From contig JBBSXB010000008.1 in the NCBI GenBank assembly GCA_038046005.1, positions 1-64,000 of the forward strand: a DNA stretch of 64,000 nt. Direction: 5' to 3'. Of this stretch, positions 1 to 64,000 are shown piece after piece. Source of the DNA: Nanobdellota archaeon. Its GTDB lineage: Archaea > Nanobdellota > Nanobdellia > Pacearchaeales > GW2011-AR1. A model generated the notes under the pieces. It had not been told where the DNA came from and did no database searches. It was given only the letters and a program-made list of their open reading frames with translations. The position numbers and the translations under genes were made by a program. Each line of letters begins with the position of its first letter. Within the stretch, counting starts at the first letter, position 1.

Positions 1-48
<48 letters not shown>

Positions 49-49
49 A

Positions 50-346
50 CCAGCATCTTTCCTATTTAAAGAACTAAAATTGGAGTTGCATCCTCAAAAG
101 TCCAAAGTTATTTTTTTAAGCAAGGGTGTTGATTTTGTCGGGTTTAGAAATTTTTATTATTTTAGATTATTGAGAAAAAGAAATGTAAGAAATATAAAAA
201 GAAAAATAATTTTATTGGAAAATGGTTTTTTAGGTAAAGATAAATTTAGCGAGATTTTTCAAGGATGGAGTGCTTATGCTAAATGGGCCAATAGCCTAAA
301 ACTAAGAAGAAGAATCGCTAAAAATATTTATTTCAGTAATGGATAA
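50..346 (+). CDS. reverse transcriptase, C-terminal fragment (DGR-type most likely), 5'-truncated
   Basis: Frame is open back to the poly-C: SFLFKELKLELHPQKSKV..GVDFVGFR..RLLRKRN..FQGWSAYAKWANSLKLR matches RT domain 6/7 and thumb motifs; the YxDD motif lies outside the readable sequence. Confidence 0.75.
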   Translation, partial: PASFLFKELKLELHPQKSKVIFLSKGVDFVGFRNFYYFRLLRKRNVRNIKRKIILLENGFLGKDKFSEIFQGWSAYAKWANSLKLRRRIAKNIYFSNG

Positions 347-649
347 TCACCTATATTTTCTCAACTCAATTATTTCTATTTTTTTGTGAGTGAATGCTTT
401 TTTTATGTCTTCTAAATTTGTGTCTTTAAGCTCAGGATAATGGGTGCATTCTTTTTGGAAGTCCTCAAAGCTCCTTAGTACTTTTGTGTCAGAAACAACT
501 AATCTTTCTCCTCCAAGTGTCTTTACGTAATCCCCTTTTTTGTACTTCCCATATTCAGAAGCAATTATCACTGTGTGAACTCTGTCAGAATTTTTCAATA
601 TATCCTTTATTTTTTCCTCTTCGTTTTGTGGAAGGTAGATTAATCTCAT
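347..649 (-). CDS. hypothetical protein (possibly ASCH/PUA-like)
   Basis: 100-aa ORF coupled to minD by ATGA overlap; weak KGDYV beta-rich pattern. Confidence 0.55.
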   Translation of the reverse strand: MRLIYLPQNEEEKIKDILKNSDRVHTVIIASEYGKYKKGDYVKTLGGERLVVSDTKVLRSFEDFQKECTHYPELKDTNLEDIKKAFTHKKIEIIELRKYR

Positions 650-1422
650 TTTTTCAAACCTAGTTTTCTTAGAATAAATTCGTAAACTTTTTCTTTATCT
701 GCATCTGAGTCATAGTCTATATTCAGAATTCTTGCCGCAATTTCCTTATATGCTCTTGCCGGAATGCTTTTTGGATGTGTGTGGACTACAGCATCTCTCA
801 AGTTTAAGGATTTTTTGATATGTTTGTCTTCAGGAATCATACCCAAAATAGGAACTTCTAACATTTCCTTGACATTGTCTGGGTCCATTTCTAAATTATC
901 TTTTCTAACTCTTGTTACTATTACTCCAATTACAGGTTTTTTTAATTCTTCAGCTAATTTTACTGTTTTTAATGCGTCTGTGATTGCAGGAAGTTCCGGA
1001 TTTGTTACGACTATAACTTCATCAGCCATTTCTATAACTGCAGTGGCTTCGTGTCCAAGTCCAGCAGCACAATCAACGATTATATAATCTGAGAGCCTTT
1101 TGAAATCGCCTTTAAATGATTTCAATTTTTCTGGCTTTATTTTTCTTAGTTCTTTCATTGAAAGAGAGGAAGGCATAATTTTCATTCCAGATTCATGTCT
1201 ATACACGGCCTCTATTGCTTTTGCTTTATCCTGTAAAACTTTGTTTAGGTCTACGGGAACTTCTGGTGAATTCAAATGCACCCCAATATTTGGAGTTGAT
1301 AGATTTGCGTCAATAACAAGAACATCTTCACCAAAATAATTTAAAGCTGCTCCTAAGTTTATGGCAGTTGTTGTTTTTCCAACTCCTCCCTTACCTGATG
1401 TTATAACGATTAGTCTAGACAT
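646..1422 (-). CDS. minD: MinD/ParA-family ATPase (archaeal MinD)
   Basis: Deviant Walker A SGKGGVGKTT, VIDANL, IIVDCAAG, VTNPE; ATG at 1422. Confidence 0.92.
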   Translation of the reverse strand: MSRLIVITSGKGGVGKTTTAINLGAALNYFGEDVLVIDANLSTPNIGVHLNSPEVPVDLNKVLQDKAKAIEAVYRHESGMKIMPSSLSMKELRKIKPEKLKSFKGDFKRLSDYIIVDCAAGLGHEATAVIEMADEVIVVTNPELPAITDALKTVKLAEELKKPVIGVIVTRVRKDNLEMDPDNVKEMLEVPILGMIPEDKHIKKSLNLRDAVVHTHPKSIPARAYKEIAARILNIDYDSDADKEKVYEFILRKLGLKK

Positions 1423-1448
1423 TTTGTAGTTCAAAATTGGACATTATC

Positions 1449-1895
1449 CTAACCTTTTGATAGAAGAAATTGCTTTGTTGTACTTATAAATTTTTCTACT
1501 TTTTCAGCATATTCCTTGAGTTTTTCAAGATTGATATCTATTTCCTTCCCCCTGTAAAAAACCTTCAATGTTACGTTTTTTCTAAATTCGCCTATTCTTT
1601 CTGTTTTTAGCTCTTTTATTTTTTTGAACATTTCATACATTTCTAGGACATCTAAGAAATTCTGGTCTTTTTTAAAAAGCTTTTTTATTGTCTCTAATTT
1701 GCTAACTGGATTTGTTGGTACAGCTGGAATTTTTTTCTTCGTTTTGGCATGCTTTAAAATAGTGTCAATGCTCAAATCCATCATCTCTTTCCATCTTAAG
1801 AGAAGATTCATTATCACATCACAAGTTTTTGTGTACTTCAAACTTACATACAAAAGATGATCCGCGCTTATTTTCTCTTGAATTATTTCTTCCAT
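1449..1895 (-). CDS. hypothetical protein (ADHxxYV family)
   Basis: 148-aa ORF; ADHLLYVS motif shared with the neighbouring ORF. Confidence 0.75.
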   Translation of the reverse strand: MEEIIQEKISADHLLYVSLKYTKTCDVIMNLLLRWKEMMDLSIDTILKHAKTKKKIPAVPTNPVSKLETIKKLFKKDQNFLDVLEMYEMFKKIKELKTERIGEFRKNVTLKVFYRGKEIDINLEKLKEYAEKVEKFISTTKQFLLSKG

Positions 1896-1978
1896 ACTGG
1901 GTGCTCTTTTTCATTTGTTTTTCCAAACGATTAGAAGTATAATTGGTGAAGAATCCGGGCTTTTTATACTTTTCTTCA

Positions 1979-2449
1979 CTATTTGTCCACTATCTTGCTT
2001 TTTATTTTCATCAAAATGCTTTTTGAAAGCATCAAAAACTGTTTTGTTTTTTCTATAGAAACTTTTTCATGCTTTAAATTGTCTGATAAGATAATTACAT
2101 TGTCTCCTTTAGTAAATTCAAATGGACTTTGTTTATGTTTTTCCAATAAGTCAAACAATTCCAACATTAGTTTTATTTCATTTTCTGCTATCTCAAATCT
2201 TTTTGAACATTGTTCTGAAAACAGCTTAAAGTTTGTTAAAGGATTCTTTGTAAGAGTTATTCTTTTATTGATATGCTCATATTGAAGTATTGAGTTGATG
2301 CAGTTTATTATGGCTTTTCTTATCTCAAGTAAAATGCCCATAAGAAGCTTCTTGTCTTTTATAATTGAAAAGGTTACATAAACCATATGATCTGCGGCTT
2401 TGATTATTCTTTCAGCTTCTTCTAAATATTCTATGAATTTTTCTGCCAT
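1979..2449 (-). CDS. hypothetical protein (ADHxxYV family)
   Basis: ADHMVYVT motif; probable paralog of 1449-1895. Confidence 0.75.
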   Translation of the reverse strand: MAEKFIEYLEEAERIIKAADHMVYVTFSIIKDKKLLMGILLEIRKAIINCINSILQYEHINKRITLTKNPLTNFKLFSEQCSKRFEIAENEIKLMLELFDLLEKHKQSPFEFTKGDNVIILSDNLKHEKVSIEKTKQFLMLSKSILMKIKSKIVDK

Positions 2450-2503
2450 TTTTTTCAACCTTAGATTAAATGTTTTTAGAATTAATATGGATTTTGGTGA
2501 TTT

Positions 2504-2839
2504 TCAACTCAACTCTAAAATAGCCCCTGCCAAATCACCTGTTTTCTCTAAAGTTTCAACTGCTTGTTTTCTTGAAACTCCTGTCTTTTCCATGACTGTT
2601 TTAATATCTGCTTCTGAAATTAAACTTCCCGCTTCTTCTTTTGCGTTTCCAGCAATCTGAAAAGAATCCTGGCCTTGCATTGTTATCTTTGTCACGGAGG
2701 GGTTTTCAATTATTATTTTGTTGCCGTCATTTTTTTCAATAATCACTCTAGATGCATCTATTTCTTTTTGGGCAATTCCCATTTGCTTCATTAAAGCCTG
2801 CATTTTTTTTGGGTCTAAACCCCCACCTAGTCCGAACAT
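2504..2839 (-). CDS. nac: nascent polypeptide-associated complex protein
   Basis: DPKKMQALMKQMGI NAC domain plus C-terminal UBA-like helix (GDLAGAILEL). Confidence 0.93.
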   Translation of the reverse strand: MFGLGGGLDPKKMQALMKQMGIAQKEIDASRVIIEKNDGNKIIIENPSVTKITMQGQDSFQIAGNAKEEAGSLISEADIKTVMEKTGVSRKQAVETLEKTGDLAGAILELS

Positions 2840-2924
2840 TTTTTTGAGAAGAAGATATCTTATTTAAAGGTTTTTATGATGTTTGTTTCATAAAACTTAT
2901 ATACTTTAACTGCTAAATTTTCAT

Positions 2925-3125
2925 ATGAACAACGTACACAAATCTTTGATAAAATTGATGAAAGAGAGAAGGGTTCCATGTTCTAACATAGGCGTGATTA
3001 ATGATAAAGTTGGCAAACCTAGATTCTTGGAAGTTATCATAAAAAGACCTGATAGATATAATTTTCCTGAACTTTTGAAAAAAGTCCCTAAAAAATTTGA
3101 AGGACTAAAAGTAAAAGTTTTCTGA
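2925..3125 (+). CDS. small hypothetical protein
   Basis: 66-aa ORF with upstream TTATATA box. Confidence 0.5.
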   Translation: MNNVHKSLIKLMKERRVPCSNIGVINDKVGKPRFLEVIIKRPDRYNFPELLKKVPKKFEGLKVKVF

Positions 3126-3129
3126 TATT

Positions 3130-3288
3130 TTACTTCAAGAACAAAGACAAACCAATTCTGAATGCTATGATGAGTATTATAAAACCTATCACATGAGTTG
3201 GTTTTAGCGAGAATTTCGTGTCATACTCTTCACTGTATCTCATCAATCCCCCCATTCCGGAGGGCATTTGTACGCTTGAATCTGCCAT
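3130..3288 (-). CDS. secG: preprotein translocase subunit Sec61beta (SecG), 52 aa, missing from ORF track
   Basis: Manual translation MADSSVQMPSGMGGLMRYSEEYDTKFSLKPTHVIGFIILIIAFRIGLSLFLK; GGLMRY..P..V plus single TM helix. Confidence 0.9.
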   Translation of the reverse strand: MADSSVQMPSGMGGLMRYSEEYDTKFSLKPTHVIGFIILIIAFRIGLSLFLK

Positions 3289-3339
3289 AAGCTAATAATA
3301 GACAGATAGTTTTTAAAAGTTGTTGTGGGTTACTTATTC

Positions 3340-5703
3340 ATGGAATATAATTTCAAGGAAGTTGAGGCAAAATGGCTAAAGTTTTGGAAGAAAGAAGAAA
3401 TTTACAAGTTTGATTCTAAGAGCAAAAAGATTTTTTCAGTAGATACCCCTCCCCCATATGTTTCTGGAAAAATGCATATTGGGCACGCTTTTTCTTATTC
3501 ACAACAGGATTTTGTCATAAGGTTTAGAAGAATGTTTGAAGGAAGTATTTTTTACCCATTTGGAACAGATGATAATGGTTTGCCAACTGAAAGATTTGTT
3601 GAGAAGATTAACAATATCCAAAGTAAGAGCATGTCAAGGGCCAAATTTATAGAACTTTGTCTTAAAACGCTTAAAGAAATGACGCCTTCTTTTGTTAAGG
3701 ACTGGAAAGATCTTGGAATTTCTGCTGATTATGATATTTATTATTCTACAATAGATAAAAACTCTCAAAAGATTTCACAAAAATCTTTTGTTGATTTATA
3801 CAAACAAGGAGACATCTATCTAAAAGAATTTCCTACTTTATGGTGCACTGAATGCCAGACCACAATTGCTCAAGCTGAACTTGAGGATAAAGAGTTTCCA
3901 AGTTTATTCTCTGAAATTAAATTTAAGTGTGGGGGAAAAGATTTTTTAATTGCCACAACTCGCCCGGAGCTGATTGGAGCATGTGTTGCGATATTTGTTA
4001 ATCCTGAAGATAAAAGATACAAACAAATAATTGGGAAAAATGCAGTTGTCCCTATTTTTAATTATGAAGTTCCTATTATTGGAGATGAATCTGCTGAAAT
4101 GGAAAAGGGAACTGGGGCGATGATGGTTTGCAGTTATGGCGATAAATACGATGTTGAATCAATTAATAGGTATCAATTAAGCCCCAGAATTATTTTTAAC
4201 AAAGACGGAACTTTGATTTTAGACTTGTACAAAGGAATGAAAATAAAAGAGGCGAGAAAAAAAATCCTTGAGGATTTGAATGCTCAGAATTTAATTAAAG
4301 ATCAAAAGCAAATTTCTCATGTTGTAAACGTTCATGATAAATGCGGTACAGAGATAGAATTTCTTCCAACTGAGCAATGGTTTATAAAAATTTTAGACAA
4401 GAAGAAAGAGCTTGTTGATCAAGGTAAAAAAATTAATTGGCACCCCGAATATATGTTTAAGAGATATGAAAACTGGGTTAATGGTCTGGAATGGGATTGG
4501 AACATCTCAAGAAACAGGCATTTTGGAGTTCCTATTCCTGTCTGGAGATGTGAGAATTGCAATGAAATTATTTTAGCTGATGAGAAAGATCTTCCTGTTG
4601 ATCCATTACAGGATAAGAAAAAATGCCCTAAATGCAAGAAAGAAGCAAAAGGAGAAGAGAAAGTTTTAGACACATGGGCAACTTCATCTTTAACACCACA
4701 AATTATCTCTTCTTTAAGTAAAGAAAAAGTTAATATTCCTGTTTCATTAAGGCCGCAAGCTCATGACATAATAAGGACTTGGGCTTTTTACACAATTGTG
4801 AAGTCTTATCTGCATTTCAAAGAAATTCCTTGGAAGGATATAATGGTATCAGGATTTGTGACAATGAAAGGAGAGAAAATGTCAAAGAGCAAGGGAAATG
4901 TTATTGACCCTAGCCAGATTATTCTGCAGTATGGTGCAGATGCTTTAAGATTTTGGGCTGCAAGCTCTAAACTTGGAGAAGATTTGGATTATCAAGAGAA
5001 AGAATTAGTTTCTGGGAAGAGATTTATAACCAAACTATTGAATGCTTCAAATTTTGTTTTTATGAATTTAAAAGGTTACAAGAAAGAAAAGCCAAAACAA
5101 TTGCAGGCGGTGGATAAGATATTTTTAGACAAGCTTTTTGAAATGGTAAATGGAGCAACAAAAGCTTTTTCAGAATATGAATATTCAAAAGCTAAATCTG
5201 ACATTGAAGGTTTTTTCTGGAAAATGTTTTGTGATAATTATCTTGAGATTGTAAAAAGAAGAGTTTACCAGGGCAAAGGAGATGAAAAAATTTCAGCACA
5301 ATATACTCTCTATGTTTCTTTGCTAACAATTTTGAAGATTATCTCTCCCATAACTCCATTCATCACTGAGGAAATTTATCAGACCCATTTCAAGAAATTA
5401 GAAAAAGATAAAAGTATACACATCTCTAAATGGCCAGAAGTTTTTGTTGATGAATTACACAGTGCTAAATATGAGAATGTTTTTTGGAATGGCATAATAG
5501 AAGTTATATCTAAAGTTAGGCAGGAGAAGACTTTAGCAAAAAAACCAATGAATGCAGAGATAATCTTGACTTTACCGGAGCAATATAACAAAGTTTTGTC
5601 TTACGTTATGGATGACATAAAGGCAGTTACAAATGCCAAGGATATAAAAACCGGAGAATTTAATGTTGAATTTATACAAAATGAAAACACAAACAAAAAG
5701 TAA
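3340..5703 (+). CDS. valS: valine--tRNA ligase (archaeal type)
   Basis: DTPPPYVSG..HIGH, DWNISRNRHFGVPIP, RPQAHDIIRTW, KMSKS. Confidence 0.97.
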   Translation: MEYNFKEVEAKWLKFWKKEEIYKFDSKSKKIFSVDTPPPYVSGKMHIGHAFSYSQQDFVIRFRRMFEGSIFYPFGTDDNGLPTERFVEKINNIQSKSMSRAKFIELCLKTLKEMTPSFVKDWKDLGISADYDIYYSTIDKNSQKISQKSFVDLYKQGDIYLKEFPTLWCTECQTTIAQAELEDKEFPSLFSEIKFKCGGKDFLIATTRPELIGACVAIFVNPEDKRYKQIIGKNAVVPIFNYEVPIIGDESAEMEKGTGAMMVCSYGDKYDVESINRYQLSPRIIFNKDGTLILDLYKGMKIKEARKKILEDLNAQNLIKDQKQISHVVNVHDKCGTEIEFLPTEQWFIKILDKKKELVDQGKKINWHPEYMFKRYENWVNGLEWDWNISRNRHFGVPIPVWRCENCNEIILADEKDLPVDPLQDKKKCPKCKKEAKGEEKVLDTWATSSLTPQIISSLSKEKVNIPVSLRPQAHDIIRTWAFYTIVKSYLHFKEIPWKDIMVSGFVTMKGEKMSKSKGNVIDPSQIILQYGADALRFWAASSKLGEDLDYQEKELVSGKRFITKLLNASNFVFMNLKGYKKEKPKQLQAVDKIFLDKLFEMVNGATKAFSEYEYSKAKSDIEGFFWKMFCDNYLEIVKRRVYQGKGDEKISAQYTLYVSLLTILKIISPITPFITEEIYQTHFKKLEKDKSIHISKWPEVFVDELHSAKYENVFWNGIIEVISKVRQEKTLAKKPMNAEIILTLPEQYNKVLSYVMDDIKAVTNAKDIKTGEFNVEFIQNENTNKK

Positions 5704-5815
5704 ATGCAGATTCTGCGGAAAAGAAGATTGCAAGTGCGAAGATCAAGGCTTTTGCAGCTGCCATAATTGCAGTTGTGGGAATGGGAAGAAGGAAATTGTA
5801 AAGAAAAAGAAGTGA
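5681..5815 (+). CDS. Cys-rich metallothionein-like peptide, 44 aa, missing from ORF track
   Basis: MKTQTKSKCRFCGKEDCKCEDQGFCSCHNCSCGNGKKEIVKKKK: 8 Cys and 1 His within 24 residues; overlaps valS stop and ends 7 nt before the next ATG. Confidence 0.7.
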   Translation: MKTQTKSKCRFCGKEDCKCEDQGFCSCHNCSCGNGKKEIVKKKK

Positions 5816-5822
5816 TGGAGCC

Positions 5823-6491
5823 ATGGTAAAATCTGGATTTTTTGAAGGTCAAGACTTTGAGAAAGAGTTTAAAGCACTAATCCCAAAATTTTATCCTGTT
5901 AAATATAAAAAATACATTTCTCAAGAAACCAAATTACTAAAACAAAAATTAAAAGGATCAAATAAAATTCTAGAGGCTGGGGTTGGAATAGGCAGATTAA
6001 TTCTCGAGCTATCTCCATTAGTAAAAGAGTTTGTTGGAGTTGATAATGCCGAGTTAATGCTACAAAAAGCTAAAGTAGTAGCCAAAAAGTTTTCTAATGT
6101 TAATCTAGTCAAATGTGATCTTGAAAGCTTAAGTAAAAAATTTAAAAGAAATTATTTTGATTATAGTTTGTGTGTTTGGAACACTCTTGGAAATGTAAAA
6201 GATGAAATTAAAGTTTTAAAAGAAATCTCTTATGTTACTAAAAATAGTATTTTTATAACTGTGTATTTGAAGGGAACAATTGAAAATAGAAAAAGTTGGT
6301 ATAAAATTGTTGGAATTAAAATTAAAAAAATTGATGAAAAAAATGAAATATTTTACTCTGAAAGCGGGCTTAAATCAAAATCTTATGGCTTAAATGATAT
6401 TAAAAGAATGGCTAATTTGTCTGGCTTAAAAATCAAGTCCTCGAAAATTCTTGCTGGAGTAATACTTTGGATTGAGTTAGTCCAACGATAA
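5823..6491 (+). CDS. class I SAM-dependent methyltransferase
   Basis: ILEAGVGIGR motif I, VGVDNAELML, FDYSLCVWNTLGN. Confidence 0.9.
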   Translation: MVKSGFFEGQDFEKEFKALIPKFYPVKYKKYISQETKLLKQKLKGSNKILEAGVGIGRLILELSPLVKEFVGVDNAELMLQKAKVVAKKFSNVNLVKCDLESLSKKFKRNYFDYSLCVWNTLGNVKDEIKVLKEISYVTKNSIFITVYLKGTIENRKSWYKIVGIKIKKIDEKNEIFYSESGLKSKSYGLNDIKRMANLSGLKIKSSKILAGVILWIELVQR

Positions 6492-6521
6492 ATTTATAAA
6501 TAATTTGTTTATTAGGAAATT

Positions 6522-6737
6522 ATGGTGAAAACAATTGATAAAACATTTGAAAGCATTGGAAGGCCTAGTAGAAAACAATACATTCCTCTTTATGGAATTA
6601 TTGAAGCTATGAAAGCTAATGGTAACGGAGAATCATCTATAATGCCTGATGGTAAAATTACTTTGGCTGGAATGTACCAAGCAACTTTATATGCTTTAGT
6701 AGTTGGTAGTGCGTTGAATTATTTGTTTCCTAAGTAG
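6522..6737 (+). CDS. small membrane protein (IPxYG family)
   Basis: 71 aa, C-terminal hydrophobic helix, TATA box upstream; paralogs at 44102 and 48467. Confidence 0.65.
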   Translation: MVKTIDKTFESIGRPSRKQYIPLYGIIEAMKANGNGESSIMPDGKITLAGMYQATLYALVVGSALNYLFPK

Positions 6738-6782
6738 TTTTTTCTGACTAACTTTTATAAATCCTCTTTCTTTGACTTATTT

Positions 6783-7871
6783 ATGCCTATAACAAAAGAC
6801 GAACTTGATGAACTTGTAAAAGAACTTGATACTTACAAAGCGAGAGCTACAGAACTTATTACTGTTTATATTCCTGCTGGCCAGAATATTTATACCGTTG
6901 CTGACCAGCTTGAGGCTGAAAAGTCCACTGCTAAAAATATCAAATCAACTACAACAAGAAAAAATGTTGGGAATGCCTTGGATAAGATAACAAGATGTTT
7001 AAAGGATTATAGGAAAACTCCTGAAAATGGATTAGCTCTTTTTGCGGGAAATATTTCTGAGATTGAAGGACAGGAAGACTTAAGGATTTGGAACTTTGAG
7101 CCATCAACTCCTCTTAAGGTAAGAATGTACCGATGTGATAAAGAATTTATTCTAGAACCATTGAAAGAAATGTTGGCTGTTACGGAAGTTTTTGGGCTTT
7201 TAGTTATGGACAGGAAGGAGGCAACTATTGGGCTTTTAGAAGGAAAACACATAGAAGTTTTGCAAAAAATGACTTCGGGGATTCCTTCAAAAGTCAGAGC
7301 TGGAGGGCAGAGTTCCCAAAGATTTCATAGAATTACTGAGGGTTTGACAAAAGATTTTTACAACAGGATTGCTGAAGAAATGAAAAAAATATTTTATGAC
7401 ATGCCAAAGTTAAAAGGAATTTTAGTTGGTGGGCCTATTCCTACAAAAGATGAATTTTTGGAGGGAGAATACTTGCCGTCAAAATTGCAGGGAAAACTTA
7501 TAGGAATTCTTGATTTAGGAGACACTTCTGAATCTGGGCTTAAGGAGTTAGTCGAAAAAGCCAGGGACATTTTAGTCGGACAGGAGCTTGTTTATGAAAA
7601 AAAAGTTCTTGAGAAATTTTTTAGGATTTTGGGAGAAAGACCAGATATTGCAGCATTAAAAGAACCTGAAACTAGGAAGGCTTTGGAATATGGTGCTGTA
7701 GACACCTTAGTTATTTCTAAAGAGATAAATAAATTTTTGGCCAAAGAGCTAGTAAAACTTGCTGAGAACATTGGGGCAAGTGTTGAAATGATTTCTACAG
7801 AAACTGAAGAAGGCCAGCAGTTCAAAAATATGGGTGGAATTGGTGCTATTCTAAGATTTAAGGTGCATTAA
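6783..7871 (+). CDS. prf1: peptide chain release factor aRF1
   Basis: NIKS, YRCD and GGQS motifs; GGIGAILRF C-terminus. Confidence 0.97.
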   Translation: MPITKDELDELVKELDTYKARATELITVYIPAGQNIYTVADQLEAEKSTAKNIKSTTTRKNVGNALDKITRCLKDYRKTPENGLALFAGNISEIEGQEDLRIWNFEPSTPLKVRMYRCDKEFILEPLKEMLAVTEVFGLLVMDRKEATIGLLEGKHIEVLQKMTSGIPSKVRAGGQSSQRFHRITEGLTKDFYNRIAEEMKKIFYDMPKLKGILVGGPIPTKDEFLEGEYLPSKLQGKLIGILDLGDTSESGLKELVEKARDILVGQELVYEKKVLEKFFRILGERPDIAALKEPETRKALEYGAVDTLVISKEINKFLAKELVKLAENIGASVEMISTETEEGQQFKNMGGIGAILRFKVH

Positions 7872-7917
7872 TTTTTATCACAATAATTTATTTAAACTAG
7901 CTTTTTGGATTCCTTGT

Positions 7918-8208
7918 ATGGTTAGATATGACTCATCAGATTTTGCATCGAAAATTGAACTTTTAATGATGTTGTATAATTCTAGAGAACCTGTTCACTA
8001 TCAAACACTTTTAAAAATGAGTTCTTCAGATAGAAACTTACTTGCAGAAGCATCTGTTTTATCTGGGAAAGGTCTTGTTGATAGACTTAAAGATCCAGAA
8101 AGAGGGGAAGATGACAAGCTGACTTTTGCTTTATCTGACAATGGAAGGAAGTATGTCGAAGATTTTTTAAAACAATCTTATAATATGTTCGGTTTATTTC
8201 TTCAATAA
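7918..8208 (+). CDS. winged-helix-like hypothetical protein
   Basis: L..KGLV...FALSDNGR wing signature. Confidence 0.55.
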   Translation: MVRYDSSDFASKIELLMMLYNSREPVHYQTLLKMSSSDRNLLAEASVLSGKGLVDRLKDPERGEDDKLTFALSDNGRKYVEDFLKQSYNMFGLFLQ

Positions 8209-8239
8209 TCCTTATAAACTTTAAATTTTTCTAACTTTC

Positions 8240-8848
8240 ATGTCAGACATAAAGGGCAAAGCAGTTGATGAAATGGATGAAGCCAGACTTTCGCATACCC
8301 ATTCTGCCCTGGCTAAATTAGATCAAGACCAAGAAAAAGAAGACTTGAAAAAGCTTGAAGCTATATTTTTTGTTTCTGGAAGATTTTTGACAATGGTTGA
8401 TCTTATCAGTCTGAGTGATTTGAACCCAATAATAATTCGTGATTTAATAGAAAAACTTAAAGAAAAATATGAGGTGGAGCATAGTGCTTTGAGGATAATT
8501 GAGAAAGGAGAAATGTGGAAAATGGATGTAAAGCCAGAGTATTCTGGAGTAATAAACAAGCTGGCAACTGGCAGTGCTGAGTTTTCAAAAGCTGAACAGG
8601 AAACCTTGGCAATTATTGCGTATAAACAACCAATAAAGCAATCTGTCATAATAAAAATCAGGGGAAATAAAGCCTATGATCATGTCAAGAAATTTGTTGA
8701 TCTTGGACTCCTGAAAAAAAAGAAAGTTGGACATACAAATGACCTGAGTTTGAGCGATGAATTTTATGATTATTTCAGCGTTTCTGGGGCAGACAATCCA
8801 TTGGGAAGAGGGGAAGAGGTTGACAAAATAAATCAAGGAGTTGGATAA
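8240..8848 (+). CDS. scpB: SMC-Scp complex subunit ScpB
   Basis: LEAIFFVSG, ETLAIIAYKQPI..IRG..AYDHV, FYDYF. Confidence 0.92.
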   Translation: MSDIKGKAVDEMDEARLSHTHSALAKLDQDQEKEDLKKLEAIFFVSGRFLTMVDLISLSDLNPIIIRDLIEKLKEKYEVEHSALRIIEKGEMWKMDVKPEYSGVINKLATGSAEFSKAEQETLAIIAYKQPIKQSVIIKIRGNKAYDHVKKFVDLGLLKKKKVGHTNDLSLSDEFYDYFSVSGADNPLGRGEEVDKINQGVG

Positions 8849-10089
8849 TGGACTTGGTTGTAGGACTTTATCTTTTTATGTTTTTTTTTGGTATATATTT
8901 TCTTCTTTTATTCATTCTTCTTTACAAAAAAAATAGAGATGAACTTTACAAATATCCTTTACCAAAAAAATTTCTTCCGATATCTGTAATTATTCCTTCT
9001 TATAATGAGGAAAAAGAAATTTCCAACACTTTGCAGGCAGTTGTTGATTTAGAATATCCTAGCGGAAAAAAACAAATTATTGTCGTTGATGATTGCAGCA
9101 CTGACAATACCTATAGGGTCATCAAAGAGTTTGCAAAAAAACATTCAAACATGATTGTGGTTCAAACTCCTAAAAATACGGGAAATGCTGCTGGTTCTAA
9201 AAATTACGGTTTAAAATTTGTAAAGACTTCTTTAATTGGATTTGTTGATTCTGATTCTTTCCCATCGAAAGATTCTCTAACAAAGATGGTCGGGTATTTT
9301 GAAGAAGATGAAAAAGTTGCTGCTGTTACTTCTAGGGTTTGGGTCAAAGAGAAGAAAAATAATTTTATTGAAAGATTTCAGGATTTTGATTATGTTGTTA
9401 TTGCGTGGAGTAGAAAAATTTTGGATTTTATAGGATGTGTTTATGTCACCAATGGGCCTTTAAGCATTTACAGGGGGAGTGTTATGAAACAAATTAATGG
9501 ATTCGATGAAAAAAATTTGACCGAAGATATTGAAATTACTTGGAAGATTTTGAGTTTAGGTTATAAAACAAAGATGTCTTATTCAACTAAGGTCTATACA
9601 ATTGTCCCAGAAACTTTTAAGGCTTGGCATAAACAGAGAATAAGATGGAATCTTGGTGGACTGCAGACGCTTTACAAATACAAAAAATTTATTTTTAAAA
9701 ATACAAAAAATTTATTTGGTTATGTAATTATACAATACGTTTTTATTTCCTTTTTGTTCGCCTTGTTGGGATTTGCACTTTTTGTCAGACAGCTTTATCA
9801 TAAGATATTTCCTTATATCTCAGCCATACCTTATTATTTTCAAGGATATAATCCGTTTAAATTTTTGAAATTTAATCCCCTGGTAACCATGCTATTCTTT
9901 TTCGGAATTATCTTCTTGTGCTTGAGCCTTGTTTATTATAGATATGCTTCCAGAGAGTCTGACCTTAAAAGAAAAGGTATAAGAACCATACTCATATACC
10001 TTTTTGTGTACAGGCCATTGTATGTTGCACCATTGCTGTGGTCCTTTTATAAACTAATTAGGAGAGATTTAAGATGGTACACGAAATAA
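8848..10089 (+). CDS. processive-type GT2 glycosyltransferase, membrane-bound
   Basis: IIPSYNEE, VDDCSTD, DSD, TED, QRIRW (D,D,D,QxxRW) plus TM helices. Confidence 0.92.
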   Translation: MDLVVGLYLFMFFFGIYFLLLFILLYKKNRDELYKYPLPKKFLPISVIIPSYNEEKEISNTLQAVVDLEYPSGKKQIIVVDDCSTDNTYRVIKEFAKKHSNMIVVQTPKNTGNAAGSKNYGLKFVKTSLIGFVDSDSFPSKDSLTKMVGYFEEDEKVAAVTSRVWVKEKKNNFIERFQDFDYVVIAWSRKILDFIGCVYVTNGPLSIYRGSVMKQINGFDEKNLTEDIEITWKILSLGYKTKMSYSTKVYTIVPETFKAWHKQRIRWNLGGLQTLYKYKKFIFKNTKNLFGYVIIQYVFISFLFALLGFALFVRQLYHKIFPYISAIPYYFQGYNPFKFLKFNPLVTMLFFFGIIFLCLSLVYYRYASRESDLKRKGIRTILIYLFVYRPLYVAPLLWSFYKLIRRDLRWYTK

Positions 10090-10754
10090 TAAAATCGAAA
10101 TATGGAATTTTTATAGAAGTTTTTATACTAGCTTTTTTTATATTAATAATCGGATTTTTTCTAGGATTTTATGTTGAGTCAGTCAGAGTCAACAAGGTTA
10201 TAGATGATTCAAGAACTTTTGAACTGGAAGCTTTGGACTTAAAACTTCAAAATTACTATTTCCAGATTATGAACCGAGCTTCCTGTAATGAAGCAATAAA
10301 ACAGAATTTTATATTTGCAGATGAGCTTTATCAAAGCGGACTTGTACTTGACAGATATGAACAAGCTAATCAAATTTCTGACGAAATACTCCGGGAAAAA
10401 AAGAAATATGTTCTTTTAAAAACAGAGCTTTGGCTCAACAGTATTCTCTTGAAGGAGAAGTGTGGTGGAGAAAATGAGACTTTTCATACTTTAACTTATA
10501 TCTATTCTGACAATAAAAATGATTTGGCTAAAAAAGGAGAGCAAACCGTTGTTTCAAACATACTTGGGCAGATAAAAGAAGAGAAAGGCAATAGGGTAAT
10601 TTTGCTGCCAATTGCCGGCGATTTAGGCCTGAAATCAGTTGATCTTCAAAGAAGGCTGTATAATATAACCTACCTTCCTTCTGTTATAATAGATGAGAAA
10701 TATATCTTTAGCGGGTTTCATACTAAAGAAGAACTTGACAAATATTTGAAATAA
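10074..10754 (+). CDS. membrane-anchored protein with C-terminal thioredoxin-like fold
   Basis: N-terminal TM; YNITYLPSVIIDE..GF cis-Pro loop pattern. Confidence 0.65.
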   Translation: MVHEIIKSKYGIFIEVFILAFFILIIGFFLGFYVESVRVNKVIDDSRTFELEALDLKLQNYYFQIMNRASCNEAIKQNFIFADELYQSGLVLDRYEQANQISDEILREKKKYVLLKTELWLNSILLKEKCGGENETFHTLTYIYSDNKNDLAKKGEQTVVSNILGQIKEEKGNRVILLPIAGDLGLKSVDLQRRLYNITYLPSVIIDEKYIFSGFHTKEELDKYLK

Positions 10755-10801
10755 CCTTCCCAGAATAGAAATATTAAAAAAGGAATGCACTATATTCTTT
10801 T

Positions 10802-11632
10802 ATGGCACAATGCGCTAGATGCGGATTAGATGGGAGCAAAACAAGGCTTTTAATCGCTATTTCCAATGAAGGATTGATTCCCATATGTGAAAGTTGCAAT
10901 GCGCATGAGGAACTGCCTGTGATAAGAAGGCCAACAACGTACCAGCTTAAAGAGGCTGAAAGGCCAACAAGCGTCTATACTAGGCTGTCTAACATGGCTA
11001 AACTTAACCCTTCAGACCATAGAAGAAAACTTAATATTCCTGAGCCAAAAACCAAGGCCTTTTCTCCTGCAAGTACCAGAGAAACTACACTTAGAGAGAT
11101 TGTTGACAAACAGTATAAGGCTAAGCAAGGATCAGTGGAAAAAAAAGATGCTCCTTTGAATCTCGTTCCTAATTTTCATTGGGCTTTGAAAATGGCCAGA
11201 AGAGCCAGAAAGCTTTCAATTGCACAGGTTGCTAAAGAGATTGGTGAGTCTGAGGCTGTGATAGAAATGGCTGAGAGGGGCGTACTTCCTGCAGATGATT
11301 TTAGGATTGTGAATAAATTGGAAACTTTTTATAAGATAAAAATTACAAAAGGAAGTGGAGGCGTTTCTTATTTCCCAAATACTTCTAATCTAAAAAAACA
11401 GGAAGCACATAGAGAACTTCCTAAAGAAATTAATTTTGATGACCCTAATATAAAGAGTTTGAGAGTTGAGGATCTTAAGAGAATAAAAAATAGTAAATCA
11501 AACGAAAAAACGAATCCTGGGGAAGATGTAGTGGAAGAGATAGATGTTAGTGACGATGCAGAATTTTGGGAAGGTCAAGAAAGTTCTGAGGTAAAACCCA
11601 AAGAGAGCAAAGGCTGGAAATTCTGGAAGTGA
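10802..11632 (+). CDS. MBF1-like protein (Zn ribbon plus XRE HTH)
   Basis: CARC..CESC; KMARRARKLSIAQVAKEIGESEAVIEMAERG HTH. Confidence 0.75.
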   Translation: MAQCARCGLDGSKTRLLIAISNEGLIPICESCNAHEELPVIRRPTTYQLKEAERPTSVYTRLSNMAKLNPSDHRRKLNIPEPKTKAFSPASTRETTLREIVDKQYKAKQGSVEKKDAPLNLVPNFHWALKMARRARKLSIAQVAKEIGESEAVIEMAERGVLPADDFRIVNKLETFYKIKITKGSGGVSYFPNTSNLKKQEAHRELPKEINFDDPNIKSLRVEDLKRIKNSKSNEKTNPGEDVVEEIDVSDDAEFWEGQESSEVKPKESKGWKFWK

Positions 11633-12123
11633 AAATGACAGAAGTTATTGAAAAGGGTGAGATAGAAAAGTCTATGGAGAAGGCTTTAAGTGATTTTTTG
11701 TTAATTAGAGGAGACTCTTATTTTGCAAAAGGTATTTTTAGACGAGAAAAACAAGAATATCCTTTTTTGGCAATGCTGGCATTAAATGGCGAAAATGTTC
11801 AAGGAGTTACTTTTGATGCAGGAGGGGTTTCAACGTTTACTGGATTAATGACAGAAAACGAGTTATATTTTGTTAGTAATTATGCCTGTCTTGATTCTAG
11901 CCCCGTAGAGCATTTTTACCAAAGACGAAATGGTTTTTGGCGTGGAGAAGTTAAATTTGGAAATTCTAATGGTGCTGGAATATCGATTCTTGAAATGCTC
12001 GTTAAAAAAGATGATTTAAGTAAAGAGCCCATTATGTTAAAGGGTGTTGAAGGAGTCTCTGAAGTAATGAATGGTTTGATGAAACACAAAACATCAACCG
12101 AAGCCTTTTTAAACTACTTTTAA
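11629..12123 (+). CDS. hypothetical protein
   Basis: 164-aa ORF, GTGA overlap with upstream gene. Confidence 0.6.
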   Translation: MKMTEVIEKGEIEKSMEKALSDFLLIRGDSYFAKGIFRREKQEYPFLAMLALNGENVQGVTFDAGGVSTFTGLMTENELYFVSNYACLDSSPVEHFYQRRNGFWRGEVKFGNSNGAGISILEMLVKKDDLSKEPIMLKGVEGVSEVMNGLMKHKTSTEAFLNYF

Positions 12124-12134
12124 GATTTCTTAAT

Positions 12135-12398
12135 ATGGAACTTAAGTTTTTGAAGAGTGAGAAGGATGAGATTGAAGTTGAGCTTCCAAATTTGACGCTT
12201 GCAGAAATACTCAGAGTTTATCTTAACAAAGATGACGAAATTGTTGTGGCTGCATGGAAGAGAGACCATCCAACTGAGAAGCCAATTTTGAAAGTCAAGA
12301 CTAAGGGAAAATCAGCAAAGAAAGCAATTAGTGATGCTATTACTTTTGTAATAAAAGATCTTGACAAGACTCTTGAAGAATTTAAGAAGATGAAGTGA
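12135..12398 (+). CDS. rpoL: DNA-directed RNA polymerase subunit L (Rpo11)
   Basis: TLAEILRVYL..VVAAWKRDHP..PILKVKT pattern, 87 aa. Confidence 0.88.
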   Translation: MELKFLKSEKDEIEVELPNLTLAEILRVYLNKDDEIVVAAWKRDHPTEKPILKVKTKGKSAKKAISDAITFVIKDLDKTLEEFKKMK

Positions 12399-12409
12399 TA
12401 ATTCTATAA

Positions 12410-12931
12410 ATGAATATGGGAAGCTTAAACAATAAATTGACTAATGGTGAAGGAGAATTTGCAATCAAAGGTGAAGCTGGAAATCTTAGGCCTCTATATG
12501 AAAAGTGTAAGGGCAATGTAAAATTAATGTCAAAAATTACTGGATGTTCATACAAAACTCTTAGAGAATGTTTGATTGATTTAAATCTGCCACCAAGAGG
12601 TTTAAGAGGTTCTCCAATTTCTGAATCAGACGCAGAAAATATTGTTGATTTGTTTAAAAAGTACAATTGCAATGTTAAAAAAGTTCATGAAGAAACTGGA
12701 TTTTCTGATGAGACGATAAGAAGACATGTTTATAAAAGCGGACAAGAGCCTAGGTTTATTCATCTTTCAGATGAAGACTTGGATTTAATAGTTGCGGGGC
12801 ATTATGTTTTTGATGGAAATGCTGCAATGACAGCAAGAGAGATTGGTAAATTTACCCAAATGACTGTCTTAAGATATTGGAAAATTTTTGGACTGGAATC
12901 TAATAAACCTGGTAGCGTAAAATCACAATAA
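12410..12931 (+). CDS. protein with three tandem HTH-like repeats
   Basis: GNVKLMSKITGCSYKTL / CNVKKVHEETGFSDETI / GNAAMTAREIGKFTQMTV. Confidence 0.65.
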   Translation: MNMGSLNNKLTNGEGEFAIKGEAGNLRPLYEKCKGNVKLMSKITGCSYKTLRECLIDLNLPPRGLRGSPISESDAENIVDLFKKYNCNVKKVHEETGFSDETIRRHVYKSGQEPRFIHLSDEDLDLIVAGHYVFDGNAAMTAREIGKFTQMTVLRYWKIFGLESNKPGSVKSQ

Positions 12932-12962
12932 TCCTTATTAATTGTTAATATAATTTTAGTCT

Positions 12963-13706
12963 ATGGCAATTGAAAAATCTGAAAAAATTTCTGCAGGCAG
13001 TTATGATCTTAATACATGGCTTTATGGCGGATATGAGTCTGAAGTCATAACGATGATTGCGGGTTCTCCTGGAAGCGGGAAAACAAATTTTGCAATGCTC
13101 GCTGCCTGCAGTCAGGCAAAAAAAAATAACAAAGTTATTTTTATAGACACTGAGGGAGGTTTTTCTTCTGAAAGAGTTAAACAAATTGTTGGTGAAAATT
13201 ATAAAGACATAATTTCAAATATTTTGCTTTTAGAACCTAAATCTTTTGACGAGCAGAAAAAGATTTTTGAAAAACTTCTGGAGAAGGTAAAAAAAGAAGA
13301 TGTTGGTTTGATAGTTGTCGACAGCATGGCAATGCTTTACAGGCTTGAATTGGGCGATGCTATAAAAAAGAAGGATGATGGAGAGTTCATCAGAAATGTT
13401 AATAGAATACTTGCAGAACAGATGAAACTTCTTTCGTTAATTGCAAGAACTCAACAAATTCCAGTCATAATAACTAACCAAGTTTACAAGGATTTTCAAA
13501 ATGAGGAAGATTTTAAAAGCAAGAAGGAAGCAGAAACACATATTGTTGGAGGAGATTTGTTCAAGTATTGGTGTAAATGCATTATAGAGCTGAAGCATGA
13601 AGGTGGAAAGAGAAAAGCAATACTCTTAAAACACAGAAGTTTGCCTGAGAAAGAAATGGTTTTTGAGATAAAAAATAAGGGAATTTTTAAGAAGAGTTGG
13701 ATATAA
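12963..13706 (+). CDS. radB: DNA repair and recombination protein RadB
   Basis: GSPGSGKT, FIDTEGGFS.ER, IVVDS, TNQVY, KHR motif. Confidence 0.93.
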   Translation: MAIEKSEKISAGSYDLNTWLYGGYESEVITMIAGSPGSGKTNFAMLAACSQAKKNNKVIFIDTEGGFSSERVKQIVGENYKDIISNILLLEPKSFDEQKKIFEKLLEKVKKEDVGLIVVDSMAMLYRLELGDAIKKKDDGEFIRNVNRILAEQMKLLSLIARTQQIPVIITNQVYKDFQNEEDFKSKKEAETHIVGGDLFKYWCKCIIELKHEGGKRKAILLKHRSLPEKEMVFEIKNKGIFKKSWI

Positions 13707-13739
13707 AAGCTTAAAAACAAAACTTAAGATTTCTTTTCT

Positions 13740-14489
13740 ATGGAAACTAGAAAAACACTAGAACAATTGTCTTCAGAGTATGATTATCTAGTGATTGATA
13801 CGTGTGCTTTGTCTAGACCTTATGGGATACTTATTGCAAAACCATCTGAAACTGGCCTGGACAAAAAAATTCCACAGATAGAAGTGGAAATAGAATCTTC
13901 TGAGTTTTTTAATAATTTTGTGTCTAGAGGATCAAACTTGTACACTACTGATGATGTTGTTGAAGAATTGAAATCATGGAAAAAATTTAGAAAAAGTGAT
14001 GTAAAAAGACTTAATAGACTTAGAAGTGCTGCTATGAAACAAAATTTTACTAGAGAACGGGAATTGGCAGAATATATCAAAAAAAGTGGTTCAACCAGAG
14101 AGTTAGGTGTAAAGCTTCATGAACGTGAAAAATCCCACAAAAGATTATTAAGCAATTTAACAAATTCTGATAGAATAATCTATTTTGTTGGAGAAGAAAT
14201 ACTCTTTTTTGAGGCTTTAATGTCTCAATATTCTTTTTTAAGTAAACAATACGGAATAACTGAAGTTGACTTAAAACTTCTAATGAGCGCGGGCTTGCTC
14301 GCATTAAAAAAAGGAAAAACTTGCTTGATTACAAATGATTCTGGAATTATAAAGAGTGGCTATGCCTTTGTTATCAATGCCCAACTTAATGAGGGCAGTT
14401 TAAGTTTTTATATACGGGATGAGATGCGCTCTTTTAGGGAGGCTTATTATCAGCACAAATTAACTTATTCTCCAGTAGCTAAAAACTAA
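13740..14489 (+). CDS. PIN-domain protein
   Basis: VIDTCAL, V.EE, TEVD..L, ITNDSGI acidic motifs. Confidence 0.7.
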   Translation: METRKTLEQLSSEYDYLVIDTCALSRPYGILIAKPSETGLDKKIPQIEVEIESSEFFNNFVSRGSNLYTTDDVVEELKSWKKFRKSDVKRLNRLRSAAMKQNFTRERELAEYIKKSGSTRELGVKLHEREKSHKRLLSNLTNSDRIIYFVGEEILFFEALMSQYSFLSKQYGITEVDLKLLMSAGLLALKKGKTCLITNDSGIIKSGYAFVINAQLNEGSLSFYIRDEMRSFREAYYQHKLTYSPVAKN

Positions 14490-14516
14490 TAAAAACTTCA
14501 GCATCTTCTGTTCTAA

Positions 14517-15719
14517 ATGGATATAAAGTTTGAAGTTATAAAGAAAATAGTTGAGACTAGATTTAAATACAAAGATATTGGGAAAATTTCGAAGTTTGAC
14601 AGTAATTCTCCTCCGAGTGTGTTTATAGGTTCTAAACTAAGATACCCATTAGTTAATGTTGGAATATTGAGTCCTTTGGAAAGAGATGATGAAGCATGGA
14701 TTTATGATAATTCTAGATATTGGGCGGACAACAATTTTGCAATAAGTGATGTCATAAGGCTTAGGGGAAGTTTGTTGAATTCCAGGTTTCAGTCTCAGGT
14801 TCAGGATTCTAGACTAAATAAAAAATTTGTGCAAATAGCTCAAGAGATTGCAGTTGCTTCTCGGCCTGTTGATGTTGAGATTGAATTAAAAAGCGGAGTG
14901 AGCGTCAGAAATCATTTAGACAGAATAGAAACTCCTCATGGGATGAAAGCTCCTTTGAAAACAGCAAAGATTATCGGAAATGTAAAAGTTGAAAGGAAAC
15001 TTGACAAATTGATGAACGACGAGGTTAAAGCCTCGGAAGCATTGACAATTCTTTACAAATCGGATTTTGATGAATATTCCCTGAACAAAATTTTGAGTGT
15101 TGGCGTTTTGGGTTTGAAGAAAAATAAAAGACTTGTTCCGACAAGATGGAGCATAACGGCAACAGATGATACTCTTGGAAAATATTTGATTGATGAAATC
15201 AGAGATTACAAAATTATAGAAGACTATGAATTGTTTTTTGGAGAGTTTTTTGGAAATCAGTATATCATAATGTTGTTTCCTAATGTTTGGAGTTATGAGC
15301 TTTTTGAATTGTATTTTCCAGGAAGCTCTTGGAATTCTTCTCAAGAGTTAAAGGCTTCAACTGATTATGAAAATTTTTATGGGAGAAAAAATTATGCAAG
15401 TTCGACTGCTGGAGGATATTATGCTGCAAGGCTTCCTATCTTGGAATATCTGGCTGGTTCTAGAAGACAGGCTTCAATTCTGGCAATAAGATTAGAAACA
15501 CCCAGTTACTGGGCAGCGTTGGGTGTTTGGGTTGTGAGAGAAAGTGTAAGAAAAGCTATGGCTTCAATGGGAATGAAATTTTCAACTAAAAAAGAGATGA
15601 TTGAAAGCGCAAAACAAATCAGCCAAATAAAGTATAAGTTTGATCTTTCAGATATTTTGACAAAAAGCAAATTGCTTGAAAACATTAAAACTCAGAAGAC
15701 GCTTAGGGAGTGGGCTTAA
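14517..15719 (+). CDS. nreA: Nre-family DNA repair protein
   Basis: SPPSVFIG, RLVPTRWSITATDD, GGYYAARL, LGVWVVRE; C-terminal PIP box QKTLREW. Confidence 0.9.
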   Translation: MDIKFEVIKKIVETRFKYKDIGKISKFDSNSPPSVFIGSKLRYPLVNVGILSPLERDDEAWIYDNSRYWADNNFAISDVIRLRGSLLNSRFQSQVQDSRLNKKFVQIAQEIAVASRPVDVEIELKSGVSVRNHLDRIETPHGMKAPLKTAKIIGNVKVERKLDKLMNDEVKASEALTILYKSDFDEYSLNKILSVGVLGLKKNKRLVPTRWSITATDDTLGKYLIDEIRDYKIIEDYELFFGEFFGNQYIIMLFPNVWSYELFELYFPGSSWNSSQELKASTDYENFYGRKNYASSTAGGYYAARLPILEYLAGSRRQASILAIRLETPSYWAALGVWVVRESVRKAMASMGMKFSTKKEMIESAKQISQIKYKFDLSDILTKSKLLENIKTQKTLREWA

Positions 15720-16606
15720 GATTTTTTCTTTAGGTATAATAAAGAGCAAACAAGTCCTATGACAAATAATACTAGGCTTATCCAATTTGATAAAGTGTTA
15801 TCTAAGTTGCTGATCACGTTACTAGTAATATTGGAAGACATGAATAAAATTGACAATGATAAACTTACAATTGCAATAATTGAGGTTACTTTTCCCTCAA
15901 GATTTCCTTTGTTTTTAATTTCTTTACCTATAATTTTTCCCCATTCTTTCATCTTAGTTATGTAATTTTTTACTAACTTTCTATTATCAACATCATGAAT
16001 AAATTCTCCAGTAAATCTATACTCTGAAGGAGGATACCCTACTTTGGAAGAATATTTGGTTTTTTTGCCTGTAACACTTATTGCAGGTATAGCTGAACCA
16101 CTACTAAGATAATTATCTCCTGTAAAAGGATGAATATTTTGAGATGGTACTTTCTTTTTCAAGTATTCTTTAGTAATATTTAAGCTATGGCCTGTTGCAG
16201 ATGATTCATCAAAAATTATTATTTGTGAATGTTTATCTTTAATTCTCTCATTAAAAAATTCTTCAAATCTATTATCAATTTGTTCTCTTTCTTTACGCTT
16301 GTCCCTATTTCTTGAATAATAGTAATCAGCTCTTGTAAGCGTAATGGGGTCTACTCTGTAAAATTTTGGAACGGTTTCATTCGGGTAAGCTTCTTTCCAC
16401 GCAGCCTTGATTAAATAACCCCAAGGTGTTCCTGAAGTTTCGGTTAAGAAAACATATTTTGGCTGAATTTTATGCCATTCTTTTATCATTCTTGCAACAC
16501 CTTCTTTATCTTTTGTTTCTCCTAATTCTCCAAACAAGTGTCCTTCTTGTCTTAGTATTCCTTTATTATATATTCTTTGGAGTTTGTCGAGTTCCTCTTT
16601 TTTCAT
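15716..16606 (-). CDS. phosphoribosyltransferase-like protein with C-terminal two-TM anchor
   Basis: IIIFDESSATGHSL PRPP-loop-like motif; TM-SNITSNVI-TM-KKK tail. Confidence 0.6.
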   Translation of the reverse strand: MKKEELDKLQRIYNKGILRQEGHLFGELGETKDKEGVARMIKEWHKIQPKYVFLTETSGTPWGYLIKAAWKEAYPNETVPKFYRVDPITLTRADYYYSRNRDKRKEREQIDNRFEEFFNERIKDKHSQIIIFDESSATGHSLNITKEYLKKKVPSQNIHPFTGDNYLSSGSAIPAISVTGKKTKYSSKVGYPPSEYRFTGEFIHDVDNRKLVKNYITKMKEWGKIIGKEIKNKGNLEGKVTSIIAIVSLSLSILFMSSNITSNVISNLDNTLSNWISLVLFVIGLVCSLLYLKKKS

Positions 16607-16676
16607 GATTAAGACAATTATTGCTACTTTTTATTTTTAAGCATTATTGCACTCTTATATAATCTAAAGAATGGGT

Positions 16677-17048
16677 TTAAGATTTTCTGTAAAGAGTAGT
16701 ACTATAATCTGTTCTTTTTACTTTTCCTTTTTCTGTTAAAATTTCAATATAAACTACTTCTCCGCCTGTGGAAATTTTTTCTGCAGAATTTTCTTTTCTT
16801 ATGTTCATTTCTCCTGCTTGCAGGTTGCTTATGTCTCCAGTTTCAGCACCATAAGAGCCTGTCCTTGGGATATGGGCAATTATTTTGTTTCCAGCCACAA
16901 TTGGAGAATCTCCATTAAATGTTAATCTCTTTATTGTGCTTTTTGGATCATGGTTTTTTACAGCAATTTCTAGCCTTCCACTATATCCCTCGACTCTTTC
17001 AACTGTCAAATTCCAAAGCGCTTTTGTTTGGATTTTTGTATACTTCAT
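16677..17048 (-). CDS. hypothetical protein
   Basis: 123-aa ORF with upstream TATA-like box. Confidence 0.6.
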   Translation of the reverse strand: MKYTKIQTKALWNLTVERVEGYSGRLEIAVKNHDPKSTIKRLTFNGDSPIVAGNKIIAHIPRTGSYGAETGDISNLQAGEMNIRKENSAEKISTGGEVVYIEILTEKGKVKRTDYSTTLYRKS

Positions 17049-17146
17049 ACATTTTTTTAATTTCTGTATTTTTAAGCATTGTTGTTCTACATTAACTTTA
17101 TTAACCCATTTAGCTATGATATAAGAATTAAAAAGGGGGTGTTGAG

Positions 17147-17359
17147 ATGAGCTGTAAATGGATACATGTTGTTTTACTTTTGATTATAGCTGTATTTGCT
17201 ATATTCAATATTGTTGCTTGGTCAACTGCTAAGTGGGTTATTTTTATAGCTGCTTTGGGATTGCTTCTTCATGCACTTTGGTGTAAGAGCTGCAATGAAT
17301 GCTGGGCAGGAAACCATAGGCATGCAATGAAAGAAATGCCTGCTAAAAAGAAAAGATAA
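17147..17359 (+). CDS. small two-TM protein with H/C cluster
   Basis: GGGGGTG SD; two TM helices then HALWCKSCNEC..HRH. Confidence 0.7.
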   Translation: MSCKWIHVVLLLIIAVFAIFNIVAWSTAKWVIFIAALGLLLHALWCKSCNECWAGNHRHAMKEMPAKKKR

Positions 17360-17416
17360 TTTTTGTTTTTATTTTATAATTTTTACTTATTCTTTCATTA
17401 ACTATTTAAAGGTAAT

Positions 17417-17683
17417 ATGCTTTTTTATATTATGAAGAACCTAGGTTATTTTTCGTTTGTGTTTTCTTTGATTGCTTTTTTAGATTTTTTAGCAGGTCTT
17501 CTTTTTTATCGACAAATTGCTATTGTTTTTTATTTTTTTCCTTGGATAGGCATTTTTTTAGGAGGCTTGTCTTTAGGTTTTGGAGCTAAAGAAAAAGATA
17601 AAATTTTTGCAATTTTAGGAATTATAATTGGTTCTTTGATTCCAATTTATATGTTTCTCGTTTTAATGATAGAGTTTTCTTAG
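17417..17683 (+). CDS. small membrane protein
   Basis: three hydrophobic segments; AILGIIIG. Confidence 0.6.
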   Translation: MLFYIMKNLGYFSFVFSLIAFLDFLAGLLFYRQIAIVFYFFPWIGIFLGGLSLGFGAKEKDKIFAILGIIIGSLIPIYMFLVLMIEFS

Positions 17684-17700
17684 AGAATCTTTTATTTCAT

Positions 17701-20070
17701 TTAACTAACTTGAGAATTCCTATACTTCTCAACTCTTTCCCTGTTTTTTATGCATTCTGGATTGAAACAGAAAATCCAGGGGGATTTTCCTTTTTGGATT
17801 CTCATAAGCATTGGAAATGTGCATTCCTCGCAATCTTTTTCAGCTTTTTTTATGAAGCCGTTTGGAGGCAATGAATAAGTGTTCTTGCATTCTGGATATG
17901 AGTTGCATGCAATGAATTGCCTTCTGTTCTTTTTAGAATAAATTATGCTTAAGAAACCTTTTTTGCATTTTGGACATAAAACAACTTTGTTTTCCTCTCT
18001 TTTTACTTCTCTTAATTCTGTATTGGCTTTTAACAACTCGTTTCCAATATCTTTTTCATGCTTTCCAAAATCTTTTGAGATAGAGGTTATTGTTTCTTTT
18101 GCTTTTTCTATAAGGCTCGATTCTTTTTCGTAAATATCTTTTTTTGATTCAATTATAGAATCCATCTGGTTTTCAAAACTTCTCGTCAGCTTTTCATCTA
18201 TTATTATTGGAGAGTATTTTTCAAGAGTCTCTATCAACGACATTCCTAATGAAGTTGCCTTTATGCTTTGGTCTTTTATGTAGTCTCTGTCATAAAGGGT
18301 TTCAAGGATGGATGAACGGGTTGCCTTTGTCCCTATATTTCTTTTTTCAAGTTCAGAGACTATTGATGCTGGAGAATATCTTTTTGGAGGCTGGGTCTCT
18401 TTTTCTTCTATTCTTGAGTTGATTATTTTAACTTCGCCCTCAACGTCAGGAATATCCTCTGTTTTTAACTTGGTTGGGTAAATATCCATCCATCCTTTTT
18501 TTCTTATTGTCGAACCTCTTAGCGAAAAATCCAAATCATCAACATTGACACTTATTTTTTTACTGTCAATTATTGCATCTTCACAAAATAAAGACAGGAA
18601 TCTTTTTGCAATCAGGTTGTAGATTTTTTCTTGGTCTCCTGTAAGGATTTGGGTGTTTCCTGTTGGATATATTGAAGGGTGAGCTGGGTCTGATTTTTTT
18701 CCCTCTATGGGCGTTTTTCTTTTTATCAAATGTTCAACCCTGAATTCTTTTGCAATTTTTTCAAGAATTTCATTGTAGCCTATTGAAGGAGGAAGTTTTT
18801 GAGAGGAAGTTCTTGGATATGAAATTAAACTGTCTAGATAAAGAGATTGGGCTATCTGCAAAGTCTTTGAAGGAGTCAGCCCATAAAATTTGTAAGCCTC
18901 TGTCTGCAATGACGTTAAATTGAATGGTGGATTTGGTTCGATGTTTTCAGAGGATTTTTTAGTTGTTGCTATAACCGTCTTTCCTTTAAGATTATCAAAT
19001 TTAGACAATTCTTTCTTATTGAAAATTTCTTTGTTGTGCTTTAATTCAACAACATGTTTATTCTTTACAGTTATGAAAACTTCCCAATATGGCTTTGACT
19101 TAAATGACTGGATTTCCCTTTCTTTTTTTACAATAAAATTTAATGTTGGGCCCTGGACTCTGCCTATAGACATTATTTTGAATTTTCCTATTGATTTTAG
19201 AGCATTCATTAGTGCTCGAGAAAGATTAATTCCATAAAACCAATCTAGATAGTGTCTTGTTTCTCCAGCAATTGCCTGGCCCCAGTTTAGCGTCGGGGAT
19301 TTTTCTTCATATGCTTTGTTTAGTTCTACTGGTGTAAGTGTTGAAAATTTCATTCTGCTTGCATCTTTTTGTCCGCAAATGTATTTGACTATATTCAATC
19401 CGATAACCTCTCCTTCTATGTCATAATCTGTGGCCACTGTCAGAGAGCTTGCACCCCTTACAAGATTTGACATTGCATCATAATATTTCTTGCTGAAGTC
19501 TTGTTTTCTTACATAGAAATTTGGGACCCATTTTATATCAAACACTGGGAAATTTGACCCAGGTGTATTTTGTGCTAACGTGAACAAATGGCCGACAGCA
19601 CAGGCAACAATTATTTTTTCTCCATCCCTATTCACATCATAATAAGGAACTCCCTTGAAATTTTTTTTGTTAACACTTCCAAGTGCATCTGCAATTTTTG
19701 CAGCTGCCTGCGGCTTTTCAGTTATTATTAATTCATAACCTTCTGGATTCAAGGAAATTTTTTGCGGCTTGTATGAATCAACTGGCTTGAATTTTGCCCC
19801 GCTATTCTTTTTATTCATAAATTCTGGTTTCTTGCCTGGTCCACTTACCTTGAATTTTCTTCTCGGCTGTGATTTTCTAATTTTTGTTGTTTTTATCAAC
19901 TCAACAGGGTTTTCGATTTGACTTTTGTAAATTTTTTCAATAGTTTGTTTGTGGGTCTCTTGTGTATCTTTTTCCAGTTTTTCTACAGATTTTCTTAATG
20001 AGCTTTGGTCTATGGGAAAGAACCTTTCGCTTGCTAATTCTTCCTTTGTTTTGTTTGGTTTTTTAGCCAT
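17701..20070 (-). CDS. topA: DNA topoisomerase I (type IA)
   Basis: ITEKP Toprim, ATDYDIEGE, GRVQGP, ISYPRT catalytic Tyr, GTKATR, C-terminal Zn ribbons. Confidence 0.97.
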   Translation of the reverse strand: MAKKPNKTKEELASERFFPIDQSSLRKSVEKLEKDTQETHKQTIEKIYKSQIENPVELIKTTKIRKSQPRRKFKVSGPGKKPEFMNKKNSGAKFKPVDSYKPQKISLNPEGYELIITEKPQAAAKIADALGSVNKKNFKGVPYYDVNRDGEKIIVACAVGHLFTLAQNTPGSNFPVFDIKWVPNFYVRKQDFSKKYYDAMSNLVRGASSLTVATDYDIEGEVIGLNIVKYICGQKDASRMKFSTLTPVELNKAYEEKSPTLNWGQAIAGETRHYLDWFYGINLSRALMNALKSIGKFKIMSIGRVQGPTLNFIVKKEREIQSFKSKPYWEVFITVKNKHVVELKHNKEIFNKKELSKFDNLKGKTVIATTKKSSENIEPNPPFNLTSLQTEAYKFYGLTPSKTLQIAQSLYLDSLISYPRTSSQKLPPSIGYNEILEKIAKEFRVEHLIKRKTPIEGKKSDPAHPSIYPTGNTQILTGDQEKIYNLIAKRFLSLFCEDAIIDSKKISVNVDDLDFSLRGSTIRKKGWMDIYPTKLKTEDIPDVEGEVKIINSRIEEKETQPPKRYSPASIVSELEKRNIGTKATRSSILETLYDRDYIKDQSIKATSLGMSLIETLEKYSPIIIDEKLTRSFENQMDSIIESKKDIYEKESSLIEKAKETITSISKDFGKHEKDIGNELLKANTELREVKREENKVVLCPKCKKGFLSIIYSKKNRRQFIACNSYPECKNTYSLPPNGFIKKAEKDCEECTFPMLMRIQKGKSPWIFCFNPECIKNRERVEKYRNSQVS

Positions 20071-20150
20071 AAAGTGAGAGAAGAACATGGCTTTTTAAGA
20101 TTTTTCTATTTTAGAGGTAAATTTATAACTTTAACTTTTGTCTATTATCT

Positions 20151-20426
20151 ATGAAGCCAAGGAAAACCGAAGCTGAGATTGAAGAAGAATTGTCTGAAGA
20201 GAGAACATTCTTGTCTAATGAGAGGACTTTATTATCTTATGTCAGGACGGCATTTTCAATAATTGTTGCGGGAATTGCGGCTGTTGGGCTTTTTAGAAAT
20301 TACACCATGCTTGTTGTTGGTTTTGTCCTAATCGCCTTGGGGGTCTTGTTCCTTATTTTTGGGGTTGTTTATTATTTTTTTAGAAAAAAGAAAATAAGAG
20401 AGGAAATTGAAGATTTTGGTGATTAA
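20151..20426 (+). CDS. DUF202/YidH-family membrane protein
   Basis: RTFLSNERTLLSYVRT. Confidence 0.88.
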   Translation: MKPRKTEAEIEEELSEERTFLSNERTLLSYVRTAFSIIVAGIAAVGLFRNYTMLVVGFVLIALGVLFLIFGVVYYFFRKKKIREEIEDFGD

Positions 20427-20446
20427 GAGTATTTATTCATTAACCT

Positions 20447-20866
20447 TTATTTTATTCTGGCTGAAGCATAGGCTAATTGTCTTTCACAAAAAGCCTTTAA
20501 CATCTCAATATCTTTTGGGGTGGGATTAACATTGTACTTAATCAAACCTGCTATGTTCCTTAATCTTGAGAGTGTTTCTTTATCTCTAGAAAAATTATTC
20601 ATAACAAAATCACTCTCAGTTTCATTTAATAGATTAACACTTCTCACTTTTGCTGTTGGCAAATCATACAAAAAAAGTTCAGCTTTTTCAAAAAGACTTG
20701 CTTCATCTTCTATAGATTTTTGATAAGTTTCTTTTTTATTTTGGCCATTTTGAAGAGCTGACAGATATAATATCATATCTGATGCGATCTCCCCTAAGAC
20801 TAAAGAATTACCCCCAACCTCCAATTTTTTTTCTAAAGGATTTGTTCCAAATACCATTTCTTTCAT
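20447..20866 (-). CDS. hypothetical protein
   Basis: 139-aa ORF. Confidence 0.6.
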   Translation of the reverse strand: MKEMVFGTNPLEKKLEVGGNSLVLGEIASDMILYLSALQNGQNKKETYQKSIEDEASLFEKAELFLYDLPTAKVRSVNLLNETESDFVMNNFSRDKETLSRLRNIAGLIKYNVNPTPKDIEMLKAFCERQLAYASARIK

Positions 20867-20896
20867 AATTATCCTTGCTTTTTAAGAATTTGTATA

Positions 20897-21535
20897 CTAA
20901 ATCTCAAACACTTTTTCTTTTCTTGCAACATTGATGACTCTTGTTTTGCCTATTTTTTCTTCCAAGCCTGCAGCTTCGTGAATGTGTGAGCATATTGCAA
21001 TGTCTGGCTGAAAAGATTCTATGGCTTTTTTTACGGCTTTAGACCCTTTAAATCCGGAGAATTCCATTTTTGAATTTTCTGGGTGAATATGTGTCACCAT
21101 TATTTTTTTGCTTAAATTTTTTATTTTTTCGTGGCTTCTTTTTAATAAATCATAAATTTCAGAATCTTTAATCTGATGGGGGCCCATGTTTGCTGTTCCT
21201 GCCCCAAAAAAACCTATTCCATCTTTTACAATATAATATCCATGGAGGTTTTTTGAGTAGGGGGAATATAATTCTGCAAGCAATGCGTTTGTTGCAACAG
21301 ACTCATGATTTCCCGGAATTATCAAAATAGGTTTTTTTTGCTTTGCAAAGGGTCCGATGATTCCTTTAATAGATCTTTCAGCGAAAGTCAAGTCTCCGGA
21401 AAGAATAATAATATCAACATTTTCTTTTTTTGCCCTGTCTGCTAATCTGTTTATCATAGTCAAGTCACCATGGACATCTCCAACTGCCAATATTCTGGTT
21501 TTTCTTTCTTTTTGTGAATTTTTCTTGTTTTCCAT
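20897..21535 (-). CDS. calcineurin-like metallophosphoesterase
   Basis: GDVHG, SGDLT, PGNHE, THIHP, SHIHE. Confidence 0.92.
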   Translation of the reverse strand: MENKKNSQKERKTRILAVGDVHGDLTMINRLADRAKKENVDIIILSGDLTFAERSIKGIIGPFAKQKKPILIIPGNHESVATNALLAELYSPYSKNLHGYYIVKDGIGFFGAGTANMGPHQIKDSEIYDLLKRSHEKIKNLSKKIMVTHIHPENSKMEFSGFKGSKAVKKAIESFQPDIAICSHIHEAAGLEEKIGKTRVINVARKEKVFEI

Positions 21536-21679
21536 AAATAAAAATTATTTTTTTGATTAATAAGTTTTTCCGAAATATGTTTTTTTACTGAAGCGTGGTG
21601 ACGAATATAGATATTACAAAACATTTAAAAATACAACACCATCAGGATATATAGTTTAAATTGTATAAATCCACGCAAG

Positions 21680-22015
21680 ATGAAAGAAGAGACAGTTCAG
21701 TTAGGTTTGGGATTCTCTGACTTTCATTTGAACGGAACAACAAATCAAATGAAAGACAATTTTGACATTTTTTTTAGGAGAAAGCCAGCTTTGATGTTGG
21801 TTTCTTTGAAGAAGAACGTTAGAATGAGATACGGTAGCATACTTGCAAAAGAGGTGGATTGTACTTACAGCCATGCGGTTAAGATCCTGCAAACGCTTAA
21901 GATCCTTAAGCTGGTTGACTTTGAAAAGAAAGGTAGGATAAAGCTTATCAAGTTGACCAAAAAGGGTAGAGATGTTGCAGACGCAATTGAAAACATTCAG
22001 GGCTTAATACGATAA
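21680..22015 (+). CDS. winged-helix DNA-binding protein (start may be 21749)
   Basis: LAKEVDCTYSHAVKIL..LV.FEKKGRIKLIKLTKKG. Confidence 0.85.
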   Translation: MKEETVQLGLGFSDFHLNGTTNQMKDNFDIFFRRKPALMLVSLKKNVRMRYGSILAKEVDCTYSHAVKILQTLKILKLVDFEKKGRIKLIKLTKKGRDVADAIENIQGLIR

Positions 22016-22137
22016 TTATTGCTAGCTTATCGAATCAGGGATGAAAAGAGAATTTTTTTATTTCTTTATTTTTTAATTTATCATATCTATCATTTCATCA
22101 CAACATAATTTAAAAAATCTGGTTTATTTTCAGCTTG

Positions 22138-23739
22138 ATGAGAAAGTATATTGTTGTTACTGGTGGTGTTCTTTCTGGATTAGGGAAAGGAATTGTTCTT
22201 GCAAGCATTGGCAATTTGCTTTCTTCAAAATACAAAATCACTCCAATAAAATGTGATGGCTATCTTAATGTGGATCCTGGCACAATGAACCCTACCGAAC
22301 ATGGGGAGGTTTTTGTTCTTGATGATGGGACAGAAGTTGATATGGACTTTGGTCATTATGAAAGGTTTCTTGGAATTTCATGCAAGAGAGAATTTAGCCT
22401 GACTATGGGAAGAGTTTTTGAAGAGATAAGAAAAAAAGAAAGAAAAGGAGATTATCTAGGAAAGACAGTCCAGCTTATTCCTCACGTCTCTAATTATATA
22501 ATGAACTATTTCATCCAAACTGGAGATGAAAATAATGCAGATATCGTCTTAATAGAAATTGGCGGGACAGTTGGGGATATTGAGAATGAACTGTTTATAG
22601 AGGCCGTTAGATCTCTTGCAAGAAAAGTTGGAAGAGAAAATGTTCTTTTTACTCATGTTACATATGTGCCCATTCCTGCAGTTATCAAAGAACCAAAATC
22701 AAAACCAACGCAACAGAGCGTTGCTTTACTGAGACAGAGAGGTATTGAGCCACAAATTATCATTACAAGGTCTAGAAAACCACTTGGTAGCAATATAGTG
22801 CAAAAAATAAGCGAAATGTGCAATCTTGAATTTGGGGAAATTATTTCTGGAAGAGATGTTGATAATATCTACAAAATTCCTCTTCTTTTGGAACAACAAG
22901 GAATGAGCCAACTTTTGGCCAGAAAACTTAACATTCAAGTTATACCCGACTTAAAGAAATGGGAAGAATTAATAAACAAAAGAGAAAATGCAAAAAGAGA
23001 AATAACAATCGCGATTGCAGGAAAATATACCTCTTTGGAAGATTCATACGCTAGCATTATTGAATCTTTGCATCATTGTGAATCTCATTTTGGAGTTAAA
23101 ATAAATCTTAAATTTATTGACACTGAAAAAGAAGAGATTAACCTTGATGAGGTTTCTGGAGTAATTATTCCTGGAGGATTTGGTTCTAGGGGAATGGAAG
23201 GTAAGATAAAAACAATAAAATTGTGCAGAGAAAAGAAAATTCCTTTTTTGGGTATATGCTTGGGATTACAAATGGCTGTTGTAGAATTTGCAAGAAACGT
23301 TTGCGGCCTTAAAGCGCACAGTACTGAAGTTGAACCTAATTGCGTTGATCCTGTTATTGATATTCTTGCAGAACAAAAATTTATAGAAAATAAAGGTGGG
23401 ACTATGAGGCTGGGAAGCTATCCTGCAATTATCAAAGAAGGGACCATAGTTCACTCGCTTTATAATAATACAAAGGTTGAGGAAAGGCATAGGCACAGAT
23501 ATGAAGTTAATCCAAAATATCATAAAGCTTTAGAAGAAAAAGGGCTGATTTTTTCTGGAATGTCTCCTGATGGAAATTTGGTAGAGTTTATAGAACTAAA
23601 GGATCATCCTTTTTTTGTTGCAACACAAGCACACCCTGAATTAAAAAGTAGCTTGTTAAAGCCCGCCCCTTTGTTTAAAGGACTTGTAGAATCAATATTG
23701 ATGCTTGATGATATGAAAGAACAACAATTGAATATCTGA
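22138..23739 (+). CDS. pyrG: CTP synthase
   Basis: GGVLSGLGKG, NVDPGTMNP.EHGEV, PGGFG.RG, GICLGLQ, RHRHRYE, QAHPE. Confidence 0.98.
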   Translation: MRKYIVVTGGVLSGLGKGIVLASIGNLLSSKYKITPIKCDGYLNVDPGTMNPTEHGEVFVLDDGTEVDMDFGHYERFLGISCKREFSLTMGRVFEEIRKKERKGDYLGKTVQLIPHVSNYIMNYFIQTGDENNADIVLIEIGGTVGDIENELFIEAVRSLARKVGRENVLFTHVTYVPIPAVIKEPKSKPTQQSVALLRQRGIEPQIIITRSRKPLGSNIVQKISEMCNLEFGEIISGRDVDNIYKIPLLLEQQGMSQLLARKLNIQVIPDLKKWEELINKRENAKREITIAIAGKYTSLEDSYASIIESLHHCESHFGVKINLKFIDTEKEEINLDEVSGVIIPGGFGSRGMEGKIKTIKLCREKKIPFLGICLGLQMAVVEFARNVCGLKAHSTEVEPNCVDPVIDILAEQKFIENKGGTMRLGSYPAIIKEGTIVHSLYNNTKVEERHRHRYEVNPKYHKALEEKGLIFSGMSPDGNLVEFIELKDHPFFVATQAHPELKSSLLKPAPLFKGLVESILMLDDMKEQQLNI

Positions 23740-23811
23740 AAAAGCTAAGGATTCTATAATTCTATTTTAGAAACTATTTTAAACTTATTTTTTGATGTTT
23801 ATCTATGGTCT

Positions 23812-23885
23812 GGCCTCGTAGCTCAGCTTGGTAGAGCACTGGACTCTTAATCCAGGTGTCGTGGGTTCAAATCCCATCGGGGCCA
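23812..23885 (+). tRNA. tRNA-Lys(CTT)
   Basis: Cloverleaf: GGCCTCG/CGGGGCC acceptor, CTGGA-CT-CTT-AA-TCCAG anticodon arm, GTTCAAAT T-loop; no encoded CCA. Confidence 0.96.
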
Positions 23886-23948
23886 TAATTTTTAATTGTT
23901 ATTCCTAAAGTAGATAAATTCTTTTAAATCCTTAAATTATGATGTTTT

Positions 23949-24593
23949 ATGATAAAAGGAAAATTGTCTCCTCTGTCTACTAATGTTTTAATAGAAAGAG
24001 CTGACTTTTTACATGATATTAGTTATTCTGGGCTGATTAAGTTAGTTAATGCTGGAAGTAAATTTCCATCAGAGGCAAAAACTGGATTAGATATTCTCGT
24101 TGATGCTGGCCTTTTGAGTGAGTCAACACAAGGCAATTATTCTATTACAAGCAGAATGGATTCAGAAATAGTCATTAATCCTCACTTAGGAGGTAGGGTT
24201 TTTTATTTTACACTTAACAGAGATGTCAGAGGTTTTGCAAGTATACTTGGTTTTCAGACTAATATTGCACAACAGGGTTTATACGTGGTACCTGAAACCC
24301 TAATTCCTATTGATTGGAAGACAATTTATTTTAAGGGCAATTTTGAGAATGATGGGGCGCAAATAGCTGGGAATCTTTTGAACAGGAAATTATTAAGCAA
24401 AGACTTCTTTGGAAATTATGCAATTGCTGCAAGCTCAACTAACAGTAGTTCCGAGGATAGATCATATTTGAAGTTTAAATCTTATCAATATTTTTTCACT
24501 GACAAAAAAACTGCTTTAGACTTTGCAAAGAGTCTTCATGGGCCAAGAAAAGCTATTGTGGTTGATCATAGAAAAAAAATAGTTCTCGATTAA
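23949..24593 (+). CDS. hypothetical protein with internal duplication
   Basis: LLSESTQGNYSI..YFT versus LLSKDFFGNYAI..FFT. Confidence 0.65.
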   Translation: MIKGKLSPLSTNVLIERADFLHDISYSGLIKLVNAGSKFPSEAKTGLDILVDAGLLSESTQGNYSITSRMDSEIVINPHLGGRVFYFTLNRDVRGFASILGFQTNIAQQGLYVVPETLIPIDWKTIYFKGNFENDGAQIAGNLLNRKLLSKDFFGNYAIAASSTNSSSEDRSYLKFKSYQYFFTDKKTALDFAKSLHGPRKAIVVDHRKKIVLD

Positions 24594-24650
24594 TTTCATC
24601 TATAATCTCTTCTCGACCACAGATTCGTTTATTAATTATAAGAATTTGCC

Positions 24651-24959
24651 TCATCTGTAGTCACGCCAAGTATGTTCACACTTTGTGCATTTGAAGAATT
24701 TTGTTTCGGCTTCATCGCCAGCCCTTGTCTGGACTGTCCAGAAATATACTTTATCATTCCCACATTTCTTGCAGGTCTCTGTTATTACTGGATAAGCATT
24801 CTGTTCTTTTTCTGTTATAACTGGTATTTCTTTTTTACTGCCAATTTTTTCTGATGTTTTCAGCTTTACTTTCCCTTTAGCAGAATAGTTACATCTTGGG
24901 CAACCGTCATTTTTTCTCTTTTGAATAAGCACAGCGCCACATCTCGGACAAAACTCCAT
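24651..24959 (-). CDS. tfs: transcription factor S (TFS)
   Basis: MEFCPRC..CPRC and CKKC..QTRAGDEAET.FFKC..C. Confidence 0.95.
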   Translation of the reverse strand: MEFCPRCGAVLIQKRKNDGCPRCNYSAKGKVKLKTSEKIGSKKEIPVITEKEQNAYPVITETCKKCGNDKVYFWTVQTRAGDEAETKFFKCTKCEHTWRDYR

Positions 24960-25004
24960 TCAGTGTTGAAAAAGAAGAAGTTTAAAAATGTTTCTTATGA
25001 AGAA

Positions 25005-25658
25005 TTAATTTTCATTGCAGAATCCTCTTTCTGCTGGCGATTTTGAAGGCTCAAAGAAAACCAATTTCACCCATCCTAAATAAGGAGCGAGTTTGAAAAC
25101 AGCCTTTCCTATTACTTGATTTTCTTTAATTAGTTTTTCTTCTTCAAGCTGCCCGTTGTTATTATCTCCTTCTGTTGAAAAAGTGTAGGCGCTTGTTTCA
25201 GAATTGAACCTTATGTTTACCACTCTATGGATAATTGGATTTTTTCTTTCAGTCTGGAAAATTATTATATCCCCTATTTTTACTTTTTCAGGTTTGGCTC
25301 CAACTATAAACAAGATGTCTCCTTTATTAAATCCATTTTTTAATTTATAGTCTTCAAATTGGGTTTTGTTTATGTTTAGGCCGGTATATTTTGAATCATG
25401 TCTGTTCCACCAATTGCCAAAATTTGAAAAAAGATTCCCCTGATGGTACATAGAGCAGGATTCTACTATTGCTAATGGAAGAGTTGTTCCTGTGGCTAAG
25501 TTTAATAACGGGAAGAAAATAAATTTTACGACTACAAACAAAAATATTATGGAGATTATCCAGCCTTTTACACTATTATCCTTCCATACAATAAACCAAA
25601 ATTTTTTCCAGAAATTTTTAAATTTGTTTTGGTGAATCACTTCTTTTTGCTCTTCCAT
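25005..25658 (-). CDS. signal peptidase I (Sec11/ER type)
   Basis: VESCSMYH catalytic Ser, KGD, PIIHRV, EGDNN. Confidence 0.88.
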   Translation of the reverse strand: MEEQKEVIHQNKFKNFWKKFWFIVWKDNSVKGWIISIIFLFVVVKFIFFPLLNLATGTTLPLAIVESCSMYHQGNLFSNFGNWWNRHDSKYTGLNINKTQFEDYKLKNGFNKGDILFIVGAKPEKVKIGDIIIFQTERKNPIIHRVVNIRFNSETSAYTFSTEGDNNNGQLEEEKLIKENQVIGKAVFKLAPYLGWVKLVFFEPSKSPAERGFCNEN

Positions 25659-25662
25659 AAAC

Positions 25663-26055
25663 TCAAATATTCTTTGCGGTATTTAAGTTTTGGGATTTTA
25701 TCAGTATAAAATACAATCCTAACGAGAGTAAAATTCCTGCAGTGTCTACTAAAAAATCTGTAGAAGAACAATATCTTCCAGGGACAAAATATTGGTGAAG
25801 TTCATCAAGTGCAGCATACATTATTGCTATTGCTATCACAATAGGAATCAATCTGAATTTTTTTCTTTTGATTATTCCAATTAACATGAATAAAGACAGC
25901 AGGAAAAATATAGCGAGATGGTAAAGGTTTGATTTAGTACTGGCATAACTTCCACCTTGCCCAAATTGCAGCGATGAAATGTAAAACATTGCAATTGCTA
26001 TTATTATTGCAATGGCTATTGGAATTTTGCTATGTTTTTCAAGAAATGTTATCAT
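25663..26055 (-). CDS. VanZ-family membrane protein
   Basis: YH..IFF, DELHQYFVPGR..S..D. Confidence 0.9.
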   Translation of the reverse strand: MITFLEKHSKIPIAIAIIIAIAMFYISSLQFGQGGSYASTKSNLYHLAIFFLLSLFMLIGIIKRKKFRLIPIVIAIAIMYAALDELHQYFVPGRYCSSTDFLVDTAGILLSLGLYFILIKSQNLNTAKNI

Positions 26056-26170
26056 CTTTCATAATGGCTGAAGTTTTTTTCTTTTTAAGCATTTATATTA
26101 TTAATTTTATAATTATGGATTTTAAATTCGAAAGATTTAAATAGTGTATCTATTTAAGTGTATACGTAAG

Positions 26171-26210
26171 GTATACATAAACAAACTGTAAAAAGAAAGT
26201 TTATGTATAC
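26171..26210. repeat. perfect 12-bp inverted repeat GTATACATAAAC/GTTTATGTATAC
   Basis: Arms 26171-26182 and 26199-26210; a third GTATAC at 26160-26165; TATA box TTTAAATA at 26136. Confidence 0.85.
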
Positions 26211-26264
26211 TCTACACCTCTTTTCAACCTACTGGCTGCATACACTGCAGCCATCATACTCAAA

Positions 26265-26438
26265 ATGAAAGAAGAAACAAAAAGACACGGAAGGAATGTA
26301 GTTTTTAGTATAGCCATATCTTTAATTATATATCTGATATTAAATCTTACTAAAGCTTCTACAGAAAGTTGGTCTCTTTTAACAGTTATTATTTTGCTAC
26401 TAGTATATTTTGAGTTGTTGGATCAAAGACAAAGATAA
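26265..26438 (+). CDS. small two-TM protein, 57 aa, missing from ORF track
   Basis: MKEETKRHGRNVVFSIAISLIIYLILNLTKASTESWSLLTVIILLLVYFELLDQRQR. Confidence 0.55.
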   Translation: MKEETKRHGRNVVFSIAISLIIYLILNLTKASTESWSLLTVIILLLVYFELLDQRQR

Positions 26439-26506
26439 ACAAAAATGAAATACAAAAATATCGATTCAAATGTTTTTTTAGAAGTTTGGAAAACTTATAT
26501 AAAAAT

Positions 26507-26869
26507 ATGACAGACATTTTCGACAACCAGATACTTTGCAAAGAATGCAACAAAAAAATGCAAAAAACAAATGTTTCTAAAAATGGTTTTTTGCTCAGGG
26601 CTGTCATATGCCCAGAATGCAGCTACAAAATTATACATCCTGTGGATGAGCAGGAATACGTCAAATTTATAAATCTCAGAAACCGAGAATTTCGTGTAAA
26701 GATGAGAATGGTCGGGAACAGTTATACTGTATCAATACCTAAAGAGATAGTCTCTTTCATGAGAGAGCAGGAAAAAAGAATGGATGACATGGTCCAATTA
26801 TGCTTCCAGGAGATGGGAAGATTATCATTAAACTTTGGGAATTTTTTTGAGGAAAGAAATGACAAATAA
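26507..26869 (+). CDS. Zn-ribbon plus AbrB/MazE-type DNA-binding protein
   Basis: CKEC..CPEC; KMRMVGNSYTVSIPKEI AbrB signature. Confidence 0.82.
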   Translation: MTDIFDNQILCKECNKKMQKTNVSKNGFLLRAVICPECSYKIIHPVDEQEYVKFINLRNREFRVKMRMVGNSYTVSIPKEIVSFMREQEKRMDDMVQLCFQEMGRLSLNFGNFFEERNDK

Positions 26870-27278
26870 CACTTCAGAAATGGCAAGAAGGCAAAGTCTA
26901 AATAATAGAATGCTCAAGAGAATAGATAAACTAGAGTTGGGGACAAGAATTAAAGTAGAATACATAAATGATATTACTTTAAGAAGGCGGTCAATAGAAG
27001 GTTTTTATCAGGGAACTCAGATATTAAGTTCTCTTGATGAGGAAGAATATTTAAGGTTGGCTAGAGAAAAAGATTATCATACTAAATATAAAAATTTGTT
27101 TGGGTCTAAATCTGAGGATATAATGGGATTTAAAGGACAAAGAATCCCTGTTACGTCTATATTTAAGGTAACTGGTTTAGATAGAAAATTTGAAATTGAA
27201 GGATGTACTGCTATGGCTGGAATAGATTATTCACGTTTAAAGGCAGAAAATCTTGGTAAGAGAGTAAACCAAAAATGA
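26859..27278 (+). CDS. hypothetical protein
   Basis: ORF overlapping both neighbours; flanked by a 13-bp direct repeat. Confidence 0.6.
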   Translation: MTNNTSEMARRQSLNNRMLKRIDKLELGTRIKVEYINDITLRRRSIEGFYQGTQILSSLDEEEYLRLAREKDYHTKYKNLFGSKSEDIMGFKGQRIPVTSIFKVTGLDRKFEIEGCTAMAGIDYSRLKAENLGKRVNQK

Positions 27279-29569
27279 CAAATAAAAAAGTTAGATTAAA
27301 AGTTGTTGAAGCATTGCAAGATGATGCCTACAAAGGAATTGCTAGGATAGACTCTGAAATTATGAGGGAGCTTGAGATAAAGAGAGGGGATGTTGTTATA
27401 ATCAAAGGAAACAGGGAAACCGTTGCAATTGCGGACAGGGCTTATCCTGCTGATGTTGGTGAAGGAATAATAAGAATTGATGGGATAATGAGAAGAAATG
27501 CAAAAACAGGAATTGGAGATGTTGTTGAAATCTATAAAGCTGAAATAAAAAAAGCAAAGAAAGTCATCATTGCTCCTGCCCAGAAAGGGATTACTGTCCA
27601 GGCAGATTCTGAAAGTTTAAGGAGAGGACTTCTTGGAAGAGTTGTCATGAAGGGTGATGTTGTTGTTTTGGGTGGAGTCCAAAGAAGGAAAGATCTTTTT
27701 AGCGAAATGGGACTTGGAGACGGCTTCGGAGACATTTTTGGAGAAGATTTTGGAAATTTCTTTGGGACTTTGGGTGGAGTGACTCAAATTAGATTTGTAG
27801 TAGTAAACACAAATCCAAACCAACCTTGTGTCATAACTGAAACAACTGAGGTTGTTCTTAATTCAAAAGCTGTTGAGATTACAGATGAAAAAATTCCCGA
27901 GATTACCTATGAAGACATAGGGGGTTTAGAAGAAGAAGTGAAAAAAATTAGAGAGATGGTGGAGATTCCCATGAAACATCCCGAGATTTTTGAAAAATTA
28001 AACATTGATCCACCAAAAGGAGTCTTGCTTCATGGACCTCCCGGAACAGGAAAAACGCTTTTAGCAAAAGCGGTTGCTAATGAAACCGATGCAAATTTTA
28101 TTTTATTAAATGGGCCGGAAATTATGAGCAAATATTATGGAGAAAGCGAGAAAAAGGTAAGGGACATTTTTGATGAAGCTGAAAAAACTGCCCCCACTAT
28201 TATATTCATTGATGAGATCGATGCAATTGCTCCAAAGAGAGAAGATGTGCAGGGAGAAGTTGAAAGAAGAGTTGTTTCACAACTGTTGACTATGATGGAC
28301 GGATTAAAGGCTAGGGGGAAAGTTATAGTCATCGGAGCGACGAATAGAATTAATGCTCTTGATCCTGCTTTGAGAAGACCTGGAAGATTTGACAGGGAAA
28401 TTGAATTAGGCGTTCCTGGAAAAAAAGGAAGAAAAACTATTTTAAGTATTCATACAAGAGGAATGCCTTTGGACAAAGATGTTGATCTTGACGCTATAGC
28501 TTCTGTAACTCATGGGTTCGTTGGAGCTGATCTTGAAGCTTTAACTAAGGAGGCTGCAATGAATGTTCTTAGAAAATATCTTCCAAAAATGAAATTGGAT
28601 GGGGAAGAACAAATTCCTCAAGAAATTTTGGAAAAGCTTATTGTTTATCATGAAGACTTTATGGAAGCACTTAAAATTGTAAGGCCTTCTGCAATGAGAG
28701 AAGTTCTTGTTGAAACGCCTAATATTACTTGGGATCAGGTTGGAGGATTAGACAGTGTTAAGAGAGAACTTCAAGAAGCTGTTGAATGGCCTTTGAAATA
28801 TCCTGAAACTTTTGAGAGGATGGGAATAAGACCTTCAAGGGGAATTCTTCTTTACGGGCCTCCTGGAACAGGAAAAACTTTACTTGCAAAAGCTGTCGCA
28901 AAAGAATCAGAAGCTAATTTCATTCAGGTTAAAGGGCCTTCATTGTTAAGCATGTGGGTCGGAAAAAGTGAAGAGGGCATGAGAAAAGTTTTTGAGAGAG
29001 CTAGACAGGTAGCCCCATGCATAATTTTCTTCGATGAGATTGACGCATTAGCTGGAAAAAGAGGAATTGATAATGGAACAAAAGTTACTGAAAGAGTTTT
29101 GAACCAGATGCTTGCTGAAATGGATGGTCTTGAAGATCTGAAAGATGTCTTGGTAATTGCCGCGACAAACAGGCCAGATATTTTAGACCCTGCTTTGCTT
29201 AGACCTGGAAGATTTGACAAGATACTTTTAGTCAACTCTGCTAATGAAGAAGGAAGGTTAAAAATTATTGAGATTCATACCAAGAAAATGCCGTTGGCAA
29301 AAGGTGTTGACCTTAAAGATTTAGCTAAAAAAACAGATGGATATACTGGGGCCGATCTTGAAGCTTTAGTAAGAGAAGCTGCAATGCTGGCCTTGAGAGA
29401 ATCAAAAGATGCTAAACAGGTTAGGCCAGACCATTTTGAAGAAGCTTTGAATAAAGTAAGGCCCAGCGTCACTAAATCTATGATTGAAATCTACAGAAAG
29501 ATAGAAGAAAATTTCTTGAAGTCAGCAAAAGCTGCTGTACCTTTGGAAAATGTGAGTTATCTGGGATAA
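27275..29569 (+). CDS. cdc48: CDC48/VCP-family AAA+ ATPase
   Basis: N-domain plus two AAA modules, GPPGTGKT twice, [21 protein letters not shown]; C-terminal YLG. Confidence 0.97.
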
Positions 29570-29599
29570 ATTTAAAAAGCTTTTAATTATCGAATTTTT

Positions 29600-30397
29600 A
29601 TGGACGCCAAAGAAAAAATACAACATGATCAGAAAAGTATGCTCGGAGATTTAGTGAGAACTTTTTATGATTTTTTGTATGATGGGAAAGGAAATCCTAA
29701 TTATTTAGTTGTTGACCCTGCTGATATGTATAATTCAGTAAAGGCTTCTGATTTGTTTCAGCCTTTATCTAGGAGAAGGGGAGGGTTTTTAGTCAGATCA
29801 GAAAGACTTCCATTTAGCCCAGAAGTTAGGGCCGTAGTCTCTTGGGGAAGAAATGTCATGCTTGAAACTAGTAAAGTAGATTTTGGGGAGTGGAGCAAAG
29901 AATTAGTTTTGAATAAGGTTTTAGTGCATATTCCTGAGAAACAAAAGAGTGTTTATTATCTTGGAGAATCAGAACTTCCTTTAATCAAAACAAGAACTCA
30001 GAACGTTAGAACTGGGAAAGGCGAAAAAGATTTGAGAACGGCATTAACCATTTGTCCAGATTACGGATCTCGTGAATTAGATATTGCAACAGAGGCAATT
30101 GATGTTTTATATAATCAAAGTTGCTTTTATGACTTAGATGAAATATACGCTTCCGAAGCTGTTGATGTTAAAGAGATAAGCAACGCTTTAAGAACCAAAG
30201 ATAAAGGATTGAAACTTTTATTGTTGCCTCAACTAAAGCAACTTATAAGCCTTGAACAAAAGCCTATTTTGTCTCTTATGTTGAGGGTTAGACCACAACT
30301 TGTAATTAATTCTAATGTCTTAAGAGATACAGCTCAAGGACTTGAGAAAAGAGTCAGGAGAGAAGCTGAGAGCAATCCTTTTTTAGAAGTTGACTAA
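29600..30397 (+). CDS. hypothetical protein
   Basis: 265-aa ORF with upstream TATA box. Confidence 0.65.
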   Translation: MDAKEKIQHDQKSMLGDLVRTFYDFLYDGKGNPNYLVVDPADMYNSVKASDLFQPLSRRRGGFLVRSERLPFSPEVRAVVSWGRNVMLETSKVDFGEWSKELVLNKVLVHIPEKQKSVYYLGESELPLIKTRTQNVRTGKGEKDLRTALTICPDYGSRELDIATEAIDVLYNQSCFYDLDEIYASEAVDVKEISNALRTKDKGLKLLLLPQLKQLISLEQKPILSLMLRVRPQLVINSNVLRDTAQGLEKRVRREAESNPFLEVD

Positions 30398-30442
30398 TTC
30401 TTACATAAAAACATTTAAATATTGTTTTTTAAGGGTTCTTGT

Positions 30443-30835
30443 ATGGCAATAGATATTTTATTGGTTGATGAAGATGAAATTTGTAGAAATGACCTGGCGA
30501 ATTTGCTAAGGGACTGGCTCGGGGATAATGGGTCTAATGAGAATTATAATTTTTGTAATTTAGCTAGTTATAAAGAATTTCAAGACTTTATTGGCTCTAG
30601 AGATGGAAATTTAGAAAATGTTAATTTGGTAATAACTGATCAATTAGAGGCGATTAAATCTGCCACAAAATTAGGGATTAAATCTTTTTTTTATTATCAA
30701 GGGGCGGATATAAAAATACAAGGTAGGAGAGCAATTGAATTAGGAGCCATTGACTATTTTGGAAAGATAAAGGATCAAATTAATCTTGTAAACGAAGCAA
30801 GAGAAATTCTTCAAAACGGTTCTAATCCTCACTAG
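30443..30835 (+). CDS. stand-alone response-regulator receiver (REC)-like protein
   Basis: ILLVDEDE, LVITD, A..LGAIDYFGK. Confidence 0.7.
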   Translation: MAIDILLVDEDEICRNDLANLLRDWLGDNGSNENYNFCNLASYKEFQDFIGSRDGNLENVNLVITDQLEAIKSATKLGIKSFFYYQGADIKIQGRRAIELGAIDYFGKIKDQINLVNEAREILQNGSNPH

Positions 30836-31700
30836 TAATAATAATTTCTTTTCCAATTAAAACAGTATTTTCTGTTTGGCTTACAATTGCGTTTTCAGAT
30901 TCAACTAACTGGGCAAAGTGGTGTAAATTTCCATTGCTTTCAAGAATTTTTAAATCAAAGAGCGATTTTGTCCCTAGTTTTTTTACAATCCATCTTGAGC
31001 AGAATGGTAATGTGTTATATTCTTTGACTATAAAATCCAAAAGTTCCCTGGCTCCAGGATTTCTTGGATGGGATGAAGATTGTAGCATGTATATCTCTGA
31101 AGGTTTTCCGTCATGAACTTTTCCAGAGCCGTTGGTCGCAAAAGGTTCAATTGCATAAAGTCCTGGTGTAAGAATTGAAGCTCTTGAGTCGTCTATATTT
31201 GGAACACTTGCCCCTGCATGAAGTTCGTATTGGCTTATTTCATGGCCTGAAAGATTTATTATCGGAGAAAATCCCTTTGACTTTATTGTCTTTTCAATTA
31301 TTCCGCCTATCTTGTTCAGATGAATTCCCGCTTTCAATATTTTTTCAGCGGATTTCAAGGCTTCCTCGGAAGCCTGGATTAATTTTTTGTTTTCTTGTGA
31401 ATTTTCCAAGTCCATTGAAAAAGCTGTGTCAGCTATCCATCCATTAAAGTGAACTCCTAGATCTACTTTTAACAATCCGTGAGCAAGAGTTTTATCATCA
31501 TGAGAAGGAGTATAATGTGCAGCTATATTATTGATTGAGAGATTTACTGGAAAAGCCGGTTTTCCCCCTAGCTCTACAATTTTGGCTTCAATTTTTTCGG
31601 CTATTTCTAACAAATGCATCTTTGGCTTTATGAAAGATTTTGCAAATTTTTTAACTTGCGATGCAATTTTTCCTGCTTTGATTATTTTTTCTGTATCCAT
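30822..31700 (-). CDS. map: methionine aminopeptidase type II
   Basis: AFPVN..AAHYTP, KVDLGVH..G.IAD, LSGH, AIEPF. Confidence 0.96.
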   Translation of the reverse strand: MDTEKIIKAGKIASQVKKFAKSFIKPKMHLLEIAEKIEAKIVELGGKPAFPVNLSINNIAAHYTPSHDDKTLAHGLLKVDLGVHFNGWIADTAFSMDLENSQENKKLIQASEEALKSAEKILKAGIHLNKIGGIIEKTIKSKGFSPIINLSGHEISQYELHAGASVPNIDDSRASILTPGLYAIEPFATNGSGKVHDGKPSEIYMLQSSSHPRNPGARELLDFIVKEYNTLPFCSRWIVKKLGTKSLFDLKILESNGNLHHFAQLVESENAIVSQTENTVLIGKEIIITSED

Positions 31701-31760
31701 TTTATTAGTTTATTTTTTCAATATAATAATCTTTAAATATGATTTGGTTGTAAAATACTG

Positions 31761-31952
31761 ATGGTTTCGTATAAAGAGTATTATGCAAATGCTAAAGGCT
31801 ATTTAACGTTTGCTGCAAGAACTCTTGCCAGAGGGGTGGTAAACTTATATCCTCTTGATAATCATATTCTATTCAGAGAGTGTGTTTACATACATAATAA
31901 ATCTAGGCTAAGGTCCAAGCTAGACGATTTGTTGGGAAAGATACTTAGTTAA
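31761..31952 (+). CDS. small hypothetical protein
   Basis: 63-aa ORF about 29 nt after TTTAAATA. Confidence 0.45.
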   Translation: MVSYKEYYANAKGYLTFAARTLARGVVNLYPLDNHILFRECVYIHNKSRLRSKLDDLLGKILS

Positions 31953-31982
31953 ACTTAAAAATATCCATTACCTTTTAAAATA

Positions 31983-32306
31983 ATGCCTAGAAAAAAAGTG
32001 GTGAAGAAGAAAGCTGTTCCTGAGAAAGTTGTGCTCAATAAACTAAAATTTTCTGACTTTTTTTCAACTTCTCATTTTAGCATGGGGCTTTTTGCTGCTG
32101 TAGGGGTGATAAGCGTTTCACTTTATGTTTCAAACCTATTTGCATTCAGTTCTTTTGGATTTCTAATGATATTTTTAATTGTGCAACTTGGGTTTGCAAT
32201 AGACTATTATTATGAGAGAAATATTGATGAGAGATTTTTAATATCTTTTTATGTTTTCTCAATTATATTTCTTATAGTGAATCTTATCTCTTTTCTTAGC
32301 CTTTAA
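31983..32306 (+). CDS. membrane protein with basic N-terminus
   Basis: MPRKKVVKKK then three TM helices. Confidence 0.65.
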   Translation: MPRKKVVKKKAVPEKVVLNKLKFSDFFSTSHFSMGLFAAVGVISVSLYVSNLFAFSSFGFLMIFLIVQLGFAIDYYYERNIDERFLISFYVFSIIFLIVNLISFLSL

Positions 32307-32760
32307 ATTTTAGCCTTCTAGATTTTGGAATAAAATTTGTTATTTTGTTTTGAGAGGCTTTTCCTGTCCCTAAAAAATCATTTTTGTGTTTTATGATTAC
32401 AAAGCTGTGCAAGTTTGTGGGAATATTCAATTCTGAGCCGTGCATCCAAATGTCAACTTCTTTTTCTGAAATTTCGAAAATATTTTTTGTTATTTGATTT
32501 TTCATCAAGTTTGCTCCGTCAATGCTTAGCCTTATCCCATCTTCCTGTATTTTTCCAAAATAAATTCCTACTCTTTCTATGAAAATTCTTTCATCTTCTA
32601 ATGTTTTTAACTGGTCTTCATTTAGAGACCCTTGATAAAGGAAAATCCTTTCTTGCCCTATTTTTATCAAGATTCCTGGAATTTCCTTTATTCCAAACTG
32701 TTCATTTAATTTTTCAAGTATTTCCTGCTTTTCTTGTTTTGAGAATATGTGGAGTGTCAT
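32296..32760 (-). CDS. NIP7/PUA-like RNA-binding protein (RsmF C-terminal-like)
   Basis: ERVGIYFG..IRLSIDG..WMHG..FLGTGK..NFIPKSRR; downstream of the RsmB/NOP gene. Confidence 0.75.
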   Translation of the reverse strand: MTLHIFSKQEKQEILEKLNEQFGIKEIPGILIKIGQERIFLYQGSLNEDQLKTLEDERIFIERVGIYFGKIQEDGIRLSIDGANLMKNQITKNIFEISEKEVDIWMHGSELNIPTNLHSFVIIKHKNDFLGTGKASQNKITNFIPKSRRLKFKG

Positions 32761-33050
32761 TTTGTTTTAAAATTAGTACGTTTAAACTTACCTCTAATCA
32801 AAGCATAAGCTAACCTCTCATCTTTATGTTTAGTTAGTGTACCAATTAAATTTCTACATTTGCATAGTAGCTTCTCAGGATAAATTTCTCTTTTAGGCCC
32901 TATAATTCTGTTTAGATAGCATCTTTTTAACCATCCTACTCCATCCTTTTGATAAATAAATATCTCTGAGCCGCATTTTATACATGATATTTTTATTATC
33001 TTTGCAGTTCCGCCCCGCTTTCTTAAATATTTATCTTTTGTTATTTTCAT
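32757..33050 (-). CDS. basic Zn-binding hypothetical protein
   Basis: CIKC..YQKDG.G.LKRCY..RI..CKC. Confidence 0.7.
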   Translation of the reverse strand: MKITKDKYLRKRGGTAKIIKISCIKCGSEIFIYQKDGVGWLKRCYLNRIIGPKREIYPEKLLCKCRNLIGTLTKHKDERLAYALIRGKFKRTNFKTK

Positions 33051-33127
33051 TTCATCTTCCTCATTTTTACAACAAAAAATCTCTCAGCTCTGGGCTCTTC
33101 ATTTGTGGTTGATTTTATTTTTATCAT
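33047..33127 (-). other. 26-codon mini-ORF containing a degenerate copy of the RsmB/NOP gene 3' end
   Basis: 33047-33079 matches 33124-33156 at 29/33 nt; ERFFVVKMRKMK* versus EGFFVAKFRKIK*. Confidence 0.7.
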
Positions 33128-34107
33128 TTTATCTTCCTAAATTTTGCAACAAAAAAGCCTTCTGTGTTGTTATCCTGGGGGTATATTCTGCATGAAAGAT
33201 TTACTTCTTTTGAGAATTTTTCACCATTCCATTCATTTATTCCTTGTCTGAATTTTATTGGCAGAGAAATTTTTTCAGTCTTGATGTTTGGGAAGTTCTT
33301 TACAAGATAGTCTACAATTGCCTCGTTTTCTTCTGGAGCATGCGTGCAAGTGCTGTAAACTAGTGTCCCATTTGGCTTTAGTATTTCTAAAGCTGAAGCT
33401 ACTAAAGTTTTTTGGAGTTTTGAGAGAGACTTTATTGTGTTTGGATTCCACATCAGATATGTTTTAGGTGTCGACCTTAAAGTCCCTTCACCAGAACAAG
33501 GAGCATCAATTAATATTCTGTCAAATAAAATTCCTGATTTTTTTAATCTAATACACAAAGCAACTCCTTCTTTTTTTGTTATTATTGTGTTTGTAACTCC
33601 ACATCTTTCTAAATTAGAGGCTAGAATTTTTATTCTTGAATAGCTTATCTCATTTGCTAATATTGTTCCTGTGTTTTGCATGCATGACGCTATTTGAGTT
33701 GTTTTGCTTCCTGGAGATGCACATAAATCAAGAATCATTTCTCCCAGTTTTGGCTCCAAGGCAATTACTGGCAACATGCTTGCTAACTCTTGGATGTAAT
33801 AATATCCTAAAAGATGTTCCAGGGCTCTTCCAAGTTCACCCGGTTCTAAATCAATTAAATTATTATCTGAAAACTTTCCCTCAACAACCATTACTTCAGG
33901 ATGTTTTGGCCATATCTGTGTTATTTTCCAATTTTTTTCTTCCAATCTTTTTTTCAAATTTTCTGGAGAAATTTTTAATGTGTTAACTCTTAAAGATTTT
34001 ATCGGAAAAATTTTTAGAATTTCTTCAAATTTTTCGTAATCGGATGGTGAAAGAAGTTTTTTCATTCTTTCTGTAAATTCTGGCTTTTGTGTTGGATTTG
34101 TTTTCAT
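33124..34107 (-). CDS. RsmB/NOP-family RNA m5C methyltransferase
   Basis: QELASM, DLCASPGSKT, DAPCSGEG, YSTCT..PEENE. Confidence 0.95.
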   Translation of the reverse strand: MKTNPTQKPEFTERMKKLLSPSDYEKFEEILKIFPIKSLRVNTLKISPENLKKRLEEKNWKITQIWPKHPEVMVVEGKFSDNNLIDLEPGELGRALEHLLGYYYIQELASMLPVIALEPKLGEMILDLCASPGSKTTQIASCMQNTGTILANEISYSRIKILASNLERCGVTNTIITKKEGVALCIRLKKSGILFDRILIDAPCSGEGTLRSTPKTYLMWNPNTIKSLSKLQKTLVASALEILKPNGTLVYSTCTHAPEENEAIVDYLVKNFPNIKTEKISLPIKFRQGINEWNGEKFSKEVNLSCRIYPQDNNTEGFFVAKFRKIK

Positions 34108-34111
34108 TTTA

Positions 34112-34858
34112 TCATTCCAAAAATAATAATGAGCCTATTAAAGCTATTCCTATCAAAAAGAAGAGCAACTGAAGAAGTGCTTTTTTTGTTGAATACCCTT
34201 TATGGAGCTCTGGAATCAAATCAGAGCCGGCTATGTATATAAAGCCTCCAATTGCTATTGCAGTGATTAATTCTTTTGTTCCAGACACATATTTACTTAA
34301 TAATAACCCTGCTATTGCCCCAATTATTGCAGTTAGTGCAGTTAAAAAGTTAATTAACAATGCTTTTTTCTTTGTGTAGCCACCATAAATTAATATTCCA
34401 AAATCTCCCATTTCCTGAGGGATTTCATGAATTAAAACAGCCAAAGTTGTTGCTATTCCTGCCGGGACGCTTATTATATAACTTGTTGCGATTATCAATC
34501 CGTCTAAAAAATTATGAAAACCATCTCCTACCAAATTCATTATTGCTAAACTATGGACATGGTTTTTTGTTATGGGCATATGGCAGTGCTGCCAGTGAAC
34601 AATTTTTTCTATCACAAAAAATACCACAATCCCAGTTAGAATAAAAATAGGAATTTTTATTTTTAATCCATCTTTTGCAAGTCCGGGCAGTAAATGTAAA
34701 AAAGCATCTGCAAAAAGAGCCCCTGCTGCAAAACTTATCAAGTATATCAGTAATTTTTGAAGTTTGTCTGATTTTATCGAAAGCGTTATTATTCCAATTA
34801 GGGAAACTAAACTCACAACTATTACGCTAACAAGTGTGTATAGCCATACTGAAAGCAT
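34112..34858 (-). CDS. zupT: ZIP-family metal (Zn) transporter
   Basis: HWQHCH loop, GDGFHNFLDG, HEIPQEMGD, DLIPEL. Confidence 0.92.
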   Translation of the reverse strand: MLSVWLYTLVSVIVVSLVSLIGIITLSIKSDKLQKLLIYLISFAAGALFADAFLHLLPGLAKDGLKIKIPIFILTGIVVFFVIEKIVHWQHCHMPITKNHVHSLAIMNLVGDGFHNFLDGLIIATSYIISVPAGIATTLAVLIHEIPQEMGDFGILIYGGYTKKKALLINFLTALTAIIGAIAGLLLSKYVSGTKELITAIAIGGFIYIAGSDLIPELHKGYSTKKALLQLLFFLIGIALIGSLLFLE

Positions 34859-34935
34859 TTTAAAAATTGGAAAACTGGATATTTAATTCTTGGCCTTTTG
34901 TAAATGTTTAAATAATCTCAATTGCTTCATGATAG

Positions 34936-35670
34936 ATGAGGGGATTTGGTGAGATTTTTAAAGATACATTTAATGAGTATACTGAAAAATTTATTCATAT
35001 ATTAAAAATATTTGTTTTCTTGTATATGATTCCGGTTGTGGTATTTTCATTAATTCTTATGGTGCTTTTTGTGGGCACTTATTCTTCATTGGGACTTTCC
35101 TTTTTGAAGACAGGAAGTTTTGATCTTAGTGAAATTGTTTTGAATCAAGAGACTTTTTTATCTTTAATTCCTCTTTTTGGGGGAATTTTTGTATTTTATC
35201 TTCTTTTAGGGATTTTTTATTTTTTGGCCGCTATCTCGTATATTCATACTGGATTTTCTAAAATGAAAGATATCTCTTTTGACAAATCTTTTGCATTTGC
35301 TAGAAAGAACTTTTGGAGATTTGTTGGACTTACACTCTTAACAATTTTATGCATTACTCCTCTTTTTATTCTTTTGATAATTCCAGGAATAATATTTTGG
35401 GTATTCTGGGCTTTTTCCCCTTATCTTTTACTTAGTGGAAATGATGGGGCTTGGGATTCTATGAAGAAAAGTAAGACTCTTGTTAAGGGAAGGTGGTGGA
35501 ATATATTTGGGTGTATGCTTTTGCTTTTTATTATAATGGTTGTAGTTAGTAGTGTTGCAGGACTTATTCCTTTTATTGGTCATATTATTTCTTCTTTAGT
35601 ATTAACTCCATTTATGATATTATTCTTTAAGAATTTCTATTTAGATCTAAAATCTGGGATGAAAAAATAA
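34936..35670 (+). CDS. polytopic membrane protein
   Basis: LLIIPGI..S..LVKGRWW pattern, multiple TM helices. Confidence 0.75.
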   Translation: MRGFGEIFKDTFNEYTEKFIHILKIFVFLYMIPVVVFSLILMVLFVGTYSSLGLSFLKTGSFDLSEIVLNQETFLSLIPLFGGIFVFYLLLGIFYFLAAISYIHTGFSKMKDISFDKSFAFARKNFWRFVGLTLLTILCITPLFILLIIPGIIFWVFWAFSPYLLLSGNDGAWDSMKKSKTLVKGRWWNIFGCMLLLFIIMVVVSSVAGLIPFIGHIISSLVLTPFMILFFKNFYLDLKSGMKK

Positions 35671-38124
35671 TTAAAAATCCCCCAAAGTCTTTTGTCTTCT
35701 TCCATCTATCAGTTCTTCAGCATTGACATTAAAAACTTGGAGGATATTTTCAATTGCAGGGAGTATTTGATGTTTTAAATAATACTCTATGTTGTATTCT
35801 CCCTTTTCTTGGGGAAGTTTAACTTTATCTCTAACAAGCTTTTTGTTTTCTCTTGTTTCCGCTATATAAAATTCAATTAATGTGCCTGCACTTACTGGAA
35901 TCTCTAATTCATGCATTTTTTTTGCGGCTATAACATGGGGGGAAATTGCCTTGTATTCAGATATTGGCTTTTTTAATTGTGTTTTTATTATGAACTCTTC
36001 TCTTGGAATTTCCCTGGACTTTATTTTTTTAATTGTTTTTTTTAAATATTCCAAACTGGCCTTTTCATTTCCGTCATTCAATACTTGTCTTAAAATATTA
36101 TTTTGAATCTCTCTTGCTAGTTTGCACCAGTCTCTTCTCACTGTTTCAAAACCCCTTATTTTCAGCCTGCCTTTTTCATCTATCAAAGCATATTTCTTTT
36201 TTGCACCAATATCTCCTGTTCTTTTTGTAACCCATATACCCCTCTTGAAAAATCCCTCCAACTCAAGCCCCATTATTCCAGGGAGTTTTTCATTTAAGGA
36301 ATTAAGGAATTCAAGCGTTTGTTTTTGTGTTTTATTGCCTTGGATGAATGCAATTGAATCTGTGTCAGAATAAATTACTTTATAGTCGGCTTTTTCTATA
36401 TTTTCAATTGCTTCTTTGATTGATTGTCTTGCAAATGCCGCTGTTGCTGCCCCCGCCTCTTCGCAATAATATCTTCCTCCGAAAAAACTTTGGTATCCAT
36501 AAGAAGCATTCGCGAGTAACTTGAAAGCATTGCTCCTTGCTCTTTTTACTGGATCATCTTCTTTTTTTAATTCTTCTTTGTACTGCTTTCTTTTTTTTAT
36601 TATTTCTTTTAACATTTCTGGAAAAAATCCTGGCTCTTTAGAAAAGTAAACTTTTTTCCCAAGAGCTTCAATGCTGTAAGAATTTTTTTCAGGTTTGTTT
36701 AATAAAGTTGATTTAGACAAATTGAAAGTTACTATAACACTTCCATAACTTGATGTGAAATCAAAGACAGCGAGGTTTTCATAAAGTCCTGGAGTTGGTT
36801 CAAAAACAAATGCTCCTTCGAAAGGAGGCTGTTTTCTTCTCTCACCTATTTCATCGTATGTTGGTCTCTTTTCAGGGATTTCGTCAAACTTTTCAAGATT
36901 GTGGATTATAAAATCTTCAACATTTTTCGACATGCCGTTCCTTGTTACATCAAAAACAGGTTCTTGCATGATTTTTGTGAATTCGCTTATGTCTGGCCAG
37001 AACTTTTCAAACAACCTGTACGTCAAGCTCGAGTCATGCAAATTATACTCAAAATATTTTTCCCATTCATGCTCTTTTATTTTTGATGAGTGCTTGAACT
37101 TGAAATCTTTTTTTTCATCACCTAAAAATTCCTTTGAAACTTCGTTTAAAGATAATGTTTCTGATTGCATGTATTGGGAGTATGCTGTTTGTATAAACTT
37201 TAATAAATCCACATGGACAATTCCAAATATCCTTCCAGTAGTCATTATACCTTTGTAGAATCTTGGTTGACTTTCATCTAGGCCCAAAGCTAGTTTAACC
37301 TTATTTTTTTCCGCTCTTGCTTTTAGATATGGCAAATCAAATCCATCTGAGAAATATCCAACAAGAAAATCTGGCGAGATTTTTCCGATATACTCTACAA
37401 ATTTTTCTAGTAGTGCTTTTTCATCTTTAACATATTCCACATAATCTGGTTTTTCATTCGTTTTTTTGAATGTTATAACTTTTTTGAAGTTGTTTGAGAA
37501 TAAAGACAACATTATTATTTCTCCTTCTCCAATTTTGAAATCATCTGCTTCAATATCATAGGCTAAAATTTTTGGTGAAAAATTGGTTTCTTTTAATTCT
37601 TTGTGCGAATTTAACTTTATGCAGAAATTTACGTTTAGAGATTTGCCTATCCCACCAAATTCCAAACTCTCAGATATCTCTTCTCCATCTATTTCATAAA
37701 ATTGCAGCGGTTTTAATTTTTTTTCAATTATGTAATGAGTTATAAATCCTAAATCATATCCTCTTCTTTTTTCTATTTCAGGAAAATCCAACTCACTTGC
37801 AATATTATGCATGTCTTTGTAGTTTGTCGCGAATATCTTAAGGGCTTTAACACTTCTCCCGAGAAATTTTTTGTCATGCAGTTCAACTTTTTCTACTTTT
37901 GTGAATCTTCCTTTGACATCAAGCTTTATTTTTTCTATTTTTTCCGTAAGAGATTTTATTTTTTCTTTGGAAATCCCTTCTTTTAACACTGCCCAAAAAT
38001 AAACTGGGCATGAGTCTATGACACAAATCCTTTTCCCTTCTTTGTTTCTGCCCACAATTTCTATGTAGTTTCTTCCTTCAAAATCAAAGTAATCATAGTC
38101 GACTGGGATGAATGTTGTTTTCAT
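35671..38124 (-). CDS. polB: family B DNA polymerase
   Basis: ExoI YDIE, ExoIII YNLHD, region II DFTSSYGS, KLLANASYGY, YSDTDS, KKKYA, GFETVRRDW, PIP box QKTLGDF. Confidence 0.96.
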   Translation of the reverse strand: MKTTFIPVDYDYFDFEGRNYIEIVGRNKEGKRICVIDSCPVYFWAVLKEGISKEKIKSLTEKIEKIKLDVKGRFTKVEKVELHDKKFLGRSVKALKIFATNYKDMHNIASELDFPEIEKRRGYDLGFITHYIIEKKLKPLQFYEIDGEEISESLEFGGIGKSLNVNFCIKLNSHKELKETNFSPKILAYDIEADDFKIGEGEIIMLSLFSNNFKKVITFKKTNEKPDYVEYVKDEKALLEKFVEYIGKISPDFLVGYFSDGFDLPYLKARAEKNKVKLALGLDESQPRFYKGIMTTGRIFGIVHVDLLKFIQTAYSQYMQSETLSLNEVSKEFLGDEKKDFKFKHSSKIKEHEWEKYFEYNLHDSSLTYRLFEKFWPDISEFTKIMQEPVFDVTRNGMSKNVEDFIIHNLEKFDEIPEKRPTYDEIGERRKQPPFEGAFVFEPTPGLYENLAVFDFTSSYGSVIVTFNLSKSTLLNKPEKNSYSIEALGKKVYFSKEPGFFPEMLKEIIKKRKQYKEELKKEDDPVKRARSNAFKLLANASYGYQSFFGGRYYCEEAGAATAAFARQSIKEAIENIEKADYKVIYSDTDSIAFIQGNKTQKQTLEFLNSLNEKLPGIMGLELEGFFKRGIWVTKRTGDIGAKKKYALIDEKGRLKIRGFETVRRDWCKLAREIQNNILRQVLNDGNEKASLEYLKKTIKKIKSREIPREEFIIKTQLKKPISEYKAISPHVIAAKKMHELEIPVSAGTLIEFYIAETRENKKLVRDKVKLPQEKGEYNIEYYLKHQILPAIENILQVFNVNAEELIDGRRQKTLGDF

Positions 38125-38217
38125 AGAATCTTAAAATTCAGGAATTATTTAAAGCTTGGTTTTGAGGGAAAATTTCATATTCGTAAGATTTAAAAACCCC
38201 TAGATAGTAGTGACTAT

Positions 38218-38580
38218 ATGAGAATAGATGACATTGGAAGCTATGAAAGTGATCCAGAAACTAATGAAAGAATTAGACTGGCTCTTACTAAATCACAACT
38301 CCCCGAAATTCCTGAAGAAGAACGTAGGAAGTATGGAGTAAATAAGAATCTTATCCGACTTGTTGAATCAAGTAACTTCTTATCAAGTCCAGTATCACTT
38401 ACCTCTGCAAAAAGAGCTTTTTTGTCTAATCGCGGTTTTACTTCAATTGATGATGGAGAAAATTCCATTTCTATTGGTTTCGCTACTCCTGAAAAAGTTC
38501 ATTATAAGCTAGTTGAATTGTATAAAAGTGTTCTAAGAGAAAATGGACTTTACGAGCAAAAATATGGGGTCAAGTCTTAA
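38218..38580 (+). CDS. hypothetical protein
   Basis: 120-aa ORF with upstream TATA box. Confidence 0.6.
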   Translation: MRIDDIGSYESDPETNERIRLALTKSQLPEIPEEERRKYGVNKNLIRLVESSNFLSSPVSLTSAKRAFLSNRGFTSIDDGENSISIGFATPEKVHYKLVELYKSVLRENGLYEQKYGVKS

Positions 38581-38618
38581 TCCGTTAATTATTTATATTT
38601 CTAATACTACCAAATTTC

Positions 38619-39659
38619 ATGGGACTAAACATACGAGACATAATCCCGAGAAGAGAAATTGAAATACCTGACTTAAAAGGGAAGATAATCTGTGTTGATG
38701 CTTTTAATACTTTATATCAGTTTCTTTCAACAATCAGGCAACCGGACGGAACACCATTGATGGATTCTAAAAAAAGGGTCACCAGTCATTTGTCTGGGAT
38801 TTTTTATAGGAATATAAGCCTTTTGTCAGAAGGCCTAAGATTAGTTTATGTTTTTGATGGGAAACCTCCTGACTTGAAATATAAGACTTTTCTAAAAAGA
38901 GAAAGTGGGAGAGATTTTGCTAAAGAAAGATATGAGGAGGCCAAAGACAGAGAAGACCTTGATGCAATGAAAAGATACAGCTCCCAACTGACAAGGATTA
39001 ATGATGAGATGATTGAGGAATCTAAAGAGCTTTTGAAAGCGATGGGAATCGGAGTTGTCCAAGCTCCTGGAGAGGGTGAAGCAGAAGCTGCTCATTTAGC
39101 CAGAATTAAAGAAAACGTTTATGCAAGTGCGAGTCAGGATTATGACAGTTTACTTTTTGGTGCTCCAAATCTCATACAAAATTTAACTTTGGCAAGAAAA
39201 AGGAAAACAGTTTCTGGCTGGGTTGAGATTAATCCTGAGATAATTGAACTGGACAAAGTTTTGAATTCACTTGAAATAAATCTGGATCAATTGATTTGTT
39301 TAGGAATTTTAGTTGGGACCGACTATAATCCTAAAGGAATTCCCGGAATAGGGCAGAAAAAAGCTTTGGACATAGTAAGAAAATATAAACAACCTGTTTT
39401 AATTTTTGAGAGCATTGGGGAACAGTGGAGCAGACTGCCTCAAGAAGATAAATTTGATTGGATGGAAATTTTTAGTTTATTTAAAAAACCTAATGTAGTC
39501 AATTCGGAAATAAAATTTTGGAAAGTAGATGAAGACAAGATAAGAGACATACTTATCAAAAGGCATGATTTTTCTGAAGAAAGAGTTGAGAAGCAACTAG
39601 AAAGGCTTAGAGACATAAAAGAGAAACAAAAACAAAAAGGTCTTGACAAATGGATGTGA
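38619..39659 (+). CDS. fen: flap endonuclease 1
   Basis: DAFNTLYQFL..RQPDG, VFDG, EGEAEAA, SQDYDSLLFG, GTDYN..GIG, PIP box QKGLDKW. Confidence 0.97.
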   Translation: MGLNIRDIIPRREIEIPDLKGKIICVDAFNTLYQFLSTIRQPDGTPLMDSKKRVTSHLSGIFYRNISLLSEGLRLVYVFDGKPPDLKYKTFLKRESGRDFAKERYEEAKDREDLDAMKRYSSQLTRINDEMIEESKELLKAMGIGVVQAPGEGEAEAAHLARIKENVYASASQDYDSLLFGAPNLIQNLTLARKRKTVSGWVEINPEIIELDKVLNSLEINLDQLICLGILVGTDYNPKGIPGIGQKKALDIVRKYKQPVLIFESIGEQWSRLPQEDKFDWMEIFSLFKKPNVVNSEIKFWKVDEDKIRDILIKRHDFSEERVEKQLERLRDIKEKQKQKGLDKWM

Positions 39660-39691
39660 AGGTTTTTAAATTTGAAATTCTTTAATTGAGC

Positions 39692-39898
39692 ATGAATGAA
39701 GAGTTGAACCACAATATTAATTTTAATATCTTCACAATTATCGGGCTGATTTTAGTTGGTATTGGATTATTCTTCTTTGTGCCTAATCTGACCGGCAATG
39801 CTACAGGCAATCTTAATGCAAGCATAACAAATATTCTTGGGATTGCTCTTTTTGTTCTGGGGCTGGTTGTAGTATACTTTTCTTTTAAGAAAAAGTGA
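39692..39898 (+). CDS. small two-TM protein (TM-NLTGNA-TM-KKK)
   Basis: Same architecture as the C-terminal tail of 15716-16606. Confidence 0.65.
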   Translation: MNEELNHNINFNIFTIIGLILVGIGLFFFVPNLTGNATGNLNASITNILGIALFVLGLVVVYFSFKKK

Positions 39899-39899
39899 A

Positions 39900-40451
39900 T
39901 TAAGTTTTGCCCCTACTCTTTTTATTCTTGGACATCCTTATCCCGAAATATATTAGGATTAAAATTGCTCCTACGACAAACATAAATGTTGATTGATAGA
40001 CTAACCCAAGTGCACTTACTATTATAAAAAATCCACCTAGAATGATTAAGAGGTTCCATTTTGTTTTTATTCCTAAGAAAATTGCTCCAACTATAAATAT
40101 CAATAAGCCAAGTATATAGAGTGTGTCTGAAGAAAATCCTAACCCTAAGAAAATGTTTGAAAAGTCTAAACCCGTCTTGTTCAATCCGTAGATAATTAAA
40201 AGAGAAACACAGAGAGAAATTATCATGGCTATATTTGTATTTGGCTCAGTCATCCCATATCTGTCTTTTCTCATAAAGACTCTTGAAAATATAAAGAACA
40301 ACAATGCAAAACATATCATGAACACTGCCCCCAAGACAATTGTTGAAGAATCAATGCTGTTTAACATGTCACTTAAATTGAATATTTGCGCACTTGCAAC
40401 CGACATTGAAAACAAAGAAACTATCAAAGCTAAAAATCCCTTTTCTTTCAT
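39900..40451 (-). CDS. membrane protein with signal peptide
   Basis: VASA cleavage-like site followed by several TM helices. Confidence 0.7.
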   Translation of the reverse strand: MKEKGFLALIVSLFSMSVASAQIFNLSDMLNSIDSSTIVLGAVFMICFALLFFIFSRVFMRKDRYGMTEPNTNIAMIISLCVSLLIIYGLNKTGLDFSNIFLGLGFSSDTLYILGLLIFIVGAIFLGIKTKWNLLIILGGFFIIVSALGLVYQSTFMFVVGAILILIYFGIRMSKNKKSRGKT

Positions 40452-40522
40452 GATTTATACAAGAAGAACTATTTTATAAAGCTTGCCACAAAGTTTAAAT
40501 GTTGATTCTAGCTTTTTGAATA

Positions 40523-41296
40523 ATGGTTAGATCATTTAACATTTTAGGCAACATTGCAATAGTAAATTTTCCCAAGGAGCATAGCATTAAAGAAAAGAAA
40601 AAATTTGCTTTAAAAATTTTGAAGTCTAATAATTCTATAAAAACTGTTTTAGAAAAAGCGGGAAAATTTAAAGGGAGGCTCAGAAAGCCTTTAATTAAAT
40701 TTGTTGCAGGAGAAAATACAAAAGAGGTTGTTTACAGAGAAAATGGCTGTGTCTTTAGATTTAATATAGACAAAACTTATTTTTCTTCAAGATTGAGCAA
40801 TGAAAGAAAAGAAATTTCAAATTTGATTAAAAAAGGAGAAAGTGTATTAGTCATGTTTGCAGGAGTTGCGCCATTTTCTATAACTATTGCAAAGAATTCA
40901 AAAGCTTCAAAAGTTTACAGCAATGAACTTAACAGGGAGGCAAATAAATACGGAAGGCTAAATGCTGAGTTAAACAAAGTCAAAGACAAAATTATTTTTT
41001 TGGACGGGGACATAAAAAGAGTGGTTAAGAAGTTTAGAGAAAAGTTGGATGTTATAGTCATGCCACGTCCTCAGCTAAAAGATTCTTTTTTGAATGAGGC
41101 TTTTTCATTAAGCAAAAAAGGAACTAGGATTTATTATTATGATTTTTGCATGGAAGATGCAAAAAATTTGGTTTTGGATAAAATAAAGAATGAAGCTGTG
41201 AAAGCCAAGAAGAAAATAAAAATATTAAAGATGAAGAACGCTGGTGAAATTGCTCCTTACAAGAATAGAGTTCGGGTTGATCTGGTTGTGTTGTGA
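40523..41296 (+). CDS. Trm5/Met-10+-family tRNA methyltransferase
   Basis: FNILGNIAI, ENGC.F...YFSSRLSNER, VMFAGVAPF, ELN. Confidence 0.88.
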   Translation: MVRSFNILGNIAIVNFPKEHSIKEKKKFALKILKSNNSIKTVLEKAGKFKGRLRKPLIKFVAGENTKEVVYRENGCVFRFNIDKTYFSSRLSNERKEISNLIKKGESVLVMFAGVAPFSITIAKNSKASKVYSNELNREANKYGRLNAELNKVKDKIIFLDGDIKRVVKKFREKLDVIVMPRPQLKDSFLNEAFSLSKKGTRIYYYDFCMEDAKNLVLDKIKNEAVKAKKKIKILKMKNAGEIAPYKNRVRVDLVVL

Positions 41297-41304
41297 TTAT
41301 TGTC

Positions 41305-41553
41305 TTAAAGAGAATATTGCCGCGATTCATTAAGCATCTCAAGTTCTAATTGAGATTGAAGTGGTTGGTTTTTTTGAGTGGTGCTAACTATTTGATCTTG
41401 ACTCATTCTTGGATAATACAACCATGGATTAACTCCATATTCTCTTGCTATTCTAGCAATAGTCTTACTTGGATTTCCTCTAGTTTCTGCCGTTATTACA
41501 ACTACTCTTGATCTTATCTGGTTTTCTGAATGTGCTTCCATAACTCTCAACAT
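41305..41553 (-). CDS. small hypothetical protein
   Basis: 82-aa ORF. Confidence 0.4.
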   Translation of the reverse strand: MLRVMEAHSENQIRSRVVVITAETRGNPSKTIARIAREYGVNPWLYYPRMSQDQIVSTTQKNQPLQSQLELEMLNESRQYSL

Positions 41554-41575
41554 AGTTTTTGGTTTAAAAACCTTA

Positions 41576-42883
41576 CTAAATCTTCTTCTCAGCCTTTATT
41601 GCTGTTGGGGCTTCCCCACCATGCCATGTGAATCTTGGCCGCACTCTCATTGGGTAAATTCTTTCAGAATTGTCGTCAAGCAAAATTGCAGAACCCCTTA
41701 AAGAAGGCAAATCATCCATGTACCTTTTTATGCTGTCAAGCAAATAGGATTGCATTATGAAATTCAAAGCCTCTAGGTCAGGGGCTGAGGTTACTCTATG
41801 GCTTATTACTATATCTGCTTGAGTCATTACATCCCTATGAATTTGGCCCGGCTGTTGTGTAGCAAGGACTAAAGAAATTCCTGGCTGTCTTCCCTCTCTT
41901 AGAATTTGTATTAGCGAATCTGTTGCTAAAGTTTTTTCATGCAATGGCAAAAATTCATGGGCCTCGTCTATAAAAATCCAGACAATTGGGTTTTCTTTTC
42001 TCTCTAAAGAGAAAGAGTAATCAAGACCTCTTGCAACTGATTTTACTTCTTCTTCTTTTCTTGAAGCCATTCTCTGATTGAAAATTTTTCTTGACACCAA
42101 GCTTATTACTAAAGCTCTTACATTAAAAGCTCCGACAGAGTTGTAAACACTTAAGTCTAAAATAGATGTTGCTCCGGAGATTATTAAATCAGAAACTTTC
42201 GTTGCTTCTTTTGATGATTCTCCGAAGATTCCCCAGTTTTCTGCTGCTTCAAATAAAGATATCGTGGCGTTTTTCACATTTTCATTTGTTTTTTTGTCTG
42301 CATCAAGTTCTGATATTATTTTTTTTATGTTGGTGCTTTTTGATTTTAATTTTGGAATTGTCCTTTCTATCAATATTGAAATTGGGTCTGTAATATTCAA
42401 GCCGAAAGTTAAAATCCAATCTTCAGAATCCATTTCATTTACATCTAACGCGAATTTTTCATCTGCCGGAATTCCTTTTTCAATGTAATCAGAGTAATGT
42501 CCGTAAGGGACAAATACTTTTATAGGAAGGTTTTGGGTTTTGAGCCCCCATTCTGAAAGTAAATCCCGGTCTTTTTCATTTTTGTACTTCATTGTCCAGT
42601 AAATTCCCATCGTGTCAAATATTAATGATGCAATATTCTCTTTTGCTTCCTTTTGTAAATTTGAAAGCTCTTCAGCAATGACCCCCAGTGTGTAGGATTT
42701 TCCTGATCCTCTTTTTCCTGCAACAAGAACAACATGGCTTCTTGCAACATCCATTGATATTTTGTTGCTTAAAGAAGTATACTGGCCCATTTTTACATAG
42801 CTTTTTCCAATGTAAATCAAACCTTTATTTCCGAATGCTTTTTTATCGGCCTCATTTCTCCCAATTATTATGTCGTATGGCAT
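41576..42883 (-). CDS. HerA/FtsK-superfamily ATPase (DUF87)
   Basis: GKRGSGKSY, FDTMGIYW, IDEAHEF, REGRQPGISLVLATQQP. Confidence 0.9.
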   Translation of the reverse strand: MPYDIIIGRNEADKKAFGNKGLIYIGKSYVKMGQYTSLSNKISMDVARSHVVLVAGKRGSGKSYTLGVIAEELSNLQKEAKENIASLIFDTMGIYWTMKYKNEKDRDLLSEWGLKTQNLPIKVFVPYGHYSDYIEKGIPADEKFALDVNEMDSEDWILTFGLNITDPISILIERTIPKLKSKSTNIKKIISELDADKKTNENVKNATISLFEAAENWGIFGESSKEATKVSDLIISGATSILDLSVYNSVGAFNVRALVISLVSRKIFNQRMASRKEEEVKSVARGLDYSFSLERKENPIVWIFIDEAHEFLPLHEKTLATDSLIQILREGRQPGISLVLATQQPGQIHRDVMTQADIVISHRVTSAPDLEALNFIMQSYLLDSIKRYMDDLPSLRGSAILLDDNSERIYPMRVRPRFTWHGGEAPTAIKAEKKI

Positions 42884-43011
42884 TGATTATAAACGAAAAA
42901 ATTCTTTTTATATTTTTGTTATAGTTAACTTTCACACTTTAAAATCACAAAACTGAACAATATATTTTAACTATTCATAAACTTTATAAATGCTGTTTTC
43001 ATCCAGCTTTG

Positions 43012-44061
43012 ATGGACGCTGGCAAAGAAGTAAAAAAAACTGACAAGGTTGAACATAAAGTTCCTGAAGAACAAATTTCAGTTCATAAAGTGCCAAGTGT
43101 TACTCAAAGGATGAGACAAAATCCCTGGATTGTTTCTACACTTATTTTAGTGGTTGTCACTTTTATATTATTAATTGGAAATTTTTCTGGAAGTTCTGGG
43201 AAAATTGATGGTGCCTCTGTTGCTTCAAAGGCTGATGTTGAAGCAAAAATTATGAGTTTTGTGAAATCACAAGTTGGAGATGATGCCACTCTTGTCGGGA
43301 CAAATGTTACAAACGGGCTTTATATGGTCACAATTTCTTATCAAGGTCAGCAAGTTCCAATATATATGACTTTGGACGGTAAAAATCTTGTACAAGGAGT
43401 TGCACCTTTTGATGCAATCTTACAGCAAGCACAGCAACAAAATTCAGGAAGTGGAACTGCTTCTGCAGGCTCTGCAACTAAAGTTAATATTCCATTAGGC
43501 AACTCGCCTTCGATAGGAAATGCAAATGCAAAAGTTACTGTTATTGAATTCACAGACTTTTCATGCCCATACTGCGAGGCTGCATCAGGATACAATACTC
43601 AAATGGCTTCTTCTTTACAGAATCAAAATCCCGGCTGGCAACCAATTGTTTCTAATCTTTTGAAAGATTATGTAGATACCGGAAAAGTTAGATTTGTAAC
43701 TAAGTATGCCTTCGGACATAGCGGAGGAAAACCTGCCCAGTCAGTTGCATGGTGCTTGAATGACCAAAATCTTTATTGGAAATTCTATCCTTTGGCTTTT
43801 GCGAAATCAGCCACAGAAGTTGAAGATTTGAATTTAATGAAAGAAATTGCTAAAAGCATTGGTGCTGATATGACCAAATTACAATCTTGCCTTGATTCAA
43901 AGAAATATGATGCTCAATTTACTACAGAACAAACAGAGGCTCAACAGGCAGGCGTTAGCGGAACACCTGCATTCTTTGTTAATGGAATACTTGTGGAAGG
44001 AGCGGTTCCATACAGCCAGATTAAACAAGTGATTGACGCAGAGTTGGCTGCTAGTGCCTGA
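43012..44061 (+). CDS. membrane-anchored DsbA-family thiol-disulfide oxidoreductase
   Basis: TM, EFTDFSCPYC, GVSGTPAFFVNG..GAVPY. Confidence 0.9.
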   Translation: MDAGKEVKKTDKVEHKVPEEQISVHKVPSVTQRMRQNPWIVSTLILVVVTFILLIGNFSGSSGKIDGASVASKADVEAKIMSFVKSQVGDDATLVGTNVTNGLYMVTISYQGQQVPIYMTLDGKNLVQGVAPFDAILQQAQQQNSGSGTASAGSATKVNIPLGNSPSIGNANAKVTVIEFTDFSCPYCEAASGYNTQMASSLQNQNPGWQPIVSNLLKDYVDTGKVRFVTKYAFGHSGGKPAQSVAWCLNDQNLYWKFYPLAFAKSATEVEDLNLMKEIAKSIGADMTKLQSCLDSKKYDAQFTTEQTEAQQAGVSGTPAFFVNGILVEGAVPYSQIKQVIDAELAASA

Positions 44062-44101
44062 GAATAATAATTCTTTTAAAGAGAGGTTTGTTTTACTGTA
44101 T

Positions 44102-44321
44102 ATGGGAGTTAGACTAGAAAAGGAATTAGAAAAACCAGATTGGAAACAATGGTTACCTGTTTGGGGAATTTATGTGGCGGATAAAGCTATTAGAGACGGA
44201 AAACTCTCTTTAGCGAACTTTGAATTTTATGATTTAAGATTTCATTTTTTTGTTGCTTATCATGCGATATGTGCTGGTGTTCCCCCTTGCCTTAGGAATT
44301 GATTATTTAAGCAAGTTATAA
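44102..44321 (+). pseudogene. small membrane protein (IPxYG family) with apparent frameshift in a C5 tract
   Basis: Removing one C at 44282-44286 gives ..GVPLALGIDYLSKL*, matching paralog C-termini. Confidence 0.55.
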
Positions 44322-44342
44322 TCAATTTAAGCATGACAATCT

Positions 44343-45542
44343 CTAACTCTCAACATATTCAATCTCTTCTTCAGTCAACTTAAGTTCTTTCTGGATTGCT
44401 TTGCTTGCCTTGATTATATTTTTCAATATCGGAAAATCCTGCAAAGCTCTTTTTTCTCCGACGTGAACTTTGTGGGCATATTTTTGTGCTATCGCTTTTT
44501 TCTTTGCTATTTTCTGATTGTGGAGCCATATCTTAAGGATTCTTTGAGGTTTTTTGTAACTGGTAAAGCCAGTTTTAGTCCCTTTTTTTGCTGCAGAGAT
44601 GCCATAACCTAAAAAGATGCTTTCGTAAACCATGAACCTCCAGTATTGCTGTTTGTAAATTCTTCCTTTGAACAAATCAACTTTACTTAAGCTATCAAAC
44701 GCCTTTGCCAATTCCTCTCCTTGATATTCTGCAGGAATATTTTCCTCAACCCAAAGTATTATTTCATCTAAGGGCAGGTTTACTGAATCAAAAATTCTAA
44801 GAGTTTCGTCTGTTGGTTTTCCTTTGAATATCAATCTTAATGCATTGAAAATATCCATTTCTTTATTTCTGTCATCAAATGTGAAATAAGCTTCTCCGCC
44901 TAATCTTGAAATAGACTGCAAATCATTTATGGCTGCTCTTAAGTCTCCTTTTGATTTAATGGAAATTTGAGTAATTGTTTCTGGATTGATTTTTAGATTT
45001 TCTTTTCTTGCAATTTCTGTCAATATGGGAGATATTGTCTTGTAATCTATTTCTTTCAATTGTGTTATCTCAGACTTTTGTCTTAAAACACTAAACCTTC
45101 TGTCCCAGATATCATTAGCAGTTATTATCACTGGATACACTGATGTTTCTACAAGAACTAACAACTCGGGCAAACCACCCCAATCTACTTTTGAAATTCC
45201 GTCTACTTCATCAACAAGAATTATCTTGTTTTCTTTTATAAGGGATTTTTGTTCTAGTGCTGGTTTTAAAATTTCTCTTAGCCTTTCTCTATCTCTTAAA
45301 TTGGAAGCATTTAACTCGAACAATTCAGAATTTGCCTCTTTTGCTGCAACATGCGCAAGAGTTGTCTTGCCTATTCCAGGAGGTCCGTAAAGAATCATTG
45401 ACTTTTTTGGTTTTTTTGGAAATGTTCCTACTTTTTTAAAATTATCAAGAAATTGTTTTATTTTTTGCACAGCTAAATCCTGCCCTTTAACATCTTCAAA
45501 TTTTTTAGGCCTATATTTTTCAACCCAATTTTGTTCTTTCAT
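44343..45542 (-). CDS. rfcL: replication factor C large subunit
   Basis: WVEKYRP, GPPGIGKTT, ELNASN.R, VDEVDG, GDLRAAINDLQ. Confidence 0.94.
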   Translation of the reverse strand: MKEQNWVEKYRPKKFEDVKGQDLAVQKIKQFLDNFKKVGTFPKKPKKSMILYGPPGIGKTTLAHVAAKEANSELFELNASNLRDRERLREILKPALEQKSLIKENKIILVDEVDGISKVDWGGLPELLVLVETSVYPVIITANDIWDRRFSVLRQKSEITQLKEIDYKTISPILTEIARKENLKINPETITQISIKSKGDLRAAINDLQSISRLGGEAYFTFDDRNKEMDIFNALRLIFKGKPTDETLRIFDSVNLPLDEIILWVEENIPAEYQGEELAKAFDSLSKVDLFKGRIYKQQYWRFMVYESIFLGYGISAAKKGTKTGFTSYKKPQRILKIWLHNQKIAKKKAIAQKYAHKVHVGEKRALQDFPILKNIIKASKAIQKELKLTEEEIEYVES

Positions 45543-45615
45543 ATAAAAACCTCCAGCGGGTTTTTCATCCCGCAACCACTTTCAACGCGTAGTTCACAAC
45601 AACCTCTTTTTAAAA

Positions 45616-46575
45616 TTATTTTGCTAAACCAGCTAAAACGAAACTTGCCAAAAGAGCTTGTAATTGTATAAACGGATCAGAGCCTTCTACAATCCTAAAT
45701 TCTGTCTCGCCTGTTTTTTCTGTTAGCTTGACTTTTAAGTCTGGTTCAACTGGCAGGTTCCATATTTCTTTTTGGATTGCCTTTATTACATCTTGCCCAG
45801 AAATACTTTCTTTAAGCATAACATCTAGAAGTTTTTCCCTTGATTTTTGGAAATCTCCTGACAAAGCATAATCTAAAACTATTTTTATGTCTCTAGGGCG
45901 AGCACTTGAGATTACTGTTGAAACTAATTCAACATTTATTAATGGAGAGATTGAAGCTGTTGATTGGAGAATATTGATGCATTTTCTGCAGTCTCCTTCA
46001 CTGCCTTCATAAATTATTTCCTGTGCTTCCTTGCTTACTTCTAGTTTTTCTTTTTCAGCTATTTTTTCTATCACTTTGTCAATGTCTTTTTTTTCTAGAA
46101 TTTTGAATCTGAATAATGCACATCTTGATTGTATTGGATCTATGACTTTACTTGAATAGTTGCATGAAAGAATAAACCTGCAAGTTGTTGAGTAGTTTTC
46201 CATTGTTCTTCTTAATGCCTGCTGTGCTTCTGGTGTTAATGCATCTGCTTCATCAAGGAAAATGACTTTGAATGAGACATTTCCTAAAGACTTTGTCCTT
46301 GCAAAATTCTTTACTTTTTCCCTTACAACGTTAATTCCCCTTTCATCAGAGGCATTTAATTCAAGGTAGTTTTCTTTCCAGTTTATTCCAAATAGCTTTT
46401 TTACAACTATTAGGGCTAGAGTTGATTTTCCTGTTCCTGGTGGGCCTGCAAATAGCATGTGGGGAATGTTTAAAGATGAAGTTAATGCCTCAACCCTTTT
46501 TATGACATGGTCCTGACCTACCACTTCTAAGAATTCAGAAGGCCTGTATTTTTCAGTCCATATTTCTGACACCAT
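45616..46575 (-). CDS. rfcS: replication factor C small subunit
   Basis: WTEKYRP, GPPGTGKS, ELNASDERG, DEAD, QSRC; no intein. Confidence 0.96.
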   Translation of the reverse strand: MVSEIWTEKYRPSEFLEVVGQDHVIKRVEALTSSLNIPHMLFAGPPGTGKSTLALIVVKKLFGINWKENYLELNASDERGINVVREKVKNFARTKSLGNVSFKVIFLDEADALTPEAQQALRRTMENYSTTCRFILSCNYSSKVIDPIQSRCALFRFKILEKKDIDKVIEKIAEKEKLEVSKEAQEIIYEGSEGDCRKCINILQSTASISPLINVELVSTVISSARPRDIKIVLDYALSGDFQKSREKLLDVMLKESISGQDVIKAIQKEIWNLPVEPDLKVKLTEKTGETEFRIVEGSDPFIQLQALLASFVLAGLAK

Positions 46576-46663
46576 TTTAGTATAGGATTGATTTTGCTTA
46601 TAAAGATTGTTGTTGTGATTTAACAATATAAATGTTTAAAAATTGAAAAAAGGTTGTTTTGAG

Positions 46664-46993
46664 ATGGTTAATTACAGGAATGTTAGCAATACTGATTTAG
46701 CTGAGGAGTACAAATCTATTTTAGATTCTATTGGTGTTCTTAGTGAAGCTGAGCCTGTTGTTGAGTATAATGCTAAAACTATTAGGGATTTTCATTCCAG
46801 TATTTCTGATTATTTTGCGAAGAAGGGTACTTTGGCTCTATTAGATATTCCTATAGAACCCATAACAAAACTTGCTCTTGAGTTATTAATCATACAAGGC
46901 CATAGAGTTGCTAAAAAAGAATTAAGAGAAAAACAAATGAAAAGTTTAAAGAGTCTAACAGATGCAGTTCAGTATCGTAAAGTAAGTGGATAA
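46664..46993 (+). CDS. hypothetical protein, paralog of 47000-47320
   Basis: SNTDLAEEY..I..YF...GTL..L..L.LE.LI.QG. Confidence 0.6.
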   Translation: MVNYRNVSNTDLAEEYKSILDSIGVLSEAEPVVEYNAKTIRDFHSSISDYFAKKGTLALLDIPIEPITKLALELLIIQGHRVAKKELREKQMKSLKSLTDAVQYRKVSG

Positions 46994-46999
46994 ACAAAA

Positions 47000-47320
47000 A
47001 TGAACAAAGCTTACACAAACCAACAATTGGCGCGAAATTATTTTTCTATTGTAAATAACCTATCTTTTGTTAATTCAAACGTTAGCGAAAATTTTGATGG
47101 GATAAGATGGTGTGGAGTTGATATTGCAAAAGCATTTTCTAAAAACAAATCACTAAGAGACTTAAAAGACTTAAAGGTTGATAAATTTGGCAGATTAGTT
47201 CTAGAAGCTATATTGTCGAGAGGTTTTGAATCAACTGCTAAGCTCATAAAAGACGGAAGTCAGTATGGTGCTACACGTGCCTTAATGGCATATATTGAGA
47301 CACCAACTTTATTTCCTTGA
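47000..47320 (+). CDS. hypothetical protein, paralog of 46664-46993
   Basis: TNQQLARNY..I...F...KSL..L..LVLEAILSRG. Confidence 0.6.
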   Translation: MNKAYTNQQLARNYFSIVNNLSFVNSNVSENFDGIRWCGVDIAKAFSKNKSLRDLKDLKVDKFGRLVLEAILSRGFESTAKLIKDGSQYGATRALMAYIETPTLFP

Positions 47321-47390
47321 GTCTATAAAAGAATTTACTTGCTTTTAAAATCAAGAAGAGTTATAAAAGCAAAAACCTAATCTTCTTTAT

Positions 47391-47795
47391 CTAGCCCGAG
47401 CTAAGTCTCTCTTTAATATCATCTTCTTCGTGATTTACATCATATAGCCCAGCTAGCACGTAAACAAAATCTTTTCCTGTTAGGGTTATTTCTTTTAACT
47501 GCAATTCAGCATTTCCCCCCACCATATTACTTTTAGAAGTTAAAGCTTCACTTGTAAGTCTTGTTATCTTCTCTATTTTTACATCTATGAATTTATCATA
47601 CATTCCAATATAAGGCCATGAACAGTCATTAGAAGAATTATTATGTCTTTGATTGTAAATATTTAAGATGTCAATAATTTCATCTCCAGTCATAGCTATT
47701 TCCTCTAACCTAGAGAGAATATTTTCTCTTGTTGTCGAAGAAGCTTCAGTGTAACTCGTTAGTAAATCAAAGACTGTTCTTACTTTAATGTCCAT
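47391..47795 (-). CDS. hypothetical protein
   Basis: 134-aa ORF with upstream TATA box. Confidence 0.55.
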   Translation of the reverse strand: MDIKVRTVFDLLTSYTEASSTTRENILSRLEEIAMTGDEIIDILNIYNQRHNNSSNDCSWPYIGMYDKFIDVKIEKITRLTSEALTSKSNMVGGNAELQLKEITLTGKDFVYVLAGLYDVNHEEDDIKERLSSG

Positions 47796-47835
47796 AGAAT
47801 ACTTTATTAGAACTCTTTATATATTTTTATTTAAT

Positions 47836-47952
47836 TTACTTGCTTCTAGCTCTCTTTACCTTTCTCTTGTGCTTTTCCTTTCTGAGCTTTTTACGCTGCC
47901 ACTTCCAACGCATTTGCCCTTTCTTTTTCCATCTACGGCTTGAACGCTTCAT
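47836..47952 (-). CDS. rpl41e: ribosomal protein L41e/eS32, 38 aa, missing from ORF track
   Basis: MKRSSRRWKKKGQMRWKWQRKKLRKEKHKRKVKRARSK; MRWKW core. Confidence 0.85.
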   Translation of the reverse strand: MKRSSRRWKKKGQMRWKWQRKKLRKEKHKRKVKRARSK

Positions 47953-48039
47953 AAACTGAAAAGAAAAAGTTAGTTTTTAAAGATTTTGATTGGGGTTTAT
48001 CTTATATATCTTTATAAATTATTGATATTGTTTTTTGCT

Positions 48040-48470
48040 ATGGCTGATTTACAGTATTTTTACAAAACCTTGGATTTTTCCCTCCCGAAAAGTCTGATTT
48101 GAGTAGATGGGGTTTTACTATCCAATTAGACTCTCTTGTTGCAGTAAAGGCTAGAGAACTCAGTGCTAGCGAATTTAATATCAATCGACTTCAAGGACAG
48201 GCAAAAGAAATTGCCAAAAGATGTGGCCTAAAAAATTTTGGGCTTATTGAAAACCCTTATCATTTTGTAGAAGATAGTTTTTTACTACATTTTGTTACAG
48301 CCCCAGGCAATGCTTGTGATTTGGGGTTGGATGAATTTTGTAGAGATAATCTTTCCCCTAAAGAAAGGTTTGAAGAATTTAAAAAAGAGGCCGGAACAGC
48401 CTTCTTTATTTTCAACAAAATTCCGCTTCGCGGAATTCATACAAATAAAAACATGGAGAAAAGAACATGA
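48040..48470 (+). pseudogene. frameshifted, probably 3'-disrupted hypothetical gene
   Basis: TATA at 48011 points to ATG 48040, whose frame stops after 20 codons; long frame (LQNLGFFPP..WGFTIQLD..PGNACDL) is reached by a shift in the T5 run at 48057-48061. Confidence 0.55.
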
Positions 48471-48697
48471 AAACAATAGAAAATAAAACTGAAAACGCAG
48501 ATGCTTTGAGGGCATCGGACTTTATCCCAATAAAAGGAACACTTGATTATGGAAGAAGAACTGGATTTCCTAAACTAGCTGAAGCTAACTTTACACAGTC
48601 TAGAAGCATGAACATTTTAAGAGCTTATAATTTTGTGTTGGGTGCGGCTACTGCTGAAATTGCATATGTTGTCGGAAAGTATCTTGTAAGTAAATAA
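48467..48697 (+). CDS. small membrane protein (distant IPxYG family member)
   Basis: DFIPIKG..AYN..KYLVSK; lies between the 36-bp repeats. Confidence 0.6.
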   Translation: MKTIENKTENADALRASDFIPIKGTLDYGRRTGFPKLAEANFTQSRSMNILRAYNFVLGAATAEIAYVVGKYLVSK

Positions 48698-48706
48698 TTA
48701 GGATTT

Positions 48707-48729
48707 AAAAAAGAGGCCGGAACGGCCTC
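48707..48729 (-). terminator. hairpin plus U-tract downstream of acs
   Basis: GAGGCCG-N3-CGGCCTC followed by T6 on the minus strand, 24 nt after the acs stop. Confidence 0.65.
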
Positions 48730-48752
48730 ATTTATTTTTATTATTAGGAAAT

Positions 48753-50693
48753 TTACTTTTTCACAATAACAGTCTGCTGTTCTTTAACTTCCTTCTTTAT
48801 TTTATCTACACAGTCTGCATTTGTCAAGGTCATTAATCCCACTGGTTCTTCGTTGTTAAGAATATTCTTAAGAATTCTTCTCATTATTTTTCCTGATCTT
48901 GTTTTCGGCAAGTCAGAAACAAAGTAAACTTTCTCTGGTCTTGCTGTTGGCCCCAAAGTTGCATCAACATGCTTTTTTATTTTTGCAGCTAATTCATCAG
49001 AAGGTTTTCCTTTTTTCAATACAACAAATGCAATCGGGGTCTGCCCTTTAATTTCGTGTGCAATCGGAACAACTGCTGATTCATTTACCAACTTGAATTT
49101 GTCAATTGAGTTTTCGAGTTCTGCTGTTGATAATCTGTGGCCTGCAACTTTCATTACATCATCCGTCCTTCCTGTTATCCTTATTAATCCGTCTTTTATT
49201 ATTGCTCCATCGCTGGTGTCATATTTTGTCTTGAATGTTTTCCAGTAAGTTTCAACATATTTTTCATGATTGTTGTAAACTCCATGCAACATTCCTGGCG
49301 TGAATGGAGATAATTGAGCCAAGAATCCTTCTTTAGTTGGCTTACCTTTTTCATCTAAAATAACATGCCTCGTTCCAGGGAAACTTTTTCCAGAGACTGT
49401 TGGCACAAACGGACCAATTCCAGGCAATACATTTATTATTGTCCCCCCTGTTTCTGTTTGCCACCATGTGTCTATTATTGGGCAGTTTCCTTTTCCGATA
49501 TTATTAAAATACCAGTACCAGGCTTTTTCATCTATTGGCTCTCCAACACTCCCCAATAATCTTAGAGAATCTAATTTATGGCTCTTAAGATACTTATCTC
49601 CCCATTTGATGAACATTCTTATTGCTGTTGGAGCTGTGTAGAAAATAGATACTTTATGCTTGTCAACTATATCCCACCATCTTCCTGGATTTGGGAAATC
49701 TGGAGTTCCTTCATAAATTAAGCTTGTTGCCCCGTTTAACAATGGGCCATAAAAAGCATAAGTGTGTCCTGTTATCCAGCCGATATCGGCCGTGCACCAC
49801 ATAACATCATTTTCGTGCAAATCAAAAACCCATTTTGCTGTCCAATAAGCTTGAACTGCATAACCGCCAGTGTCGTGGACAATTCCTTTTGGTTTTCCCG
49901 TTGTTCCTGAAGTGTAAAGTATGAACATTGGATCTTCTGAGTTGACTGTCTCTGGCTTGCAGTATGCTTCGCCTTCTTCGAGAAGTTTGTTAAATTCTAG
50001 GAATTTTCCAAAATAGCTTTTGTTCTTTTTCAGTCTTCTAACGACTACCACTTTTTTTATCGTCGTTTTTTTTATTGCCTTCTTTGCTTTTTTTAATAAA
50101 TCTTCTTTTTCTCCTCTTCTGTAATATCCATCACATGTGATTAGGACTTTTGCCTGTGCGTCGAGAATTCTCGATTGTAATGCATCTGGAGCAAATGCAG
50201 AAAATACGACCGAATGAATTGCCCCTATTCTTGTGCATGCTAACATTGCAACTAAAGCTTCAGGAACCATTGGAAGGTAGATTGAAACTGCCTCTCCTTT
50301 TTTGACGCCGAGTTTTTTTAATGAGTTTGCAAATTTGTTTACTTTTTCGTACAATTCAGCGTAGCTTATTTTTACGACCGGCTCGTTTACCGGCTCTGGA
50401 ACCCATATCAATGCTGTTTTTGTTCCTTTAGTTAAATGCCTGTCCAAAGCATTTACTGAGAAATTTAATTGTCCTCCTTTAAACCACCAGAAATATGGGA
50501 GTTTTTCGATGTAAGTATTTTTTTCATTCCATAATTTTTCCCAGACTAGCCCTTGTTTTGCCAAATCGTCCCAGAATTTTACAGGATTTTTTTCAGCGTC
50601 TTTGTAGATGGAAGAATTATTAATCCAAGCGATTTTTTTCATTTCGTCGCTTGGCCAAAAAACTTTTCCTTTTTTAACGACGTATTTTACCAT
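48753..50693 (-). CDS. acs: acetyl-CoA synthetase (AMP-forming)
   Basis: YTSGTTGKPKG, TADIGWITGH, SVGEPI, DTWWQTETG, GRTDDVMKVAGHRL, PKTRSGKIMRR. Confidence 0.96.
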   Translation of the reverse strand: MVKYVVKKGKVFWPSDEMKKIAWINNSSIYKDAEKNPVKFWDDLAKQGLVWEKLWNEKNTYIEKLPYFWWFKGGQLNFSVNALDRHLTKGTKTALIWVPEPVNEPVVKISYAELYEKVNKFANSLKKLGVKKGEAVSIYLPMVPEALVAMLACTRIGAIHSVVFSAFAPDALQSRILDAQAKVLITCDGYYRRGEKEDLLKKAKKAIKKTTIKKVVVVRRLKKNKSYFGKFLEFNKLLEEGEAYCKPETVNSEDPMFILYTSGTTGKPKGIVHDTGGYAVQAYWTAKWVFDLHENDVMWCTADIGWITGHTYAFYGPLLNGATSLIYEGTPDFPNPGRWWDIVDKHKVSIFYTAPTAIRMFIKWGDKYLKSHKLDSLRLLGSVGEPIDEKAWYWYFNNIGKGNCPIIDTWWQTETGGTIINVLPGIGPFVPTVSGKSFPGTRHVILDEKGKPTKEGFLAQLSPFTPGMLHGVYNNHEKYVETYWKTFKTKYDTSDGAIIKDGLIRITGRTDDVMKVAGHRLSTAELENSIDKFKLVNESAVVPIAHEIKGQTPIAFVVLKKGKPSDELAAKIKKHVDATLGPTARPEKVYFVSDLPKTRSGKIMRRILKNILNNEEPVGLMTLTNADCVDKIKKEVKEQQTVIVKK

Positions 50694-50752
50694 TTAAACC
50701 TCTTCTTTGTTTATACAGTATTCCTTCATTTTTAAATTTGTCTAAAATTATT

Positions 50753-51109
50753 TTACTTTTTCTTTGAATTTACAAAGTTTATGATTGTTGAGATTAAGAT
50801 ATATTCAATTACAAAGGAAAAAAGAATACGAATTAGTAAAGGTAAAAAATATGGAAGATCGCTTTGAGGGTAATAAGTAAGATTCAGCCCCCATCCCCAA
50901 ATTAGAATAGCAGGGATCATTAAGATCGTTGACACTATACCTGGCAGTCCTACTATTAATAGTTCTAGAGTCTCTGGACTGTTGCCCATACAAAAACCAA
51001 TATTTTCACAATAATGTAAAGAATAAAATCCTAAAAATACAATGACAAAAAACATAATCGTAAAAATTATTCTTGGCTTGTCAAATTTAAAGAATTCTTT
51101 AAAATTCAT
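50753..51109 (-). CDS. membrane protein
   Basis: three TM helices, C..xxxxC loop. Confidence 0.6.
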   Translation of the reverse strand: MNFKEFFKFDKPRIIFTIMFFVIVFLGFYSLHYCENIGFCMGNSPETLELLIVGLPGIVSTILMIPAILIWGWGLNLTYYPQSDLPYFLPLLIRILFSFVIEYILISTIINFVNSKKK

Positions 51110-51113
51110 TTTT

Positions 51114-51707
51114 TTATTTCATAAGGAACTTTCTTTTTTCTTTTGTTCCCTTATACCAAAGCATTTTCGTGTAGCCTGTATTGTCAACTTGTTCTGGCCT
51201 TATTTTAAGTTCCTTCATTACTGCTCTAATTTGTTTTCTTGCCCGGTTCAATTCTTTTGGTTGGCATAGATATTCAATCTCTAAGAAATATCCAAGATGT
51301 TTAACTTTGTTGATTTCTATCGAGGCTCTTTTGTCTTTTTTCCATTGATAAGTCTCATTGTGTTTTATTTTTTTTACCCATTCTTTGAATCCTAAATCTC
51401 TGAATAATTCTATAAGATCATGAACTTGTTCTTTGCCCTCGAGTGAGAATTCAAATTCCTGTTTGACAACTATATCTTTTGTCCAGAGATTTACAAGCCA
51501 TTTTTTGAAATTGACCTCAAACTTATTTTTTAATGCTCTTACCCTGAATGCTTTTTTTGGATAATCCTGTTTGTTCTGTATAGCAAAGTAATCGTCGGCT
51601 TTAGTGCCTTTTTTTTCGAAGATTCCAATCTGCTTTATCTTTTCTTTCATCTCTCTTACTTCAGAATCCAAAAGCTTGATTTTTGTTTCGACTTCGAGCC
51701 AGACCAT
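51114..51707 (-). CDS. CYTH-domain protein (class IV adenylyl cyclase/triphosphatase family)
   Basis: EVETK (ExExK), DDYF, FRVR, LGYFLEIE, GY. Confidence 0.88.
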   Translation of the reverse strand: MVWLEVETKIKLLDSEVREMKEKIKQIGIFEKKGTKADDYFAIQNKQDYPKKAFRVRALKNKFEVNFKKWLVNLWTKDIVVKQEFEFSLEGKEQVHDLIELFRDLGFKEWVKKIKHNETYQWKKDKRASIEINKVKHLGYFLEIEYLCQPKELNRARKQIRAVMKELKIRPEQVDNTGYTKMLWYKGTKEKRKFLMK

Positions 51708-51711
51708 GTTT

Positions 51712-51728
51712 GAAAACCTACGGTTTTC
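51712..51728. repeat. short perfect hairpin GAAAACC-TAC-GGTTTTC just 5' of the CYTH start codon
   Basis: 7-bp inverted repeat 4 nt from the ATG at 51707. Confidence 0.5.
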
Positions 51729-51868
51729 CTACACTACCTTTCCCTTAAGAAAGATAATCAACCGTAAATTCCTCTTTTTTATTATACATTTTGGTAAAAA
51801 GGTTTTATAAATGTTTTTGATGAGTGGGAAGATTCTTTTTAGAGTTGAACTTAATCTAATTTCAATGA

Positions 51869-52612
51869 TTATCCTCTTCGGACAATTTCATTCACATAAA
51901 TTTCAATGGCCTTATCAAATTCTGGAAGCAGGGTAAAGTGATATCCACCCGTTAAAGGATTTATCCTAGTGTCTCTTACAAACAAACCATCTCTTTTCCT
52001 AAAACCAGCTTCTTCAGGGAGAGGGTGTGCAATAAATTCGGAAGTCGGATTACATTTTTCGAGGCGATCGAACCAAAAAACTTTTCCTGTATATGTTTGA
52101 CTTTCTGGATCCATTGTTTCCACCCTTGCGCTGTTAATACCTACCACACCGAATGAAATTTGATCTAATCTTTTTTTATCCCAGCTTACTGGTCTTGCAT
52201 TATGAGTGGTCACAAAAACATCTCTAGAATTATTTAAAACATATTTTAAAAATGAAGACATATTTTCTACTTGGTCTTGAATCATTACCATATATGAATT
52301 TTCCGAAGAACTCACGCCATATTTATTGATAATGTCTCTTCTTACCTCCTTGATGGTACTCTCGCTCTTGGAAAGTTTGTCTGATAGAGAAGAAGATTTT
52401 TTAATTTCTTGTATAGAAATTTTTCTCTTTAAATCATTTTCAATCTTTCTCATATCTTCTGGAAAAAATAAATTTGTAAAATCTCCAATTCCATCTCTAG
52501 GAAAAAGCTCCCTGTACATATTTCCAGGATTCAACAAGAAATCATGTTCAAAGCTTGCAATGATGGGTCCAAAACCTTCAATTTCTCCAATTCCGTAGAC
52601 ATCTACTTTCAT
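51869..52612 (-). CDS. hypothetical protein
   Basis: 247-aa ORF with upstream TATA box. Confidence 0.65.
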   Translation of the reverse strand: MKVDVYGIGEIEGFGPIIASFEHDFLLNPGNMYRELFPRDGIGDFTNLFFPEDMRKIENDLKRKISIQEIKKSSSLSDKLSKSESTIKEVRRDIINKYGVSSSENSYMVMIQDQVENMSSFLKYVLNNSRDVFVTTHNARPVSWDKKRLDQISFGVVGINSARVETMDPESQTYTGKVFWFDRLEKCNPTSEFIAHPLPEEAGFRKRDGLFVRDTRINPLTGGYHFTLLPEFDKAIEIYVNEIVRRG

Positions 52613-52747
52613 AATGCTTTGTATTTTGGTCAGTTTTTAAGTATTATTGTGATAAAAAACAAAAACGTCCCCACCTCGATTCTCACTCTTCTCATCCGAA
52701 TCTCGAAGATTAATAAATAAATTGAACTTTCAGTTCAATATTAAATA

Positions 52748-52941
52748 CGCCCCCGCCGAGATTCGAACTCGGGTCACCACCGTTCCCTAAAAGCAGATTT
52801 CTCTGCCTAGATGTCTCCTTAGAATTCTTCAGAGACTTAAATCAAGTGCTTGTCCTAAGAGGACGCGAGTCATTGTCTCAACGACTATACTCTAAGCAAT
52901 TTCTGAGAGGGTGGTATACTTGGCCTCTATACTACAGGGGC
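52748..52941 (-). tRNA. tRNA-Glu(CTC) with a 121-nt intron at 37/38 (intron 52783-52903)
   Basis: Spliced 73-nt cloverleaf: GCCCCTG/CGGGGGC, CCACC-CT-CTC-A^C-GGTGG, TTCGAAT; BHB helix CUCU:AGGG with 3-nt bulges at both junctions. Confidence 0.93.
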
Positions 52942-52999
52942 TTACTCACTTTGCTCCTTATATAAAAATCCAAGAAAAAATCTTTTATAAGCTTGTTGT

Positions 53000-53251
53000 T
53001 TATCCTACCAAAAAAACCTTGTCGTTTGGCCTTACTCTCTCTGGAACCTTTATTCCAATATGGGTACCTTTCTTTGCTTCTTTTACAGGCTTTCTTTCAA
53101 TCTGTATTTCGTCAACCATTACCTCAAAATTGGTTGTGTTGCCCTTTATGCGGATTGTATTCCCAACTTTTAAGGTTCCTGAAAGTTTTATTGCTGCAAC
53201 TTCAACATGGGCAAAGTATGTAGAAACTTCTCCAATTTCCTTTTCTGGCAT
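53000..53251 (-). CDS. translation elongation factor domain-2-like beta-barrel protein
   Basis: IGEVSTYF..VEVAAIKL..LKVG..I.IKG..IGIKV.ERVRPND.V. Confidence 0.8.
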   Translation of the reverse strand: MPEKEIGEVSTYFAHVEVAAIKLSGTLKVGNTIRIKGNTTNFEVMVDEIQIERKPVKEAKKGTHIGIKVPERVRPNDKVFLVG

Positions 53252-53342
53252 GAAAGATACAGGCGTAAGACATATATAAGTTTTACTTTTGTATATTCTG
53301 GATTTACAAAATGCTTAAATACAAGTGTTTTCTTAAGAAAAT

Positions 53343-53504
53343 ATGTCAATAGGAAACGAATCATGCCCAAAATGCAAGGGTGCGGGAAGGATAAAGAAGG
53401 CAGACGGTTCTATTCAAACTTGTTTCGATTGCTTATTAAGGGGCGAGATGGACCAACATAGTAAGGACGTTAAAGACGCAACTCAGCTTGGATTGAAACT
53501 GTAA
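53343..53504 (+). CDS. small Zn-finger protein (CxxCxGxG..CxxC), 53 aa, missing from ORF track
   Basis: MSIGNESCPKCKGAGRIKKADGSIQTCFDCLLRGEMDQHSKDVKDATQLGLKL; TTAAATA box upstream; ends flush with the dedA stop. Confidence 0.75.
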   Translation: MSIGNESCPKCKGAGRIKKADGSIQTCFDCLLRGEMDQHSKDVKDATQLGLKL

Positions 53505-54113
53505 CTACTTTTTTCTTAAATAACCTATAACCGGCGGAAGACTTGTTATAACAATCAATACTGCTACTATAATGCTTAGGTGGTCTTTTACAAAGGGTAC
53601 GCTTCCAAGGAAGTAGCCTCCAAACAAGAAAATCGCTACCCAGCTGACTGCTCCCATAATGTTGTATAAAATGAATTTGTTGTAGTCCATTTTACTGACT
53701 CCTGCCAAAAATGGGGCTATCGTCCTTACTACCGGAATAAATCTTGCGATGACTATCGTCTTTGCTCCATATTCTTGGTAAAAATGTTCTGTTTTTTCCA
53801 CATATTTCGGATTTATGTGTTTTGCGAAAAATTTCTTTCCAAAATAACCTCCAAGCCAGTAGTTCACTGTGTCTCCTATTATCGCTGCAGAGCAGAAAAT
53901 TACGAATAGAAGAAATACATTAAGCAAGCCGCCTCCAGCAAAAATCCCTGCAATAAAAATTAAAGAATCTCCTGGAAGGAAAGGTGTTAACACCAAACCT
54001 GTTTCAAAGAATACTATTAGGAAAAGTATTAGGTAAATAAAACCTCCATATGTGGTCAATATCATTCCTAAATATTTGTCAAGATGAAGCGCTACGTCTA
54101 TTATACTCACCAT
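53505..54113 (-). CDS. dedA: DedA-family membrane protein
   Basis: ETGLV..PFLPGDSL, GDTVNY..G, ARFIPVVRT.APF.AG. Confidence 0.94.
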   Translation of the reverse strand: MVSIIDVALHLDKYLGMILTTYGGFIYLILFLIVFFETGLVLTPFLPGDSLIFIAGIFAGGGLLNVFLLFVIFCSAAIIGDTVNYWLGGYFGKKFFAKHINPKYVEKTEHFYQEYGAKTIVIARFIPVVRTIAPFLAGVSKMDYNKFILYNIMGAVSWVAIFLFGGYFLGSVPFVKDHLSIIVAVLIVITSLPPVIGYLRKK

Positions 54114-54298
54114 TTTATTTTATAATTAAATCACTATATAAATTGTTAGAAGTTTTGGCTTCTATATTTCCACACAACTTGCGACCCCACTTAGTGATTA
54201 ATTTCACACCACACTAGCCATCCGCCCAACCATCTCGCATCCTGAGTTTGAAATCAATGATAAAAATGCCAAGCTCAAAATGCTCGCCCGTCCAAATA

Positions 54299-54371
54299 TA
54301 GCCCCACCAGGATTCGAACCTGGGTCACAGCCTTCAGAGGGCCGCATACTTGACCGCTGTACTATGGGGCT
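54299..54371 (-). tRNA. tRNA-Gln(CTG)
   Basis: AGCCCCA/TGGGGCT acceptor (A1-U72 typical of archaeal Gln), CGGCC-CT-CTG-AA-GGCTG, GTTCGAATC. Confidence 0.95.
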
Positions 54372-54458
54372 TTATAGTATATTTTATTTATCGGTTTTAA
54401 ACTTATTTATTCTCTGCAATAAAGAAATGTTTTTATACAACTTATTATTCAGTTATTT

Positions 54459-54767
54459 ATGGCAATTGGCGCGACTATATTCATTATAATAATCTTGATA
54501 GCTGCTATCTGGATTACTTTAGAATTTAAGAGGGCTAGACATAAAATTTTTGCGATATTTTTGATAGCATTGATTTTGTTTACTTATTTTAGTTTTACAA
54601 CCGCAATTAAAGGAAAAAACATTGACTTGGGTTCAACTTCAGGAATGGTCAAAGCTGGGGGGTTGTATTTTAGCTGGCTTGGACACCTTTTTGGCAATGT
54701 TAAAACGGTAACTGCCAATGCTGTCAAAATGGATTGGAACAACAACAATAAAACTGCGGTGAAATAA
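54459..54767 (+). CDS. membrane protein (..VTxxAVxxDW family)
   Basis: two TM helices; W..HLFGN...VTANAVKMDW. Confidence 0.75.
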   Translation: MAIGATIFIIIILIAAIWITLEFKRARHKIFAIFLIALILFTYFSFTTAIKGKNIDLGSTSGMVKAGGLYFSWLGHLFGNVKTVTANAVKMDWNNNNKTAVK

Positions 54768-54807
54768 CATACTTCCAGGCCCTAAATGGTAGGGTATCTT
54801 AAAGAAA

Positions 54808-55011
54808 ATGGTAAAGAAAATTTATAATTATATTGGAATAGGTTTTTGGATAGGAGGAGGCGTTTATAGCTTGATAAATATGATTCTGAATCTTAAAAAC
54901 GCACCCCAAAGTAATATTTTATTTTATAATTATTTAATAACAGGGGTTGCTGTTTTAGGCTTAATTTTGAATATAATTTTAATTAAAAAAAGGGCAGGGC
55001 GTTCTTCTTGA
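54808..55011 (+). CDS. small two-TM protein
   Basis: 67 aa, two hydrophobic segments. Confidence 0.55.
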   Translation: MVKKIYNYIGIGFWIGGGVYSLINMILNLKNAPQSNILFYNYLITGVAVLGLILNIILIKKRAGRSS

Positions 55012-55017
55012 TCTAAA

Positions 55018-55215
55018 ATGAAATTTTTAATGTTAATATTCATGTTTTTTGTTTTGTCTGGTTTGTTAATTATAAGCAATAATAATCTGAATCTTGGCGA
55101 CCATGGAAAATTCCAGGAATTTGGCAGTTTGTGGATTAAATGGGCTGAAAAAATTTCTTCAAATTTAATTTCAGTAACAGGTCATGCTGTTGGTTTGGAC
55201 TGGAACCCTGAGTAA
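55018..55215 (+). CDS. small membrane protein (..VTxxAVxxDW family)
   Basis: W..KISSN...VTGHAVGLDW; similar to the C-terminal part of 54459-54767. Confidence 0.7.
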   Translation: MKFLMLIFMFFVLSGLLIISNNNLNLGDHGKFQEFGSLWIKWAEKISSNLISVTGHAVGLDWNPE

Positions 55216-55217
55216 TA

Positions 55218-55225
55218 TTTAAAAA
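55218..55225 (+). promoter_or_regulatory. TATA box for the micro-ORF array
   Basis: TTTAAAAA starting 29 nt before ATG 55247, the same spacing as aRF1 (TTTATAAA 6754, ATG 6783) and 48011/48040. Confidence 0.6.
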
Positions 55226-55246
55226 GATGAAAGTAGTATAATAAAC

Positions 55247-55386
55247 ATGGAAGGAGAAGGAGGATAAAAAGATGGGAGCAGGTGGCGGTTGTTAGAATGG
55301 GAGATGACTCAGACGGTGCACATTGATAGTAATTAAGATTAAATAAAATGGAGAAAATAAAGATGGGCGGGGATACTGGCTGTTGA
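55247..55386 (+). other. array of four Gly-rich micro-ORFs
   Basis: 55247-55267 MEGEGG; 55272-55295 MGAGGGC; 55297-55326 MGDDSDGAH; 55363-55386 MGGDTGC (or MEKIKMGGDTGC from 55348). Confidence 0.6.
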
Positions 55387-55409
55387 ATTGTATTTACAAA
55401 GTTATAATC

Positions 55410-55727
55410 ATGGCAAAAAAAAGAGTTAGAAGAAGAGTTAGGAAACCTGCTGGAAGAACTGTGAGAGAAGCTAGAGCTCTTGCACAAGCCGGAAGAACAA
55501 TTGCTAGAGTTCAAGAATCACCAAGAAGAAACAGAATGAAAATGGTTGTGAAAAATTTGATTTTGTTTGTAGTCTTGTCTATTCTTTCAACAGTTATAGC
55601 AAGCAGTTCAAGTGATGTAGTCGTGCAACAATCCTTCTGGATACTTGCAATACTTACAGGATTTGTTGCTGTGGCATTGCTTATTGTTGTTCTTGTTTTC
55701 CTATTTATGGGAAGAGCTAGAAGATAG
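55410..55727 (+). CDS. Arg-rich N-terminus plus two-TM membrane protein
   Basis: MAKKRVRRRVRK..; two C-terminal TM helices. Confidence 0.75.
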   Translation: MAKKRVRRRVRKPAGRTVREARALAQAGRTIARVQESPRRNRMKMVVKNLILFVVLSILSTVIASSSSDVVVQQSFWILAILTGFVAVALLIVVLVFLFMGRARR

Positions 55728-55810
55728 TTTTATTTTATTTTTTATTTATAATTCTTATAATTTAGTGTAAGGTTTATAAAATGGTTTTTGTATAAAATTT
55801 TGATTTATTT

Positions 55811-55879
55811 ATACCAGTAGCTCAGTCGGTAAGGAAAACTTTGTTGGATGAGCTTGTTTTCAACCGCCTGAGCGGGTAT
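55811..55879 (+). ncRNA. hairpin leader abutting the tRNA-Thr 5' end
   Basis: ATACC/GGTAT, GCTCAG/CTGAGC, CGGT/ACCG, GAAAAC/GTTTTC nested pairs; contains a 16-nt copy of tRNA nt 6-21. Confidence 0.55.
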
Positions 55880-55952
55880 GCCTGAGTAGCTCAGTCGGTA
55901 GAGCGTTACCTTGGTAAGGTAGAGGTCCCGAGTTCAATCCTCGGCTCAGGCT
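55880..55952 (+). tRNA. tRNA-Thr(GGT)
   Basis: GCCTGAG/CTCAGGC acceptor, TTACC-TT-GGT-AA-GGTAG, CCGAG-TTCAATC-CTCGG. Confidence 0.95.
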
Positions 55953-56000
55953 TTCTTTTTTAAAAGCAAGTCTTATAAATATTAATATATTGTACTACTA

Positions 56001-57029
56001 ATGAACAAAAGGGGAATGTCTGAAATAATAACAACTTTGATTATAATACTTGTTTCATTAGTTGCTATAACGGCTGTTTGGGTTGTGGTTAAAAATGTTA
56101 TAAATAGTGGATCACAAGAAATCTCTTTGGGAAAATTTACAATTAATCTTGAATTACAAAAAGTTGTAATAAATCCCGGATCTTTGGATGTAATTGTCAA
56201 GAGAAATGTTGGAACTGGAGACATAAAATCTTTTAAGTTCATTGTTTCTGGGGGGCCAAGCTCACAAACTTTTTCAATGCCAAATCCTGGACTGAATGAA
56301 TTGGAGACTAAAACATTCACACTTCCTTACACTGGAATTGTAAAAGAAATTTCTATACTCCCTATTCTGGATTCTGGTACATCTGGAAGTGCAATAACAA
56401 AAACATACACTGAAAATGAGATGTTGCAAAATTTAGGATTAGTCTCTTGGTGGAGAATGGAAAATAATCTTCAAGATTCTGTTGGTGCAAATAGTGGTAC
56501 TCCCCAAGGGGGAGGAGTGTCTTACCAAACTGGTAAATTTGGGCAGGCAGTAAACCTTACATCAAGTTCATACATCAGCGTTCCTGACAGCCTTAGCTTA
56601 AATCCTCAAAATGGGATTACAATTGCTGCTTGGGAAAATAGCCAATCCGGAGATTATCCAATAGTTGGAAAAACTAATTATACAAACGGCGTATTTTTAT
56701 ATGGTTACCAATTGACCTATGGTCCTGGCAAAGATCTACATTTTAGAATTGCAAGTTCTGATTTGGGCAGTGCGGGTGCTCCTGGAAGCAATTGGATACA
56801 TGTTGTTGCAACGTATGACGAATCAATGATGATATTGTATGCAGATGGTGTCTCGTTCAACACTAACATTAACACTAATAATATTTTAGACTCAACAGAC
56901 CCGCTTGAAATAGGCCATTCCGTTAGAGGACCATATTTTTTCAACGGAAAAATTGATGAAGTCATGATTTTTGACAGGGCTTTGACTGCCCAACAAGTTC
57001 AAGGGCTATACAACTACAGTTTTAGTTAA
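56001..57029 (+). CDS. archaeal type IV pilin-like protein with LamG (concanavalin-like) domain
   Basis: Class III signal MNKRG/MSEIITTLIIILV; GLVSWW..GKFGQA..WIHVVATYD..FNGKIDEVMIFDRALT. Confidence 0.88.
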   Translation: MNKRGMSEIITTLIIILVSLVAITAVWVVVKNVINSGSQEISLGKFTINLELQKVVINPGSLDVIVKRNVGTGDIKSFKFIVSGGPSSQTFSMPNPGLNELETKTFTLPYTGIVKEISILPILDSGTSGSAITKTYTENEMLQNLGLVSWWRMENNLQDSVGANSGTPQGGGVSYQTGKFGQAVNLTSSSYISVPDSLSLNPQNGITIAAWENSQSGDYPIVGKTNYTNGVFLYGYQLTYGPGKDLHFRIASSDLGSAGAPGSNWIHVVATYDESMMILYADGVSFNTNINTNNILDSTDPLEIGHSVRGPYFFNGKIDEVMIFDRALTAQQVQGLYNYSFS

Positions 57030-57038
57030 GAAAACTTC

Positions 57039-58667
57039 CTAAATTCTTTCTATATCAATTTCAAACATTGCTACAGGCATTCTGATTTTCCAGTTGTCAA
57101 GAATTTTTGGGTGAACCTCTCCGAGATAGCCAATTGGGTGATTATCCAATTTTATTTCAGCGACCCTTCCTTCTACGAAATGTGAAGGAATTGCACTTGG
57201 CTCTTTACATTCAATCTTTAAGTCCAACATTCTAAAAATATACTCGAGAATCTGCTTTGCTTCGGTGAAATTTCCTGGAGAAATTGCTAATGCAAGATTG
57301 GTTTTTTCAATTATTTCATTTTTATTCTCAAAAACTTTTCCAATTTCAAATATTTTCTGGGGATATTCGACATCTACATTTTCAGAGAGGTTTTTTAAGA
57401 GATAGTGGCTCAGATCTTTTCTTAAGATATTATACTCTGTTTTTGAATCTTTCAATTCTATAAGTTCTTTTTCCTGCTTTTCAGAAAAATCAGCTTTCAT
57501 TAATTGATCCTTTTTGGTTGTAAGGTGATAATTTGAAACTTCGAGAATTCCTAAACCTTGCATTATCTCAGAGATTTTTCTTTTTGTTACTTCTTTTTGG
57601 TCTTCTTCTCCTATTGTTGATATCTCTGGAAGTATTGGCTCAAAATTTTCATAACCATAAGCTATCGCTACTTCTTCAATTAAATCAACTTCATTCAAAA
57701 TGTCAACTCTCCAGGCAGGAATTTCCACTACTCCTTTGTTGTAATTGTGGCCCATTTTTTCTAAAAAGTTTTTTATGTCTTTTTCTTTAAGGTCCAGACC
57801 CAGGAGTTTATTTGTATTTTCTATTGAAATTTTCATTTTTTCAGGAGCAAGATCTGGCGTAATCTCTTTTTTTTTGTATAATAATTCCATTTGGTAAATT
57901 TTTCCACCCATATCTGCTAAAGTTGAAACAATTATATTAAGACATTTATTTAAAATTTTAAATTCAAAACCAGAACATTCTATGAAGACATTTTTTGTTT
58001 CTTGTGTTACTTTTCCAGTTAGCTCTGAGTTTATTATTGGTGGCATGCTTAAAATTTTATCTTCAGCATCGGTAAAAATAGGGAATTTTATTTTTCCTGC
58101 AAGCAACTTTGAATATTCTTTTCCCGCAGGGTGTTTTTGAAGAATTTCTAATCCTGACATCTCTTTGTTGCTTTCTAGAGGAATAAATTTTATTTTGTCT
58201 GGTTCCAAAGCTTTGTATGTTATTGGAAGTTTTATTTTTTCTAAAGGATAAATTCCTATTGCTAATTTTTTTCTTCTTCTTCCCAATGTTATATGGAGTT
58301 TTTCCTGCAAATCAATTATATCTTTTATTTTTTCATCATCCAAATCTAAATCTTTTACTATTGCACAGGCTGTGAATGGTCTTATTTCTTTTACAGATGA
58401 GTCTATTGTAACCTTATAGTCTTTTTCTGGCTTGTTAATTTTGTATTCTTTTAAGCCTGTTTTTTTGCCGAGAAAAGCTAAAAATGCTTTTTTGTATCCT
58501 TCATATGAAAGTAGATCTGGCCTGTTTGGAAAAATTTCAATTTCTAGCTCCCCATTATTTATGTTTTCTAATGGTGTCCCAAACATTGCAATTTTATTTT
58601 GCATTTCATCATCTAACTTACCTATTTCGCTTTCAAATTTTTTTCTGTTCAGTGTTATTATGGCCAT
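57039..58667 (-). CDS. pheT: phenylalanine--tRNA ligase beta subunit
   Basis: PNRPDLLS, IDLQEKLH..GR.R, LSMPPIINS, RVDIL..VDLIEEVAIAYGY. Confidence 0.96.
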   Translation of the reverse strand: MAIITLNRKKFESEIGKLDDEMQNKIAMFGTPLENINNGELEIEIFPNRPDLLSYEGYKKAFLAFLGKKTGLKEYKINKPEKDYKVTIDSSVKEIRPFTACAIVKDLDLDDEKIKDIIDLQEKLHITLGRRRKKLAIGIYPLEKIKLPITYKALEPDKIKFIPLESNKEMSGLEILQKHPAGKEYSKLLAGKIKFPIFTDAEDKILSMPPIINSELTGKVTQETKNVFIECSGFEFKILNKCLNIIVSTLADMGGKIYQMELLYKKKEITPDLAPEKMKISIENTNKLLGLDLKEKDIKNFLEKMGHNYNKGVVEIPAWRVDILNEVDLIEEVAIAYGYENFEPILPEISTIGEEDQKEVTKRKISEIMQGLGILEVSNYHLTTKKDQLMKADFSEKQEKELIELKDSKTEYNILRKDLSHYLLKNLSENVDVEYPQKIFEIGKVFENKNEIIEKTNLALAISPGNFTEAKQILEYIFRMLDLKIECKEPSAIPSHFVEGRVAEIKLDNHPIGYLGEVHPKILDNWKIRMPVAMFEIDIERI

Positions 58668-59068
58668 TTTTTATTAAAATAATTTGCATTATCTATCGGA
58701 CTGTCTAAATTATGATAATCAACAAGTATTTCTTTTCCTTTTGTGATATTTTTTTTGGCAATGAAACACTTTTTTCCTTTCATTAAATTTGGTTTTTTTG
58801 AATGATTTAAAAACCATAAAACATGCATTTTCTGGAAGCTCGGAGGGCATAAATAATCTTCTTCTCTTTGTACACAATATCTTTCACACATTTGATGTAG
58901 TTTTTTATTTTTCCTTGCGTCTTTAATTTTTATTAATCTATCTTTTTTATCATAAGGAAAAATTGTCCCATTTTTTATATTGCTATTTGCAAAAACTCCA
59001 ATCCCTTCAATCTTAGACGGTTTTAACACTAAATCCAATTCTCCAATAATATTTTTTTTATTTGCCAT
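58658..59068 (-). CDS. SET-domain protein-lysine methyltransferase-like
   Basis: S.IEGIGVFA, FLNHSKKPN, I.KGKEILVDY. Confidence 0.88.
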   Translation of the reverse strand: MANKKNIIGELDLVLKPSKIEGIGVFANSNIKNGTIFPYDKKDRLIKIKDARKNKKLHQMCERYCVQREEDYLCPPSFQKMHVLWFLNHSKKPNLMKGKKCFIAKKNITKGKEILVDYHNLDSPIDNANYFNKKWP

Positions 59069-59182
59069 TTATTTTTTCTCCTTGATTGCTTGAATCAGTT
59101 CATCAAACTTGTTGTTTATGGTTTCCTCTAGGCTTTCCAAAACATCTTTCATTTCGTCGAGTTTTTGAGCTATGTTTTCCAT
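59069..59182 (-). CDS. 37-aa coiled-coil-like peptide, missing from ORF track
   Basis: MENIAQKLDEMKDVLESLEETINNKFDELIQAIKEKK; fills the gap between its neighbours almost exactly. Confidence 0.55.
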   Translation of the reverse strand: MENIAQKLDEMKDVLESLEETINNKFDELIQAIKEKK

Positions 59183-59183
59183 T

Positions 59184-59534
59184 TTATCCTATTTGTTTTA
59201 TATTTAGTGGTTTGACTATTATTGCGCCGTTACAAGGCTCATTTTTATTCTCTTTAATATTTTTAATAAAACTAATCCATTCCTCACTTTCAGAATATTC
59301 AGCTAGCCCATCAATCTTATAACCTTTCCATTTATCATCCCAAACTGCTAAACTAATTTTTGGGTTTTCTTTTATATTATCAATTGTTTTTTTCATGTAA
59401 TTATTTGTAATTATTATTTTTTCATCTTTTATTTTTAAAAATGCAGCTACTGAAATGTTTGGTGTTCCATTTTTGCTAGATGTTGATATTGCTACTGGAT
59501 TTTTCTCAATTAATTTTTTTATTTTTTCTTCCAT
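59184..59534 (-). CDS. pyridoxamine 5'-phosphate oxidase-family FMN-binding protein
   Basis: ISTSSKNGTPN, KT..NIKENP.ISL..GYKIDG.A. Confidence 0.85.
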   Translation of the reverse strand: MEEKIKKLIEKNPVAISTSSKNGTPNISVAAFLKIKDEKIIITNNYMKKTIDNIKENPKISLAVWDDKWKGYKIDGLAEYSESEEWISFIKNIKENKNEPCNGAIIVKPLNIKQIG

Positions 59535-59535
59535 T

Positions 59536-61044
59536 TTATTTCATCCAAACTTTTGTTTTTCTTAGTTTATTTATATCATTTTTGTAAAGCTCTCTTAAAT
59601 CTTTAATTTGATAGTAATCCATAAGTATTCTGTCAAATCCTGGGCCCCATGCTAATACTGGAATGTGCTTTCCTAGCAAAGGAATTGTGACTTCTGGCCT
59701 AAAAATTCCTGCACCGCCTAACTCCAACCATGTTTTTTTCTCAGGATGCCAAACGTCGATTTCAACACTTGGCTCTGTGTATGGGAAATATGAGGGCCGC
59801 ATTCTTATTTTTTCAAATCCCATTTTCTTAAAAAATATTTTTAGATATCCCAACAAATGCCTGAAATTTACATTTTCAGCTATAACAATTCCTTCTGTTT
59901 GATTGAATTCAAAGCCGTGTTTCCAATCTAAGGTTTCATTCCTAAAACATTTTCCTATTGCGAAAAATTTCAATGGTAAATCTTTTTCTTTTAAACTTGC
60001 TAATGTTTGTGCCGATAAACATGTTGTGTGGGTTCTTAGCACTAAGGTTTTTGCTTCTTCTTCATTCCATCCATAATTCCACCCTTTTCCATTAACCCCT
60101 TTTTCATGAGCTTCTTTTACAGCCTTCACGATTTTTTTGTCCGGAAGCTCCGCCTTTTTTTCTAAAAAGAATGTGTCTTGCATTTCTCTTACAGGATGAT
60201 CTTGTGCAGTGAACAAAGCATCAAAATTCCAGAATGAAGTCTGGATTAAATTTCCAGACATTTCCTTGAATCCTAACTCTGTCCAAATTTTTCTTGCGTA
60301 GTCTGTTGATTGATTTACAAAATGTCTTTTACCTCCATAGATTGATGAAGTTGGGGAGGCAACACTATATCTCCTAAACCTTTTTTTCTTCCACAACGAA
60401 TCTTTTTTCAACATTTCAGGAGTAATCTGCTCAATTAAATCTTTTTCATCAATTTTTATCTTCAAAACTTTTTCCCCAAATTCTGTGATTTCTATTTTTT
60501 CTTTTTTTACCTCTTTTATTTCCACCATCTCTTTTCTGTCCTGAAGAGATTTTAATGTGTGTAACTGCTCTGAATTTAAAAGTCCAAATTCTGTGGGAAG
60601 GATTCTTAAAAGTGATTCTTCTGGGGTGTTTTTTGATATATTCTCATTTGAACTAAGTATTATCTTTCCATTTTTTATATCAATCACTGCCATTTTTTTT
60701 AAAACTCCCAATGAAGCTTTGAATTCGTCATCATTTAATCCTGAAAGTTTTTTGCATTCTTCTAAAGGAATTATTCTTTTTTCAGAGACTAAATGCAAAA
60801 GCCTTCTCTCTGGCAGGCCTTTTTTCCTATATAATGCTCCATTTACCCCTATTTCTATTATTTTTTTCTTTTCGTAGCTTATGTTTAGAATGCCTTTGTT
60901 TTTTAAATATTCTAAAGATCTTGTTACAGAAGTTTTGTCTAGGTTTGATTTTTTTGCTATTTCGCTTATATTTCTCTCTCCAATATGGGGCAGTATTTTC
61001 CTTTCATTAGGGCTTAGAGAGTCTATTAACTTGTTTATGTCCAT
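59536..61044 (-). CDS. pheS: phenylalanine--tRNA ligase alpha subunit
   Basis: FWNFDALF..QDHP.REMQDTF, LRTHTT, FRNE..D..H..EF.Q.EG, YFPYTEPS, GAGIFRPE. Confidence 0.97.
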   Translation of the reverse strand: MDINKLIDSLSPNERKILPHIGERNISEIAKKSNLDKTSVTRSLEYLKNKGILNISYEKKKIIEIGVNGALYRKKGLPERRLLHLVSEKRIIPLEECKKLSGLNDDEFKASLGVLKKMAVIDIKNGKIILSSNENISKNTPEESLLRILPTEFGLLNSEQLHTLKSLQDRKEMVEIKEVKKEKIEITEFGEKVLKIKIDEKDLIEQITPEMLKKDSLWKKKRFRRYSVASPTSSIYGGKRHFVNQSTDYARKIWTELGFKEMSGNLIQTSFWNFDALFTAQDHPVREMQDTFFLEKKAELPDKKIVKAVKEAHEKGVNGKGWNYGWNEEEAKTLVLRTHTTCLSAQTLASLKEKDLPLKFFAIGKCFRNETLDWKHGFEFNQTEGIVIAENVNFRHLLGYLKIFFKKMGFEKIRMRPSYFPYTEPSVEIDVWHPEKKTWLELGGAGIFRPEVTIPLLGKHIPVLAWGPGFDRILMDYYQIKDLRELYKNDINKLRKTKVWMK

Positions 61045-61168
61045 TTTTATAGAAGGTGTAAAGGGGTTAAAAAGTTTTGTTTTGGAAAATTTTACTTCTT
61101 AGAGTAAATATGTACATTTTATATTATCCGAAAAGTTTAAATAAGGATAATTACTTATTTTACTTAAT

Positions 61169-61393
61169 ATGACAAACATGACTTTAGCTATACCAAAAGA
61201 ATTGCATGAACTAATGAGAAAGCACAAGCAAATAAAATGGAGTGAGATAGCAAGGCAAGCAATTTGGGATCAAGCAAGAAAATTAGAACTAATGAATAAA
61301 ATTCTTTCTAAAAGCGAATTGACTGAAAAAGATGTTTTGGAAATAGGCAGAAAGATAAATGCAGGAATAGTCAAAAGACATGGCATTAAATGA
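61169..61393 (+). CDS. RHH-type antitoxin (VapB-like)
   Basis: MTNMTLAIP.EL...M..H..IKWSEIARQAI; ATGA-coupled to a PIN gene. Confidence 0.82.
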   Translation: MTNMTLAIPKELHELMRKHKQIKWSEIARQAIWDQARKLELMNKILSKSELTEKDVLEIGRKINAGIVKRHGIK

Positions 61394-61806
61394 AAATTGT
61401 AATAGACAGCAATAGGATTGTTGCTGCTTTGTTAAAAGACAGCACAACAAGAGAAATATTACTAAATAAAAAATTTGAATTTATTGCCCCTTCTTATGTT
61501 TTTAGCGAGATTGATAAGCATAAAGACTATATTATAAAAAAAGCTAAAATCCACACTGAAGAATTTAAAACACTGTTGTCTTTTATTTTTGAAAATATCA
61601 AGATTATTCCAGAATTAGAGTATAAAGAATTTATTAAAAAGTTTGAAAAGGAAATTAAGGACTATAATGATGTCCCTTATTTAGCACTATCTTCAGCGAC
61701 TGGTGCAAAAGGTATCTGGACTCATGATGCTCATTTTAAGGAACAAAGTAAGGTTAAAATTTACACAAATATGGATCTATTGAAATTTGTCAATAAAGAA
61801 GAGTAG
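61390..61806 (+). CDS. PIN-domain toxin (VapC-like)
   Basis: VIDSN, E, D.NDVPYLAL, IWTHDAHF. Confidence 0.88.
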   Translation: MKIVIDSNRIVAALLKDSTTREILLNKKFEFIAPSYVFSEIDKHKDYIIKKAKIHTEEFKTLLSFIFENIKIIPELEYKEFIKKFEKEIKDYNDVPYLALSSATGAKGIWTHDAHFKEQSKVKIYTNMDLLKFVNKEE

Positions 61807-62286
61807 TTAATCAGTCAAAAGTTCTAGTGTTAAGGAACTAGTCATCCAGGTAGGCATTCCAAGGACCAAAGCTAGGGATTTTAGGTCATAGAGATCTTTT
61901 TTCTCTTTGCTTACAAATACCATTTTCAATCTGTTTTTTTTGCATAACTCTATGTTTTGCCTTATTCTTGCAAATATCTCTATTTTTTCTCTGTCTCTTG
62001 AATTTAGAATTTCATCAAGATTTATTCCTATAACAACATTTGATTTTTTTGCCTCTTTTGCCATGACATTGTCCAAGCCAGAGTTTCTTTGTTTTTGAAA
62101 GTCTTTTCTTCCTTTTTGGTTTATTAAAAGAACATTTATCTTTTCCTTTTCAAGAATTTTTCTTGAAACATCTTCATCGTCACTTGAGAAAATTATAGAA
62201 TTGTTTTTATCTTTGCTTTGTAAGTGCTTTTTTATTGCATTCCTTGCTTTCTCAAAAGTGTTTTCGTGGATAAGTATTGTGGGCAT
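61807..62286 (-). CDS. RNase P subunit Rpp30-like protein (short)
   Basis: SRKILEK..NVL...RKDFQKQRNSGLDNVMAKEAKK.NV.IGI..NIELCKK..DLKSL..LGM. Confidence 0.75.
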   Translation of the reverse strand: MPTILIHENTFEKARNAIKKHLQSKDKNNSIIFSSDDEDVSRKILEKEKINVLLINQKGRKDFQKQRNSGLDNVMAKEAKKSNVVIGINLDEILNSRDREKIEIFARIRQNIELCKKNRLKMVFVSKEKKDLYDLKSLALVLGMPTWMTSSLTLELLTD

Positions 62287-62366
62287 GATGTAATAAAGTT
62301 ATGATATTTTATAAACTTGATTGACGATAAACTTTTAAACGTAAACAACTTTGATTTTTCGTTAAA

Positions 62367-63917
62367 ATGAAAAGAGTGAAGATATTTTTGATTTTATTGC
62401 TACTTTGGCTTGGGGGAGTTGTGAGTGCGGCAAACTATTATGTTGATGTTAATTCTATTGGTGGAGCTTGCAGTGATTCTAATGCTGGAACTTCTTTAAC
62501 ACAACCATTTTGCACAACAACAAGGGGCGTTCAAGCGGCAATGCCCGGCGACCTCGTATACATCCGGGAAGGTGTGTATTACAATCCAAACTCTGATGGA
62601 ATCCTTCCAATCCGGGACGGAACCGCCGCAAATCCAATCACCTTCAAGGGATACCCTTTGGACAGCAAAAGGCCGATAATAAAAGGCGACATCAGCCATT
62701 CGCCGGTTTTTGTTGGAGGCTATAGTTACCTGATTTTCGACTCACTTGAACTGATCGAGGGAAGGCAGGGCGGGGTCGTGATTCCGGGCGCATCAACGGG
62801 AATAATCATTAGGAATAACGACATCCATAACAATTACATTGGATCCGACCTTACCGACAATACCGGCGGTATTGTGCTTTACGATTTCTCGGTTAGGACT
62901 TTGATTATAATCGAAAACAACACAATCCACGACAACGAGGGGCGCACGTTAAATAACGGAAACGGAATCCACATGTACCCTTGCGTTGACTGCATCATAA
63001 GGTATAATCACATATACAATGCGTCTGCTGGGATTTTCCTGAAATCCGCCCCTTTGAATGGGATCCAGATATACGGCAATGTGATTCATGATGTTGATAT
63101 CGGGATGCATTTTTATCGCGACCCTACCAACATCGATGTGCACGACAACCTTATTTACAATTTTAACTCGCAAGGATTGGGCAGGATGCAACAGCCTGGA
63201 AGCTCCCTTGCAACTAACCTGAGCTATTACCACAATACGGTGATTGGCATTGGGCAGGGAATTGAGTATTTTGAAGGCCAAGGCCTCAATACAAAAATAT
63301 TCAACAATGTTTTTTATTACGGGGGAACCGGCGGATGTGATACCGCGGGAACTTATGCCCGGACTTTCAACAACCGTGGCACAGATGCGATAACGAACTT
63401 CCAGGAGAACAACAATCTCTTTTACCACCCGACAGATAGCTGGTATTTTTGCTGGAATGGCCTAATCTACGATTTGGCCGGCTGGCGCAATTATTGGCAA
63501 ACGCAAAGCTCAAACAACGGCCAATATTCCATCGGCTCCAACCCGCTGTTTTACAACCCGAATAATTATGACTATCATCTTCAAAGTATTAGTCCAGGAA
63601 TTGATGCAGGAACTTTCATTCCAGGATTTCATTGCGCATTATCTGACAGCAATGGCGGGACATCTCTCACAAATTGCAGACACTGGAGTGGCTTAGCTCC
63701 TGACATTGGAGCTTATGAATTTGTCTCTGGAGCTACTTTTAACTCCCCCGACGTAAACTCCGATGGAAAAGTAAATGTCATTGATTTGGTTTTAGTCATA
63801 AGATGGCAGGGGAGAAATTCTGGGAATGTTGATTGGAATAATTACAGACATTTAGATGTTAATAATGACAACGTAACGAGTATGTTGGATGTCAATGCTG
63901 TTATGGTGAATATGTGA
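62367..63917 (+). CDS. secreted right-handed beta-helix (pectin lyase-like) protein with C-terminal dockerin-like domain
   Basis: Signal peptide VVSA/ANYYV, PGDLVYIREGVY, repeated I.NN.IH.N, DYHLQSISP.IDAG..PDIGAYE, DVNSDGKVNVIDL..DVNND. Confidence 0.88.
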   Translation: MKRVKIFLILLLLWLGGVVSAANYYVDVNSIGGACSDSNAGTSLTQPFCTTTRGVQAAMPGDLVYIREGVYYNPNSDGILPIRDGTAANPITFKGYPLDSKRPIIKGDISHSPVFVGGYSYLIFDSLELIEGRQGGVVIPGASTGIIIRNNDIHNNYIGSDLTDNTGGIVLYDFSVRTLIIIENNTIHDNEGRTLNNGNGIHMYPCVDCIIRYNHIYNASAGIFLKSAPLNGIQIYGNVIHDVDIGMHFYRDPTNIDVHDNLIYNFNSQGLGRMQQPGSSLATNLSYYHNTVIGIGQGIEYFEGQGLNTKIFNNVFYYGGTGGCDTAGTYARTFNNRGTDAITNFQENNNLFYHPTDSWYFCWNGLIYDLAGWRNYWQTQSSNNGQYSIGSNPLFYNPNNYDYHLQSISPGIDAGTFIPGFHCALSDSNGGTSLTNCRHWSGLAPDIGAYEFVSGATFNSPDVNSDGKVNVIDLVLVIRWQGRNSGNVDWNNYRHLDVNNDNVTSMLDVNAVMVNM

Positions 63918-64000
63918 ATAGGAATAAAAACATTTAAATAGCTGATGTATTATAAATAATACATATGTATAATAAAATAAACATAACAGAGAATAATTTG

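Follow-up and report, generated by a model that had tools for sequence, protein, structure and literature searches.

A probable fast-evolving 5′ leader of tandem glycine-rich mini-ORFs, and its candidate role as a ribosome relay, in a DPANN archaeon

Described systems of short upstream cistrons

Shell et al. (PMC4633059) are said to have described leaderless short ORFs in mycobacteria. According to Canestrari et al. (10.1101/834739), such ORFs are first cistrons that control downstream genes. The locus considered here, an array of tiny ORFs ahead of a gene called MAKK in a DPANN archaeon (genome G000), resembles them in that the transcript would open with the start codon of an unannotated, amino acid-biased short ORF preceding the controlled gene. 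However, the host is an archaeon, the ORFs measure 6–12 codons and are chained by three to eight, the bias is for Gly, Asp and Glu instead of Cys, and the downstream gene encodes a family-less membrane protein rather than belonging to a metabolic operon. No RNA duplex is predicted to sequester the downstream start, and the attenuation mechanism of mycobacteria therefore cannot be carried over.

A second relative is engineered. The 'leaderless bicistronic design' of Corynebacterium glutamicum requires both translation of the fore-cistron and an SD sequence (PMC10367133). The likeness lies in a short, putatively 5′-terminal fore-cistron that carries an SD motif in its own 3′ end and stops beside the next start. 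Precisely this arrangement is seen in the leader of one relative, L073 (ATG GAA GGT GAA GGA GGT TAA G ATG), and at the step from uORF1 to uORF2 of G000. Unlike the engineered design, the array is natural, archaeal and multi-step, and in G000 its final step to MAKK has neither an SD motif nor a tight junction.

Both archaea and bacteria are known to couple translation by termination and reinitiation (Huber et al. 2019, cited through PMC7531240), and the subject has been reviewed (PMC12548453). There too, stop and start lie a few nucleotides apart and an SD motif within the upstream ORF aids reinitiation. In the known cases, adjacent genes of full length are joined and their stop and start frequently overlap, whereas here peptides of 6–9 residues follow one another serially with gaps of 1–4 nt. 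The mechanisms of leaderless initiation and reinitiation in archaea are described as unclear in PMC7531240. Little is known, in particular, of how an archaeal ribosome gains access to an internal start codon when the mRNA begins with another start codon. In a limited search of the open-access literature, no report of an archaeal leader built from tandem mini-ORFs came up.

Systems that make peptides offer a further comparison. The Drosophila tarsal-less (polished rice) peptides have conserved sequences and exert their effect in trans. As in that case, several very short, related ORFs stand in tandem on one RNA; unlike in that case, the peptides differ between congeners and the array is bound to one downstream gene. 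RiPP precursors are also small encoded peptides, and some of the present ones end in Cys or Gly-Gly, but the mini-ORF peptides are 6–9 aa long, have no leader/core organisation and no adjacent modifying enzyme, and are not conserved within the genus.

Anatomy of the island and its promoter

The window, that is the whole stretch of 64,000 nt that was analysed (contig JBBSXB010000008.1), belongs to an 875-kb DPANN archaeal genome with a GC content of 0.334. All features described below lie on its forward strand unless stated otherwise. The island (55216–55409) is G-skewed rather than GC-rich, with a GC content of 0.36–0.40 and a GC skew of +0.50 to +0.65. It is preceded by DW65 (55018–55215), listed among the ORFs as a gene for a small 'DW' membrane protein of 65 aa with the C-terminus ...ITGHAVGLDWNPE, the stop of which abuts the promoter. 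It is followed by MAKK (55410–55727), the gene that the leader would serve, which encodes an Arg-rich protein of 105 aa with a strongly basic N-terminal tail and two TM helices. DW65 orthologues are syntenic with MAKK throughout the family; the DW65 gene is 85% identical to that of the congener G001, with codon-position identities of 0.92/0.94/0.70. MAKK homologues are found in 53/121 and 177/401 family genomes. In Pfam, nothing matches MAKK above threshold (CrgA, 14.4 bits with a cut-off of 24.8; DUF2207_C, 14.1 with a cut-off of 33). A T-rich stretch (55728–55760) lies directly 3′ of MAKK, and the wider neighbourhood contains family-less small membrane proteins, a VTT-domain protein, a LamG-domain protein, PheRS beta and tRNAs. 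A 110-aa frame on the opposite strand (55182–55514) was rejected as a gene: it crosses two conserved genes in antisense orientation, the strand is pyrimidine-rich, its counterpart in G001 has merely 51 aa, and the length difference of 64 nt between the two species is not a multiple of three.

Four mini-ORFs had been noticed in the island, and all are present in the sequence. These are uORF1 (55247–55267, MEGEGG), uORF2 (55272–55295, MGAGGGC, which includes GGTGGCGG), uORF3 (55297–55326, MGDDSDGAH) and uORF4 (55363–55386, MGGDTGC). The first three starts do follow one another at intervals of 25 nt, each in a frame of its own. The stop of uORF3 is the first of an in-frame series TGA TAG TAA (55324–55332), and uORF4 may also be read from an in-frame upstream ATG at 55348, giving MEKIKMGGDTGC (55348–55386). 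Two other starts are an overlapping ATG at 55304 (MTQTVHIDSN) and an ATG at 55227 within the promoter spacer (MKVV). The hand-over gap measures 4 nt between uORF1 and uORF2, 1 nt between uORF2 and uORF3, 21 nt between the uORF3 stop and ATG 55348, and 23 nt between the uORF4 stop and the MAKK ATG. This last, AT-rich spacer (55387–55409) has no SD-like motif; its segment ATAATC-ATGGCAAAAAAAAGAG is kept in G001 and in a third congener, L071.

The SD-like motifs of the preliminary description hold up as well. GGAGGA (55259–55264), within the last two codons of uORF1, precedes the uORF2 ATG by 8 nt; GGTGG and GGCGG stand 11 and 8 nt before the uORF3 ATG, and GGAG (55350–55353) 9 nt before ATG 55363. 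It is also true that AAAGATGGG occurs alike upstream of uORF2 and uORF4. The uORF3 stops sit in a stop-rich element, ATTGATAGTAATTAAG, which is conserved in G001: the segment ATTGATAsTAATTAAkATT aligns in the two genomes, yet is read in different frames. uORF4 falls within 64 nt that are present in G000 and missing from G001, and in a MAFFT alignment it resembles the last G001 unit (ATGGGA..GATACT). Two short direct repeats are apparent. The junction 55265–55281 is a 14/17 copy of the promoter segment 55220–55236, and 55384–55401 is a 14/18 copy of the segment 55209–55226, which covers the DW stop and the TATA box.

The TATA box, TTTAAAAA (55218–55225), was correctly placed in the preliminary description: its TTTAAA, from 55218, lies 29 nt 5′ of the uORF1 ATG. 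The TTTAWA offsets −29 and −27 are the modal ones in G000 (153 and 77 of 959 gene starts), and ATGs positioned in this way by a TATA box open ORFs of at least 60 codons in 289 of 403 cases. Ahead of tRNAs, TTTAWA is mostly found 26–40 nt 5′ of the mature 5′ end. The 31-nt promoter has 27/31 identities between G000 and G001, and TATTTAWAAA follows the DW stop in relatives also. Most relatives have a gap of ~27–46 nt between DW and MAKK, in which the TATA box directly follows the DW stop and the MAKK ATG comes next, a leaderless arrangement. A strict TTTAWA 26–31 nt before the MAKK ATG was counted at 73 of 151 distinct MAKK loci. In relatives whose gap is 31 nt, the MAKK ATG stands exactly where G000 has the uORF1 ATG, 29 nt past TTTAAA. 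Since this position appears to be the ancestral leaderless MAKK start, the array would represent an insertion between the old leaderless start and MAKK.

G000 uses SD motifs for internal cistrons: SD-like GGAG/GAGG/GGTG at −16 to −4 is enriched at operon-internal starts (73/281) relative to first genes (50/451). Among the assemblies searched, 16S rRNA was found in that of the family member G202 only, where it ends GGATCACCTCCT with CCUCC at the 3′ end; it is absent from those of G000, G001, G071, G176 and G100. No terminator-like site was detected between the array and MAKK by a scan of the sigma-70/intrinsic type, which in an archaeon tells no more than that a hairpin terminator is lacking, and all T runs between 55247 and 55410 are shorter than four. 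Three leaders (L073, G100 and G176) leave no space for a separate MAKK promoter. G001, and perhaps G071, has an AT-rich TATA-like stretch ~30 nt before MAKK; this could give MAKK a leaderless transcript of its own and make the array dispensable.

Related leaders and their divergence

Leaders made of Gly/Asp/Glu-rich mini-ORFs are present at 8/151 distinct MAKK loci, a count that leaves ~50 further MAKK-positive family genomes outside. They occur in at least five genera and always ahead of MAKK: besides G000, in G001, L071, G071, G100, L073, G176 and G202. A 13-row clade holds six of the eight, and presence is patchy even there. On the MAKK tree this distribution corresponds to at least three and up to seven changes. 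Because so few loci have a leader and because it comes and goes inside this clade, any function of the leader would have to be dispensable.

The number of units per leader ranges from 1 to ~8. In L073 (TAA G ATG), G100 (TAA GA ATG) and G202 (TAA C ATG), a single mini-ORF abuts the MAKK ATG. The order in L073 is TATA, 21 nt, ATGGAAGGTGAAGGAGGTTAAG and the MAKK ATG, and its leaderless ORF of 6 codons has GGAGGT 4 nt before that ATG. Longer pieces are a 19-codon one in G176 and a 24-codon, SD-led hydrophobic ORF in G071. Four further relatives carry ATG-TAA or ATG-TAG start-stops shortly 5′ of MAKK. An SD-like stretch lies between the start-stop and MAKK, or just upstream, in L146, L024/L097 and L086; L075/L076 have ATG-TAG-GTAAG-ATG alone. 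The locus thereby provides a natural series for reporters of leaderless loading, SD-assisted reinitiation and the decay at each step, with members that have no leader, a start-stop with an SD motif, one SD-bearing fore-cistron of 6–7 codons, or chains of three to eight.

Six of the eight leaders place their first mini-ORF start codon exactly 29 nt from TTTAWA, and G100 places it at 30 nt. In L071 the distance is 24 nt, and the first ATG opens a 21-codon frame that overlaps other frames. Two units of G071 show ATA or ATT at the position of the ATG. These observations on L071 and G071 speak against a relay of the kind discussed below.

BLAST of the G000 and G176 leaders revealed no copy elsewhere in G000, G001, G071, G100, G176 or G202, and against its own genome the G000 leader has no second copy (next best E = 0.09). 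Searches for congeners of G176 and of G071 brought up no genome other than these two. A tandem or mobile repeat was rejected on these grounds: there are no dispersed copies in the own genome or in those of five relatives outside the MAKK leader, and Tandem Repeats Finder gave 0 rows at a score of at least 30, leaving only the two short imperfect direct repeats.

Within the genus the peptides are not kept. Against the four of G000, G001 has MDFPNGG, MEGDSDG and MGIDTN, and the frames of L071 are broken or different. The ATGs common to G000 and G001 stand at leader offsets 31, 56 and 81. In aligned columns the two leaders are identical at 68/99 positions (0.69), compared with 0.65–0.75 at the third codon positions of the flanking genes, and they differ by 64 nt of indels besides substitutions. 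Within the genus the leader thus diverges at about the synonymous rate; start positions, junctions and the SD-like GGAGG are all that is kept between congeners.

A different picture emerges across genera. MEGEGG is identical in G000, G176 and L073, with changes at third positions only; the unit is identical at 19–20/21 nt between lineages in which MAKK is ~40% identical and the promoter spacers cannot be aligned. The homologues of uORF2 have 7 codons, MGAGDSG in G176, MGAGDSA in G071 and MEGDSDG, at the matching offset, in G001, and among the MGAG(D/G)(S/G)x units the differences are mainly at third positions. Of 24 changes in a set of hand-picked units, 14 affect position 3 (binomial p = 0.010). 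Each of the four Gly codons is in use, as had been noted, and this had been taken as a hint of selection on the peptide sequence. The behaviour of MEGEGG across genera lends that cue some support; however, constraint on GAAGGAGG at the level of the SD motif would explain it equally.

Compared with chance, the eight leaders are not rich in ATGs as such, which number 40 against 35.1 in mononucleotide shuffles (341/2000 reach 40). In excess are ATGG contexts (23 versus 7.5; 0/2000 shuffles) and stop-(0–4 nt)-ATG junctions (31 versus 15.5; 1/2000); relay gaps of at most 4 nt from stop to ATG number 13 versus 7.4 (61/2000). In-frame GNN codons are also above chance: they make up 114/202, whereas dinucleotide shuffles average a fraction of 0.33 (0/2000), and G000 alone has 21/30, which 20/2000 shuffles reach. 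In the whole genome, 12/8496 mini-ORFs of 5–13 codons are intergenic with at least 70% GNN, and the adjacent uORFs 1–3 make up three of the 12. It must be noted that these counts overstate independence, since the leaders are interrelated and units arise by duplication; much of the signal can be inherited in this way without being maintained by selection. The G content at codon positions 1/2/3 is 0.56/0.37/0.15, position 3 being A/T-rich. Gly accounts for 52/202 in-frame codons (26%), Asp+Glu for 47/202 (23%) and Lys+Arg for 9%, versus 14% and 26% Lys+Arg in the two other frames.

A candidate relay and its alternatives

It appears most likely that the island is a fast-evolving, lineage-specific 5′ leader of the MAKK mRNA. 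We lean, by a narrow balance, toward the proposal that the array within it is a cis-acting relay of leaderless upstream ORFs, akin to a naturally occurring 'leaderless bicistronic design'. The preliminary description had offered, as its fallback, a uORF relay that governs the Arg-rich membrane gene at 55410, and this fits the evidence best. It is favoured because the uORF1 ATG lies at the ancestral leaderless MAKK start, because homologous arrays occur only ahead of MAKK orthologues, and because a single mini-ORF abuts the MAKK ATG in three leaders. Also in its favour are the modal TATA spacing, the start-stop forms of other relatives, the excess of ATGG contexts, GNN codons and tight stop-ATG junctions, the SD motifs at internal cistrons, the ATG offsets that G000 and G001 share although their peptides differ, the lack of a terminator-like site and the published precedents of leaderless first cistrons and coupling.

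According to this proposal, the conserved TATA box (55218) would direct transcription from or beside the A of ATG 55247. If so, the RNA would begin with a start codon, like those of many leaderless genes of the organism. A ribosome would enter at the 5′-terminal AUG and translate the 6 codons of uORF1. Termination would take place on top of the SD-like GGAGGA and be followed by a restart 4 nt on, at uORF2, and then 1 nt on, at uORF3. The stop cluster would come next, and some ribosomes might proceed by SD-guided rebinding at uORF4 or by reinitiation to the SD-less MAKK AUG. Such a chain of fore-cistrons would set, and probably lower or make conditional, the number of ribosomes that reach MAKK. 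The peptides would be by-products, their richness in Gly, Asp and Glu arising because the RNA is purine-rich, GGAGG-like and GNN-periodic, unable to fold and suited to pairing with the anti-SD. The array would change in size through local duplication or deletion between the recurring (A)ATGG junctions.

Were this correct, a nearly unstudied DPANN lineage would provide a case in which a leaderless gene gains a leader and keeps its old start codon for ribosome entry. It would also call for caution in annotation, as 'clean' arrays of tiny Gly-rich ORFs can derive from purine repeats that resemble SD motifs and are not necessarily genes for peptides. Further points weigh against the relay. Given the final gaps of 21 and 23 nt and the lack of an SD motif at MAKK, it would leak badly or fail. 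In addition, the near-neutral divergence within the genus is equally expected of a leader without function.

The latter point leads to the most serious, though still unlikely, alternative. A neutral, duplication-prone leader may have arisen by accidental promoter-proximal expansion, through slippage between short ATGG/AAAGATG repeats, and be tolerated since it leaves MAKK expression possible; its pattern of ATGs, stops and GNN codons would then be inherited from one founding unit and have no regulatory role. The match of leader identity to third-position identity and the 64 nt of indels are in line with this, as are the patchy distribution with its several changes on the MAKK tree, the local duplicates at 55265–55281 and 55384–55401, the broken frames of L071, the loss of ATG from two G071 units and an ATG count no higher than composition gives. 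What such a leader does not readily account for is the near-identity of the MEGEGG unit between lineages with diverged MAKK proteins and unalignable promoter spacers, the third-position bias among the hand-picked units or the exact 29-nt spacing in six of eight leaders. An insert of near-identical type is, moreover, present in G100, whereas the sister locus L094 and the nearest relatives are without one.

A rather improbable extension supposes that the array is a ribosome-operated sensor or a peptide factory specific to these host-dependent archaea. As a sensor, the serial mini-ORFs with their Gly, Asp and Glu codons could gauge the supply of charged tRNA or ribosomes and gate MAKK by reinitiation, with no RNA switch. 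As a peptide factory, the array could deliver acidic, Gly-rich hexa- to nonapeptides whose trans-acting target would be the basic MAKK tail or the neighbouring DW proteins; if true, such a polycistronic array of micropeptides would be the first to be described from archaea.

The general form of this last idea, namely trans-acting micropeptides, some of them Cys-ended, that engage the MAKK tail or neighbouring proteins or serve as signals or metal ligands, is improbable. The coding-like periodicity of G and the in-frame excess of Gly and acidic residues over Lys+Arg accord with it, and so do the identical or near-identical peptides with synonymous changes across genera and the constant position of the array beside the same three small membrane-protein genes. 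However, duplication can pass on GNN periodicity, 143/151 loci with the same membrane genes lack a Gly/acid-rich array, the number of units varies from one to about eight, and genes for processing, modification or export are absent from the neighbourhood. The preliminary description had given first place to a polycistronic set of functional micropeptides (RiPP-like substrates, metal ligands or signals). The divergence of the peptides between congeners, at a leader rate close to the synonymous one, speaks against that reading, as do the ATG-less units of G071 and the lack of an adjacent modifying enzyme.

The island might also act as nucleic acid, whether as a small non-coding RNA, as a protein-binding RNA rich in purines or G-tracts (two-tier G-quadruplex), or as a DNA element past the start site. 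This is very improbable, even if dense G-runs (GGAGAAGGAGG, GGGAGCAGGTGGCGG and GGGCGGGG) and the ATTGATA segment, kept in G000 and G001 despite the change of frame, are compatible with it. Rfam searches at the gathering score yielded 3 tRNAs only, and none of the 8 matches in 54900–56000 at E ≤ 10 lies within 55216–55409. The folds of the two strands are no better than those of shuffles (MFE z +0.38, with 128/200 folding as well, and z +1.50, with 191/200), RNAalifold found 0 pairs and no consensus structure over 5 leaders, and no terminator was seen ahead of MAKK. Furthermore, the G-tract pattern varies among leaders, G100 having three GG runs only. With Rfam, the folds of both strands and RNAalifold all empty, a structured RNA (riboswitch, sRNA or C/D box) was rejected. 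An amino acid-sensing attenuator was set aside on the same structural results, and because MAKK, despite the frequency of Gly and Asp+Glu codons given above, is not a metabolic gene and encodes a basic two-TM protein.

Finally, the remnant of a longer Gly/Asp-rich small-protein gene decayed by frameshifts is hardly credible: the coding-like periodicity of segments in three frames and the longer pieces of G176 and G071 would suit it, but no intact longer Gly/Asp-rich ORF was seen between DW65 and MAKK in the 151 loci inspected (ORFs of 25–40 aa in the long intergenic regions being judged by eye), segments begin with ATG right after the previous stop, which decay would not lead one to expect, and one-unit minimal forms stand exactly at the start site.

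In the contigs of four DNA runs, no polymorphism was seen within the G000 leader; they hold the window sequence and a co-occurring G001-like form only. In run X5, the G001-like form skips 152 nt and has 88 other letters in their place.

The MAKK locus and its predicted leaderless start

The mini-ORF array lies in the genome G000 (874,611 bases in 15 contigs, 98% complete, 33.4% GC), whose contig C8 supplies the window (positions 1-64000), in a gap of 194 nt (55216-55409). The gap is bounded by DW65, encoding a 65-aa small membrane protein (55018-55215, + strand; C-terminus ...ITGHAVGLDWNPE), and by MAKK (55410-55727), whose 105-aa product combines a strongly basic N-terminal tail with two TM helices. 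Another small membrane-protein gene, DW102 (54459-54767), is found upstream and a tRNA-Thr gene (55880-55952) downstream of MAKK. The order DW102-DW65-MAKK is kept across the family. Neither MAKK nor the DW genes match a Pfam family above threshold; MAKK resembles CrgA in layout (basic tail and two TM helices), yet scores 14.4 bits, below the Pfam cut-off of 24.8.

The ORFs, spacings and motifs listed in the preliminary description are all found in the sequence. The ORFs are MEGEGG (uORF1, 55247-55267), MGAGGGC (uORF2, 55272-55295), MGDDSDGAH (uORF3, from 55297) and MGGDTGC (uORF4, 55363-55386). Extra ATGs occur at 55348, in frame with uORF4 (longer product MEKIKMGGDTGC), at 55304, overlapping other frames, and at 55227, within the promoter spacer. 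The island is G-skewed rather than GC-rich (GC skew +0.50 to +0.65, GC 0.36-0.40).

A single protein query retrieved MAKK homologues from 53 of the 121 family genomes sampled, and a six-row profile from 177 of 401. Upstream regions were surveyed at 151 distinct MAKK loci from GTDB genomes and metagenome contigs; 13 redundant loci had been taken out, as had one whose upstream sequence was too short. In most of them the DW-to-MAKK gap is 27-46 nt, the usual layout being a DW stop followed directly by TATTTAWAAA, about 22 nt and the MAKK ATG; a strict TTTAWA lies 26-31 nt upstream of this ATG at 73 loci. In G000, the box at 55218 is spaced by 29 nt from the uORF1 ATG (55247) instead of that of MAKK, and the 31-nt promoter shares 27 positions with that of the congener G001. 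Since the TATA box and its spacing lead to uORF1 and not to MAKK, the array has been inserted between MAKK and its former leaderless start, and the uORF1 ATG occupies the position of the MAKK ATG of relatives.

The TATA-spaced leaderless arrangement dominates in G000. Among 959 crude gene starts, TTTAWA is offset by -29 in 153 and by -27 in 77; of 403 ATGs at TATA-box spacing, 289 begin ORFs of 60 codons or more, and mature tRNA 5' ends mostly have TTTAWA 26-40 nt upstream. A TATA box at -31 to -25 precedes 159 of 451 first genes, but just 16 of 281 genes inside operons. For an SD-like motif at -16 to -4, the counts are 73 of 281 internal and 50 of 451 first genes. The 16S rRNA of one family member ends GGATCACCTCCT; in the G000 assembly, at 98% completeness, no SSU rRNA gene turned up, nor in four of five relatives checked. 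As judged from these sequences, the organism uses both initiation modes, and we therefore interpret the array as a chain that ribosomes would enter at a leaderless start.

Mini-ORF leaders and a proposed relay

Leaders with Gly/Asp/Glu-rich mini-ORFs are present at 8 of the 151 loci, every one in front of MAKK. A search with the G176 leader in genomes G001, G071, G100, G176 and G202 gave no other copy, its sole notable match being the G071 MAKK leader (E = 0.0016). Besides uORF1-4 of G000, the leaders hold MDFPNGG, MEGDSDG and MGIDTN in G001, and differing frames, with MKTNFGGGDGG and MGLNLMDMG, in L071, which its MAKK identity of 88% places in the same genus. G176 has seven or eight ORFs, among them MNDDEN, MEGEGG, MGAGADGS and MGAGDSG. 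The G071 leader carries MERMGTEDGG and a unit with ATA for ATG, then an SD-led 24-codon hydrophobic ORF ending ...MDVGG, MGAGDSA and a unit with ATT for ATG. Single units adjoin MAKK in L073 (MEGEGG) and G100 (MEGDDSC), and G202 has MGDETS..., of 19 codons, with the end TAA-C-ATG. In locus L022 of G071 (about 1351-1425), the SD-preceded 24-codon ORF, MKKLLYLLFGIIIWLGPRVMDVGG, is TM-like and its last five codons are a Gly-rich unit. In the record, Ns fill part of the sequence that precedes this leader.

Six of the eight leaders place their first ATG exactly 29 nt from TTTAWA; in G100 this distance is 30 nt, and in L071 it is 24 nt. In four further relatives, MAKK is closely preceded by a bare start-stop, either ATG-TAA or ATG-TAG. 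L146 (G237), L024/L097 (G107) and L086 combine it with an SD-like stretch (AAGGAG, GAGG, GAAGGA) located between or immediately upstream; L075/L076 have ATG-TAG-GTAAG-ATG alone. These look like minimal or decayed leader versions. In a FastTree tree of 154 MAKK proteins, with few columns and many unresolved forks, six of the eight leader loci group in a clade of 13 rows, supported at 92 (SH-like), in which leaderless loci also occur; G100 and G202 lie outside it, and L094, the sister of G100, has no insert.

A relay of uORFs controlling MAKK, the fallback of the preliminary description, is the best-supported reading, and we lean towards it. A ribosome would load at the 5'-terminal AUG, translate uORF1 and terminate on top of GGAGGA, reinitiating at uORF2 after 4 nt and at uORF3 after 1 nt. 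It would then encounter the stop cluster, and MAKK, which has no SD and starts 23 nt past uORF4, would receive the remaining ribosomes. The relay is weakened by two hand-overs that are loose in G000, by the possibility that MAKK has a promoter of its own in G001 and by the patchy distribution of leaders. DNA contigs over the locus added nothing but a co-occurring G001-like form.

Precedents come from 2019 work on termination-reinitiation coupling, cited in PMC7531240. Engineered leaderless bicistronic designs require an SD and translation of the fore-cistron (PMC10367133), and leaderless short ORFs control downstream genes in mycobacteria (10.1101/834739). L073 resembles a natural one-step version of the bicistronic design. 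We see the array as a variant of arrangements already described, namely leaderless short-ORF leaders, bicistronic coupling and termination-reinitiation. In a limited search of the open-access literature, no account of archaeal leaders with tandem mini-ORFs came up.

Chance, peptides and RNA

The leader could also be functionless and prone to duplication, which we regard as unlikely, though it deserves weight. G000 contains internal copies (55265-55281 versus 55220-55236, 14/17; 55384-55401 versus 55209-55226, 14/18). Because leaders are mutually related and units arise by duplication, independence is overstated in the following comparison with 2000 shuffles of the eight leaders: 40 ATGs (mean 35.1, reached by 341), 23 ATGG (7.5, none), 31 stop-(0-4 nt)-ATG motifs (15.5, one), 13 relay stop-to-next-ATG gaps of at most 4 nt (7.4, 61) and 114 GNN codons among 202 in relay ORFs (mean fraction 0.33, none). 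GNN codons in G000 alone (21/30) are reached by 20 of 2000 shuffles, those of G176 alone by one. The ATG-to-stop units of the preliminary description are present, yet their clean parsing is largely expected of A/G/T-rich sequence, since ATGs are not enriched. In relay ORFs, G occupies codon positions 1/2/3 at 0.56/0.37/0.15; in-frame products contain 26% Gly, 23% Asp+Glu and 9% Lys+Arg, versus 14% and 26% Lys+Arg in the two other frames. Genome-wide, G000 has 12 intergenic mini-ORFs of 5-13 codons with at least 70% GNN, three of them being uORF1-3. Two identical intergenic GNN-rich mini-ORFs, MVGGC (G000:C3:69364-69381 and 70409-70426, - strand), 1045 nt apart, probably mark a local repeat.

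Peptides acting in trans are improbable. G000, G176 and L073 share an identical MEGEGG, nucleotide changes being confined to third positions and the stop codon, and MGAGDSG, MGAGDSA and MGAGGGC show third-position differences in codons 2-4. In four unit alignments hand-picked by eye, 14 of 24 minimal changes fall in position 3 (binomial p = 0.010), and across genera some units show what looks like coding constraint. The conserved MEGEGG letters coincide with the SD-like GAAGGAGG. Between G000 and G001, ATGs are kept at leader offsets 31, 56 and 81, as are junction motifs; the peptides differ. The aligned leaders (68/99 identical, with 64 nt of indels) diverge about as much as third codon positions of the flanking genes (0.65-0.75 identical; positions 1 and 2, 0.89-0.95). 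Frames are broken in L071, and two G071 units lack ATG. A micro-peptide system, the original headline, is not supported. We conclude from these alignments that the entry ATG, stop/start junctions and SD-like purine runs are kept and peptide sequences are not.

A nucleic-acid element is more doubtful still. At gathering score, Rfam gave three tRNAs and nothing else, and the eight weak matches in 54900-56000 all lie outside the island gap. Folding of either strand is no better than that of shuffled sequence (z +0.38, +1.50), RNAalifold predicted no pair over five homologous leaders, and Tandem Repeats Finder reported nothing on the island. BLAST of the island against its own genome found no second copy (next best match E = 0.09). 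An RNA gene or repeat was rejected on these grounds. The 110-aa antisense frame arises artefactually because the opposite strand is rich in pyrimidines; its G001 counterpart has just 51 aa. A decayed gene is very improbable.

Neighbouring genes

DW102 and DW65 are paralogues with a common C-terminal (V/I)TxxA(V/I)xxDW motif, kept with MAKK family-wide. Between them, G000 has a 67-aa small hydrophobic ORF (54808-55011, + strand; MVKKIYNYIGIGFWIGGG...), missing in G001, where about 12 nt replace some 266 nt. Its N-terminus resembles by eye the 24-codon ORF of the G071 leader (MKKLLYLLFGIIIWLGPRV...). Turnover of small membrane-protein genes appears to be rapid at this locus.

A 16-nt exact copy of the tRNA-Thr 5' part (AGTAGCTCAGTCGGTA; 55806-55826, + strand) follows closely on a TTTATAAA box and precedes the real tRNA by about 75 nt. 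The downstream tRNA is the only one that ARAGORN and Rfam recognise here, and the copy could be a partial duplication or rearrangement remnant. Homologues of this tRNA match in two pieces about 32-60 nt apart (G003:C1:480528-480637 and G009:C23:3819-3954), which suggests that the gene contains an intron in these two genomes.
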